Both the position numbers and the translations under genes were made by a program. From Phyllosticta citribraziliensis (lineage: Eukaryota), in the NCBI RefSeq assembly GCF_038025025.1, contig NW_027117350.1, positions 434,001-498,000 on the forward strand: DNA of 64,000 nt, in the 5' to 3' direction. The notes beneath the pieces are model-generated. The model ran no database searches. It was not told where the DNA came from and was given only the letters and a program-made list of their open reading frames with translations. Positions 1 to 64,000 of the stretch are shown here, piece after piece (position 1 is the first letter of the stretch; every line of letters starts with the position of its first letter).

Positions 1-576
1 GAGGTCCTGGCGGAATCCGCAGCCTCTGCTCCGGCGGACATGGCGGCTCTTGCAAGCACGAAGCCACATGGAGCTTGGATGTGGAGAGGAGCGAGCTGTT
101 GCGCGCACAAAAGTCGCACCCGGAGGACGTCGCTGAGCGTGGTCACGATAGAATGTTTCGGTGTTGTGTTCAAGTTGCGTTAACCGCGGGCGTGTGGGGC
201 GGCAATGATCTGCATCTCTCCACCATTCCATTCGCTTATACAAACCTGTCACGTGCATTGGGGATGACGTCCTTCTCCAAAAACGTCCGTCCCCTATTAC
301 GTAGGTACTGGAAACTTCTGTTCTGGTGGCTCTGCTCTCTTCTGTTTCAACTCGTCATTTGAATTCAGCTAGAGAAGCTTCGGTACTCCTGTTGTCCATC
401 ACAAATGCAAACGCCACCCAGCATCATGCAAGCAAGTACCCCTTGGTCGAACGCTCAAGAACTGCACCTGAGCAGAATTGCCCTTTCCACTCCATGTCGG
501 ATCAGTGACCATGCCCACTTCCTCTTAGCTGTGCCACCATGATCATAAAGTCTGTTCGCCATCAAATCTTCGGCTC

Positions 577-2376
577 CTAGACCTTGTCTTTCCGGGCAGC
601 TTTCAGAGCTTCCGGATTCAACTCGGGTCCTGGCTCTGCTTCCTCCTCTTCTAGAATCATCTCATTGCTGACCTGGTCCAAATCGGCCTCTCCAATGTCC
701 CCGATGTGTTTCTTGGCTTGACCAAGAATTGATTCCGTTTCGCTGATGCCGCCCTTCTTGGTCGAGGGGTCTCCGTCCACGCCAATATTTGACTCGTTTT
801 GCCTTGCGAGGAGTGCCTCGTTGTCAAAGCGAACAATCATGCAAGACAAATTGTCCGTGGAGAAGCGCGCGAGCGCATGGTCGACAAGCGTTTTCGACGC
901 TGCCTGGGGGTCTTTGATGTTGCGAACCAAATCCACAGCCTCCTGGTCGGAGCAAACATCCCACAACTGCAAAGATTGTTAGCGTCCAATGCGCCTCGCT
1001 CTGAATCGGAAACTTACACCATCGCATGCCAATATTATAAACTCGTCCTGGTCCGGTTGTATTACGGTCTCCGTTGTGTAGGGGTGGCCCGTGACCAGGT
1101 CCTTCATGTACGCATCACCAAGCGCGCGGGTGACAGCAAGGACACCATTGACGCGGTTGTTGAGAATCAAGCCGCCCGCATTCGATATGCGCCTGCCTTC
1201 GTTTTCATCACTTCCCTTGTGATCATAAGACAGCCTCAGAGCTCTTCCTTTTCGGCACAAGACGATGCGCGCATCGCCGACATTTGCCGTGTAGAGCACA
1301 CGCTGGCGCGTGGCAACTTCGCGAAGCTTTGCTTCCGTGGGAGCGGCGTCCGCATTCTCTGGCGCGCCATCCTTGTTTGCAGATTGTCCGGCGCCTGCAG
1401 CATCCGGGCCAGCGGAACTGTCTGCTGTGGCGTCGGCTGCCGCCTTTGCCGAAGCTGCGGCGGCGAGAGGTGCGATGGAGGTGGAACCAGTTGCAGACTG
1501 CGAGTTTGGTACCCTGTCTTCCCAGCGCAATACTGCAATCACAGCAGTACAGCCGCTGTTCTTCAATGGAAGTTTTTCCAGCTGCTGATCAACGTTGGTG
1601 AAGGTCTGGTCCAACAACTCAGGAATTGGCGTGTTGGGGTGCTTTCGAATGGCGTCTTCGAGGAGGAGGTGGAGCTTTTTGCCACACCAATCGGCGGCAA
1701 AAGTGCCCGCGTGACCGTCGAATATTGCAAAATAGCCATTGTCGGTCTCGACGACGGTTTGGTCGGCCGAATCAGAGGCGCTTGTTTTCGAGTCTTGGGT
1801 GGAAATGGAGCCTTTGCGCGTCGAATCCAGGAGCGGCTGGGGAGTGCTTAGGAAGTTGTACAGGTAGGCATGGGTGTCTTCCATGGTCCTACGGCATTTC
1901 TTGTTCTTGTCCTCGGTGACGCCAACCCTGAAAGTGGAGTGGGCACCCGGTAACGAGTCCCCGGCGGAGTTGTTCTGGGAGCCTTGTGGGACGCTCAGAG
2001 CGGGGTCGGTCTTGCTCAGCCTTTGGATGGGCGTCTGGGGGCTCTTTTCCGAAGACGACGATGTAGGGGATGAGCTCTGGAGGTGCAGGGTCTGTTTGGC
2101 GCTGTTGAACATGTCGCGAGCGCGCGAGACGCCGCTGCTGCGGCGCTTCTTGTCGGAGCCCTGGTTGGTGTCTTCGGGAGACTTGGCGTTGCCATTGCCG
2201 TGGGCATTGGGCTTGGGCGGGCTTCCGGAGGCACTGGAGCGCTTGTCGGGAGCAGAGGAGCCATGGGCAGGGATGTCAATCGAGGCAGACTTGGAGTTCT
2301 CGGTGGGCGAGTGGGACTCGGGCTGGTGTTCGTCTTCCTTGGTGTCCTTCCCAGGCGTGGAAGAGCTGCCGAACAT
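577..2376 (-). CDS. PTC1: Protein phosphatase 2C, Ptc1-like
   Basis: PP2C motifs [36 protein letters not shown] and LACDG|LWDV. One intron 967-1017 (GTAAGT...GCTAAC...CAG). First ATG at 2376. Confidence 0.95.
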
Positions 2377-3325
2377 TCTGTTCAACAGTCCTCCTTGACT
2401 GGAAAAGCTCCGCCGCTTGCCTCCTGCCAGATTGATGAGTGGTGGGCACCCGGACGAGCGCAGCGGTGGGGGAGTTGGAGAGGCGGTAGTCGGCTTGGTG
2501 GTGAGGTGGAGTTCGGGGCGAGGGGGCGCAGCGCAGTGCAGTTTCAGCAAAGGCCGGGAGGGCGGAGGGGCGGGGCGAGGCGAGGCGAGCAGAGGTCGAC
2601 GGGAGTGCCTGAGGTGGTTCGCGCGCGAGTGGGTGGTACGGTAGCGAGAGGGGCGGGAAGGCGTGGTCGAGGGACAGGCACGTTGTTGTCATGCGAGTCC
2701 AGCGGGAACTGGAAGGAAAGAGGGAGGGAGGGATGGGCAGCGTGTGATGGGGAGCGATGAGTGGAACAGAGGGGGGGAGGGAGGAGAGGTGTCCAGTAGA
2801 GAGGCGACGCGGATGGCGGATGCTGGGGATGCGGGCGACAGACTGCTGCAGTGTGGACGGGAGCTGTGACAGGCGGCCGCGAGATGGCGTACCCACTGAT
2901 CGACCAGGGCGGGGCTGGGCAGACACCGAGCGGACTTCAGGTCACCGCAGGTCGTTGGTGATGCACGCGACGCTGAGGAGTGCGGTGCTACGCCTGTCTC
3001 GTCGCTGGCTTCGGTCGTCGAGCTGCTGTCTTTGAGTCTGGTCGAGCCGTCTTTGAGGCTCGCGTCACGACTCAACGACGCTTGCATTCATATCATCGCA
3101 CCCGACGGTCAGGCACGGCCAACGCATGACGTAGACCTCGTTCCATTTCACGACTCCAACACTCGACTCGACCAACACGACAGCCAAAGCGGTAACCCTC
3201 ATCTGCGCCTGCAGCGTCTATCGTATGCGTCTGCCTTGGCTTTGGCAGCCGAGCACGCGCTCCCATACATCCATGTCATCTGCCCACCATTCACACACAT
3301 ACTACTGCGCGCCAACTGACCCGAC

Positions 3326-3368
3326 TTCTGCTGCCTCTGCTGCCTCTGCTGCCTCTGCTGCCTCTGCT
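3326..3368. repeat. (CTGCCTCTG)n 9-bp tandem repeat
   Basis: About 4.5 visible copies downstream of VPS2. Confidence 0.9.
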
Positions 3369-3576
3369 TTCGGTCCGCTTGAAACTTGAAAACACTGTGC
3401 ATCACCTCCACCGACTGCTACCGCTTCCGGCTCGACCGACTCAAATCCCCCTCTGTCCGACACATGGTCGTCTGCCGTGCTGCTGCCCGGGATAGCCATG
3501 AGAACCGCCTGCTCGCCCTTCCTCCAACGCCAACCGGACAGCTGTGCATGCCAACCAACCCGTCAGCTGCACTTGA

Positions 3577-4475
3577 TCATCGCCGGAGACTATCAAGTCG
3601 TGCTTGCAGATCGTCATCATCTGCATCTCCTGCTGCTCCTCCTCCCACTGCCTGCGCTATCCGCCCTTCGCCAACCGCAGACTTTTGGAGCCCAGACGGT
3701 GTTTCGCCCAGCTGCGACGGCTTCGTTAGCACAACAACGTACTCCACACCAAGCCTCTCGCCTGATTGCACATACCGCTTGGCCAAGGTCCACGCCTATC
3801 TCATCCAGCACTTGGTTGACCACCTCCTCTCCCTCCTCCTCGTCTTCGACCCCCGTGACGTCGTCAATGGCATCGTCCATCATCTCTTGTCGTTGATCCA
3901 TAATGTCATTCTCCTTTTCAAACTCCATGGCAATCCGTTGCAGCGCAGGAAGATTCATCTGCCTGTTCATGCTGCCCAGTAACGCCGTAGCCCCCTTCAT
4001 CGACTGCATCATTTGCTCGTTGCTGCGTACCGTCTACTTGACTGTGAGCGCCTATCGTCTACACTGTGCATGCCATGTACGTACTTGTATCCGCAGAGAG
4101 ATGGCTTGCAGTTGGGTCCGCATCTGGTAGAACTTTTGAATGTACCTGGCCGACCGTTAGCCTGAACCTCCGACCAGCCCGTGTGTATCCACTGCGCACC
4201 TCCTCGTCCTGACTAAATCCTTTGCCTGGATGCGAAGAGGGCCCATCTGCCCATTCTTGGCACTCTTCTTGATGTCCTGCACCAGTTTCTTCTCTTGATT
4301 CTCCAACTTGACGCGCTCTCGGTCGAGCTCACGCTGCGTCTTCTCGAGGGCTCGTTGATGTTTGCGAAGACGCTCGGCCGGCGTCATCCGCTTGCCAAAG
4401 GCCCACTCGACAATCTGCGAGATACGGTCAGTACAGGGCCAGCGAACGCGGGGTCTGGTGTCTACGCACATTCAT
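3577..4475 (-). CDS. DID4: ESCRT-III subunit Vps2/Did4 (Snf7 family)
   Basis: MN|IVEWAFGKRMTPAERLRKHQRALEKTQRELDRER...DLQARLDSLRR. 6-nt first coding exon (4475-4470), intron 4415-4469, and three further introns near 4146-4199, 4030-4084 and 3714-3775. Confidence 0.95.
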
Positions 4476-4806
4476 GGCGGCGGTCGTGTTGCCAAGCAAA
4501 TAGCGAGCCTGGACGGGAGATCAAAGACAATTCTCCGCAAACCCACCAGAGTGGACGCAGCAGAGAAGCGGGCAAAAGTGTGGGGAGGAAGACGTGGTCA
4601 AGGTAGGCGACCGACTGCCGAGCGTGGGTGGTGTCATAGCTCGAACGGGAGTGCCCGTGATCTCGCCGAGACCGCGCCAGAATTCTTAGAGACGGACGTT
4701 GACTCCTACCACCCGTTGAAACTCTATCAACCCCTACCTGCTTCAACCTCGATCTGCCATTGCGCGACATGCGCAGATACGCTCACGACTCCAACAAGCT
4801 TCAATA

Positions 4807-7663
4807 ATGGATCCTAACAGCTCATCCTCGTCCTCTGGCAGCGGCTATGTCTCGCCTTCTGGTCGCCAGACCCCCAACCGCCACTCGGAATCCTACCTTG
4901 CGAACCAAGGCGCTCGCCGCCCGAGCTACATGACAGTTGGCACTGGCAACGTCTCCGAGAGCGCCAGAAACCTCACGGCCATGCTGAACGATGACTCTGG
5001 TTACGGGGGGAGCATCGCCGACTCGGGAAGCGCCTCGTCTGGGTGGCATCCGGGCCTCACCGAAGACCGCCCTACGCCTGCACATACGCCTGTTTTGCCT
5101 GGAGAGAACAACGCTGCATCGGAGCACGAGCGCCGCACTATTGCTAGCCATATCCACCAACTATACTACAACCAAAACCGGACAGCGCTGGGACGAAGCA
5201 TCGGCAGGACCGTCGAGACTTTGAAGAAGCTGCAGGAGATGAACAAGGACTGGCCCGCCCACTATCCGCAAGTCCAGCGTTCGGCCTCACCCGCTCGCGC
5301 TGCCAGCCCGCACGATCCCCGACCCGGCCTCCATTACACTCAGTCCACATTGGACAGTCATCGCGGCGAATCGCCAACGAGGCCTGCGCCCTTGAGACGA
5401 GCAGAGACGTCTTTGGGGGAGAGCAGTTCAGCGGCTGAATCAAGCTCCACTGCGACGCAAAGGCCGGTTGCCGAGCCACGTCTGGTTACTCCCCAGTTGG
5501 CGCAAGATTTCTCGGTCCTCAAGATCGATCTGAAGATGGGCGCATTGTCGCAGACAGAACTCGTTCATTCTCTAGAAAAGGGCGCCGTTGCGCAGCTTCT
5601 AGATGGCCAGATCACCAAGTCCATCAGGCATTTGTATACTCTTCGCGACCGCATCGACGATACCTCCAGCAAAGTACTGGTTACCGGAGATCTCAACGCC
5701 GGAAAGTCCACATTTTGCAATGCCCTGCTGAGGAGAAAGATTCTACCCGAAGATCAGCAGCCCTGCACTAGCATCTTTTGCGAAGTCCTGGACGTCAGGG
5801 AGAATGGCGGCGTAGAAGAAGTGCATGCTATTCCAATTGGATCCGTCTACAACCGCGACAACGAAGCAAGCTACGACGTTTACACGATTCCCCAACTCGA
5901 GGACATTGTCACCGAGAATGAACGCTACTCTTCCTGCAAAATCTACGTCAAGGACATTCGTGCCGTCGACGAATCACTTCTCAACAACGGCGTGGTGGAC
6001 ATCGCGCTCATCGATGCACCCGGTTTGAACGCCGACTCGCTCAAGACGACTGCGGTTTTTGCACGCCAGGAAGAAATCGACGTCGTAGTCTTTGTTGTTT
6101 CCGCCGCCAATCACTTTACCCTCTCGGCCAAGGAGTTCATTTTCAATGCCGCCCGGGAAAAGGCCTACATGTTCATGGTGGTCAATGGTTACGACAACAT
6201 TCGAGACAAGAACCGCTGTCAGGACGGGATTCTTAAACAGGTTGCCAAGATGAGCCCTGCAACCCACAAGGAAGCCAAGGAGTTGGTTCATTTCGTGTCA
6301 AGCCAAGCTATTCCGGTAGCACCACTGAAAATTCCCGAAGGTGGTGGCGGCTCTGGCTCCGGCTCAGGCTCTGGACCTGGTGGTGATCCTCATGACGACG
6401 ACGACGACTCGTCAGGGACGCCACAGGGCAAGGGCAAGGGCAAGGAGCGCGAAAAGATTAGAGACTTTGAGGAGTTGGAAAGTTCTCTCCGTCGATTTGT
6501 TCTGGAGAAACGGGCAAGATCGAAGCTGGCTCCGGCAAAGACATACCTTCTCAACGTGTTGTCGGACCTCTCTAATCTAGCCTCGATCAACAAGAATGTC
6601 GCTCAATCAGAACTCGATCGCGTAACCAGGGAACTGTCAGAGTTGGAGCCAGCATTTGAACAGTCCAAGAAGTCGCGCACAGAGGCCAGCCAGGACGCCG
6701 AACATACGATTGAGGAGACTGCGGCCGAAGTCTACGACTACACGCGAGAAACGGTTGCTACCACGATTTCTCGGGTCGCAGAGCACGACCTGGGACTTGA
6801 ATACCCTGGCCTCCTGAGTGCGTTCCAATATGCCGAAGACATCAAAGCCGCCATGCTGCAGGAGATTTCCGAAAGCGTGTACGTCTGCGAGGACTATGCC
6901 CGTGAACAGACCACAATTGGATTCCGCAGAATCTCAAGTCTCGGTATACTGCACCTTGGTGACGATTGGAGCCATCTGACGTTCCACCCCGAGAAGATGT
7001 TCCGCAAGAGGAAGGACGCTCTGTCTCGGTCTGTGGAATTTGACGTGGAGGTGTGGGACTTTTTCGACGTCGCCAACCTTTGGGAGCGCCAGGAGAAGGT
7101 TGCCGGTACCAGCATGGCCGTCACGGTCGCCGGTGTTGTTGGCACGCGGTTGGTCGGTGGCGTCAGCTGGGTTGACGGAACATTGGGTGCCATGAGACTG
7201 CTAGGATCCAACGGCCTGCGGAGGATGTTTATACCTGGTCTCATGCTGGCTGGTAAGTTCCCAAGGCTCGATATGTCAGCACTTTACTAACTTCGCATCA
7301 GTTGGCCTCGGCATCACCTACGCCCTTCAATCAATCCCCAAGTCTCTTCCCCGCCGTCTCTCAACCAAACTCTCAGCCCAACTCGACGCCCTCGACTACA
7401 CGCACGCCAACGCCGCACGCATCGCCAACGAGGTGCGCAAGGCCCTCAAGCACCCCGCCGACGAACTGCGCGTGGGCCTGCAGCGCTCGGTCGAGAAGCT
7501 GCAGGGCCAGAAGGAGAGCACCATCAAGAGCAAGCACGAGTCCGAGGTCGCGCGCAAGTACTTTGGCAACTTGGTCCGGGACGCGGGCGACATCAAGGCG
7601 GGCGTCGAGAGAGTCGACCTCGAGGGCCCCGCGCCGGGCGTCGCCGGCGTGTATCAACCGTAG
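4807..7663 (+). CDS. FZO1: Mitofusin, outer-membrane fusion GTPase
   Basis: Dynamin-like G motifs GDLNAGKST, DAPGLN and VVNGYD; C-terminal TM segments; intron 7253-7301. Confidence 0.95.
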
Positions 7664-7853
7664 AATCACGACAGTTTGGATTCCCGGTGGCGATGATGGT
7701 GGCTAATAGTCTTCTGGTCGGCAGACAGACTGACCAGGGAAGTACTGCATCTGGACGGTCGTTTGGGGAAAAGTTTGCGGCGGTCTCTCTGTTTTCCTCC
7801 CTTTTCATGCTGTCGCGCGTTTTGCTTTTTCTTTTGCGCTTTCGTCCGGCATT

Positions 7854-7884
7854 CCCCCCTCCCCCCCCCCCCCCCCCCCCCCCC
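7854..7884. repeat. Poly-C tract (poly-G on the minus strand)
   Basis: Run of more than 20 C downstream of FZO1. Confidence 0.9.
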
Positions 7885-8884
7885 TTTCCGCCTGCCCGCA
7901 TGAACATGCGCGCAGGCTGCTCTTCCCTCAATCTCGTCCTCTACCTCTCTCTCATATCTTTCTCTCTCGAACCACCTTTCCCTCGTCCTCCCATTCCATG
8001 TAGGTACACCGCTCCCCGTCTCCGTACATACCAACCACCAACCAAAGCATACCCCCATCCAGCACCATCACTACCATCACAAATACCACAGGCGCACCCG
8101 CTCGAATCACTGTACGCTGTCCTCCTCCCCCAGTCGCTCTGCCTTCTGTTCTTTGCTGCTTCTCTCTCTTTCTCTTTTGCATCGATACCATTCCCCCACC
8201 CCCACAACTGCCTGCCCTCTCCCCGCATTGAACACGACAATCCATGTTTGTATGTTATGTAGAATGACGCCAATTCAATCAATCACAAGACTTTGAAAGC
8301 GCTTTTTGAGGAAGTGTGTGCGTGCGTGCGTGCGTTCTGCTTTCGTGTATTCACGGTTACTGATCTAGTTGGTCTGTAGGCTGCCTCGCTGCTGCCTGGA
8401 CATTTGTCTGCGGAGTGAGCGGCTGGTCAGCGAGGTTTGATACACGGTACAAAGGTACATGGGCGAGCTGGTGGGCGACCCATTTCTTCTTCTGTAAAAG
8501 GTATTCTACCCAAGTCTTTGGTTTGTTTTTTGGGCGTGACATGGATGTGTTCTAGACTAAGATGATGCCGAGCGTTGCTCACAACACGTCTCACCACCGC
8601 CGCTGTCTGCCTCTCAGTCTGCAAGGGGTGGTGCATCATCACCATCCATCTACTAGCCTTTCCATCAGCCAGCGCCTCTGGACAAAGAATGGACGTATGT
8701 AGGGTACAAGTCCAGTCCAGCCCAGCAAAGCACCACTGGCAGTCCAGCTCACTCACTCACTCACTCACTCAGCCCACACAACAGCACACACAACACCCAC
8801 CGAGCCCAATCCCCATGGCCGCTCCCCAACTGACCCACGCAAACACAAGCACCACTCGCAGTCGCAGCCGTCTCATCCCTGCAA

Positions 8885-9245
8885 TACATCCTCGCGCATG
8901 CGGGATCCCATGGGCAGCCCGCCCGTCTCCCGCGCGCCCCGCGAGGGCGCATGGCAGCGTGAGGCGGGTTTCCCGCGGTCGAAAGCTGGGATAGCGACGA
9001 TGTTTACAGCGGCTGTCCCGGTCGAAACGCGCGTCACTCCTGCTCGCTCCCGCGGTCGGTCGGTCGGCATCGGCCTTGGATTTGTTTTGGCCCGTCCAAC
9101 GGATGGACGCATGCCGGCGCGTCGACTCGGTCGGTCGGTCGGTTTGCGACGGCGACCGAGCGAGGAGAGATTCTCGCTTGCTGGAGCGCCCGTTCAGCGC
9201 GGTGCTGAGCCTAGTTTGCTATCGACTGATTTATGGATGGGCCCT
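8885..9245 (+). ncRNA. Candidate structured RNA, family unidentified
   Basis: Many nested helices and two GNRA-type loops; see findings. Confidence 0.45.
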
Positions 9246-9443
9246 GTTTGGCTTGTTTTCTTGGCGACGAGTTCCAAACGGAGGACCAAACGACGGGGTG
9301 GGAATGGTGCATATGCGATGATGGGTCTTGATTTTCTCTCTTGCTGATTACCTTAATGCCGTGCCGTCTGGCATCATGATTGGTTTTTTGGATTGAACGG
9401 GGTGGTTGGTTTTCCCCCCCGCTGCCACCCCCTGTCTGCATCG

Positions 9444-10157
9444 TCACTCGGCTGCTTCCACGTCGTCGCCAAAGGACAGGGTGACCTTGGCTTTGGCCCT
9501 CTTTGTTTTCTTGGGCTTGGGTTGCTTGGAGGCGGACGAGGCGTGCTTGGGGTCGGGCTTGTTTGCGGCGCCAACGCCAGCAAGCGACGACGACGAGGGT
9601 GCTTTGGATGCTTCGTCCTCGTTTTGTTCGTCGTCGTCGTCGTCGTCGTCATGGCCAATCTTCACGGCTTTGCGCTTTTTCGAGGCGGCGCCGACAGAGG
9701 CAACTTGCTGAGGCTTCTTCTTGGCGCTCGCGTTTGTGAGCTGCTGGCCGTCTTCCTGCTTTGGGCCACTGCCGTCTGCAGAGGCGGCGGCGGCGGTGGC
9801 GTCTGTTGCACCGGTAGCAGCGCCAGCGCCGGGGTTGCCCAGGGCTTCGTATTCTGCCTTGGAGAGAGCATCACCGCTCTCCTCGAGCACGTAAGTCGGC
9901 GCGTCGTCGTCGTCGTTGGCGGACTGTCGGGCCTGGCCTCGAGGACGGATAGCAGGGCGTTCGTGCCGGTCTGTGTCTCTCCCGGCCGTCGCCTCGCCCT
10001 TGAGGCGTCGCAGAAAGGCGGGCTCGCTGCGGTCTGTGAGGCACGTGGACGTGGGCAATGGGTTAGTCGCATGAAGTTGAATGCTGGCAGGTCCAGGGGT
10101 GGTATAGCTGAGCTGTGCGCACGTACCGTAGCTCAGGTTCTTTGCATTGAAGGCCAT
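9444..10157 (-). CDS. DUF4604-like acidic/lysine-rich protein
   Basis: MAFNAKNLSY|DRSEPAFLRRL, DDAPTYV and a C-terminal K-rich stretch followed by LSFGDD. In-frame intron around 10034-10126. Confidence 0.8.
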   Translation of the reverse strand: MAFNAKNLSYGTCAQLSYTTPGPASIQLHATNPLPTSTCLTDRSEPAFLRRLKGEATAGRDTDRHERPAIRPRGQARQSANDDDDAPTYVLEESGDALSKAEYEALGNPGAGAATGATDATAAAASADGSGPKQEDGQQLTNASAKKKPQQVASVGAASKKRKAVKIGHDDDDDDDEQNEDEASKAPSSSSLAGVGAANKPDPKHASSASKQPKPKKTKRAKAKVTLSFGDDVEAAE

Positions 10158-11364
10158 TATTGATTTTGGTCTTGGGTGCGAGGTGGTTGCCGATGGGAGG
10201 GGGTGTGGGGTGGCGGGCGGGCGGCAACGAGTTCGGGGGGAAGCAGCTGCAGCACCGTTGGACGTTGGGCGCGCGACGGGTTGCTATTCTTAGCTGGGCG
10301 TGGATGAAGGGACGGGAGCGGAGAGGGAGAGATGGGTGGTCTTCGTAGGTAGTGCAGGCAGGGGTCACGTGGAGCTGCAGAACGGACTGCCTGCTGCTGG
10401 GGAATGGAGTCGGATTGGTAAAGAAGTCCAAACGGCAACGATGAAGCGGAGGCGCAGGGTGAAAATTGTGCCAGGGCCAAGCTTTTGGACAGAGAAGGAA
10501 GAACAATAATGGGCACGCAAATGCTCCTCTGGCGGTTCCATGTCGCTGTCAAGGGGTCTTTAGCCGCACGCCTAGAGCGAGTGCAGTAAGCGGCCGGCCA
10601 TGGCTGAGGTGTGGGCGACGCCAGCACCAGCTGCCGGCGGATTGACGTGCTGTGCTGCTTATTCGCGGCATGGACTTGTACGTGTAGATAAGGCGTAGGT
10701 ACAGGTACAGGTACACACACGCACAATCATTGCCATTCTCTCGTCAGTCGTCGTGGACAGACATTTGGCGTCCCCCCCTGACTCGTGCCCTGTCGCTGAG
10801 GCAGCCACACGCTCCGCACTTTGCTATCCTTGTCGCAGAGCAGGAGCGTCCAGGACACAGACGTCGCTCAGCGCTCTCGACCTTGGCGCCTCTCCTTCAC
10901 CAGCCGCGCTGCGCTCCCATCCCTCCGCCAATTGTCCTCCACCCACACCAGAGACTATTCTCTCTCTTCTTGTCCGCCCTACCACCTCCCCCCCTACAAG
11001 CCTGCCCGTCCAACCCGTCACCACCTCCTCTCTCTCCGCGCGAGGCCACCGCCCCCTTAGAGAGAGGCTCCTCCTCGCCCTCCCTTTTCGACCCGCGTCC
11101 TCTTCCAGTCGTTCGTTTTGGTCGTCGTCGTCGTCGTCTCAGGAATCTCGCGTCCTGTCGCCGTCCTTCCATCACCCGCGACCACGGCCAACCTTCCCCT
11201 AGCCCGCGCCTCGACGACTCCTTGGACAACCTCGTCTTTCTCCGGCTGCGGCGCTGAGGATCTGAACAGCTGTCGCAAGCCGGGCTCCCGACACACGAGC
11301 GGCGGAGCCCGCAGCCGCACCTCCAAACACCAACTCTGCCATAGCTCCGTCCCGAACCGCCTCA

Positions 11365-13123
11365 ATGTCGTCGTTTATCCAACGTTTATCGAAGCGCATA
11401 CCCACCTCGCGCAACGATCTTCCCACCGTCGATGACATCCACTCCAAGGCCGACAAGATATCGCCGCACTTGGCATTTTTCCGCCGCCGCATACGCCTAA
11501 AAAAGAGCTCGTCCGTCTCGATACCCCTTGGTCTTGTTCTGCTTTTTCCAGCAATTGTCATCAGCGTCATTACCGTTCTGTTTGTGCGGCATCCGTCCTC
11601 GCCAGGAAGAATACTGGTCCCCGCCGGCGCACCGCCGTCCATTAGGTACACTACAAACCCCTCCCCCAAGACGGCTGAATGGCCCATCTAACTAACGTGC
11701 GCCCTTGTAACAGGAAAATCAGCGACAAGTATGACAGAGTATTCGTGTCTGGGTGCATAGAACCTCCGAAGCCGGACGAGGACCGCCCCAAAGCCAACGC
11801 CGCTTTTGTCGTCTTGGCCAGAAACAAGGAGCTGGATGGCGTCATCCAGTCCATCAAGTCTATCGAAAGGCACTTCAACCGCTGGTTCCACTACCCCTAC
11901 GTCTTCCTCAACGACGGCGAGTTCAACGAGACTTTCAAGGAAACCGTTCTGAATCACACGAGCGCCACGGTCGAATGGGGTAAAATCGACGACTCCATGT
12001 GGGGTTATCCTGACTGGGTTGACGAGGAAGTCGCAAAAGAGGGCATCAGGAAACAAGGTGATCAGGCCATCATGTACGGTGGCATGGAAAGCTACCACCA
12101 CATGTGTCGCTTCTACTCTGGGTAGGATCCTCTTCTGCGATATTGTCCCTGGCGACTAACAGAACCTAGCCACTTTTACAAGCACCCATTGTTGCAAAAG
12201 TATACCTGGTACTGGCGTCTTGAGCCCGAGATCAAGTACTTTTGCGACATCACCTAGTATGTTTTGCAAGTCTGGGCACTCGGGGACGAAACTGACGTGG
12301 GCAGCGATCCCTTCATCCACATGGAGCGCAACAACAAGACGTACGGATTCACGATTGCTGTCAAGGAGCTCAAGGAGACTGTGCCCAACATCTTTCGGTA
12401 TGCCTCTGCTTACAAACGCACGAACAACTTGACGTCCAAGGGTCTCTGGGAAATGTTTGTCGAGAAGCCCGAAGCCAAGGAAGACCAAGATCTTCCCAAG
12501 GAGGACCCCAAGTACAAGAAGCCGCTGCCCGAGGAAATCATGAACACTGAACCCGGGTCTGGCTCTCTCCCCGACATTGACCCGGAGAGCATGGAAGGCG
12601 AGACGTACAACATGTGCCATTTTTGGAGCAACTTTGAAATCGCAAGGCTGGACTGGTTCAGGAGCAAGGAATACAACGACTTTTTCGACATGATGGATCG
12701 CAGCGGAGGATTCTGGATGGAGCGGGTACGTCACAGAATCCCAAGACCCCGTCACAAGGAAGGCTTACTAACGGAATGCAGTGGGGAGACGCGCCCATCC
12801 ATTCCCTTGCTGCTGGAGCACTTCTCGGACCGGGGGACATTCACTACTTCCGCGACTTTGGATATCGACACACGACGATTCAGCACTGTCCTGCCAACGC
12901 CCCGGCGCGCCAACTCGACCACATACCCTTTTACGAGAAGACGACGCTTGACGAAAAGAAACGCATCGAGGAAGACGAGTACTGGGCGACGCCGGACGCG
13001 GAAAAGGAAAACGGCGTTGGTTGCAGGTGCAAATGCGACACGGACATTGTGGACGTCGAGGGCAAGCAGGGCAGCTGTCTGGCCGAGTGGGTTGATGTCG
13101 CCGGAGGGTGGGCGAGTCCGTAG
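11365..13123 (+). CDS. KTR5: GT15 alpha-1,2-mannosyltransferase (Ktr5-like)
   Basis: Type II TM anchor; ANAAFVVLARN, ESYHHMCRFYSG, YNMCHFWSNFEI and ERWGDAPIHS. Introns 11646-11713, 12122-12169, 12257-12304 and 12726-12781. Confidence 0.92.
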
Positions 13124-14374
13124 CTGTAAGAAGGCATTCAGGGCAAGGCGTTTTGCGAATGAAGGTCATGCGGGTCCATTATTTGCGGCATAATAACACG
13201 TTTTACGAGACTAGGAGGGATTCTGGGACTGCGAGTGTTGGGCGATGGCGGAGTGGTGCACTGCCGCCTCTTTTTTTGTCCTTTTCTACTTCTTCTTCTT
13301 CTTCTTCTTCCCTCCAGCCACGATTGGAGCGCCTTTTGCAAGCGATGAGAAAGAGTTGTTGCATGTGGGAGAGAGAGCAATGACGACGATGGGAAGGGTC
13401 AGGTCAGGTTTTTGGTTTTGGCAGCGCACGGGACCTGTAAATTAATCACCAGCCAGATGAGTGCCGCCACCCACGGGCGAGGCATGTTGACTCTACGACC
13501 AATGTACAATGAAGGACAACAAGTCCCGTCCATGGCATATGCCAAGGAGAGAGATGCGGGACACAGACCGAGAGCACCCTCCACTGCGGTCACCCAAGCT
13601 GGCGGGCGTCAGCGAGGTCGATAAGGCAGGGCGATAACGGCTCGAGGTGACCTGTGCGCCTGCACTTGCCCACCCTGCGCCCGCACCCGCGCCCAAGCCC
13701 CGCGAAGCATGACTGGACCTTACGAGTGACCATCTGCCTTGCATCCCCGAAACTGCTCTCCTACACCTCACCCTCGCAATCCCTTCCTTGGAACACTACA
13801 CTCCACTCACCTTTGGCAGCTCCTCTCCTGTCCAGTGCCTCTTTGACCCGCCTGCCGCTCTCGTCCTCGCTCATCCTTTTCCTTCTCCGCTTGCACAAAG
13901 AACTCTGATTGTTGCGGCGGATCAACTGCGGCTGCCCCCGCGAGCTCGGTCCTTTGCTTGACGACATCACCACCCACTCCGGTAGGCAGCGACGGGAGCT
14001 CCAAGCACAGGAACATCACCACCTCAACCACGGATCCCTCTCTCGGTAAGCCGACTAACCTTTCCACCTCTTCTCCTCGCTCCTCGTCCTCGCCCACATT
14101 CTTTCTGCTGGCTCCTCCTCAACTCCCCGCTTCACCATACACTCAACGCCCCCACCGACAGCGGCCGTGCCCATGTCCGTTCGCTTTCCCCATGGAGTAA
14201 GACGCTCGTAGCAGGCATCCCAAGAACCCCCGCTAACACCAACGCTGCCACATCAGACATCAAGACCTTTCTTCGAATGATCGAATCTTGACGTTTCTGT
14301 CCAACGCTCAACGTTTCAGCAAGACTCATTCCCCTTCGAACACAGCTGTGGCACACACCGCACCCGACCCCACA

Positions 14375-16522
14375 ATGGACCATGGAACGGGCCGAGAGAG
14401 CCCAAACGAGCTGGGAGGAGATGATTACGATATGCTGAGCGAGTCAGTTGCCGTCTCGGACGATGAGGCCGACACCATTTCCTCCTCGGACTTTGCCAAC
14501 GTTGGCCCAACTGGTGAGGATGTCTGCAGCGTCGTCGACGTTGACACCGACACTTCGACCGAGGACAATCTCTCCGGGGGTGAGGAGGATGAACCAGTCT
14601 TTCAGCCCTCAGACTCCAACGCGACCACCAGGGCCGACATTCGTACGCCCAGCGACTCGGTGTTTCACGGATCTGCCCCTCCCTTTGACAACGCGCAATC
14701 CGACAGGAACACTGAAGACCTATGCTTGACTCTGAGTGGCAGCTTCAACTACATCTCGCGGGGCAACAATGGTCCCTTCGGCCTCGGAAGCTTCGCCGAA
14801 CTTCGACTTGGAACTGCGCGGAACTGCATGACTTGGACTGGCCCTTTCCGCATCCAGTTCACTGGCTTCCCGCCGGACTCGGGCTTTTCCGCCAACCTCA
14901 AGGATCTCATCCAGAGGAAGATAGCATCTGCTCTCGATGCCGGACGCCCCGACTCTGACTACGAGCCAAAACGTCTTGCCGTTGTGAGGATTCCTGGATC
15001 CGACGTCGAGCTCGTTCCCACTTCTGAGATCTACATGGTTCCTGAAGAGTCTGATTCCTCGGAAAAGCAAACGCCAGATTTGGAAGTAGTCTTCCACGCT
15101 GCTGACCAAGACAACGCGGGATATGTCAGTGATCAAACGGCAGACCAAAATTCCAAGGTTCCAGTCCTGCACTTGGCTTTCGACGTTCCCGATAGCACCG
15201 GCCATGAGCAATTCCAACCTGGAAAGGGCAGCTTGCGTATCCTGGTGAGAAATGGCCAAGAACTGTCAACAATCCCCGCAACCCTTGAAGCTTTCTTCGA
15301 CCTGCATCCCGTATACCTCAACCGCCATCTTGCCTTCCTTGGTCTGGGCAGCGAGCAGAAACAAAAGGGCTCTAGGGTCCAGGATGAGCTTCAAGGAATC
15401 GCGGACAAGGCCAACTTCATCCGCCGGCAGGCTCACCAGGCCGCGCGATCCATCTGGGCCAACAGGCGGGCGCACATGCCAACCTTGGGGGCTGTCGTCT
15501 TGGGCCTCTTCTTGCTCTGGACTTGTGCAACGTTGAAAGATTCACTCGTGGGTAGCAGCCTTGAACTCAAGAATCCCAGTCCTACTACCAGCGATGCCAC
15601 GGCTCTCAGCTCAGCCATTGACGCCTTCTCGGGACGCAGCGCCACTCCGGATTGGAGCAGCGCTGTGCCATCAATGAGGCCAGACCAAGCTGCCATCGCC
15701 GCAAAACATGCCGAAAAGTCTTCTCGTATGGCTCCCATGGTCCACCCTTTCTCACCCAAGGCAAACGAATCCGACCAATTCAAGATTCACGTTATTGGAG
15801 ACTACCACTTTGTCCTTACGCCGCCCAAGGTATGGTCGAGCCTCAAGAGACCGCCTGTGCTGTCGATATCGGTCTCTCGTGGCAACCAAAAGATTCACCA
15901 TGAACACGACCAGCTCGTAGATGGCGTCTACGCCGTCAGTGTCGAGAGCAACGAGGCACACGGCATTCTCAACGTCTCCATCGCGACCACATCAAAGCCT
16001 CGAATCCAGCAAACACTCGAAGTCGACTTTGGATCGTCGTGGTTCAAAATGTCACGCTGGACTGGCGTCACGGAAAAGGCTCTCGGCGTGCTGAGGAGTG
16101 ACGTGACTGTTGCCCAGTCCAATGCGAAGAATACGTCTCTGCAACTCTTCAAGGGTTTCGAGGTTTTCAAGAGCATCACCAAGAATGTGACCGAAGACGC
16201 CGCCAAGTCCCTCCTCGTTGTCAAGGACAGGGCTCTGCAGCTCTTCGACCAAGGCGTCATGCGTGCCCAGCAGCAAGCCGGCGAGGTCCTCGAGGATCGC
16301 GCGCTTGTCCAACACGCCACAGAGGCGATTGCGGAAGTCAAGGAGTCGGCCAGAGAGAATGTGAAGAGGGCGCGCTCCAATGCCGCGGCAATCTACAACA
16401 AGATTTTCCCGGCGTCGAGGTATGAGGAAGTGAAGAAGAAGATCAAGAAGGATCGCCTTCGTGCCGAGCAAAAGGGCAGAAGGGCTTCTCGGGGCAAGGC
16501 GCGTCGCCAGGCCAAGCCGTGA
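14375..16522 (+). CDS. Uncharacterised single-pass membrane protein (acidic N-terminus, central TM, basic C-terminus)
   Basis: Long ORF with coding-like codon use; TM LGAVVLGLFLLW; first ATG at 14375. Confidence 0.8.
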   Translation: MDHGTGRESPNELGGDDYDMLSESVAVSDDEADTISSSDFANVGPTGEDVCSVVDVDTDTSTEDNLSGGEEDEPVFQPSDSNATTRADIRTPSDSVFHGSAPPFDNAQSDRNTEDLCLTLSGSFNYISRGNNGPFGLGSFAELRLGTARNCMTWTGPFRIQFTGFPPDSGFSANLKDLIQRKIASALDAGRPDSDYEPKRLAVVRIPGSDVELVPTSEIYMVPEESDSSEKQTPDLEVVFHAADQDNAGYVSDQTADQNSKVPVLHLAFDVPDSTGHEQFQPGKGSLRILVRNGQELSTIPATLEAFFDLHPVYLNRHLAFLGLGSEQKQKGSRVQDELQGIADKANFIRRQAHQAARSIWANRRAHMPTLGAVVLGLFLLWTCATLKDSLVGSSLELKNPSPTTSDATALSSAIDAFSGRSATPDWSSAVPSMRPDQAAIAAKHAEKSSRMAPMVHPFSPKANESDQFKIHVIGDYHFVLTPPKVWSSLKRPPVLSISVSRGNQKIHHEHDQLVDGVYAVSVESNEAHGILNVSIATTSKPRIQQTLEVDFGSSWFKMSRWTGVTEKALGVLRSDVTVAQSNAKNTSLQLFKGFEVFKSITKNVTEDAAKSLLVVKDRALQLFDQGVMRAQQQAGEVLEDRALVQHATEAIAEVKESARENVKRARSNAAAIYNKIFPASRYEEVKKKIKKDRLRAEQKGRRASRGKARRQAKP

Positions 16523-17073
16523 GGACCAACCATGGCTGGTGGCTCGCGATATTGCAAGGTCAGGCGTATCGGAACGGAGCATTTTGTCATTTCGAGGTGT
16601 TTTTGGGGGGACTGGCTGGAGTTTCTGACAGGACAAGGACCATGGGTGGTGCTAAAGACTACGGCCTGTAGCTTCCCATGAGAGCGTTGATTGTGATCGA
16701 GATTTGCACGGCTGGATTTGACGGGGAAGCAACGGATGGATCCTGGGGTGGCATCAAACAACCATAGAGATTTTCAGTCGTCAAATGCTATTCTCCATTG
16801 AAGCCGAGCGTCGCGGTGGCGGATGATGTGACTGATAAGATGCAATGCGATAGGCCAGCGCACGTGCCGCGCCCGCCGCCGCCAAGCACATTGTTTTGCT
16901 GGCTAACGAGGGGTCCCATCTGATCCTGCAAACCACCACCTCTCCCACCATACCTTCAATCGTCTCTTCGCCTTTCACGCGTCGCGGCACGTCACCACGC
17001 CATCCATCGACTTTCCACCTCGACCACCTCGTCCTCACCTCCGTCGAACCCGACTTTTACCGTCAAACAAAAA

Positions 17074-18027
17074 ATGGCTGAGCCGTCGTCGACCAAGCTC
17101 GACCCTGCCGAGCAGCAAAAGGCCGCAACCGAGCCGCAGCTTGCCAAGGATGAGACCGCAAAGCTAACTGCTGGCGCTTCCGAGGACAAGTCTGCCTCTG
17201 TCGCCGACAAGGCATCGAGCGCAGCCTCGGCTGCCACTTCGACCGTCAAGGACAACGTCTTCTCCATGTTTGGTGGCGGCCCGAAGAAGGAGAAGAAGGA
17301 GGAAGAGGTTGTGGATGAGCCCTCTGGGTCGAGCAAAGCGAAGAAGGACGACGAGGTGAGTTTTGGGTCCAGGTCGCGATGCGCCCACCTTTTGACTCAC
17401 AAGCTGACTTTCTTCCTCTTTCTTGGCCAAGCAGGAGGACTCGCCCGAGAACCACGAGCCCGACGTCCAGTTTGAGCCCGTCGTCCGCCTGACAGAAAAG
17501 GTCGAGACCAAGACCAACGAGGAGCTCGAGGAGCAGGTCTTCAAGATGCGGGCCAAGCTCTTCAAGTTTGACCGCGAGAGCAAGGAGTGGAAGGAGCGCG
17601 GAACTGGCGACGTCCGCCTGCTCAAGCACAAGGAGAATGGCAAGACTCGTCTTGTGATGCGCCGTGACAAGACGCTCAAGGTCTGCGCCAACCACTACGG
17701 TATGTGCCATCTCAGGCTTGCGTGGCGCGCGAGAAGATGCTGACCGTGTTGTAGTCGTTCCGGACATGAAGCTCTCGCCCAATGTGGGCTCTGACCGTTC
17801 TTGGGTTTGGAATGCTGCTGCCGACGTCAGCGAGGGTGAGCCCGAGGCTCAAACTCTGGCCATTCGCTTTGCCAACAGCGAGAGTAAGAAGCAACATTTT
17901 CCCACCAAATGCGCTCCGGCTGACCTCCTCCACAGACGCCAACCTTTTCAAGGAGGCATTCATCAAGGCCCAGCAGGAGAATGAGACCCTGTTCAAGACC
18001 GGCCTCGAGCAGCCCGCTGCCGAGTAA
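17074..18027 (+). CDS. YRB1: Ran-binding protein 1
   Basis: RanBD motifs [35 protein letters not shown] and SDRSWVW. Introns 17356-17434, 17700-17754 and 17884-17935. Confidence 0.96.
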
Positions 18028-18781
18028 ATCGACCGCAGATTTGCATCTCGCCCGAAGACGCCAGCTCCACGCGACGACCCCACCGTTCCTCACTCCGACG
18101 CGGCCTGCAGCCAGCTGTAGCGCAAATGTGCTGCGAATTCTCCCGTAACCCCGTTTCCCCACCAGTTGCTGGTTTCCTATTATTCGACAAATCCCCTCCT
18201 AGCACCTTCAATTGCCCCAATCTCACGCCATGTCGCACATCCTACAGCCTCGAAGCTTGCGCTCTTGCCAGGATGGAGCGGGCCAAATCAAACTCTACAT
18301 TCGTTGCTGGAAAGCATGGTCATTGGTGTCGGGAGATGACAGCTTGGGAAGCACGGTAGATAGAGAGCTGTCCATACCATGAATGAACCAAATCAAATCG
18401 ACGGAGAATGCTGTAATTTGCTGGCGCTGGTGATGTGTGCTCGTATTTGTGAAACTGCGGAAGCGCATGGTAGATTTTTTCGTGAAAGCATGACGCATGC
18501 CGGCAGCAGTTTGCCAGGAAAGCGTGGCGTCGAACGGCCTTTGCTTTGGCAACCATCGTGAAGCGTCCGTGCTACCATGAATCCGCGCGCGTCAAACCGC
18601 CCACCCCACCACGACCACACCGGCGACCAACTCTGCCGCCGCCAGATCTTGTACCTCTCCTCACCACCAACCGCATTGCCCCTCTTCAGCGACCAGTCAC
18701 GCGATTAGATCTCTCACCTTTCATCAACCCTCTCGTCCATTTCGACTCTCCACATCGCAAAACAAAAGCACAACCGCCATC

Positions 18782-20079
18782 ATGCCCGACGTGAGTAGCG
18801 CGCACCGGAGCTCCCATTGAGCAGTACCACCCCGATATGGGTGCTAACGCCAGGCGTCAGGTTAAACGTACAATCAAGATCATCACCAAGCAGACGACCA
18901 CGTAAGTCCCACGCGCCCGTCGTGCTGGCCGCGCTCGCATGCCCGACGCCGGAAGCTGTCCGTGCCCATCTTCCTCCCTCCGCGCCGGATCACAGAGCAG
19001 CTCGCAGCAGCCAGCGGGGAAGAGGGCTTGGCGCAACCCCAAGCACTCGACGGGAACAAACATTATGCGTCTCCTTGGATGCGTACAACATGTGGCCGAG
19101 GGCAGGGCTTTGGCTAACAGCTGTGGTTGTCGCTTTGTAGGGACAAGCCGCAGGTCATGGAAGGCTTCCCGATGCGCGAGTGGAATATCGAAATATGGCT
19201 GCTCAACGACGCGGGCGAGGAGGTTCCGGCCACTTGCTTCGAGAAGGCCGTCTACCGCCTGCACCCTTCGTTTGACAAGCGCGCCGTTCAGAGTACGTTG
19301 ACACCACCGCACAAGCACGGCAGAGGAGGGCGGATAGCAGTCAGCCGGCGCAGAAGCCCGGATGGGTCTGACAGGCTACCCTTCTGCCACTGTTATTGGA
19401 AACATGAAGCTAACCGCTCGTGTACAGCGAAAAAGCAGCCGCCGTTCCGCATCGAGGAGGAGGGCTGGGGCGAGTTCGAGATGCAAATCACGCTGACGGC
19501 CGTCGGCAAGGGCGGCGACCACACGGTCGAGCACGACCTCAACTTTGGCTCCGAGCGCTACGAGTCCAAGCACAACATTGTCTTCAAGAGCCCCAAGCCA
19601 GAGCTTCTGGCCGCGCTGCGCGAGTCGGGCCCCGTGGGCGAGGAGAATGGCGCTAGGAGTCGCAGCTCCTTGCCGAGCGGCAAGAAGAGGAAGGACAAGA
19701 CTGTGAGTTTTCCCTCGTTGCGCTCCCAGGCGGGTTGCGCGCGTTGTATTGTGGGCATGCAGAATTGGATATATTCGCTGACCAGGGCGCGTACGCCAAC
19801 AAGGTCGACATGGAGAAGCTGGCAGACGGCCTGCAGAAGCTTGGAGAGGACGACCTGCTCCAGGTCGTCCAGATGGTGCACGACAACAAGACGAATGATA
19901 CGTACACCAAGAACGATGTTGAGGGTAAGCTTGCCACTCTTCCCCGGTTGTCGCGATTGGTGCCCATGTAGCTGACCTGCGGCTTTACAGCTGGCGAATT
20001 CCACGTCGATCTCTACACCCTCCCGGATCAGCTCGTCAAGATGCTCTGGGACTTCACGGCGGCGCGCGTTGATATGTAA
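18782..20079 (+). CDS. TAF14: YEATS/ET domain protein Taf14
   Basis: MPD|VKRTIKI, GFPMREW, YRLHPSF, PPFRIEEEGWGEF and VDMEKLADGLQKL...GEFHVDLYTLP. Introns 18791-18860, 18902-19140, 19293-19427, 19703-19803 and 19925-19990. Confidence 0.95.
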
Positions 20080-21432
20080 ATGCGCAGCAGGAGAAGCAGC
20101 GGCCACTCCACGGAGAACAGAGACAACAAAAACGGACGAACGAGCGAGCGAGTCCAAAGGCGGCAGTGGCGCAGTTTGAGCTGCATGAGCAACCAGAGCT
20201 CGCCGAACAAGGGAGGAAGCAGTCTTGATTGAATGGAGGAGAAGCAAAAAAACAAGCTCGACAAAACCAACAAAAAAACAGAAAAGGGAGAGCAGCAGGG
20301 GGCAAATGGAGGAAGAGAGGAAGAAACCGTCTATCGGGAGCACCCAGAAACACCCCATTTGCAGCACGCACCCCTCGACACTCACAGTATCCCCTCAATT
20401 GCAGGAGAGATGTGGAGTTGCAAGCATCATGACCGTAGCTACCTACCCTCCCTCACACCCACGCATCCACCCACCTGCCCAACCACTCACGGTACCTGGC
20501 CTTGGTACCTATCTACCTACCTTACATCCCTCACAACGGCATCAGCGGCTCAAACCTCCTACGGGGCTTACTACCACCACCACCACCAACCAAACACATC
20601 AGCCGCTGCTGCTTCGATTGGATACCCCCACCCCCAAACAACCACCACACCAACCAAATCCTGAAGTTCTTTTTTGCTCTATCTCTTCTCTCTCTCTCTT
20701 TCTTTTTTTCTGCGTTTTGATGGTGCTTAGAGGGGAGAGGAGAGGTGGATGTGGGATGGTGAGTGGAGATGCAGGGTAGAGGACGTAGGGAAAAATTCAA
20801 CGATACTTTTTTACCTTTTCACCGGTCGCTGCCGGATTTTGGGTTGTGCGTGGTTTGTGGTGCTGGTTGTGGTTGTTGTGGTCGTGACGCGTTTGGTTGT
20901 TCGGTTGATTGGTTGCTTCGTTTGAATAAATTGGCAAGGGATGACGGGTAAGAGCGGTGGAGGAGGGGGGAACAGTGACGTCTGTTGATGTCCTCGTTGC
21001 TGTAAGCAGTGCAGACTGAAGAGGTGCGCTCGAAACGCTTTGCGGCAGTGATGGTAGGAGATTTGGTCCAATGTGCCGTGTAGATCAAATGCCGCCCATA
21101 CAAAAGTTCGCTCGAGCATCGCCGGCAAGGAAAAGCGAGGGTCATGTAGATGATGTGATTTTTCGAAGTTACAGAATGGATGAGTTGGTATAACTGGTGC
21201 CGCCCCGGTCGTTGGCACTTTTTGGCCCAAATAAACCCCACAGCTCCTACTCCAAATTCGAACTGAGATGCAAAAAGAAGCTGGGAAGGTAACAAGAAAC
21301 CGCGAAATCGAGCCCTGCCAACCGCTCAACGCACATACAAGGCCAGACGCGCTGCTCTCTTTCCTGCAAACCCTTCCCAAGCCACCCGCAGCCAACCATC
21401 CCCCTCCGCACCCACTCTAGTAGCCTCCGCAC

Positions 21433-22590
21433 CTAGACAACCCTCGGCCGTTTGCGGGCAAGTACCGCTATGCGGCAGACGGCCTCGCTTCTGGCGCGGC
21501 GCGGCAGCCTAGACGACATGGGCTCCGGCGCCTTGGTCCACAGGCCCCAAATCAACTTGTCGACCGGCTTGATGCGCAGTTTGATGTGCGCTTTGGGGAC
21601 TTTGGCGGCGTTGCGCGCGTTGGTGCAGGTGCGGCGGCGGAAGGTGAGCAGTTGGACTTCTTTGGCCCGGGCCGAGGCGAGGAGAGGGGCGTCGGAGAGG
21701 ACGGCGGCGATGTGGTTGGGGATGAGTGAGAGGAGTTCGGCTTTGTCGGATGCCGAAGAGAGGCTTTTCCCATGCTGTCGAGCGAACTCAAGCTTTGGGA
21801 TGCGACTATCCCACGAATAAATTCTGTAATTACAGCAAACCTCTGTCTTAATTGAGAAAACCTTCGAGAATCTGTTCCCAAGCTTTGCAGTGAGATTGGA
21901 GGCGCCTGACAGAATGGCTCCAGTGGCAGCGAAAATCGACATTGCGAATTCCTCCATTTGATACGTTATGGCCATTCTATTGATGGTGATGTGCGTCAAG
22001 CGGTTTAGGGGGGACAGAAGGTCCAGCTTGCGCACGTCTGTCAATAGACGCGTCTGGGTGTAGTCCCGGGACTCCGTGTTCGTGAGGCACACACGTCTAA
22101 TGCGCGAAATAGCAGCGTCGTACTCGGCAAAAAAGGTGTCGTCATGGGAGCCTCCCAAAAACAAAGGGTTCAGGAAGTGGTAAAGAGCGTGCCACGAGCC
22201 ATCGAACTCCCATATGGTCTGCGCGTAAAGCGCTTCTTTCACTTCCGAGTACCACGTCTTGCTCAGCCGGGCAAGAGTCATGATGAATGAAAGCGAGCCG
22301 TCCCGAAGGCCCAAATTGAATCCGTGATTCTCTATTCCAGTTTGACATTTCTTGGTAACAGACATCATGGACGGCACTGCGTTCTTGATGAATTCAAGCC
22401 AAATCGCTGTGGGAATGGACCGGCTCTTTTTGGAATCTGCAGGGCGACTGTTTCCCATATTGAAAGTCAACTTGGGGTGTGGTACGAATATTTTGCGTAG
22501 AGGGAGTTGCGGTATATCGTCCTCGAAACGAACGCGATACTCTGTGTCGGAGGTCCAGTTTGTTTTCTTTTTGGAACGGCGAGGCGCCAT
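21433..22590 (-). CDS. Hypothetical protein (385 aa)
   Basis: ATG-initiated ORF with globular-protein composition; no family recognised. Confidence 0.55.
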   Translation of the reverse strand: MAPRRSKKKTNWTSDTEYRVRFEDDIPQLPLRKIFVPHPKLTFNMGNSRPADSKKSRSIPTAIWLEFIKNAVPSMMSVTKKCQTGIENHGFNLGLRDGSLSFIMTLARLSKTWYSEVKEALYAQTIWEFDGSWHALYHFLNPLFLGGSHDDTFFAEYDAAISRIRRVCLTNTESRDYTQTRLLTDVRKLDLLSPLNRLTHITINRMAITYQMEEFAMSIFAATGAILSGASNLTAKLGNRFSKVFSIKTEVCCNYRIYSWDSRIPKLEFARQHGKSLSSASDKAELLSLIPNHIAAVLSDAPLLASARAKEVQLLTFRRRTCTNARNAAKVPKAHIKLRIKPVDKLIWGLWTKAPEPMSSRLPRRARSEAVCRIAVLARKRPRVV

Positions 22591-24348
22591 GGCTTAAGAA
22601 GCCGCCGGCGCTGGCGCAGAATTTACACGTTCGGCGGGGATGAAGTGCTGGAGGGGCATTGAGAAAAACGCAGACTGGAGACTGGCAGCAGTAAAAGGAC
22701 ACTGGTGGTGAATCAACACACGCCGTCGCGGCCATGGTCCTGCAGAGAGAAGATGTTGTTGGAAGGGGACTGGTACGCCAATGGCTCTATGAGTGAATGA
22801 TGTCTACGAAATTCCGAAATAGAAAGAATCTGCCAGCGATGAGCAGCGACGGTAAGCAGAATATTCCAAACTCCGCTCATCTTCCCCTTTCGTGTTTCTT
22901 GGAGAGGAAATGAGAGGGTCAGAAGCAATCGGCAGAGACTGGTTCGAAAAAAATCACCTCACCAATACAGGGAGAAGCGAGCCAGCGTGGTCGCAGGCAG
23001 TCATCAGGCTAGATTCGTGTCTGCCACCAAGGAGATTTGTCCCAAACCGAAGGTCGTCAGCACAGAGGATTGCGGGGTTGGCGTGGGACTCTGAATTGAG
23101 CCAAGGGTGTCTCCAAGTCCTTGGCTCAATTTTGAAGCGGTTGGTTGCTGGCACTGCTTTCGACAGTAGCGGTAGCTTATGTCTGGCCCCGACATGCAGA
23201 AGGCCACTCTGCTTCTTCACCCATTGCTTTTTGTTAGAACTCGCCGAGGCGTTTTTCTCCCGCAAAAATGAGAGTTGATGGCAGCGAATCTTGTCAGGAG
23301 ATGAGCTTGGATTCGTGGAGCCTCTCGTGTATGTAGGCCATGGAAAGTGGCGAGAGCAAGCAGATGAAAAGCTGACGGTGCTCGTGTTGTGTTAAGGTTA
23401 GGAGGGGATTGCTCGGGACGCCCCGGCGGCGTCTCGGCTGCGGAGCGGCTAATCTTACCTTAATTTCAACCACGTTACAGCAAGCCAGGCCTGAAAACCG
23501 CAATCACGCCCTCTGCTCTCCAAAACACCATCGTCGGCCTTGGAGAGTCGACATCTTGGCCAGAACTTCTCCGCAAACGGCATTCTAGCTCAACACCAAG
23601 ACCAGCTTGGAGATAGTCCAGCGACAATGTTTGGTCCTGGCCGCCGCCATCTTCATCAAAGTCTCTTACTCCGGATCCTCTAGTGCAGTTTCCGCTTCAG
23701 GTTGCACAATCGCTTGCGAACCACGGACCAATGTGGCGTCTTGGGGTCGGAGAAATCCAGCTGAGCTGAAGGCGCGCTGTTGGGGCCCCGGCCAGATGCC
23801 ACAACAAGCGACCAAGACCGATTTACGGGGTCGCTTCGAGGTCCCCATGCACGTGGCAGACCACGCCGAGCTCTTTTAATCCATTTAAGGTAATGGGCGC
23901 AGCTCGCCATTGGTCCGTCGTCTTTCTTCTGGACTGGCTGATCTACTAGCCCGCAATACTAGGGTCAGGGGAGAGTCCCTCTCTGATCCTTTGCTAACCC
24001 CATCAGGATGCTTGGACATACTCATGAGTGTAAACAACCGGGCTCGAAGACGCCATATGCACGCCACGACAGTGCCGTATACCTTCTGGTGAAAACGCCA
24101 AGTCTTGCCTGCCTCGAAATAGACCTGTGGAACGACAATGCACCGATGGGGGTCATGCCACTCAGGGCTACAATAACGATGCTTTTCCCCCACAATGGCC
24201 TTATACACCGCAGAGCCACCGACCACATCACTCACTACCGCACAGTCTTTTTCGGGGTTGCGCTCCAGGAACACAAGGGTTTTGAGCCCTTTCCTTCACT
24301 CTCTAATTTGTTCTCACCACTCGCTTGTGTGTAATTTGTCAGTACGAT

Positions 24349-27070
24349 ATGCGTGTGCTCCACTTCTCTGGCATCCTTGCCACACTTGCCAGCACCGCGC
24401 TGCAAGTCGAAGCTGCTTGCAACTCTCCTCTCCTTATTGACGACTTCTCCAACTGGTCTTCTAACAACAACGCCCTCAAGTCATGGACTAGCGGTACGCC
24501 TGATTGAAAAATAGTGCCGGTGTTCACTACTGACAGCAATAGATGATGGAACTATGAGCAAGATTTCTGCGGCCAGCAAGACGCTCATATTCCAGCCCAA
24601 GTCTAACTCTTACTTTTACGAGAGCTTTGCTTGCCAGGCCGCAGCTCAGAACGGATATGATTCGCTTTCCTTCTCCGTCAAGGGGCCTGCTGGTGGATCT
24701 TTGACCCTGGAACTCCAATACAAGGCCTCTTGCACTGCTACTGGCCAATACCAGAGTGTCTTCTATCCGGTTACGGGGCTCACCGGCCAAACCCAGACGA
24801 TTACCGTTCCATGGAGCAATTTTGGCGGGGCCAATCCGAGCGCAATCTTCGCCTTCTCGTGGAGTGCCTTTTCAAGCACAACGTTCAGCTGGGAACTCAG
24901 CCAAATCCAATTTGGATGCAGCGGTAAAGCACCCGTTTCATCTAGTGTCAACCCCGTCTCCTCGAGCGCAAAGCCTTCTTCGAGCATCGTCTTGTCGAGT
25001 GGCAAGCCCTCTTCCAGCATCGTCTCGTCGAGTGGCAAGCCCTCTTCCAGCGTTGTCTTGTCGAGTGTCAAGCCCTCTTCCAGCGTTGTCTCGTCGAGTG
25101 TCAAGCTCTCTTCTAGCATTGTCTCGTCGAGCGGCAAGCTTTCTTCTAGCGTCGCCTCGACGAGCTCCAGACTTATTTCTCTCATCGTCTCGTCGAGTGG
25201 CAAGGCCACTTCGTCGAGCGCTAAGCCTACCTCGTCTAACGTCGTCGCAGCGTCTTCCAGCACCCCGGCTTCGTCCAGTGTTGCCGGATCCTCCAAGCCC
25301 ACTGGCTCCGTCATTGCCGCATCGTCTGCTACTCCTTCGTCTACCCTGGTCACTTCGGTCGGTTCATCACCCAGCTCCGCTCCTGGTCAGTGTACGAACA
25401 CCTTGATCGATGACTGGACCTCGCAGTCGCGTCTCACCTTCTTGTTTTACAACGCCATGCTCAACCCCAGCTCGGATGACGGTACCATGAAGTCTGTCGT
25501 TGTGAACCCGGGCAACCGTGTGACATTGACTCCCAAGAACACCGCCTCTTACATGTACAGCCAGCTCGGTTGCATGAACGCCAAGAACCATGGAGGTATC
25601 TCTCTGCGCATCAAGGCTACCGCTGGATCCTCTTTCGCGATTGAGCTCGATTCCGGTTGTGGCACCAATCCGAAGGCAATCACCCTCACGACGACTCAAT
25701 TGGGCTGGTCTTTTGATGGCACTGAGAAGCTTTACACCATTCCCTTCAGCAAATTCTCCGGCTTGGACACGTCGGCTCTGCAGACTGTCCTCTTCTCCAA
25801 TCTCAAGTCTGCCGTCACTTTCGGCCCAATGCAGCTCTACTGTGGAGACTCAGGGGCCGAGTACATTCCGCCGACGAACCCGTCTAACCCTGCCGTCACG
25901 GCCACCGTTCCCGCTCCCACCGGCACTGCTGCTGCCCTGGTTATTGACAACTTCTCCAAGAAGGATACCAACGCCCTCAACTTCTTCCACGGCGCCGACG
26001 ATGGAATGACCCTGAAGTGGGAGACGAACAAGTTGACCATCACCAGCCCGGACTCTGATTATGCCTTTTATACTCAAGTCTCGGCCACCTGCCGCGACAT
26101 GACTAATTACGATGGCGACTACCTCCACATTGCCTACTCTGGATCCAACGCTTTCAGCATTGCCCTCCAGCAGCACAACCCCAGTTGCAACGAGCAGGTC
26201 GCCCCTTACCCCGAGACCTGGGATTCGCTCGAAGCTGCCCGCTACGCCACTGCCAGTGACATCTACATTCCCATGTCGCACTTCAACATCCAGAGGGGCC
26301 GCGTGATTGGTGTTGCCTTCAAGGGCTTTTACACCACCAACCCTACCACCTTTACCAAGGTTGAAATCGTGCCCTCTGTCCCTGCTGGCTTTACGATCCC
26401 GAACAAGCTGCCATCTGGACAGTTGATGTTCGCGTGCAAGCGCGCCAACAGCTTTGCCTTTGCAATTGACGACGGCGACCCAACCATGGCCCAGGAGGTC
26501 CTCAAAATCATCAAGGAGGAGAACATCAAAGTGACCTTCTTCACTGTCGGTGCGCCGCTGCTGGACCCCAGCACCAACCTATCCAATGTCTACAACGAGA
26601 TGATGTCGGCCGGCCACCAGATCGCCCTGCACAGCTACACGCATCCCAAGATGGAGGGACTGCCTTCGTACGACGCCATCGACTGGGAGTACAACCAAGA
26701 CATTGCTGCGGTCAAGAAGGCCATGGGTGGCCTGCACACGCCATACTTCCGCCCGCCCTTCGGCAACGAGGGAGCTCGCATGCGCCAGCGCCTCGCCAAC
26801 TCTGTCTCGGACATCACCGACAGCCCGTACATTGTCAACTGGAGCGTCGACGTTGAGGACTGGCTGTGGGCAACGAGCAGCACGCCCGAGAAGCAACTCG
26901 AGGCCTTCAACCGCGATGTCAACAAGGGCGGAAACCTGGTCGTCTTGCATTACCTGTACCCCTCAACTGTTGGCTACCTGCGGCAGTTCATCCAGATTGC
27001 CAAGGCAACGGGCAAGAATCTGATGCGTGTTGACCAGTGTATGGAGGACCCGAACGCACCGGCTTTGTAG
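24349..27070 (+). CDS. Secreted CE4 polysaccharide deacetylase with three repeated N-terminal modules and a Ser-rich linker
   Basis: Signal peptide MRVLHFSGILATLAS; intron 24494-24542; NodB motifs AIDDG, HSYTH, FRPPFG, DVEDW and VVLH. Confidence 0.9.
24960..25225 (+). repeat. 33-bp coding tandem repeat (SSGKPSSSIVS-like, about 8 units)
   Basis: Recurrent tcgagtg.caagccctcttccagc units. Confidence 0.9.
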
Positions 27071-27844
27071 AGGGGTTGAGTAGAGTAGGGATGGGATGAA
27101 GAGCGATGTGGGGTGGGTGGTTACGAGTTACGCTTTTCTTAACGCTACGTCTGCGCGAATTGGCGATCTCGCGTGTTCAAATGTTGGGTCGTTGGAAGAC
27201 TTACTGTTGGATTCGGCTTGCAAAATGTTGTAATTTTAGACTCTGGCTGTCGAACACCTTTTTGTTTCATACACTCGCTGCACAGACCTGCGTATATTGT
27301 CTACGCAAATAATCGTATTTTTCAAGCCTACCTGACAAGAAGTCTGGTGGAATCGTCCAAACTGCTCTCGACTGCTCGGGATCGCATGAACTTGTCTTGA
27401 CATGGAGGTACAAGGCGAAGGGATGGATCCCTTGGAATCAGGGTTCCAGAGCCTTGGGCGCTCTGCTCCTTGTATTTGATTTGTGAAGTAGTCCAGGATT
27501 TACCAACAGTGGTTCTTGGCATGAAGAAGAATGTCGTCTCCAATGTTTGGGCGGCATGAGCTGCATGTGGATGTCTTGGGGGAAACTGACTGGAAGAGAG
27601 AGATGGTTGGATGAATGGCACAATATGCGGTGCCGTGGGTGGTGGTTGGGTCAGGGCGTCAAGTGGTCCGTGCTTGCCCGAACCTGAACTTTGGGATCAT
27701 CACCACCACGGCGCGACCGCGTCGCGTCCAATCCTACCCACGACTCCACTCCCACCACAACACGCCGTACGTATCCCGATGCCGACGGCACCCTCAACGC
27801 TGACCCTCTTTGTCTCTCTTCTCGCAGCACTCCTGACCTACTGT

Positions 27845-30517
27845 ATGCTGTCCGTGGTGCGCGCTTGCAGAGCTTCCTTGCGCCCCCGCCGCCTTCCACG
27901 CGCCAGTCCTGCCGTCTCGCCCTCGCCTCGCTACTCTTCTCGTTACCCTGTCACGGCCTCTGCCTATCACGCCGCTTCCTCCCCATCACCACTGAGACGC
28001 TCCCAAGTTATGTTCAAAAAGGCCATTGACAGCCACGACAAGACGTCGAAGGCTCCCACCACCTCGCAGCAGTTCTTCCCAAGCAAAACCAACGCGTCTC
28101 AGCAAGCCCGCGCGCTCTCTTCTGCTTCTGGAAATGTCTCCAAGCCGACTATCGACGCATTGAAGAACCCCAATACCGGAGTCAAGAGGACCTCTACTGG
28201 GTTGGCAAAATCATTGAGCGAACCCCCCAACGCCTTCGCGGATGGCTCTAGGAGGAGCCCATACATCATCGACAGTGCGTCCAAGGAGAACAACTCTTCC
28301 GTGCTGGGCGTCGAGTTGTACGATGACGATTTCGACGATGACCTTGACTTGGATGTGGAGGATCCTGCTGGAAAGGCATCCGTCCAATACCCATCGCTCT
28401 CTGCGCCCCCAGAGGGCCCGAAATCGAGACCTGCTACTTCGTTCACTGCTGTCAAATCTTCCGCCACTACCAAATCTTCCGCCACTGTCAAATCTTCCGC
28501 CACTGTCAAGTCGTCCGCCAAGCTTGCTCGTGTCCCAAGCTTTAGGGAAGCCTCGTACATTCACTCTCCATCAAAGACACAAAGCGTCCCGCCACGCGAG
28601 GCCACGCCGCCCCAAAGCCAAGATCAAATTCCATGGTCATCCTCGCCGGTGGAGCATGTCCAAGCTGTACCTCAGGCAGATGCCATCCGCAAGTTTCTTC
28701 ATTCCGGTTCTGGCGCGGATGATGAAGGCGATCAGCCAAGGAAACGTCGTCACTTGCCGTGGATGGAGAGCCAAGCGGCCAACCAGAAGAGCCAGGAATC
28801 CACTCCCCCTTCCAAGGACAAGCAGTATCTCTGGAATACTTCTGCCAGTGCCATGAAGGAAATGCAAAACAAGCACAAAAAGTTGAGCAAAACCAACAGT
28901 GCAGATAGTGGACTCATCGCCGACGTTGCCAAAAAGCAAAAGGGCAAATTGTCCAAGGTGTTCTTGAGTGAAGAGCAGCACCATGTTCTGGACCTGGTGG
29001 TCGACAAGAAAAAGAGCGTCTTCTTCACCGGTTCTGCGGGTACGGGAAAGTCCGTCCTTCTGCGCGAAATCATCGCTGCCCTGAAGAAAAAGTACGTGCG
29101 GGAAGGCGAGCAAGTCGCTGTGACTGCATCTACTGGCCTCGCAGCTTGCAACATTGGTGGCATTACTCTTCACAGTTTTGCCGGCATTGGACTTGGGAAG
29201 GAGCCGGCAGAAGAACTCGTCAAGAAGATCAAGAAGAACGTGAAACACAAGCAGAGGTGGTTGAAATGCAAGGTTCTCGTCATCGACGAAGTCTCCATGA
29301 TTGACGGCGAACTCTTCGACAAGCTTGAGCGCATCGCACGCATGGTACGCAACAGCGGTCGCCCATTCGGAGGCATGCAAGTGGTCATTACAGGCGACTT
29401 TTTCCAGTTGCCCCCAGTGCCCGAGAAAGGCGGGGTAGCCAAATTCGCTTTCGAAGCAAACACCTGGACCACGGTCATTGACCACACCATCGGTCTTACT
29501 CACGTGTTCCGTCAAAAAGACCCTGTCTTTGCGGGAATGCTCAACGAGATGCGTGAGGGCCGTTTGACCCCTTCCTCGGTCAATGCCTTCCGCTCGCTGA
29601 ACCGGCCCCTTGTCCTTGGCCAGGGACTGCAGGCAACCGAGCTGTTTCCTCTCCGCCACGAGGTCGACAATGCGAACAGGAACAGGATGACAAGACTCCA
29701 TGGCGAGGTGCAAACATACGAGGCCAAGGACGGCGGCAGTGTTACCAATGCCGAACAACGCAGCAAACTACTGTCCAACTGCATGGCACCCCAACAGGTC
29801 CATCTGAAGAAGGGGTCTCAAGTCATGCTCATCAAAAACATCGACGACACACTTGTAAATGGTAGCTTGGGAACTGTAATTGGCTTCATGAACGATGCCA
29901 TGTTCGACAGCTACATGGAGAACGAGGGGGACTTTGTCGCCGGAGCTTCCGTCAACGAAAACGATCCTGAGGCCAACATGAAGCGAGAGCAAATACGCCG
30001 CAGCAAAATCAGTGCGCTTCTGAACGTCGGCAACCAGCAGCTTCTGCCTCTCGTCCGTTTTGCACTGCCAGACGGCACCACTCGCGACCTGCTCTGCCAA
30101 CGCGAATCTTGGAAGATTGAGCTTCCCAACGGCGAGGTACAGGCCTCACGCTCGCAAGTCCCTCTCATCCTTGCATGGGCACTGTCCATCCACAAGGCGC
30201 AAGGACAGACCCTCGAGCATGTCAAAGTCGACCTTGGACGCGTTTTCGAGAAGGGCCAGGCTTATGTCGCCCTGTCGCGTGCCACCAGCATGCAAGGCCT
30301 CCAGGTTCTCAACTTTGACCCTCGCAAGGTCGTTGCTCACGACAAAGTCCGAGAGTTCTACGCCAATCTCAGCCGTGCCCACGTCAAGGAGGACGGTGGC
30401 CTTGTCATGAAGAAGGGATATCAGGGCAAGAAGAGCGCCGGCGTGTCGGCCGAAGAGTACGAAAAATCCCTGGAGGAGTCGTGGGCGAACCAGGGCGCTG
30501 GTGTCGCTTACGGTTGA
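27845..30517 (+). CDS. PIF1: Pif1-family 5'-3' DNA helicase
   Basis: FTGSAGTGKS, IDEVSMI, GDFFQLPPV, WALSIHKAQGQT and GQAYVALSRA. Intronless. In-frame ATGs at 27611, 27779, 27845 and 28010, so the start is uncertain. Confidence 0.95.
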   Translation: MLSVVRACRASLRPRRLPRASPAVSPSPRYSSRYPVTASAYHAASSPSPLRRSQVMFKKAIDSHDKTSKAPTTSQQFFPSKTNASQQARALSSASGNVSKPTIDALKNPNTGVKRTSTGLAKSLSEPPNAFADGSRRSPYIIDSASKENNSSVLGVELYDDDFDDDLDLDVEDPAGKASVQYPSLSAPPEGPKSRPATSFTAVKSSATTKSSATVKSSATVKSSAKLARVPSFREASYIHSPSKTQSVPPREATPPQSQDQIPWSSSPVEHVQAVPQADAIRKFLHSGSGADDEGDQPRKRRHLPWMESQAANQKSQESTPPSKDKQYLWNTSASAMKEMQNKHKKLSKTNSADSGLIADVAKKQKGKLSKVFLSEEQHHVLDLVVDKKKSVFFTGSAGTGKSVLLREIIAALKKKYVREGEQVAVTASTGLAACNIGGITLHSFAGIGLGKEPAEELVKKIKKNVKHKQRWLKCKVLVIDEVSMIDGELFDKLERIARMVRNSGRPFGGMQVVITGDFFQLPPVPEKGGVAKFAFEANTWTTVIDHTIGLTHVFRQKDPVFAGMLNEMREGRLTPSSVNAFRSLNRPLVLGQGLQATELFPLRHEVDNANRNRMTRLHGEVQTYEAKDGGSVTNAEQRSKLLSNCMAPQQVHLKKGSQVMLIKNIDDTLVNGSLGTVIGFMNDAMFDSYMENEGDFVAGASVNENDPEANMKREQIRRSKISALLNVGNQQLLPLVRFALPDGTTRDLLCQRESWKIELPNGEVQASRSQVPLILAWALSIHKAQGQTLEHVKVDLGRVFEKGQAYVALSRATSMQGLQVLNFDPRKVVAHDKVREFYANLSRAHVKEDGGLVMKKGYQGKKSAGVSAEEYEKSLEESWANQGAGVAYG

Positions 30518-30745
30518 GCCTGGCGATAGGGTGCTGTAATACGAATTTTGAGGCGGCTACCCAAAAGACTCGGGATTCTGTTGATGAACTGGAGTGTACA
30601 AGGCTTATGATAAGGCATGACAAATAAGCCGTCGGCGCTGAGAAGGGTGGGATGTTTTCTGCTTTGTTTGGGTAAAGGGGTGTTTCGTCCACGGAGAGAC
30701 AGTTACGGTCCAGTTTTTCGATTGAATGAAGAAGTCATCATCTAC

Positions 30746-31529
30746 CTACTGGCCCATGTACACAGCAATGAGCAGCCCACCCGTGTACGGCGCCGTCGTG
30801 CACCTGAAGCCAATCCCGGAATCGTTCAAATACGCCAACAGGTCTCGGTATTCCTCTGCGCTCACCACGACATTGTCGACGACGACCATGGCGCCCGTCT
30901 TCAAACGCGGCTGCACCAGCTTCAGAGCTGGCAGCGCGAGCGGCGACCAAACTACACGTACGCAAGTCAGTCGTCTTGCCTCCACTCTCCACCTCGATAT
31001 CTCGCGGTGACTTACTATCCAACAGCACAAAGTCGACCTGTTCGGGCAAATCGCTCTTGAGCGTCTCGCGCAAATCGCCCTCGCGCAGCTCAATCCACCT
31101 CTCAACCTCCTCCCGGCCGGCACTCTTCCAGTTCTCCGTCGCGCGCAGCGCCTTGGTCGGCTCATTCTCCGTCGCAATCACCTTCCCCAGCGCGGCCTCC
31201 CCCTGGGCTCCGGCCGCAACCGCCGCCTGCACATTCTGGCCCACGGCCAGCGCCAGCCAGATGGTGCTGACGCCGAACGAGGTGCCGGCCTCGACGACGC
31301 GGCGCGCGGCGCTGGCGCGCAGCAGCAGGTACACCAGCGCGCACTTTTCGGGGTCCAGCGCGACGTAGCGCGTCAGGGCGACGCTGACGGGTTGGCCGTC
31401 GCCCGAGTTGTAGGGCGGTTCGGCGAGGGCGGCGCTGTGGAGGGTGCGGAGGGTGGAGAGGGTGTGAGATGGGGCGTTGAGCGAGGAGAGGGCCGTTTCG
31501 ATGGTTGGCTGAGGGGTTGTGGTGGCCAT
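30746..31529 (-). CDS. SAM-dependent O-methyltransferase (MdmC/CCoAOMT-like)
   Basis: VVEAGTSFGVSTIWLA, GDLRETL, DFVLLD|IW and VVVDN. One intron around 30954-31015. Confidence 0.9.
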
Positions 31530-32129
31530 GGTGGTGGTGGTGGTGGTAGTGTTTGCGTGGGCAGCGAGGGCGAGAGTGCGTGAGTGAGTGGTTGAGTACT
31601 GAGTGACTGAGGACTGCTGCTGGAGAAGAGTATTCTGTGTTTTCTGCCATGCATTTCGCTCCCTATATGTCCTTTGACAGAACCCCTTGTTGGTGAGTCA
31701 CATGCGGGAGCAGTGGGGAATCGAAGCGCTGAAACCAAGGCATGTCATAATGCGGCAGCGTTCATGGCCTGATTGATAAGAAAAATGATGATGCGCCCTA
31801 TGACTCTTGACTGCAAACCAAAAAAGGGCAGTCCACGCGGCCTCAAAAAGGTTTCTCCGCGGGAACGCTATGCTATGCTATGCCGGAAGCCGGCAACTAG
31901 TGTATATCAACAAGAATGTGTGTCAAGCGACGACAATGATCGCTCGAATACAAATGAGAGGCGCGATGCGCTCAGAGGCTTTTTGCAGTCAACTCCTGAC
32001 CCCTTAAGGTGCGAACGATTGAAGAACAATGATTCGGGGAAGTTTCTGCAGTCCATCGCTTCTTCCCAATTAGAAATTTACAAAGAATAAGTGTGATGTG
32101 TGTGTCGCCGACTCCTCTCGACGCCGCGC

Positions 32130-34192
32130 TTAGTTGCCAATGGCCTGGGGGTTCCAGAAGACAGCCTGGGGGTCGACCTGGCTCTTGATGGCCGTGAGAC
32201 GGCTGTAGACGTCATCGCCGTAGTAGAGGTCGTGGGCCTCGGCGGCCGACAGGCTGGGGTCGACGTAGTTGAGGTACGCGGTGAAGTCGGTGTCGGGCAT
32301 GGCGCTCTCCATGGCGTTGTTGAGGCCGGCGACCCAGTCCTGCGTGCCGCTGGGCAGCGCCGCGCCCGCTGACGTGAAGGCGTAGTGCTGCGCGACCCAC
32401 AGCGCGCTGCGGTCCGAGTAGGCCGCGAACGATGAGTCGCGCACGTTGATCTGGCTGTCGGGTCCGCCGTACAGGTTGATGATGCTGTACCACGAGGTGG
32501 GCGCGGGCGTGTTAATCATGTACGAGAAGTAGGACGTCAGGGCCTCGGCCGTCAGGGGCGTGGTTTGCGGCACGACGACCGACTTGGCGAAGAAGTTGTC
32601 GTGAGAGTCGTAGCCCGTGGTGGGGACCGTGATGGTGCTTGCGCCACCGAGAGCCGTCAGAGAATCGATCCAGCCGAGCGGCTTGACGCTGCTGGAAGAC
32701 GGCTTGGGCAGGGTGCGGAGGAGCTCGGGAGCAATCTTGGACTCAAAGTCGCTCTGCGTGCCAAAGTACGTGCCGCTGATGCTGAAGCCCTCGCCGTCCA
32801 TGTACATGCCGAGGCCGAGCTTACGGTCGACAACGGTGCTGTTTTGCGCAAAGTCTTGAATGTGTTGGAAGTAGCTGGCCGTCTTGGAGGCGTCGGCAAA
32901 CATGTTGGGGAGGCTGTAGCTCCAGTTGATCACAGTAGCCGGAGCGGCTTGAGTCTTGAGGTAGAAGTTTGTAATGACACCAATGGAATCAGCAGCACCA
33001 CGGAGAGCCTATTCAATTAGCGGAATTCTTAACCTTTGAAAAGGAGGCTTACCCAGTAAATGTCAGGGTAGGCGGTCGAAGTCGTCTTGATGGCAGTGCC
33101 GTTGGCTAGCACAACATCCAATCCGACAATCTGGTCCATGGCAAGACCCCATGCACGGGAGCTGTATCCGTAGCCACCGTGCGTAAAGTGACCACCAATT
33201 CCGACACCGGGGCAGGTACCATGGGAAAGAGCACGTTTGTTTTGGTTGTAGATACCTTGAGCCAGGTTGCCCAGTCTGACACCACCACCCACAACGGCAA
33301 CGTCACCATTCAAGGTGATGTTTTGGAAGCTCTGGAGATCAATGATCATGCTACCATCCTTGCCACCGGAGCTGAAGGAAGCGTAAGAGTGGCCACCGCT
33401 CTTGGCTTGGACCTTGACTTTGTACTGGCCAGCACAAACCACGGCATCAGAGACATGCTGGACAGTGGTAGGAATGACAATGACGGCGGGAGTGTAAGGA
33501 AGGTGGAGGTTGTACGGCTTGGACAGCTGCGCAAAGTTGGACGAAGAAGCAAAGCTGACGGGGACGTTCTTGGCTCCCAAGCAGTCGGCCAAGCCAGTAG
33601 GCGTAGAAGTGGCTGGCTTGGATGTAGAAGCGGAGGTTGTGCTAGTGGTGGGAGAAGAGACCGGCTTGGAGGTCGAAACTGATGAACCGCAGGTTCCGAA
33701 CAAAGACTGACATCCGTTGCTACAGTAGTTTGTTCCTGACCCACACCAGCCGTATTGGGAGCAACAATCACCAAATCCGGAGCCCAAACAAGTGAGTTTG
33801 CCTGAGCCTCCACAGCTGCCGTCCTTGGAGACATTTCCGCTGTCTTTGACGACTGGGGAAGAAGAAGCCGCCTTTGACGAAGTCGTTGATGAGGAGGATA
33901 TTTTGATGGTCGACGAGGAAGACTTTGGCGGGGACGAGGTGGGGGTTGATGTGCAAGTGCCAGCAAGAGAGTTGCATCCGACAGCACAGTGATCAGTAGT
34001 CTTTCCACACCATCCGTATTGAGAGCAGCAAGGCCCAAATGAAGACCCAGAGCAGGTGTTGCCGGTGCTACCGCCGCAGGTACCATCGCGAGAAATCTTT
34101 AAGCTGCTGCTGCTAGTTGCAGCAGGGGCAGGGATAGCATTGCAAACGGCGGACAAGGCGCAGAGCGCCAGGACCGACCGAAGCATGGTCAT
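32130..34192 (-). CDS. Secreted AA7 oligosaccharide oxidase (BBE-like) with two CBM18 chitin-binding domains
   Basis: Signal peptide; two CCSQYGWCG hevein domains; SGGHSY and GTCPGVG (FAD-linking His and Cys); YLNYVD...K..VDP...F BBE end. Intron 33009-33052. Confidence 0.92.
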
Positions 34193-35110
34193 GTAGTCGG
34201 AGACGGACGAGAGGCGAGTGACTGAGTAGAAGAGAAGCTGAAGTGGTGGGCTCGGCTGGGAATTAGAAGTGGAGAAGCGGGAGAAGTGAAGAATGATGAT
34301 GGTCAACAGCAGGGGATCACGGGTCTTTGTAGTCAAGAGTAGCAAAGCAGCAAGCGATCGAATTAGATTGACAAAGGGTCAATGTTGGAGCAGAGGCGGC
34401 GCAATGTCCAAGCCCAGGCAGCGCGGACTCGCTGAAGGTCCGACAACACGAAGGCATGGCGGGCGTTAGACGAGCGCCAGGCGGCGGAGAGGGCCGCGAT
34501 CCAGGGAATTTTTGACAACGCTAACGGTGGCGGATGACTTCTACATTGACAGACAGGTTGCGCAAGGCAGCTGGGCGGCCAGCCATAGGTCGGGGGCGGA
34601 GCTGGAGGGCGGAAGAGGGCTGGCCGGGGGGTTTTTGCAGCACGACGTCGAGCCATGTGGACGACTCGGGCTAGCGGCTTTGGGCCAGAAGTGGCCCAAA
34701 ATAGACGTGACAAGCTTATATACACGCTTGTTTGTGCATCGCATCGCATCTGGTAAATGGCATGCTGCAGTGCCCGAATCCTGCGCGCCCCTTTTGCTGT
34801 CAGAATCTCGTATAACGCACCAGCGACGTTGTAGCAAGAGTAGGGCCCCCGGTGCCAGTGCCGAGTGTCCCCCGCGGGTTCGCCATTTCGAGAGTTCAGC
34901 CCAGCGCCAGCCCTACGCTGGCGGCCGCGCTCCGTCGTCGACCATTGTCCAAAGCTGACCTGCTGTACCGTGGCTCCGTCGGCATATTCCTAACTTCCTT
35001 CCCAATGCGCTCGCTTACGCCTAGCTTGCTTTTCTTCCTTCGACGTCCCGTCGTCAACAACCTCCAGTCCAGCTCCACCGCGACCACGATGCAACCTCGT
35101 CATTGCTTCT

Positions 35111-36340
35111 TCATCCGCATGCAAAGCACGCTGACGGCGTCTGCACCCCCGAGCTCTGGCCTGACAGGGCTGGTGAGATGGCCGTCTTGTCCGGTCCGGT
35201 AATCGTCTGACCCTTTTTGACGGCAAGCTGCGAAGAACGCTTATGTGCCGGATCTGGGTTGTAGTAGTCGTCCTTGATTGGGTGAATCATGACCGTTTGC
35301 TTGTGGATTGTCACTGTCGAGTTGGTCGGCACAGTAACCCAATTGTCTGTCATCCAGTCAGCTCGTATGCCAATACCCTGACGAGATCGAGGCCCACCTC
35401 GCTCGAACGTCAGTGGCTCGCTTGCCACGAGCACAATGTCGGCACCCTTGTCCCTGCGCTCCATCTTGTAGTCCTTTGCTTCTCCAGAGCTCTGCTCCTT
35501 CCAACTCGTGCCGGAAGAGAAGAACAGACTCGCCGCCTCATCCGTCGTGCTGCTCACATATCGCGTGCACACCACGCTCTGCCCATCGGTGACGGCAAAG
35601 TTGAGCAAACTTATCCTGTCCTTCTCGCTCACGTCTGCCGGCACGTCCTTGGTAAACTCGTTGATCCGTTCTATCGTCCTCAACATGGCCTTTCTCAACA
35701 CTGTGTGTCCGAAGCCGTTCTCACCAACCTCGGTATTCGGCGAGCATCCCATCTTGTCCATGCAATCCAAAAACAATGCAAAGCACCACTCGCTGTCGGT
35801 GCTCCCCTGGACGAAGTTGAACCACGGATCCCCCAGAGACGTTGCTAGCCTCCTCTTGACATGATTCCAAGCTCCCACGCCTCCATTGTGCATGAACATG
35901 AGACCCTTGTGCCGAAATGGGTGACAATTACTGTCTGAAAGGTTTCCGGAGGTGGTGGCGCGGACGTGGGCAAAGATGAGGTTGGAGGTGGTCTTGGAGG
36001 CGAGGCGTTCTAGATTGATGCAGTTCCACGCAGGAATGGTCGACGTAAAGATGCAAGGCTCGGGGCCCAGGTCGGGGGACGTGTAGTATCCCACACCGAA
36101 GCCGTCGCCATTGTGTGGGCGGCGTGTGTCCTATTCTCCGTCAGACGTGGTAGAGGGGCTCCAGAAAGCGTCGGGCACGTACCAGGCGAAGACGAGAGTC
36201 GTAAGATTGAGTCAAGATGGAATGCGTAGGGTCAAGAATGAGCTTGGACAACAGGATCTCGTCCTTGCCTTTGTAGACCTGTGTCGTGTGAGCTGCGGCC
36301 GATCTCGCTTCGGGGATTCACGTACCAGGAATCTACACAT
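35111..36340 (-). CDS. DUG3: Class II glutamine amidotransferase Dug3 (glutathione degradation)
   Basis: MCRFL|VYKG with N-terminal Cys, HNGDGFGVGYY, FAHVRA, NCHPF and GSTDSEW. Introns around 36279-36325, 36131-36182 and 35347-35397. Confidence 0.93.
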
Positions 36341-37045
36341 AGTTGATAAGGTGGTAGAGTCGATCAAAGGAGGAGAACAGGAGGGAGAGGAAAAAGGAGG
36401 GTAAAGCGGTGGGGGAGTAATGTATCACGGTTTAAGGCGCATCTCAGAGGTACAGGTACGCCGAATGGCTGGATACTCTGAAATATCGCGATGACGCGAT
36501 TGGCCCATGTGATCTGTGCAGGCGTTTGGCGCAGCGCAGGGCGAGCGGCAATAATTGCCACTGAGCACGCGATCGGATTTGCTGCGCGCAGCTTTTTGCG
36601 CGGCAGAGCGAAGAATAGATGCTTCTGGAGGGCTTTCGGAGAGACCAGCCGTGCGTCTGGGAGTCACTGTCGAAAGGGTTCGATGACGAGGTTTGATATA
36701 GCGTGAAAATCAATCGATTGTAGAGAAACGAAAGACGCTGCCCGAGCCAGAAACGTATTGAAAGGATAGAAATTTGTCCGTGAGGATGCGAATGGTCTAT
36801 AGCGAGTGCGGTGTTGGAGTTGCGAGGAGCAGAAGGTAAAGAAGACCAACACGTGGAGCTCTCCCGTCCTGATCGACGTCAGCCTCGACAAGGCCGCACC
36901 CGCTGCCCTGCACCTCCAGACCAGACCCCCGACCGTCACCGCTGCCAACCCACCTGCAACCCTGTTCCACCACAACAGAACCACTCAACACCAATCCACA
37001 TGCAAACGACGACCACGCGACTACGCTGATATCGCTCTCGCCAGC

Positions 37046-39933
37046 ATGAGCGCGAGGCTTTTGTCCGCGCGCTTAGCTCCTGCTGCCCGCCGCCTTGCCT
37101 CCTCCGCATCCGCATCCGCATCCACCCCACCTCGGAGGTTTACTCACTACCTATCTACCAACGCCGGCGGTCTCCTGCGAACCGAATCGAGCCTGCGCTC
37201 CTCGCGCCTGCGATCATGGCCGCCTGGAGCATACGCCCTGCATAATGTCCCCGCAGTCCGCTCCATATCCTTCATCCGCATTCTCCCAAGGCTCTTTCAA
37301 AAGTTTGCTACTCTGGGCGCTGTTGGAGGGGCAACCATTGTCGGAGGGTTGGTATACCTCCAGAACCAAGCACAAAGTAAGTTGGAATCTTGGATCGCTG
37401 CACATCTCGCTGACGCGACGGTATAGAGGGCGCCGACTATGCCATAGACCTGTTGTCACGCGGCAAGGATTTCGCAAGCAATACCTTTGGGACCGCGTAC
37501 ACGAGCGCCGGCGATGTGGCTGGTCAAATACGACTGGGCTGGGAGAAGACAAAAGAGGACATGGACGTGCCAGAATGGCTTCGGAACATCTTGTCAGGTC
37601 AAGAAGGTGGTGAAGGCGGCTCTGGAGGACCCGAGGGCGACGGTCCTAAAAAGAGTGGAGCAGGTGCTGCTGCTGCCGGCGCCGCCGGTGCGGCTGCCAT
37701 GGGATATGATGACAAGGACGATGACCGATCAGAGGAGCGCATTGCCCGAGACGAGCAGATGATGATGCTCACCAAGAAGATGATCGAAATCCGGGGACTG
37801 TTGCAAACTGTCGGACAATCGGATCAGTTGAACCTGCCCTCGATCGTCGTCATCGGGTCACAGTCTTCGGGCAAGAGTTCGGTCTTGGAAGCTATCGTTG
37901 GCCATGAGTTTCTACCCAAAGGTTCCAACATGGTCACGAGGAGACCCATCGAGTTGACCCTCGTCAACACCCCTGACGCTCGCGCGGAATACGGCGAGTT
38001 TCCTGCACTAGGACTTGGGAAGATCACCGACTTTTCTCAGATTCAGAGAACGTTGACCGACTTGAATCTGGCCGTCCCCAAGGAGCAGTGCGTCACGGAT
38101 GAGCCTATTCAACTTCGAATTTATTCCCCCAACGTGCCTGATTTGTCTCTCATCGATCTGCCCGGATACATCCAGGTCGTTGGAGAGGACCAGCCCGCTC
38201 AGCTCAAGGAGAAGATTGCCGAATTGTGCGAAAAGTACATCCAGCCCCCGAACATCATCCTCGCCATCTCCGCTGCCGACGTCGACCTTGCAAACTCGAC
38301 GGCCCTGCGGGCCTCCAGGAAAGTGGATCCGCGAGGCGAGAGGACCATCGGAGTAATCACCAAGATGGATCTTGTCGATCCTGACAAGGGCATTAGCATG
38401 CTAACCGACAAGAAATACCCCCTGCGATTGGGTTATGTCGGCGTCGTGTGCCGCGTTCCCCAAAGTACCGGGGTTCTCTTTGCTCGCGGCAGCGGCAACA
38501 TCCAAAAAGCGGTCGCCAAAAACGAGCACGCCTACTTCGGCGCACATCCCCTGGAGTTCGGGTCAGAGTCCCACGTTGATGTCGGCATGAACAACTTGCG
38601 CAAGAAGCTTATGCACGTGCTGGAAAATACCATGGCTTCAAGCTTGAAGACGACTAGCGAAGCTATCCAACGTGAACTTGCCGAGGCCTCGTACGAGTTC
38701 AAGGTTCAGTACAATGATCGTCCACTCAGCGCCGAGTCGTATCTTGCCGAAAGTCTCGATGCTTTCAAACATTCATTCAAGGACTTTGCCGACCATTTTG
38801 GTAGGCAACAGGTCAGAGAGATGTTGAAGCACGAGCTGGACCAACAGGTCCTTACACTTCTCGCTCAGAGGTACTGGAACAGGCCTTTTGATGACCTCTC
38901 TCAGCCTCTTCCCGAAATGGATCCTCTGAGCGACCTCCCCAAAGCCGATCCAGAGAATCCACTCTGGCACCTCAAGTTGGACGCTTCAACCTCATCCCTC
39001 ACAAAGCTGGGTATTGGACGCCTGGCGACCACGGTTGTAGCTAGTGCCCTGCAAGCTCATGTTGACCGTCTAATTGCCAACTCCACTTTCGCGGCGCACC
39101 CTTTTGCAAGAAAGGCTATTACCGAGGCGTCGACGTCAATTCTGAGGGAGCTCTCCTACGACATTAGCGATGAACTGGAGATTTGCATCAAACCCTACAA
39201 GTACAGGATCGAACTGGAAGATCACGAGTGGGCCAAGGGCAGGGAGAACATTGCCCAGGTGCTCAAGGAGGAGCAGAGGATGTGCGATGACGCCTTCAAG
39301 AACATTGAATCTGAAGTTGGCGGGAGGAAGAAGCTGAGAGACGTCATGACATTCATTGACCGCGTCCGAGGCGGACAGGTCCAGATTGACGGCAGTGGCG
39401 TCGGCGGCGCCGGCGGCTTCAGTGCCGCATTGTTGGAAAGAGGACGCCAAGCCGTCTTTTTGCGTGACCGCGCTGATTTGATCAAGATGCGGATATTGGC
39501 CGTCAAGTCGAAGCAGTGTGCCAGCAAGAAGAACAAGTACTACTGTCCGGAGGTCTTTCTCGATGCGGTGGCCGACAAGCTCACGACCACGGCGGATCTA
39601 TTCCTGGATGCGGAGCTGCTTTCAAAATTCTACTACCTGGTGAGTCGACTAATTGTCTGCCATGCATAATGGACTTTCTAACTGGAGCAGTTCCCCCGAG
39701 AGCTCGAAGCGCGCCTTGGCCGCAATCTTTCCCAGGCCGAGATAGAGCGGTTTGCCCGCGAGGACCCCAAGGTCCGACGCCATCTCGACGTGGTACGCCG
39801 CAAGACGCTGCTTGAACACGTGCTCAAGGAGATGGAATCGCTGCGACAGCTGGAAGCAAGAGAAAAGAGGTACGGCTCCCGGGCGGTAGCAAAGAGCAAC
39901 AGCAGTGGCGGTCGCGGGTGGAGTTTGTTTTGA
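37046..39933 (+). CDS. MGM1: Mitochondrial inner-membrane dynamin-like GTPase Mgm1
   Basis: Arg-rich presequence, TM and Ala/Gly hydrophobic segment; GSQSSGKSS, DLPG and TKMD. Introns 37377-37427 and 39640-39690. Confidence 0.96.
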
Positions 39934-40480
39934 ACGCAATAGAAACGAGGGACAGGTGCATCGGTTACGGAATCATGCGTGTACCAAGGACAGGGTTGGC
40001 GTTTTGTTATAATGAATTGTCTCGCGATGATACCAGATTGGTCGGGAGCATTGGTGACTGGGGTTGACTCGCTTCTCTTGTCGATGATGTTGCTCGATTA
40101 GGGTCAAGGACACACAGGATGAATGCATTGGATGGATGGCGGCATGCTGCTCAGCGCTTAGCTAGTCATAGACGCGAATACATAACAGACTCACAAGAGG
40201 ACGAGAGTTAGCCGATGGATCTTCATTGGCAATACAATGGTGGATACACGTAGGTTTTTGCTTTTTCCCACGAGACTTTTCGAGGAGGTCGAAATGTGAG
40301 CAAAAGAGGAGGGCCGTCCTGTCACGGGCTTAAAGCCGGCGTAAATCCGAATCGGGTCGTCGCGTCATGCCGCAGCTTCACCTCTACTCTGCCCTGTACA
40401 TAGCTCCACCTCCGTTACTCCACATCTGACAGCCTCACATCGCTATCTGCACCCGGAACGTCGTGCAGAAGCATCCATCG

Positions 40481-43400
40481 ATGCAGCATTCGGCCCAACA
40501 GGCCCGGCCATCAGACTCTGACGACTGCGATCCACCTGTCTCTGCCGACCGCAAGCGCAAGCTCCAGCACGTCCACCGCAGCGCCAACGACGCCTCCAAA
40601 AGCACAAAACAGCAAACCATTTCCGACCTCTTCTCCACATCCCAGGCAAAGCACTCCTCACCCCCGTTCAAAGACGCCTCCGGGCACCCACCAGCCGGCA
40701 CCGTGTCTCCCCGAAGCAAGCGGCTCAAGCCCAACCCGCCGGCCTCGACGTCGGAGCCATCGCCACTGTCCAGCGACGCGACATCCGTGTCGCGCTCCTC
40801 GACCGCTTCGGCCCTCCCGCCCTCCAAAATGTACCACTTTCCCAGCTCGAGGACCAATGGCAGCGGCAACAGCAACGGATCCACCTCCAATATCGTTGAC
40901 CTCACCGGAACGCCGTCTCCAGGCTCGTCGTCATCTCCCGCCTGGTCACACAAATCGGACGGCGCCAAGATGCTGAGACCCAATTTCAACCCAAACATGG
41001 GCGCAAAGCAGTTGGTGGTGAAGAATTTCAGAAAGAAACCGAGGTCGGATCCGAGGCAGTATTTCGACCAGACTTGGAACGCGTTACAAGATGCCCTCTC
41101 CAAGATCTTCAACGGAAAGAAGATTGACTCTCTGGAAGTCATGTATCGTGGTGTGGAAAATGTTTGCAGGCAGGGCTTTGCAGCCGAACTCTCTGGGAAG
41201 CTCAAGGAGAGATGTCGAACGTACATGGAAACGCAATTGAAGAAGCCGTTGCTCGACAAGGCGGGAGGGGCCGACATAGAAACTTTGAAAGCAGTCCTTG
41301 ACGCTTGGCGGACATGGTCCAACGAACAGGTACAGTATCCCAAACGTAGCATTTGACCGTACTGACTGGTTTATAGGAAGACATTGGGCGATGTTTCATG
41401 TTTCTTGACCGATCTTACCTCATAGGAAGAGGAGATACCCTCCAGGATCAGGCCTTTTCTCTTTTCCGCACAATCATCTGCGAGGATCCGTTGTTGAGAC
41501 CAAAGATTGTACAAGGGGCGTGCGAGCTAGTACAAACCGACAGAACCCAAGAGCGATTCGATAAGGACCTTTTCAGAAGCACGATTTCCATGTTTCACGA
41601 CCTCGCAATATACACCAACATCTTTGAACCCAAGCTGTTGGAAATTTCCCAGCATTTCGTCTCCGATTGGGCTGCAAAGGCCAGCTCAGAGATGAATTTG
41701 GCAGAATACACCAAAAGTGTTTTTGCACTCATTGACGAAGAAATGTCTCGCTGCGACGAGTTCGGCCTGGATTCGAGCACCAAGCGAGATCTCCTGTCTC
41801 TGCTTGAAGAGCATCTTGTCGTACGACAAGTAGAACTTCTTGGTGCGTCGCCCAGTCCGACCTTTTTTCGCGTTTCCATTTGCTGACAAATGTGTAGTCA
41901 ACGAGGATGCTGTTGCAGATTTGCTCGATCAGAATGCGGTATCCGAGCTCGAGCGGGTGTATATGCTGCTCGATAGTCGTCGCCTAGGTGCCAAACTCCG
42001 GCCAGCGTTTGAAAAGTGGATTGATCTGACGGGCACGGCCGTTGTGTTTGACGAAAAGGACCAGGAAAGTATGGTTGTCAAGCTGCTCACACTGAAGAAG
42101 CAGCTCGACACCATTTGGCGAGTGTCTTTTCACCGCAATACCGAGCTTGGACATGGCCTGCGCGAGTCGTTTGAGGCGTTTATCAACAAATCGAAAAAGA
42201 CCAACGCGACCTGGAATACAGATAATTCCAAGCCAGGAGAGATGATTGCAAAATATGTCGACATGCTGCTCCGCGGTGGTGCCAAAGCCATTCCGGCCCA
42301 GCTTTCTGCCGTCAAGTCTGGCGAAGCAGAGCGTGATGAGAATGACGATAATGTTTTCGACGAGGATGCCGAGATCAATAGTCAGCTTGATCAAGTCCTG
42401 GACCTGTTTCGCTTTGTCCATGGCAAGGCCGTCTTTGAGGCTTTTTACAAGAAGGACCTTGCTCGGCGTCTCCTGATGGGCCGCAGTGCCAGCGCGGATG
42501 CCGAGCGTAGCATGCTTGCTCGTCTCAAGACGGAGTGTGGTGCTGGATTCACACAGAATCTGGAGCAAATGTTCAAAGACATTGAGCTCGCCCGCGAGGA
42601 AATGTCGTCCTACAAATCACTGCTTGAAGAGCGCGGTGAAAAACCGTCCGTCGATTTGTCTGTCAACATTCTCTCTGCATCTTCTTGGCCCACCTACCCT
42701 GATGTCCCGGTCATCATTCCTCCAGAGATTCAACAAGCATTGGACAAATTTACGGTCCACTACAAGAGCAAGCATTCGGGAAGGAAGTTGGACTGGAAGC
42801 ACGCGCTTGCTCACTGTCAGCTCAAGGCAACCTTTCCCAAGGGCAACAAGGAGTTGGTGGTCAGCGGGTTCCAGGCGATTGTCTTGCTTCTCTTCAACAA
42901 CGTCAAGACGGGTGAGCATTTGAGTTATGAATTTCTCAAGGCGGAAACGGGCTTGCGTAAGTATTTTTCCGCAGTGTTCCTTCAATCATCGGGATCAACG
43001 GTGCAATGCTAATGACGTCCAGCTGAGCGCGAGCTCAAACGAACACTGCAGTCTCTTGCCTGCGCAAAGCTTCGTCCATTGATGAAGCATCCCAAGGGCC
43101 GCGACATTAACCCTGACGACACATTCAGCTACAATGCGGCCTTCACCCACGAGAAGTATCGTCTCAAGGTCAACCAGGTGCAACTCAAAGAAACAAAGGA
43201 AGAGAACAAGGAGACGCACGAGCGCGTCGCGGCCGACCGCAACTTTGAGACCCAAGCGGCGATTGTTCGCATCATGAAGAGCCGCAAGCGCATCGGACAC
43301 GCCGAGTTGGTCGCCGAAGTCATCAACGCGACCAAGAAGAGGGGCGTTTTGAGCGTGCAGGACATCAAGAAGAACATTGACAGGTATGACTGCGCCTCCT

Positions 43401-43510
43401 TTCCCCGTCATTTGGAAAATGCAACCGTGGCTCACATCTTGACAACCAGGCTCGTCGACAAGGACTACATGGAACGCGAGGAGAACAACGAGTACAGTTA
43501 CATTGCGTAG
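40481..43510 (+). CDS. CUL4: Cullin-4
   Basis: AKQLVVKN, FEAFYKKDLARRLLMGRSAS, ECGAGFTQNLEQMFKD and AAIVRIMKSRK (neddylation site). Introns around 41330-41376, 41843-41897, 42957-43022 and 43384-43449. Confidence 0.95.
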
Positions 43511-44142
43511 AGAGAGGGAAGAGGCGCGGCATTATGGGAACTACGTGTCTATAAGGGCAATGACAGATTTTCTTATCCCCTTTACTAATTCGATTGATCC
43601 GTTGGGCCACCGGGAGCGCAGCGGAGCGAAGAATTTCAATTCTCGGACGGACATGACATAGTTGCGCTCGCCCTCGGGTCCGTGGTAGAGCCCTTGGATA
43701 CGAAAATAGAATCTTCTTGTTTCGATGACAACGTCGCTCCTCTCGCCCTTGCTACCACTTGCCATCTGACAGTACAAAAGTACAGGGTGCAAACCCTTCC
43801 AATTGAATGGGGACAGCACAGCACGTCTCTGCCTGGCACCAAAAAAGTGAAGGAGACAGACCGCCGTTATCTCTTTGCGCTCCCGATCCACTGGCTCATT
43901 GCAGGCGCGGATTCAACAGCTCCAATTTTTTCGAAGAATAAACTTGTGTTGTTACTGAATCCACCCTCTCTCCCCCTATCAACGACTGAGTCCACACACT
44001 GTTACTGAATCTACCCTCCCACCCCTCACTTTACTAAAACCACCCTGTCAATCGTATCTACACAAAGCGACTCCAAGCCCCTATTCCTTTCCGTCCATCT
44101 GCACCACACCACGCATCGGACCTCTCTTGGGCCTCACTTCCT

Positions 44143-45836
44143 CTAAAACCCGTACTTCTTCTGGAGCTCCGGACTTGTCCAGCGCTTGGCGTATTGTGCC
44201 TTCCATTTAGCTACGACCTTGGCGCATTCGATATCTTCATCCTCTTCATTGGCTGCTGTGCGTTTGCGTCCTTGATCTTTTGCGTTGCCTGGAGGCGCGT
44301 TCGAGGTACCCTGCATGGCGACGTTGTTCGTATTACCTGGAATCTGGCCGTTGCAAGTGGGACATGTACCAGCTGAAGTATTGCTCGAGGGACCCTGCAT
44401 GGCGACGTTGTTTACGTTTCCTGGGATTTGGCCGCTGTGAATGGCACCTGGAGCGCCTGGAGTATTTTTAGAGGTGCCCTGCATGGCGACGTTGTTCACG
44501 TTTCCTGGAATTTGGCCCCTGTGAGTGGCATTTGGAACGCATGAAGTATTGGTCGAGGTACTCTGCATGGCGACGTTGTTCATGTTACCTGGAACCTGGC
44601 CGCTGTGAGTGGCCCCTGGGACTCCTGGAGCAGTATTTCCAGTCGCCTCCATCGTACCACCATTCGCTCTCGCCATCTTCGGCCTCGGATTGGAGTAATA
44701 GGCCCAGCGAGCCCTCCACGGAATCCACAATTGACCAGGCTTCAAAATGTACTTCAAGCGCTCCGTAAACTTCTTCTTGGCCGTGCAAACGTCGTCAAAG
44801 AACTCGGTTGGAGCATTTTGGCCATCGACCGTGTCGGCCAGCCACTTTTCGTCCGAGAGAATGGCCCACGTGGCGACGTAGAGTCTCTTCAGGGGCAGAT
44901 CAAGCGGCCTCGCTTCGTAGATGCGCTTTGCCATGTGGGACGGGTAGTAGCCTTGGTCCAGGAGGTCGATCCACTTGTCCACGACCCAGTCCATGAAGTC
45001 AACGTCGCTCAGGTGGAAGCCCGTCATGTAGAAGTCGAAAAGCGTCTCGAAATGGGCGGTGAATCCGGGGCTGCCGTCGGATCTGGGACGCAGGAAGTTA
45101 TCATTGCGCGCTGCGCTTCCTCCTTCGAACCATGAAAAGTAGAATTTTACTGGTCCTAGGCTGTCTCGTGTCATGTAGACTATCATGTCGTTTGGATTCA
45201 TGTTCTCCACGCTTTTGCGGAGGAAAACGGATGAGCAGGTCTTGAGCGTTTCTTTGCGGACGATGAGACACTCTCTGTCTTTGGTCTCTATGATGACCTT
45301 GTCCAATAGACTGAATTTGTCAGTCAGCTCATGGTTTGACAAGCACATGGTCATTCTGTGTAGGTCATGTACTTACTCCGAAGTGGTTTGTTGGCTGCGA
45401 CCATTTACGTCTGGCGTCTTTGCAACTTCGGCCGGAAGGCTATCCGCATCGTTGTCCCCGTTGTTACCTGCGCCTGTCTCCGCATGGTTATCCATACCAT
45501 GATCCGTATCTTCGGGCTGGGTTTGAGCAGTATCCATGGCTGCCGACAGTGCCAGTTGAGTTCTCTCGACTCCGTTACAGAGTTGATCGATATAGTGCCC
45601 ATCTGAGCACGACATATTGGATTGATCGTGCCTGTCAGTACGTTGGAGCAGCTGGGGGTCGATGTGCTGAGGTAGTTGCTCGTCCGACTCTTGATAAAGA
45701 CAGGTCAGAGGGTCCAGGCTGCCACTGGTGGGTGAATATTGGCGCGCTGGAGTCATTTCAGCGTGTGATATCAAGTCGGGAGGCACTTGCGGTACATACT
45801 CCACGAGGGTTCAAAGTTCGTCTGTACTGGCTTCAT
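44143..45836 (-). CDS. BTB/POZ-like protein with C-terminal 28-aa repeats
   Basis: Divergent fungal BTB pattern (LKTCSSVF...FYFSWF...LFDFY...DFMDWVVD...IYE...LKRLYV). Inferred introns 45747-45799 and about 45311-45376 join an ATG at 45836 in frame. Confidence 0.65.
44305..44640 (-). repeat. 84-bp coding tandem repeat, 4 copies (GQIPGNVNNVAMQG core)
   Basis: ctgcatggcgacgttgtt recurs every 84 bp. Confidence 0.92.
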
Positions 45837-46560
45837 GATGCCGCGCGTTAGAGGTTTAGAATTTTGTTTTGTGATTGGGGTAGTTCCGAACAGAGGAAGG
45901 GAATTTCCACGTACGACAGAATGGCTCTGATGAGTTATATAGTATTCCTCTGGTCAGCCGGGGCCACCTGAACCACCGTTGGAGAAGCGCAACAAATGGG
46001 GATGGTTCTCAGGATGGATCTGGTTCGAACACGCCCCTCGCCCAGATGATAATGCTGTTGGGTCTGTCGAATTGAGATGCTTGATTCGCTGTTGGGGAAG
46101 CAAAATTAATGGTAAAGACACGGTTGTGATGGGCCTCATCTGTGGGTGACCAGTGAACGTTCAGTTGTCAAAGGTAATCAATGATCGGTCAGGTGTCCCA
46201 AGGTAGTCGCACTTTCCTCTTTCCCCGGATGGGTTTCTAGAGGCGGGAGCGAAATTCTCATTTTCGTGTCCTGAACAAGAAGTCGCAGCCTAGGTCGACA
46301 GCAAAACCCGTGGCGCAAGCAGTTAGGAAGGAAGTTTTCAAGATCGAGGCAGTATTCGGGCGCCCCAAAGGTCAGACGTGAAAAGGAGTCAAGCTGTTGT
46401 GTCTACCTCGACTCTAGCAACCAAGCTCCAACCGCTTTTTGTCAGTTGTATGGTAGTACCACACCTCCCCCGAATCAACCAGCAAATTCTTGTTCCATCT
46501 TCCAACATCAGCAACAAATTCGAGTTTTGACCAGACGCACCGTTACCCAAACGTTTGTCT

Positions 46561-48960
46561 TCACCAGCCATAAGCCTCCTCAACATACTTCAAATGACGG
46601 CACCCATTCTTCAGCGCAACATGAACCGCCTCTCGAGCCTCATCCGCAATGTCGCCGGGCCCCGAAGCAAGGACGACAGCCCGCTGACCAGTCTGTTCCC
46701 ATTCGCGCGCAAGATTCGCTACCAGAGCTTGAATGTCCGGTCTACCCTGTCGTATCTCAATCGAGACTTGTCTCTGCTCGCTGACAAAGATGCCGTCTTT
46801 TTCTACGTCTGCGCTCTCTACATCTGCTGCGACTTTGTTCCGCGAAGCCCAAAAAAGGCCTTCGAATTCTGGACGGCGCAGTGCTGGCCTCAGCTCATGT
46901 TGGCAGAGGTCGTGGATGAAGGCCGACTGTCGCGCCACCCAGGCCAGCTTGATCGAGCGCGTGCGCGTGCGCCCTTCTGAGGCTCGTTGAACGTGGTCGA
47001 TAATGTACGGCACAGCGGTCGAGATTCCTGTGCCGCCGGCAATCAAAAGCACATTCTCGAAAGTGTGGAGGGGAGCAGCGTGGCCGTAAGGTCCTTCGAG
47101 GAGCATCGTAGGAGTGATGGTGTGGGAAGGAGCAGCGAGACATTGGTCGCGGAGACGACGGGTCCAACCGGCGTATGGCCGGATCCAAAATGTGAAGGTA
47201 GGCTCGGCCGTAGAAGATGTTGAATTGGCGTCTGACTCGGGACGAGAAGTTGTAACGGCAAGGTCTTTCTCTGCAGTCGTGCTGGGAGAGACAATGCCGG
47301 CAGATGTACTGTACGCGCCAAGGCTCAGGGGGTGACATTCCCACCCCTTGAACCGAAGAGGCTCGTAGAGATAGTACGACTGACCTGGGCCTGGCTTGAA
47401 TAGCACAGACCCGAGCTTGATGTCAACTCTCACCACATCGGTATCCTTGCTATATGTAGCCACGGCCGAGGGGCCTCGGACAATCTTCGCGCTGGAACGC
47501 ACATGCAGATTGCAGTACACGAGGCGAACGATGCGGAGGAAACGATCGAAGCACCAGATGGCTACGACGGCCCAGAGATAATCTGTATATTCATCTTCCA
47601 TCTTTGACAGGTGTCTAACGGCATTAGATGAAGCAAGGGAATAGAGCCACAAACTTACACGAATAGAGCAATCGTGACCAGTACAGCGAGCGCAATGTGA
47701 ATGGCAAGAAACGCCTCGTAGAACTTTGCCCGAACCCAGGCGTTGGCAGTGCCCACCATGATACACATAGCGACAAGGGCCTGCGGAAGTTAGATTGACA
47801 TGAATCCATTGGGAAGGGATACATACCACGATGCCAAATGTGAACCAGTCTAATTCCAAAGACAACTTCCATCTATGCACTGACAAGTCAGCTAGGTAGT
47901 GATCGTGGTGCAGGACCTGACTTACAATATTGAACCCGAACTATAGTCTCGCCGATGCCATGGTAGATGGCCAATAACGTTACGACCCTTGCGACGTGCC
48001 GGTGGAAGATGTTGAATCTGCGAAAGCTCCATCCTGTCGCCCAGATGAAGATGTTGTTCCGTCCGGCGAACATCCAGATCCAGGGTAGCAGAGCAAGGGC
48101 CAGGAAGCTCGTTCGGGTTGCGGTATACAACCAGATCTGTTGTGCGTAATTTGTTGTTCTGCTACCATGTGAGTAAGCAGGTCCAAGGCGTAGACAGTGG
48201 ACTTACATGACGTTTCCATGGAAGACAACAGGGTACTTCACACAGCACAGTACAAAGGTCAGTATCCAGAATCCAGACAGAATAATCAGTTCGAGTCGCT
48301 TGGGGATGGTGCACCAGCAAAGCAGACGGTTGTGGTAGGTTCCGATTGCCGCAGGAATAACAACATGGCTTTGTAGCCACGCATAGACAGCGGAACTGGA
48401 CTCGGCTATCTTACTGGATTTGCCTGTCTCGAAGTCTCCTTGCGTGTCATCAGTCGTCGACTCAATATATGTGGAGCGTATTTGGCGGACAACATTAGTA
48501 ACAATTCCGAAGAAGACGATGGCTCCCCAGTACGCCATAACGATCCAGCCAAATCGCACCGAGTCTGGATCGAATTTGGCTCTTGCGTTCTTGGTCCCGT
48601 CAGCTAGTATACAAGTGGGTCTGAAATAGAATGACTTACAGCGGTTCTGTACGCCCGGTCAAAATATCCTTTTGTGAGCAGAGAAGGTTCCTTGATGGTC
48701 GACGACTTGTTTCGTTCTGGATCAACTGATTCAAGACTTTGAACATAGGGTGCTGTGACGAGACCAGTAATGTTTCCAAGATCCAAGTCCTTGCATATGT
48801 CCTTCCAATATTCGATTCCTGCGGCAATTTGGTCGTCTGAACAATATGCTTTGGCCGAAGCATATAGGGACGTCATCTCGATTGCAACGGTGCATGAAGT
48901 TATGTTGGAGCCTTTGCCAGACTGACTTGGTACGGAAGAGTTGGATTGGCCATTTGGATG
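46561..48960 (-). CDS. Ferric reductase (FRE/NOX-like); 5' end unresolved
   Basis: FNIFHRHVAR and FLAIHI haem histidines, PGQSYY, ECHPLS, EGPYG, LIAGGTGI, SGP and EEAYGW. Five introns restore one frame. Confidence 0.88.
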
Positions 48961-49326
48961 GTCTGATCTGGTTTTTCTGTAAGTAAGGTAGTTGAACTCA
49001 AGACAGAGTCGACTTACTTTTGCGACGAGTTTCTAGCAGCATGCTGAGTCCATTTCAGAGGACTCAATCCTAAATAGATGGCATAGAAACAATGTTGATT
49101 TGTCTCTTTCGGTGTCGGAACTTTTGGCTTCGCAAGAACAGTCAGAAAAAGAAAGGCCCAAATGGCAGAGCTGTATTTCCAGCTCCTCATGATTGCACAA
49201 GAAGCAAGAAAATGGACAAAAAAAGAAGCAATCGACGCCGAAGGTTGTCTTTTAGGTCTGATATTCGACGATTCCTCGGATCTTTCTCAAAAACCAAGGC
49301 CCAAAGAGGGCTTGATGTAGGAAACG

Positions 49327-49335
49327 ATCAGATAA
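49327..49335 (+). promoter_or_regulatory. SreA-type GATA site ATCAGATAA upstream of the ferric reductase
   Basis: Exact match to the ATCWGATAA consensus. Confidence 0.7.
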
Positions 49336-50030
49336 GTGGGCTCCGATCTCGATCGTTTGAGTCAATACGGGCGTCCGGAACCGTCGTGCTGCATGACAAG
49401 GGACTGGCCAAGAAAAAGTCAACTTTTGTTCATGCAAACGTCAGGAGAGAAGTCCGCAACAGTCGCATCTAGCCGAGCGACGGGCAGTGTACAAAACGTT
49501 GTCGAGTAAGTGACAATATTGCTGATCGCTACTGGGATCATGCCGCCTGATAAGTAAAATCTCGCAAATGCTTGGGATGCCTTCACGGTGTCTTGATCAC
49601 CTCGAGTGCTGAGTCTTGGAGCTGCTTGGTCTAGCTTAGCCATTGCTTTCTTTACTTGACTAGAGACGTCTTGGCGGGGGAAGAAGCCGCCTAAATTGAC
49701 GATCCACCTGGAACGTTTGCACTTCATGCATGAGTCCGTCGGAGGACTAGCTGAGCCCCGTTGCTGGCGGATGAAGTCCACGAAACAATCCAAGGTAATA
49801 CTGCAGTGACCGAGTCACTACTCTGCTCAGCCACTTCCTTGACTGAATCCTCACCATCGATCGAAGTCCAAGTCAGGTCTTGTCACTGTCTCATTAGAAA
49901 CGCATCCTAAGGTCTATCATCAGAGTGCTAGCGTCGTGATCTTCCTGAATTCTTGCCCAACGCACTTAAGAGCTGTAGTGATCCCTCTAGAGGACGCTAA
50001 CTTGTCGAAAATCCCTAGCATCAAGTACCC

Positions 50031-51673
50031 TCACAACCAGAAGTTATCTCGCGCTTCAATCCTGGCACAACGAAAATGGTGTGCGTCATGTTGAATCTTC
50101 AGGATCTTTGGAATTCGAACTTCGAGCTCCATCGCTGGGCACATCATTTCCACGGAATAGGTCGTGCCATCGGAGAACAACCCCGGCCAGAGAGTGTCTC
50201 TTACCGAGATCATTATGGTCTCTGAGCTTAGCTTTGTGGTTTCCCTCGCTGAATACCTCAAAGCATCGAGAACAGGCCGTGCCTTCTGGGAGCGACTTCT
50301 TTGGCTTTGTGGTCTTGAGCTCTGACAACCGTAGCCGATGACCTGCCCGTATGCACCCGGAATTTTCCGTTTGGGCAGTCTATCAGTCGGGGCGAGAACT
50401 CGCTTGCAATGGTCGTTGGGGCATCGGGTGCCTTCGGGAAGGGCGAAGTCTGATTCCAGCTGCTTTTGGTGGCAGCATGTGACGCATATCTTATTGCCAT
50501 CCTCAGTGCGACCACGGACCAAGACTCGCTCTGAGTCTGACAACTTCTTCGAACATTGGCCGCAGAATTCTTCGTCTTCACTCTCCGCTATTGCCTTCAT
50601 ATCTTCTTTCCGCTTGAGGTTGTTGGCGCATGGTTCGCAGACGTGGTATCCCCTGGTCTTAGACCATCGGGCGGGCCTCGTTGCCTCTGAGTACTCAAGC
50701 TTGTGCCGCTGAATTCGTACCATCAGGTACTTGCAGTCTGGTTCTGGGCAGGGTACCACGATCCCAGCGGCAATGGACATGTGCTGCTGGATATTTCCTA
50801 TGGGTCGGACTTCGTGGTGGTGGGTGAAGAAGGATTTGCACGCTTGGCACCAAATGGATCCTAGGCTCCGAGGGTTCCAGGCTGCTCTCTTTTCAACAGC
50901 CATGCCACAGTGCTTACAGCCAAGCTCTATACCCTTCATACGGAACGGCTGTCGCAAGCACCAAACCATGTTCGTGCCCTGCGCGATTGGCATTCCAACC
51001 TCTTCCGGGATGCATCTGTCAAACATGTCGAGCATCTCCTGCGAAATGTGCGGGCCACGGGTGCCGAAGTCGCGTAGACTTTGCAAGTAGATCATAAAGA
51101 TGCCCTCAGCAAGCAACATGACGATTGGTGATGGGAGGCTGTCTGGCTTAAACACCAAAAGAGGACGGATGCTGGCATGACATCCAGCAGTAGCGAGTAT
51201 ACTCTGGTGTACGCCCTTTTCGGCAGGCTTGCCCGTCCTTAGAACCTCATCATAGGTCAACCATCTAATGGCGAAGCACTTTGCTGATCCGGTGTAATTG
51301 AAATTCTTTTCTCCAATGTGTGTCGACAAACGCAGGAGATCAACATAGATTCCACCATTTCGCGTGTCGCACGGGTTGATCTGGAGAAGGTCTTCAAACG
51401 TAAACCCGGCCTTCCTAGGAGTACGTGGACATCTTCTGGCGCGTGGGTCGTGATGAACTCTACCACTTCTGATAGCTTGTCGTGGTGGTGGATTGAGCCG
51501 AGGAGTGCGTGTATGGCGTGGGAGATAGCCTTGCCAGGCATGTAGTCAACCCCATGCACGCAGAGGCGGGAGACAAGGTCGCCAGTATTGGTCTTAAAGG
51601 TTGCTTTACGCGCGGTGGTTTCAGTGGCAGTGGGTGATGATGAGAAGTCCATGTGCTGGCCGATGTCGATCAT
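50031..51673 (-). pseudogene. GIY-YIG-nuclease-like, multi-zinc-finger gene split by frameshifts (pseudogene or recoded)
   Basis: GGIYVD...YTGSAKCFAIRW, several CxxC pairs, and frame changes near 51404 and 50325. Confidence 0.55.
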
Positions 51674-52611
51674 AGTCGCCGAGACCTCTTTGCCATTCCG
51701 GCAACAATGGATCTGTGCTGCTGAATGTTGTTCCTTGGTCTGGCCTCCTAGTGGTGGGCCGACTCTTACACCTTCGCACGTGGGCCCAAGACTTGCAGGT
51801 GGGATGGAGCGTTCGCAAGGCCGCAGCGCGCTGCCGTTGGGGCCCTGGGCGAGCTTGCTGGTGCTTGGCTGGGGCACAGCTTTCGCACGCCGCTCGAAGG
51901 CGTGCACTGCGACGGGACGAAGCGTCTTGGCCGGCGGATAGGAAGCGGTGACCAGAAAGAAAGCTGCCCGCGGGCGAACGAATGCTCCCTGGACCCTGTC
52001 AGCGTTCCATTCGGGAGCGGTATGAATGCTCCTTGTCGCCGCGTTGCCGTTCCTTGACGCCAAGGTCAGGGTCTTGCCGGCGCCTGGGCATGATGAAGAG
52101 CGAGCTCTGATGCGTTTGGGGCGGCTTTGGCGAGGAAAATAATGCTGCGAGTGAGAGCGGAGGGGACGTGGCCGCGTCGAAGCGCGTTCGTAGCGACAGG
52201 CGCAAAATGAGCGAGAAGAGACGGAGGGTTGTGTGTTGGAAGTGGGGGGAGGGCAAGGCAAGGCAAACGGGCGATGTGGGCACCAAGCGAGTCTAACCGC
52301 ATCAAGTAAGAAGGTAGCGGGATGCGAAGCGGCATCCCAAACAGGAAGGTGTGGTCAAGTTTCGAATATCGGCATACCGAAAGACGAGAGCCAGGCTCAG
52401 ATTGTGACAAAGAGCGTCTCGCAACATGAATTGAAACTAAGTGAGGAGTTACAAGTGCTATTACACGAAAACATGACTTGTAGGACAGGGTTTTGGGGGA
52501 CTTGCGCGCACCACAACGCCACTTCATCGTCTCTTTGGATATCGTTCAAACCACTCTCTCTTCTTTTCCCTTCGTAACATTGCAATCTTGCGTTCCTTTT
52601 CCTTGGTGTTG

Positions 52612-54609
52612 TCACTGCGTGTTCGGTATCATTGGTGCGCCAATTGGAGCCGCGCCATACCAAGCGACCGCTGCCATGCCCAAAAAGGCGGCAATACAGC
52701 TGAAGACGAGAGCAACGATGCCCTTTGTTGTGAAGCCGGCTGGCAATGGATCCACCGACCTGTTTTCGCCAGTCAAGTCGAACAGATCCACTGTGTTTCC
52801 GGCCGCGTTGCCGGCAGTAAGCTCGCCGCTGGCCTTGCAGACGTCGTAGTGGTTTTGTGGGATCTTTACTGTTTCTTGGATGGCAAGTGGCGCTTCGACG
52901 AATGTCATCGCTAAACCAGCGTCGAGGTGAAAATTTAAATGGCAATGAACTGTTCGAAGCTCAGCACGATAAAAGAAGTTATATTATGGTGGGCGGGGTG
53001 AGATAGGGGGGTCAGGGGGACTTACAAAGCCAAACGCCGGGATTATCGGCCTTGAAGCGGATCAAGAAGTTACCGGTCGGCCGCGCCATGAAAGTGTCTC
53101 TCCGCATCGGGACCGCGGGAAAGGATGTCGTGTTTGTCGAGTTGAAAAACCCTTCGTCGTCCGGGCTGCGGTACAAGACTTGGAAGTTGTGGCCGTGGAG
53201 ATGGAAAGGATGTTTACCCGTATCCATGTTGTTGAGGACGACGTCAATCACCTGGTCCTTCAAGAGGACGTAAGAGTTGGTGTCGCGACCGTAGATGACG
53301 GGGTTGGTGGCCGCCGAGCCAGAGCTGAGGACCGAGTAGAGGGTGGGCACTTTCTGCGCCGTGTACGTAATGTCGTTGAAGAAAGCACTGCATATGTCAG
53401 CTTCCGATCGGTCCATGGCAATGGTAGGCTCACTAGTTGGCTCCATCTCCCAGATTGTTCATGCTCATGTTCAACACAATCACTTGGTCCGGGTTCTCGT
53501 AGAGTGCAATACCATCAGTCGGTTCGAGGTCAAAGTCGTCGTATGGATCGAATGTGTCGAGAACGTACGGCTGCGGCCGGTGCCCGTTTTTGTCATATAC
53601 CAAAAAGCCAGTCACATTGTAATTCAGGTCGGACGGAATCGCGTCGAAAAGATCCTATTTTTGTCAGCTTCCGGGCAAGAGTTGAAGGGTCGATGACAGT
53701 GCCAGCGAGGAACATACCGTGTCCATACTGCCGACCATTGGATAGTTTTTGGTCGTATCGTTCTTCATCGTCACAAGTACGCTATAGCGTTGAGCACTGG
53801 TAAGGTAAATCATTTTCGTCTCAGCAGGTTTCGTCCAGACGCCGTCGACCTCGACGATTGTCAAATTGTGGCCTTCGATCCAAAAGTATTGACTTGCAAA
53901 TGCGCCAATATTGACAAGGCGCAAAAGGTAAGTCTTTCCGGGCTGTACCGGAAGTTCGAAATTCTGCGTTTCATTCATAAGTGCAGAGTTGGGAACCGGC
54001 TCAGCACCGGTTGGATTGCTGACGCTAATGAAGTCTTTCAGTAGACCGGGCATCTGATCATGGTACCAATCAGATAAGGTGACGACAAGCTCTTCGTCAT
54101 ACTGGCCACGGTATGGATTTTCTGGATCAGTGATGATGAGAGCTTGTCTGAGACCGTCTGGATATTGTCCTCGACTGTGAGAATGGTACCAGTAGAGACC
54201 CGATTGTTCCAACTGCAATCATTTAGCAACAGGAGCACCGTTTTCCTCTTTGCGTCCTTACCGTAAAGTTGTACGTGAAGGTTGACCCTGGCGATATTTC
54301 GCACTGAACCACGTGCGGTGGACCATCCATGTCATTGGTTCCACGGTGGAAGAAACCATGCCAGTGAATTGATGTAGACTCGTTTCCAAGACCATTGTAG
54401 ACGTTGGCAATAACACGGTCACCTTTGGTCAAGTTGAGCACCGGGAGCGGCCATTGGCCATTGATGCCAATGACTGGCCGCTCCAGCATGCCATCGGGGT
54501 TCGCAGTGGTCCATGTAATGTTCCAGTCGTAGATGACAGTATCAGCATTGACGACGAAGCCATGGAAGAAGAGCGCAAGCGAGGCGACTGCGAGCTTGAA
54601 GAACGCCAT
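52612..54609 (-). CDS. FET3: Multicopper ferroxidase Fet3/FetC
   Basis: Signal peptide, [31 protein letters not shown] and a C-terminal TM after [10 protein letters not shown]. Four introns. Confidence 0.95.
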
Positions 54610-55075
54610 GAGGCCAGCACTGAGCTGAATTGAGGGGGATATGGATCGATGATTATCTACGGCAGCACAGGCAGAGATGCGATAGATAAGATCGAGGGGA
54701 CAAGATGGTCACTGGATCTAGGTTTTAAAGCGGTGCGATTATCGGCAAAGGTGTGCGCCAAAAAGCTTAATGGACCAGTGACTGCTGCAAGCGGTAGTGC
54801 AGCCAGGGTCCGTCGACGTCGTACCGACCACTGATGACCACACGGCGTTGTCCGGCGGGGCTTCAGCTCAGTATCGCGCCATTTTTTGGCAGGTCTGGCC
54901 CTGCTATTCCATGAGTATGGTTCGCCCGCAAGCTAGTTCCCGATGCCGGCTTTTGCTGTCGAGGTCAAGGGCTTTCCCGCATGTCAAGTCTGGCTTTACT
55001 TATCTGATCCTCTGCATCCCATCCTCTCCGGAAACCAAAACTTTTTGCCTTCCGGATCGCACAAGTAGATCAACA
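54610..55075. promoter_or_regulatory. Bidirectional FET3/FTR1 promoter with GATA sites
   Basis: ATCAGATAA on the minus strand at 55000-55008; further GATAA sites at about 54653, 54684 and 54739. Confidence 0.75.
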
Positions 55076-56304
55076 ATGACGGTCAACGTTTTTGCAGTTT
55101 CCGGTGCGTTGCCCATGCCACGAGTTGAGGATTTGCTCAGTATTGACAACTGCAGTCTTCTTCATCGTCTTTCGAGAATGCCTCGAGACCAGCATCATTG
55201 TGTCGGTCTTGCTGGCCTTCTTGAAGCAGACCTTGGGCAAAGAGGGTGAGGCTGCGGCGTATAGATCGCTCTTACGACAGGTAATTCCCCCCAAATAGAC
55301 CACTTAGGACAAAGTTGACACTTTCAGGTCTGGGCAGGAGTGGGCCTCGGGTTCATCATCTGTCTTTGTATCGGAGCTGGCATGATTGGCGCTTGGTACA
55401 CAGTCGGCAGAAACCACTTTGCCAAGACAGAGGACATCTGGGAGGGCACATTCGGACTGCTTGCTTCCGTCATCATCTCCATCATGGGCGCAGCTCTGCT
55501 TCGAGTCAACAAGATGCAAGAAAAGTGGCGGGTCAAGCTGCAAAAGTCTTTTGAGGCAAGAACGGCAGCCACCGACACCTCCTCTGGCTTCAAGCGTTGG
55601 TGCGAGAAATACGCCATGTTTCTCTTACCTTTTGTCACAGTCCTGCGAGAGGGTCTCGAGGCCGTCGTTTACATTGGTGGAGTGGCTCTTGGACTGCCCG
55701 CTTCGTCGTTCCCATTGGCCGTCATTTGTGGAATAGGAGCCGGCTGTGCCATTGGATACCTCCTTTACCGGTATGTTGGCAAACATTCGCTCTGGCGTTA
55801 CTAACCAGTGATAGGTCTGGCAATTCGACTTCGCTTCAGCTTTTCTTGATCATCTCGACCTGTGCGCTGTACCTCGTCGCCGCTGGTCTGTTCTCGAAAG
55901 CCGTGTGGTATTTCGAGAATGACAAGTGGAACAAAGTCATCGGCGGCGACGCGTCAGAAACAGGATCCGGTGCTGGGTCGTATGATATCCGGAAGAGCGT
56001 GTGGCACGTCAACTGCTGCAACCCCTCAATCAACGGAGGTGGCGGCTGGGGCATCTTCAACTCCATTTTTGGGTGGCAGAATTCGGCGACCTATGGCTCC
56101 GTGATTTCGTACAACCTCTACTGGCTGGTCATCATCATCGTTTTCGTAACGATGCGCTTCAAAGAAAAATCAGGCGACAAGGGAAGCCAAAAAGGAAGCC
56201 AGGACAGTGGATCCGACCACTTTGAGCGCAAAGAAGGCGTCGTTGAAGAGGTGCACGGCAAGATACCCGATGTCGCTCCCCAAGTCAAGGAGCTTGGTGT
56301 TTGA
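55076..56304 (+). CDS. FTR1: High-affinity iron permease Ftr1/FtrA
   Basis: Two RExxE motifs (FRECLE, LREGLE), HVNCCNP and [10 protein letters not shown]. Three introns. Confidence 0.96.
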
Positions 56305-56723
56305 ATCGAGCCGGGAAACAGATTGACAGAATCGGTACTCTTCGGAGCGCGGCGGAAGCCTGACTCTATGACGATGCGAACAGGCAAAATCTCACATCTT
56401 GATCAAGCGGGGAGTGATCTGACGGGCTTGGTAATGTATCTTGACTAGTTTGTATTCCTTTGCGGTTCCTATACGGTAGCTGTATGGCGGAGGAAGTTGC
56501 AGCGTCGCGCACATGGGCTTGCGCTATCGACGTGATTGAATCATCTCTCGAAGGAAAAAGTTTCTTTTTCTGTATGCATCTTTGAACAAGATTCACAGAT
56601 GCGATAGATATGGGCATCAGTCCAATCAAGTGATGATTCCCCCGCCGAATGAATCGCCTTGGCCGATTGTTTGACCTCCAAGGTCATGAGCTCTCCAGCC
56701 AATCGCATGCCGTTCCGACCATT

Positions 56724-57370
56724 TCACGAGTCGGGCTTCGGCTGGCCATTCTGCTCTCCAATGTCCAAAGCCACCAGAAAGCGGCTGACGCAGTTGTAAG
56801 CAGCCACAGTCGCGGTTATCTCGACGATCTCCCGGTCGGTGAAATGGGCCTTGAGCTTTTCGAAGACTGCATCTGGGACGGCCACGTCGACTGTCGAAGC
56901 GTCGGTAAAGGCCATGACAATGCGGTACTTTTCCGGAAGTTTCGAGGTAGAGCTGCTTGATGCCCCAGCGTCACGTCCAGTTGGTGGGGAGTTGAGGATT
57001 TCTTGGATGGCTTCTTCGTTCAAATCGCCAGCGTCGCGGAGAATGGGCGAGTGGGACTTCCATTCGTACCATGCCTTGTTGAGCACGGCCACGCGGCAAA
57101 TGGCCAATTCGCGGACGGACGTTGGAAGCGAGGTGCGCTGGCGAATGGCGCCAATGAAGGAATTCCTGACGGGCGACGTAAGTACGTACTTTGTGAACGA
57201 TCCGTGGGTGGTGTGGCTCACCAGCCATCTGCAACCGGGGGCGAGTGGAGCAGCGCAAGGTCGAGCTTGAGTAGACCCCTCTCCCCACGCCTCTCTTGGA
57301 CGCGATGGAGAACAGCCTGGTCGGCCGGGCTCTCAAACTCAGGCGGGTTGGAGACGTAGGGCAAACGCAT
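56724..57370 (-). CDS. Carboxymuconolactone decarboxylase/AhpD-like protein
   Basis: MRLPY...LDLALLHSPPVADGW|NSF, RELAICRVAVLN.AWYEW..H and VAAYNCVSRFLVAL. Intron 57166-57221. Confidence 0.9.
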
Positions 57371-57596
57371 CATGGAGGAATCAATGGATGGAGATGGGAG
57401 AAGTGCAGCGCAAACGAGGCTGAGGTTGTAAAAGGACTTTGGAGCCGCATAGCCGACGGTGAGTCAAGGGAGTGTGAGTGGATGAGGTGCAGTGGGGGAG
57501 CTGGGGGAGCTGGGCGGGGTGACCGCCTTTGGAGACAGACCCTTGTCGGCTCTCTCTGCCCAAGTCGTTTCATCCCGTCCTCCCGTCCCACCAACC

Positions 57597-58700
57597 ATGG
57601 CCCCCGCCGGCAAACCGCCCGCCAGGGGACTAAAGCAACCCTCCAAGTCCAAGAAGGAAGGTGGCCGTCCCGCCTCCAAGCACCAGGACAAGACAAAACA
57701 TCCATCCATATCGTCCCCGAAGACTGGCGAATCTGTAGCAAAGTCTGCGCTCGGCTCGCTGCAATCTCTGCTCAACACTTTTCGCAATGCCTTTGAAGAG
57801 CGTTTGGCCTCTGATGTCAAGCCGCTGCTGCAACAGGTGAAACAGCATCTTTACAACAGGGATTTCCTTGAAGCCTTTGGCAGGGACGACTACCTCGAGG
57901 CATATGCGGTGCGATGGAGCCCCAGCAGAGCGCTGGGCTACGCGCAGATTTTTGAAGACCTGCAAGACCGCCTCCTCCAGAGAGCCCCAGGAACCAAGGA
58001 CGCGGTCGATTCTTTCCGCGTCGTCTGTCTCGGTGGAGGCGCTGGAGCTGAAATCGTAGGCCTCGCTGGATTTTCCCACCATCTCATCGAGGAGAGCAAC
58101 AATGGACCAATATCACGCATGGACGTCACCGCGATTGATATTGCCAACTGGTCGTCGGTCGTCACAAGCCTGCAGGCCGCCATCACGAGCCCACCTCCGC
58201 TTTCCAAATACGCGTCTGCAGCAGCGAAAGAGGCCAACAAGGAGCTGCTGACGCCCGAGGCCTTTCACACCAGGTTCCTGCAGCAAGACGTCCTCTCCAT
58301 GGACCCGGAAAAACTCTCGGTGGAGCTCAGGGATGCAACGCTGGTGACCATCATGTTCACCCTGAACGAGCTCTACACGGCATCCATGGCAAAGACGCAG
58401 CGGTTCCTGCTGATGCTGACCGAGACGCTAGCCCCCGGGGCACAGCTGCTCGTCGTCGACAGCCCGGGGAGCTACTCGACCGTGACGCTCAACGGCGCAG
58501 AGAAGAAGTATCCGATGCACTGGATCCTGGACCACACGCTCCTGTCGACGACGCAGGCGCCCAAGTGGGAAAAGACGCTCGAGGACGAGTCGCGCTGGTT
58601 CCGGCTGCCCGAGGGATTGAAGTACCCGATTGAGCTGGAGAACATGCGCTATCAGATCCACCTGTACAAGAGGCTCCCTCAAGCGGCGGCGGTCCCTTGA
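57597..58700 (+). CDS. BMT6: 25S rRNA uridine-N3 methyltransferase Bmt6-like (DUF3115)
   Basis: AYAVRWSPSRALGY, CLGGGAGAE, MFTLNEL, VDSPGSYS and LENMRYQ. Confidence 0.85.
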   Translation: MAPAGKPPARGLKQPSKSKKEGGRPASKHQDKTKHPSISSPKTGESVAKSALGSLQSLLNTFRNAFEERLASDVKPLLQQVKQHLYNRDFLEAFGRDDYLEAYAVRWSPSRALGYAQIFEDLQDRLLQRAPGTKDAVDSFRVVCLGGGAGAEIVGLAGFSHHLIEESNNGPISRMDVTAIDIANWSSVVTSLQAAITSPPPLSKYASAAAKEANKELLTPEAFHTRFLQQDVLSMDPEKLSVELRDATLVTIMFTLNELYTASMAKTQRFLLMLTETLAPGAQLLVVDSPGSYSTVTLNGAEKKYPMHWILDHTLLSTTQAPKWEKTLEDESRWFRLPEGLKYPIELENMRYQIHLYKRLPQAAAVP

Positions 58701-59605
58701 AGTTACCGGATCGAACAGACAAGATGCAGTCATGGTTTGCGACGGGCAGGACAACAGCAAGGAGGAAACGACGGCGCCTTGCGGTTGACATGAGGTGGCT
58801 GTTGGCACATACCTATGGACCACCTCAGTCACTCTCTGGTCACTGAGTCATACGGATCTCGGCCGGCAGCAACCGCCGCTTCCTTCCCTCACCTCCGCAT
58901 ACGCGTACCTGCATAGGTCGGCCAAGGACTCACGATGCTTCCCCCGGTCCACGTGAGCGATCGCTCATAGGCCCCCGCCGGGCGATCGCTGCGCCCCATC
59001 CGTCCAGCCTCAGCCTCAGGGCAACCCAAAGCAGCAAACCCCGAAATGACGACATCAACTTGCGCAACTGCAATCGACCGCAAAACCCCCCAAACCACTC
59101 TCTTTGACCGGCCACCTTGGTGTCCGCCAGAACGACCTGTCGAGGCGGAGGCGGCCCCGGCGTGTGTCACGAGGGCCCCGTCTTCGCCTAGTTTACCGCA
59201 GTTTACTCGTTAACTTGCTCTCCCTTTCCATCTGCGCACTCACCGCCTTCCACGATGTCGTCTGCGCCAGGATGCGCTGTTGTCGCAAACGCCGTGGGCT
59301 GGGGGGTGGACGGGCGCCGCGACTTCCTGGCGTTTGGCTTTCTGGCAGGGCTGTGAGGTGGACTCAATTGATGGGGGGGTACTTAGACGCGCTCATAATG
59401 TGAACGACGACAATCTTCTCTTCTTCTCCATCTCAGACTCAGACACTCAAACTCAGAGTGCTGCGTCTTGTCGTCCGCTCAAGCACTCAACGGCAACCCG
59501 CTCTTGTACTCACTGAAACCCTGTGTCTTTGCCTTTTCCACGCCTCGTTCGATTTTCCTTCACTCAAAGCCTCATTCCACGATTCCGCTCCATTCAAACA
59601 TCAAG

Positions 59606-61420
59606 ATGGAGCAGATGGGTCCTCCCAATAGCCGGCGCGATCGCTCTACCAGCTTTATCTTGCCACCAGCACGTTCGACTCCTGATCCACTGGAAAATCC
59701 AGCCAGCCCGTCGCCACGCCCGTACCACATCGAGCGACTCAGAGACGTCTACGAAAACCTCTCCTGCACCAACGAAGACACCGACACCACAGCCGACGCC
59801 ATCGCACTGGACGATCTCAACGCCAGTCAACCCGCCCCAGCTGGACCATGCACGAACGACTCGAGCACGAGCACCAATGCCAGAAACAGCTCGGAGGCCA
59901 CGGGGACCAGCACGTCCATCCGCTCCCGCATCGGCCGCCTCTTCGCGCAAGTCCAGCCCAGCTCTCAATCAACTTCGCGCCTGCGCCTCCTCCCCAACAT
60001 CTCCATCTCGCGCCTCTCATTCCTGCGCCGCGACCGCGGCTCGTCGTCGTCAACGTCAATGCCGAACACGCGTATTGTCTACTCATCTGACGGCAGAGCT
60101 CTTTTCGAGTACGACCCGTACACCGTGCGTGGCACGACGCCTCCGCTGGCCGGCCCATTCGACTTTTCGCTCACCAGCCAGGAGAGTAGATTTTGGCGCC
60201 CAGGCCAGGGGGAGCAGCGGCGGCTCCGTGCCGGCAGCGAGGGTAGCCAGTGGAGGTCGCAGAGGTCGCCGAATCCAGGCGTGGGACCGGCGCGTGATGA
60301 TGGCGGTCTGTCCAGCTACGGGTATGAGAGGGAGTACGGACGCGGGTACGCGTACGGGCAAGGGCAACGGCGAGGCGAATGGGGAACAGCAGCGGCAGCA
60401 GCAGCGCAGAGAGAGAGGGAGCCCAATGCAGACTCCAGTTCGAGGCCTCGCGGTGAAAGCGGGAGCGGGAGCGTACAGATGCAGTCGCCGCCACGCATCC
60501 ATGGCCCGGCACCGCGTCGTCGGCGCGCCGATTCCACGATGACGACAGCGATGATCAATGAGGAGTCCAGGTCCGGGGAGCAGCCTCATGCGTCGTCGAG
60601 CCACGTGCCCAACCGCAGCCGCAGCGTGATTCCAAGTCCCAGTTCCTCCGTGTACTCGGATGGGAGTGGCAGTGTCGACGACACGTGCTCTTCCATGGGC
60701 TGCCCGTGCTGTTCGCGGCGCAACGACGACGAGGAGGCCGACAAGGCTGACCGCGCCAACAATGACGACACAGGAGGTCCGATGGTGCTCGACGGGCCCG
60801 CCGACGACGACCCAACGCCATGGCCACGGGAAACACGACCCGCACCTGGCCGGACGGACTCGTACGCCTCGTCACTCGCACTGCTGCGCTGGGAGGCGTC
60901 GAAACCGGGATCGCCGTACCCGTCGCCGTTCCGCCCCGGCCTGGCGACTCTGACACTGAAGCGGCAGCGGGAGCGGCGCGAGGCGAAACAGCGTGCTCAG
61001 CAGGCCGCCGCCGAGGAAGAGAGGAAGACGAGGAGGCGGAGCGTCTCGGCCTCTGCCGCGCTGATGAGTGCCGCCGAAGAAGACGACGATGGCGCGTACG
61101 CCGCTGCGCTGGCTTCCTTGGACAACCCCAGGAGCGCCTCGGCTTCGGCTGTGCTGATGGACGGCGATGACGCAGACGACGATGGCGTTTACGCTGCGGC
61201 GCTTGCTAATATGCCTGTGCCTATGTTTGTGCCTCCGGAGACTGATGAGATCGTCGTGGGCGCCATCGAGGCGTTGAGGGAGGAGTACGAAGAGGGCGCG
61301 AGGAAGCAGAGGTCGCAGCGGTTGGCGAAACTGAAGCAAGACTTGCAGAACATGAAGCCTCGAGCTCGCGGTGGAGCAGACAGCAGTGCGAAGAAAAAGC
61401 TGTTCAGGATGACGTGGTGA
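59606..61420 (+). CDS. Hypothetical low-complexity Ser/Arg-rich protein
   Basis: Intronless ORF of about 604 aa; no domain recognised. Confidence 0.6.
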   Translation: MEQMGPPNSRRDRSTSFILPPARSTPDPLENPASPSPRPYHIERLRDVYENLSCTNEDTDTTADAIALDDLNASQPAPAGPCTNDSSTSTNARNSSEATGTSTSIRSRIGRLFAQVQPSSQSTSRLRLLPNISISRLSFLRRDRGSSSSTSMPNTRIVYSSDGRALFEYDPYTVRGTTPPLAGPFDFSLTSQESRFWRPGQGEQRRLRAGSEGSQWRSQRSPNPGVGPARDDGGLSSYGYEREYGRGYAYGQGQRRGEWGTAAAAAAQREREPNADSSSRPRGESGSGSVQMQSPPRIHGPAPRRRRADSTMTTAMINEESRSGEQPHASSSHVPNRSRSVIPSPSSSVYSDGSGSVDDTCSSMGCPCCSRRNDDEEADKADRANNDDTGGPMVLDGPADDDPTPWPRETRPAPGRTDSYASSLALLRWEASKPGSPYPSPFRPGLATLTLKRQRERREAKQRAQQAAAEEERKTRRRSVSASAALMSAAEEDDDGAYAAALASLDNPRSASASAVLMDGDDADDDGVYAAALANMPVPMFVPPETDEIVVGAIEALREEYEEGARKQRSQRLAKLKQDLQNMKPRARGGADSSAKKKLFRMTW

Positions 61421-61422
61421 GA

Positions 61423-61503
61423 ACGGACGACGGACGACGGGTGACGGGTGACAGGTGACGGGTGACAGGTGACGGGTGACAGGTGGCGGGTGACGGACGA
61501 CGG
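61423..61503. repeat. 7-bp microsatellite (GGTGACR / GACGGAC)
   Basis: Tandem units immediately after the stop codon. Confidence 0.9.
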
Positions 61504-62111
61504 AAGGACACTCAGCGCCAGGGTGCCTACTTGCTTTCTTGCTTGAATGGGCGACGGGGACGGAAGCACAAAGGAAAAAGTGACAGGAGTGGCAGCGGAA
61601 CAGCAATGGAACATTCAAAGAGAAGGCACCGTGGGGTCGAGGGTGGGTGTGGATTGCAATGCTGAGAGGAAGCTACCATGGCTTGGCGAGGCGTCGATCA
61701 GGGAAGACTTACAATGTGCGACTGCGAGCAAGAAAAAAACCGGGAACTCGAAATAGATCTAGCAGGAGGTTGCAGCAAAGAGGCCAGGAAGGGCAGGGCA
61801 GGGAGCGCGCTTTCCATCAGATAGCTGTCGGGCGCTGAAGTTGCTTTGTTGCTCTATATGTCCGAGAGATGATGGGCAGTGCTGTTCAGACGGTTCAATA
61901 TCACGAGTATTTCAAAGCCACTCTCAACTTGGATTTCTCAGCTGGTGATGCAGGTACTCGGACGATGCGGCTCAGCAGCGTGGGGCGGAAGATGGGCTAG
62001 AATAGAATTGGGTGGGGGCGATGGCTTATTTGGCACTTGCTCAGTATGTCCTATTATTGTCACGGGCAGTCAATCATGGCCTGTACAAGAGATTGATTCG
62101 TTTCGATGCAT

Positions 62112-63683
62112 CTAGACGCTGATTGTCTTGAAAACACTGTAGACTCGTTAGCAACTTGTCGTCGGAAAAGTGGTGTGCGCACGTACCCAAATCCGCTTCC
62201 TCCAGTTGCCATGACGGTACCTGGGATTTGCGGGTGCCAATGACCCTCCTTGACCTGCTCCATGTAATGCACAAACAGCAGCTGGGGCGGCACATCTTGG
62301 ACGCCGCCAGTGTCTTTGCTCTCCTCGTCATCCAACTCGACAGCCAAATCCCACAGCGTGAGGGTGTTGTCTCCCGCGGCGACGAGAACAATGCTGTCGT
62401 CGGTAGGATGCCACTCGACGGAGGTGATTTGCTCCTTGTGAAAGTCAAAGGATGCCACTGGGCTGGGCTTGGTCGTTGCGCCAGGCTTCCACTGGCGCAG
62501 GTCCCACACGCCCCAACGTCCATCATCGGCACCCGAGGCCAGCAGGTGCGCAGTCTGGTGAGACCAGGACAAGACGTTGACGTCGGTGTTGCTGGCCTGG
62601 ACCGTAATGACGGGCTTGCGAGACTTGGAGCGAACATCCCAGATGCGGACTGTACCGTCGTTGCCGGCAGACGCAAAGACGTTGCGCTCCGTCGGCGACC
62701 ATTGCAGCTCCTCGACCGTCTCGGCGTGGCCAGTGTAGGGGGTCGTGTCGGTCACAAAACCTCCACCCTGGGTCCGGGTCGTGGCAAAGATTTTTCCGCT
62801 AATGTCGCCAGTCAGCACCTTGCCCTCGGCCACCAGCGGTGACCAGTCAACAGCGTAACCCTCATTCTTGCCGTGGGCGCGAATGGTGCAAGCAGGCTTG
62901 GATTGCTGCGGGGTAAGAGTAGCGCCTGGCGTGTCAAAGCTGGCGAGGTGGGGCGTAATGTCGTGGATAAAGACTTGGCCAGACTCGGTCATTGTGGCCG
63001 TCAGTGTTGTCGGCGGCTGGGCAGACGTGACTTGTGGGGACTGGTGGGCCCGTATGCGGTTCGTCGTCGAGGACAGCGGGATGTTCTTGGTCTCCAGGAT
63101 GGGGTCGGCCGACTCTTCGTCGTCGCTCTCGTCGTCCTCCTCGGGCTCCTTTTCCATTCGGCTCAGACTGCTCATCTTCATGACCATGAGCTGGTTTTCC
63201 TTTTCGCGACCATATTCGGCTTGGGTTCCGGCCACTGAGTAAACGGTTGCGGGGTATGATGTGCGGTTGTCGCCGAGCTGGTCGCGGATGATGTCAAAGG
63301 AAAGGCAGGGCCAGGGGGCGTCGAGAGTGTGCAGCATTTCGTATGTGGACAGATCGGGAGAGAGTGTCTCGCCGGCACTCAATTTGTGGCGTCCGGGTAT
63401 AAAAGTGCTCTGGTCCACGTCCATGGCGTCTTGGAGAATGATTAGCAATCTGGACGGAGAGATGGGACAGCAGCGACTTACTCTCACGCTCCTCAGCTTC
63501 GCGCTCCTCGTCTGGCCTGCCATCTACACCAGCCTCGAGTATTTCGTCTTCGCTTTCGAATTCATCCTCAAACTCGTCCTCAAAGTCGCCGGCGTCGTCG
63601 AGGTTCTGGGGGTCGACAGGACGCTCGCCCTGCTTGAGGGTCTCGCGCTCGTCGTCGGCGGGCTCTGCGGGGCGTTTGCTCAT
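62112..63683 (-). CDS. RRB1: WD40 ribosome assembly factor Rrb1 (GRWD1)
   Basis: Acidic N-terminus, WPCLSFD, EGYAVDWS, VEELQWSP, VPPQLLFVH and the FKTISV end. Introns 63430-63481 and about 62137-62185. Confidence 0.95.
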
Positions 63684-64000
63684 GGCGAATGTGGATGTTA
63701 CCTAGGTACAGTGGGCGAGCAACAGCCCTGCGTCGCAACTTTTTTGTCGGCGGTCATGGATCCAAGCTCCGACGGGAGAAGTGCCGAGGAGAGGCCGAGA
63801 CCTGGAGCGTGTCGCGGAGGCCAGGCCAGGCCAGGGTGCAGTGTCAGGACTCAGGGCACGTCCAGGGGACTTGACGGAAGACGAGTGCGGGGTCCGGATT
63901 CACGTCTCCACGTCGCCAGGTGCGGGCAGCAGAGGTCCAAGAAAGCTTGACAGAAGCCTCGGGCTCGAATTGACTTTGCTCATTTCAACCTTGCCATCGG

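Follow-up and report, generated by a model that had tools for sequence, protein, structure and literature searches.

Does the G+C-rich stretch that separates the genes for the mitofusin Fzo1 and a DUF4604 protein in Phyllosticta citribraziliensis encode a structured RNA? The element occupies positions 8885-9245 of the window, by which the whole analysed DNA of 64,000 nt is meant, and a first-pass annotation had described it as an unexplained structured non-coding RNA between convergent genes. It lies in the gap between Fzo1 on its left and the DUF4604 gene on its right, and the neighbours are indeed convergent, with Fzo1 on the plus strand and DUF4604 on the minus strand. The element is single-copy, as its only match in the genome is itself, and the same applies to its 68-nt core. 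The gene features of the locus are as follows.

4807..7663, plus strand: Fzo1 mitofusin gene, intron 7252-7300; dynamin domain (Pfam), RNA contigs
8601..8890, plus strand: C/A-rich leader, possible 5' part of a plus-strand transcript, proposed from base skew only
9444..10157, minus strand: gene for the DUF4604 protein; its 90-nt intron (10126-10037) is in frame and left in place in both RNA contigs

Residues 560-818 of Fzo1 share 100% identity with a Phyllosticta-named protein and 94% with a protein of another Phyllosticta species. The DUF4604 intron has a GT donor and an AG acceptor as well as a branch-like motif, and its position is common to two metagenome loci (L044 and L066), both with an in-frame stop inside the intron. 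L035, and apparently also L018, are without it.

With a 149-codon frame as query, one related protein (P0129) was recovered among 147 candidates, and a second search added P0130 and its cluster mate P0131; all three derive by machine translation from a close relative's homologous DNA. Placed on the window, P0129 undergoes 10 frame changes over 8611-9298, crossing all three frames; therefore no protein is conserved and the stretch is non-coding. The frame changes, together with the lack of any Pfam match, agree with the non-coding status assigned earlier. None of the five ORFs of the element was present in the protein collection, no Atlas match was obtained, and the minus-strand ORF search returned no relatives among 312 candidates. 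Since 8892-8986 is read by P0129 and P0130 in different frames, the bases of the relative could be deduced there: 84 positions are fixed as identical, 10 are forced changes and 2 stay open, on the assumption that both strains share this DNA, and the solution is self-consistent. Beyond 8990 only one frame is available, which hides silent changes and leaves two positions ambiguous. Base-level comparison within the element refers to this relative alone, while organisms E and G contribute blocks or percent differences.

The contig comparison covered 4 of 17 runs, including X1 (organism A, identical in sequence to the window) and X7 (organism E). Both contig sets skip the Fzo1 intron and thus represent RNA. 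A single contig of organism A extends over 8274-10136, across the element; in organism E, a contig matching 8800-9389 has a depth of 65 and is flanked by depths of 210 (Fzo1 to about 8750) and 18 (DUF4604), these depths being contig means only, and the contigs carry no strand, ends or level. Transcription of the element, as proposed, is thereby seen in RNA contigs of two organisms (A and E). Organisms B, C, D and F and plant metagenomes had small word shares, which were left out; the organism B piece matches the window exactly, with a depth of 2. The DUF4604 intron is left unspliced by the contigs of both X1 and X7, which antisense RNA and intron retention explain equally well. A 51-nt GT..AG stretch on the plus strand (8959-9009) has both ends kept in the relative and about 14 changes inside; it was rejected as an intron, being unspliced in both RNA contigs and giving no conserved frame upon removal. 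On the Fzo1 side, a run of about 30 C is present in the 3' region (7854-7884), where the RNA contigs break. The contig over 7926-8269 reaches a depth of 396, compared with 41 over the Fzo1 body (organism A); an Fzo1 3' end near 8270-8290, with 3' bias, is probably behind this depth.

The known RNA families declared absent by the first-pass annotation were absent: Rfam gave no match in the 64 kb at gathering score, two chance matches in the window at E <= 10 (both outside the element), and none on four syntenic loci. RNase MRP RNA (RF00030) and SRP RNA (RF01502) had no match in the window, the genome's own genes being located on C2 (97.7 bits) and C7 (133.6 bits), respectively. Nuclear RNase P is marked by the motifs CR-I and CR-V, which form the P4 pseudoknot; the element has no CR-V on either strand and no Rfam match to this RNA at E <= 10, and one loose CR-I-like match on the minus strand at 8974 is altered in the relative. 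A shallow search of the genome for its own nuclear RNase P gene found none by RF00009 (15 of 1791 candidates scored) or by the CR-I pattern (7 of 54 sites scanned). No TTAGGG template 8-mer of a telomerase RNA occurs in 8700-9440 or in the whole window, and a genome search with RF02462 found no gene, which is a weak negative. The C box, Sm site, A box, B box and similar motifs were scanned by their consensus sequences: neither strand has a C box or Sm site, the plus strand has no H box in 8885-9245, and D-like motifs are 4-mers only. As for a type 2 Pol III promoter, the plus strand has neither an A box nor an exact B box; a B-like 9-mer fits at 8/9 positions, and the nearest T6 lies at 9384. 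No core motif or Rfam model of self-cleaving ribozymes or the TPP riboswitch matched in the element, a bacterial promoter and terminator scan stayed at chance level, and patterns derived from the element retrieved nothing from prokaryote genomes or viral contigs, as expected. The fungal HDV-like ribozyme variants, as far as described in the consulted part of PMC5640933, are likewise G+C-rich multi-stem RNAs in fungal non-coding DNA, but the element has no Rfam match at E <= 10 and no nested P1-P4 pseudoknot by hand, and its crossing pairs are not conserved. The RNAs described in the consulted parts of PMC1636426 and PMC2871058 gave no match to the element.

In organism E, 590 contiguous bases align and 58 of them differ (9.8%), compared with roughly 4% for coding DNA and a range of 2.4-7.9% among the three other intergenic pieces that could be aligned (three further pieces were unalignable). 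The region is therefore long and alignable, not unusually conserved. Two short blocks are kept in organism G, a more distant organism.

8903..8940, no strand assigned: block kept in organism G, equal to the 5' arm of hairpin 1 (described below), on the contig with DUF4604
9012..9041, no strand assigned: second block kept in organism G, with a B-box-like 9-mer (8/9) and overlapping ACGCG/CGCGT boxes

The B box and the ACGCG/CGCGT boxes are consensus motifs. The limits of these blocks were derived from contig joints and depth bins, and the arithmetic was reproduced. The 43-kb contig of organism G that carries DUF4604 holds only these two collinear gap blocks among the matches listed, and its Fzo1 match is on another contig. 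Thus the 5' arm of hairpin 1 is present there, with no piece for the 3' arm among the matches listed; pairing between the two kept blocks was weaker than in shuffles (422 of 500 as good). In 80 more distant metagenome Fzo1 loci no homologue was found, blastn giving only E >= 0.4 and nhmmer nothing, and a one-sequence covariance model of 8904-9024 recovered only itself among 86 sources; with filters off, the same model gave chance matches (E >= 1.9) in 4 loci. Fzo1 is followed by a gene for a Tul1-type RING ligase (PF11145) in 14 of the 80 distant loci, and four loci have the order Did4, Fzo1, Tul1, DUF4604, Kre2. In the present genome, an intact Tul1/Dsc1 lies on the opposite strand at a distance of about 80 kb (G000:C13:360319-362803), and the junction corresponds to window positions 7664-9443. 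Because Tul1 has moved and the distant loci have no homologue, the junction where the element lies is a rearranged one, and the element is either young or evolving fast. The element was also considered as a Tul1 remnant and rejected, as there is no tblastn match in it and Tul1 is intact elsewhere. The present 5' neighbour of Tul1 we take to be a Ste2-like pheromone receptor gene from the way it reads; the guesses that two inversions moved Tul1 and that there is a link to the promoter of that gene were set aside for want of sequence similarity. Upstream of Fzo1 in the metagenome contig L044, short tandem-like repeats and a long perfect-looking hairpin were observed (174-797 and 1319-1438).

The explanation that we favour, tentatively and at somewhat less than an even chance, is that the element consists of local hairpins in a young plus-strand non-coding transcript facing DUF4604, acting in cis on RNA stability or 3' end formation. 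The element would be the structured body of a polyadenylated non-coding transcript that crosses the Fzo1-DUF4604 gap, either as a separate RNA starting near 8700-8800 or as a long 3' extension of Fzo1, and it would fold as a row of local hairpins, not as one compact fold. Hairpin 1 (8906-8980) may be under weak selection for pairing within the genus. Conceivably, the hairpin binds a protein or slows decay, which would set the amount of RNA running antisense into the DUF4604 3' end; this regulatory step is conjecture. The unspliced DUF4604 intron fits such an antisense RNA, which would leave the intron in place. Antisense and read-through non-coding RNAs at convergent gene pairs usually have no conserved structure; the element shares with them the RNA cover across the gap and the unspliced RNA over the opposite intron.

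The favoured explanation has to be weighed first against chance folding of transcribed DNA with 66% G+C under little or no constraint, in which tidy changes reflect luck, post hoc choice of helices or template switching; we consider this unlikely, though with a real share of probability. All eight arm pairs listed by the first-pass annotation lie where it placed them and are fully complementary, three of them with one or two G.U pairs. The arms of its GNRA hairpin (GCGCCCC/GGGCGC) are present, but a clean GNRA closure is not, as folding prefers a 5-nt loop and the closure needs a bulged C, the arms being of 7 and 6 nt. The whole stretch hardly folds beyond chance, with z -1.50 on the plus strand (6 of 100 shuffles as good) and -0.96 for the 361 nt on the minus strand (17 of 100). 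Perfect stems of at least 5, 6 and 7 bp were at least as numerous in 30, 17 and 20 of 100 shuffles, respectively, and the count exceeded all 100 shuffles only for stems of at least 8 bp with at most two G.U pairs (29 vs 18). The number of pairings is as expected from 66% G+C, in line with the caveat that high G+C content inflates chance pairing. Sliding 120-nt windows over the region reached a best z of -2.2 on the plus strand and -3.3 on the minus strand. When 120-nt windows without overlap (358 in all, covering positions 20-42860) were scanned coarsely with 14 shuffles each, with more noise than in the sliding scan, 14 windows had z <= -2.5, none of them inside the element, and 7 reached -3. 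The coarse-scan windows at 19820, 25100, 29420, 34100, 36380 and 38780 had z from -3.4 to -5.2, stronger than the element; some of them are coding. By folding energy alone, the region does not stand out. Hairpins taken singly, with ends chosen by hand, gave z -2.5 (8904-8982), -3.1 (8983-9024), -3.1 (9126-9178) and -1.2 (9056-9125). The structural features considered in the comparison with the relative are as follows.

8906..8980, plus strand: hairpin 1, about 75 nt; basal stem 8906-8923/8963-8980, upper stems, loop 8940-8944; inverted repeat I14
8915..8968, no strand assigned: unchanged block of 54 nt, the same in the relative as deduced from two reading frames
8983..9223, plus strand: proposed long-range pairs, 8983-8997 with 9210-9223; present, not conserved, outside the supported structure
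8985..9022, plus strand: hairpin 2, 11-bp stem; z -3.9 on the plus strand, -1.5 on the minus strand
9065..9116, plus strand: three-way domain, 9065-70/9111-16 enclosing hairpins 9072-92 and 9093-9109; z only -1.2
9126..9164, plus strand: hairpin on CGGT repeats; both changes in it improve pairing
9194..9208, plus strand: 5-bp hairpin; the sole forced change sits in the loop

The best-supported helix is the basal stem of hairpin 1, in a register different from that first proposed. It has 14 of 18 pairs in the window and 17 of 18 in the relative, where hairpin 1 has 30 pairs and its z goes from -2.3 to -4.9. Six forced changes fall on five pairs of this stem, and all of them keep or create pairing: 8914/8972 goes from G-C to U.G, a change on both sides, at 8917/8969 a G-C replaces G.U, and at three mismatched places pairing is gained. 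The two-sided change is the only one in hairpin 1 and in the element. As the gains in the stem are all in the relative, the window's copy of hairpin 1 is the weaker one. When the same positions received random letters, 8 of 2000 controls were as good on the plus strand; when the ten changes were placed at random, 100 of 2000 were. Hairpin 2 has two mismatches turned into pairs in the relative, one pair lost and two ambiguous positions, and the three-way domain loses no pair. Controls for 9060-9180 matched the plus strand in 13 of 400 (letters) and 10 of 400 (positions); those for 9060-9125 alone and for 9181-9245 were not significant. Helices proposed at 8922, 8934, 9065 and 9194 carry no forced change, and that at 9093 changes only to G.U. 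Other proposals fared worse. The possible pseudoknot or switch is unsupported: in the relative, 3 of 8 pairs of the GATAGCGA arm are gone (its partner having no forced change), as is one of the 8 in the second long-range pair. A deletion of 13 nt interrupts the enclosing CTCGCTC helix, and the C-GAAA-G loop takes three forced changes and is not kept. One fold of about 360 nt is unsupported, whole-region folding being unremarkable. The structured non-coding RNA first proposed therefore stands as non-coding, transcribed, outside known families and with several local helices, not as a single fold or pseudoknot.

Chance would account for the 9.8% divergence in organism E and for the first whole-region test, which was negative, its conservation index being matched by 97 of 150 controls on the plus strand and 84 of 150 on the minus strand (this test was based on reading one frame, with four places corrected afterwards). 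The 54-nt unchanged run has a chance probability of 0.001 in the 95 nt tested, and of 0.07-0.18 over 600 nt at 10-12% divergence; 7 of the 10 forced changes cluster in 8969-8984. According to the consulted part of one study (bioRxiv 10.1101/2021.04.15.439925), template switching can perfect stem pairing without selection. It copies Watson-Crick complements, yet the relative's basal stem contains one new U.G, one old U.G and one C-U mismatch. The survival of two collinear blocks in organism G and the letter control of hairpin 1 also speak against chance. Because several tests were run and limits were chosen after looking, support for kept pairing is moderate; judged from the one relative, pairing has probably been kept in some local hairpins, most clearly in hairpin 1.

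The same hairpins may instead act on the minus strand, in a long DUF4604 3' UTR, which we regard as quite unlikely. The blocks travel with DUF4604 in organism G, and the organism A contig spans both. On the minus strand, hairpin 1 folds as well (z -2.8) and its position control is matched by 53 of 2000; with the span limited to 80-120 nt, the relative's energy was matched by 2-16 of 150 controls on the plus strand and 0-4 on the minus strand, and the pairs lost by 16-94 of 150 (unremarkable) and 5-24 of 150, so this test favours the minus strand as much or more. The pairs broken in the whole-region test also lean to the minus strand (7 of 150). Against this, the wobble pairs of hairpin 1 (G.U and U.G) turn into mismatches there, its letter control is matched by 346 of 2000, hairpin 2 is weak, and the 9060-9180 controls rise to 45 of 400 (letters) and 25 of 400 (positions). 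Moreover, 9241-9443 is T-rich on the plus strand, like the Fzo1 3' UTR on its sense strand. The wobble pattern and base skew thus hint at the plus strand, while the limited-span test does not.

A control region at the DNA level (a promoter or factor-binding cluster), possibly left by gene rearrangement and with incidental hairpins, is an improbable candidate. Among 361-nt windows, the element ranks in the top 0.5% for CpG count and the top 0.3% for CGCG count; ACGCG/CGCGT boxes lie in the second conserved block, short blocks and not both arms survive in organism G, and the site is a rearrangement junction. However, the strongest other CGCG peak, near 31000, falls in coding DNA, and the 14-mer around the ACGCG/CGCGT box is no commoner genome-wide than its control (22 vs 35). 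The RNA depth in organism E (65 vs 18 over DUF4604, contig means only) and the wobble-tolerant changes point to RNA rather than a DNA element. An independent gene of about 650 nt for a structured RNA outside known families, with a row of hairpins, born at the Tul1 junction, fixed in the genus and regulating DUF4604 as antisense RNA or via a small RNA from hairpin 1, is similarly improbable in our judgement. That hairpin 1 is a Dicer substrate (a microRNA-like precursor) with the small RNA in its 5' arm is improbable as well: the 75-nt length, the 30 pairs in the relative, the unchanged core and the one arm kept in organism G would suit it, and fungal hairpin small-RNA loci are mostly lineage-specific according to the consulted part of PMC9757828, but the stem has about 72% G+C, is bulged and has a frayed base in this genome, and only 666 of 1727 reported loci were confirmed in the same source.

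As far as the consulted part of PMC9757828 describes them, fungal mi/milRNA loci are, like this element, lineage-specific non-coding hairpins kept in related species, while the present stem is very G+C-rich and bulged, and the class is defined by small-RNA reads that show a stranded, precise product of one arm. A hairpin kept in a related genome, one of the features by which milRNAs are recognised, was found in one inferred relative. In the part of PMC8216456 available to us, Gao, Jones and Rivas (2021) described fungal UTR and intergenic structures over hundreds of genomes, with 4-18 significantly covarying pairs. The element resembles those structures in being single-copy, non-coding, hairpin-based, beside ordinary genes and without an Rfam family, but only a few close relatives are known to have it, and it shows a single two-sided change. 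By the standard of covariation, it offers one inferred relative and that one change, with controls from 8 of 2000 to not significant. As to the 85-nt RING-finger 3' UTR motif described there, no match was found beside Tul1 in the loci examined. No description of the element was found in the literature searched; the supplement of PMC8216456, outside this check, may bear on it.

For this locus, a young non-coding RNA with hairpins, of a generally known kind, is plausible. No long-standing question is answered by it, and genus-level hairpins in fungal gaps are familiar. If the favoured explanation is true, the locus would offer a datable birth of a structured non-coding RNA at a gene-order breakpoint, and because the genus has several sequenced species, the birth and decay of its helix could be traced species by species.
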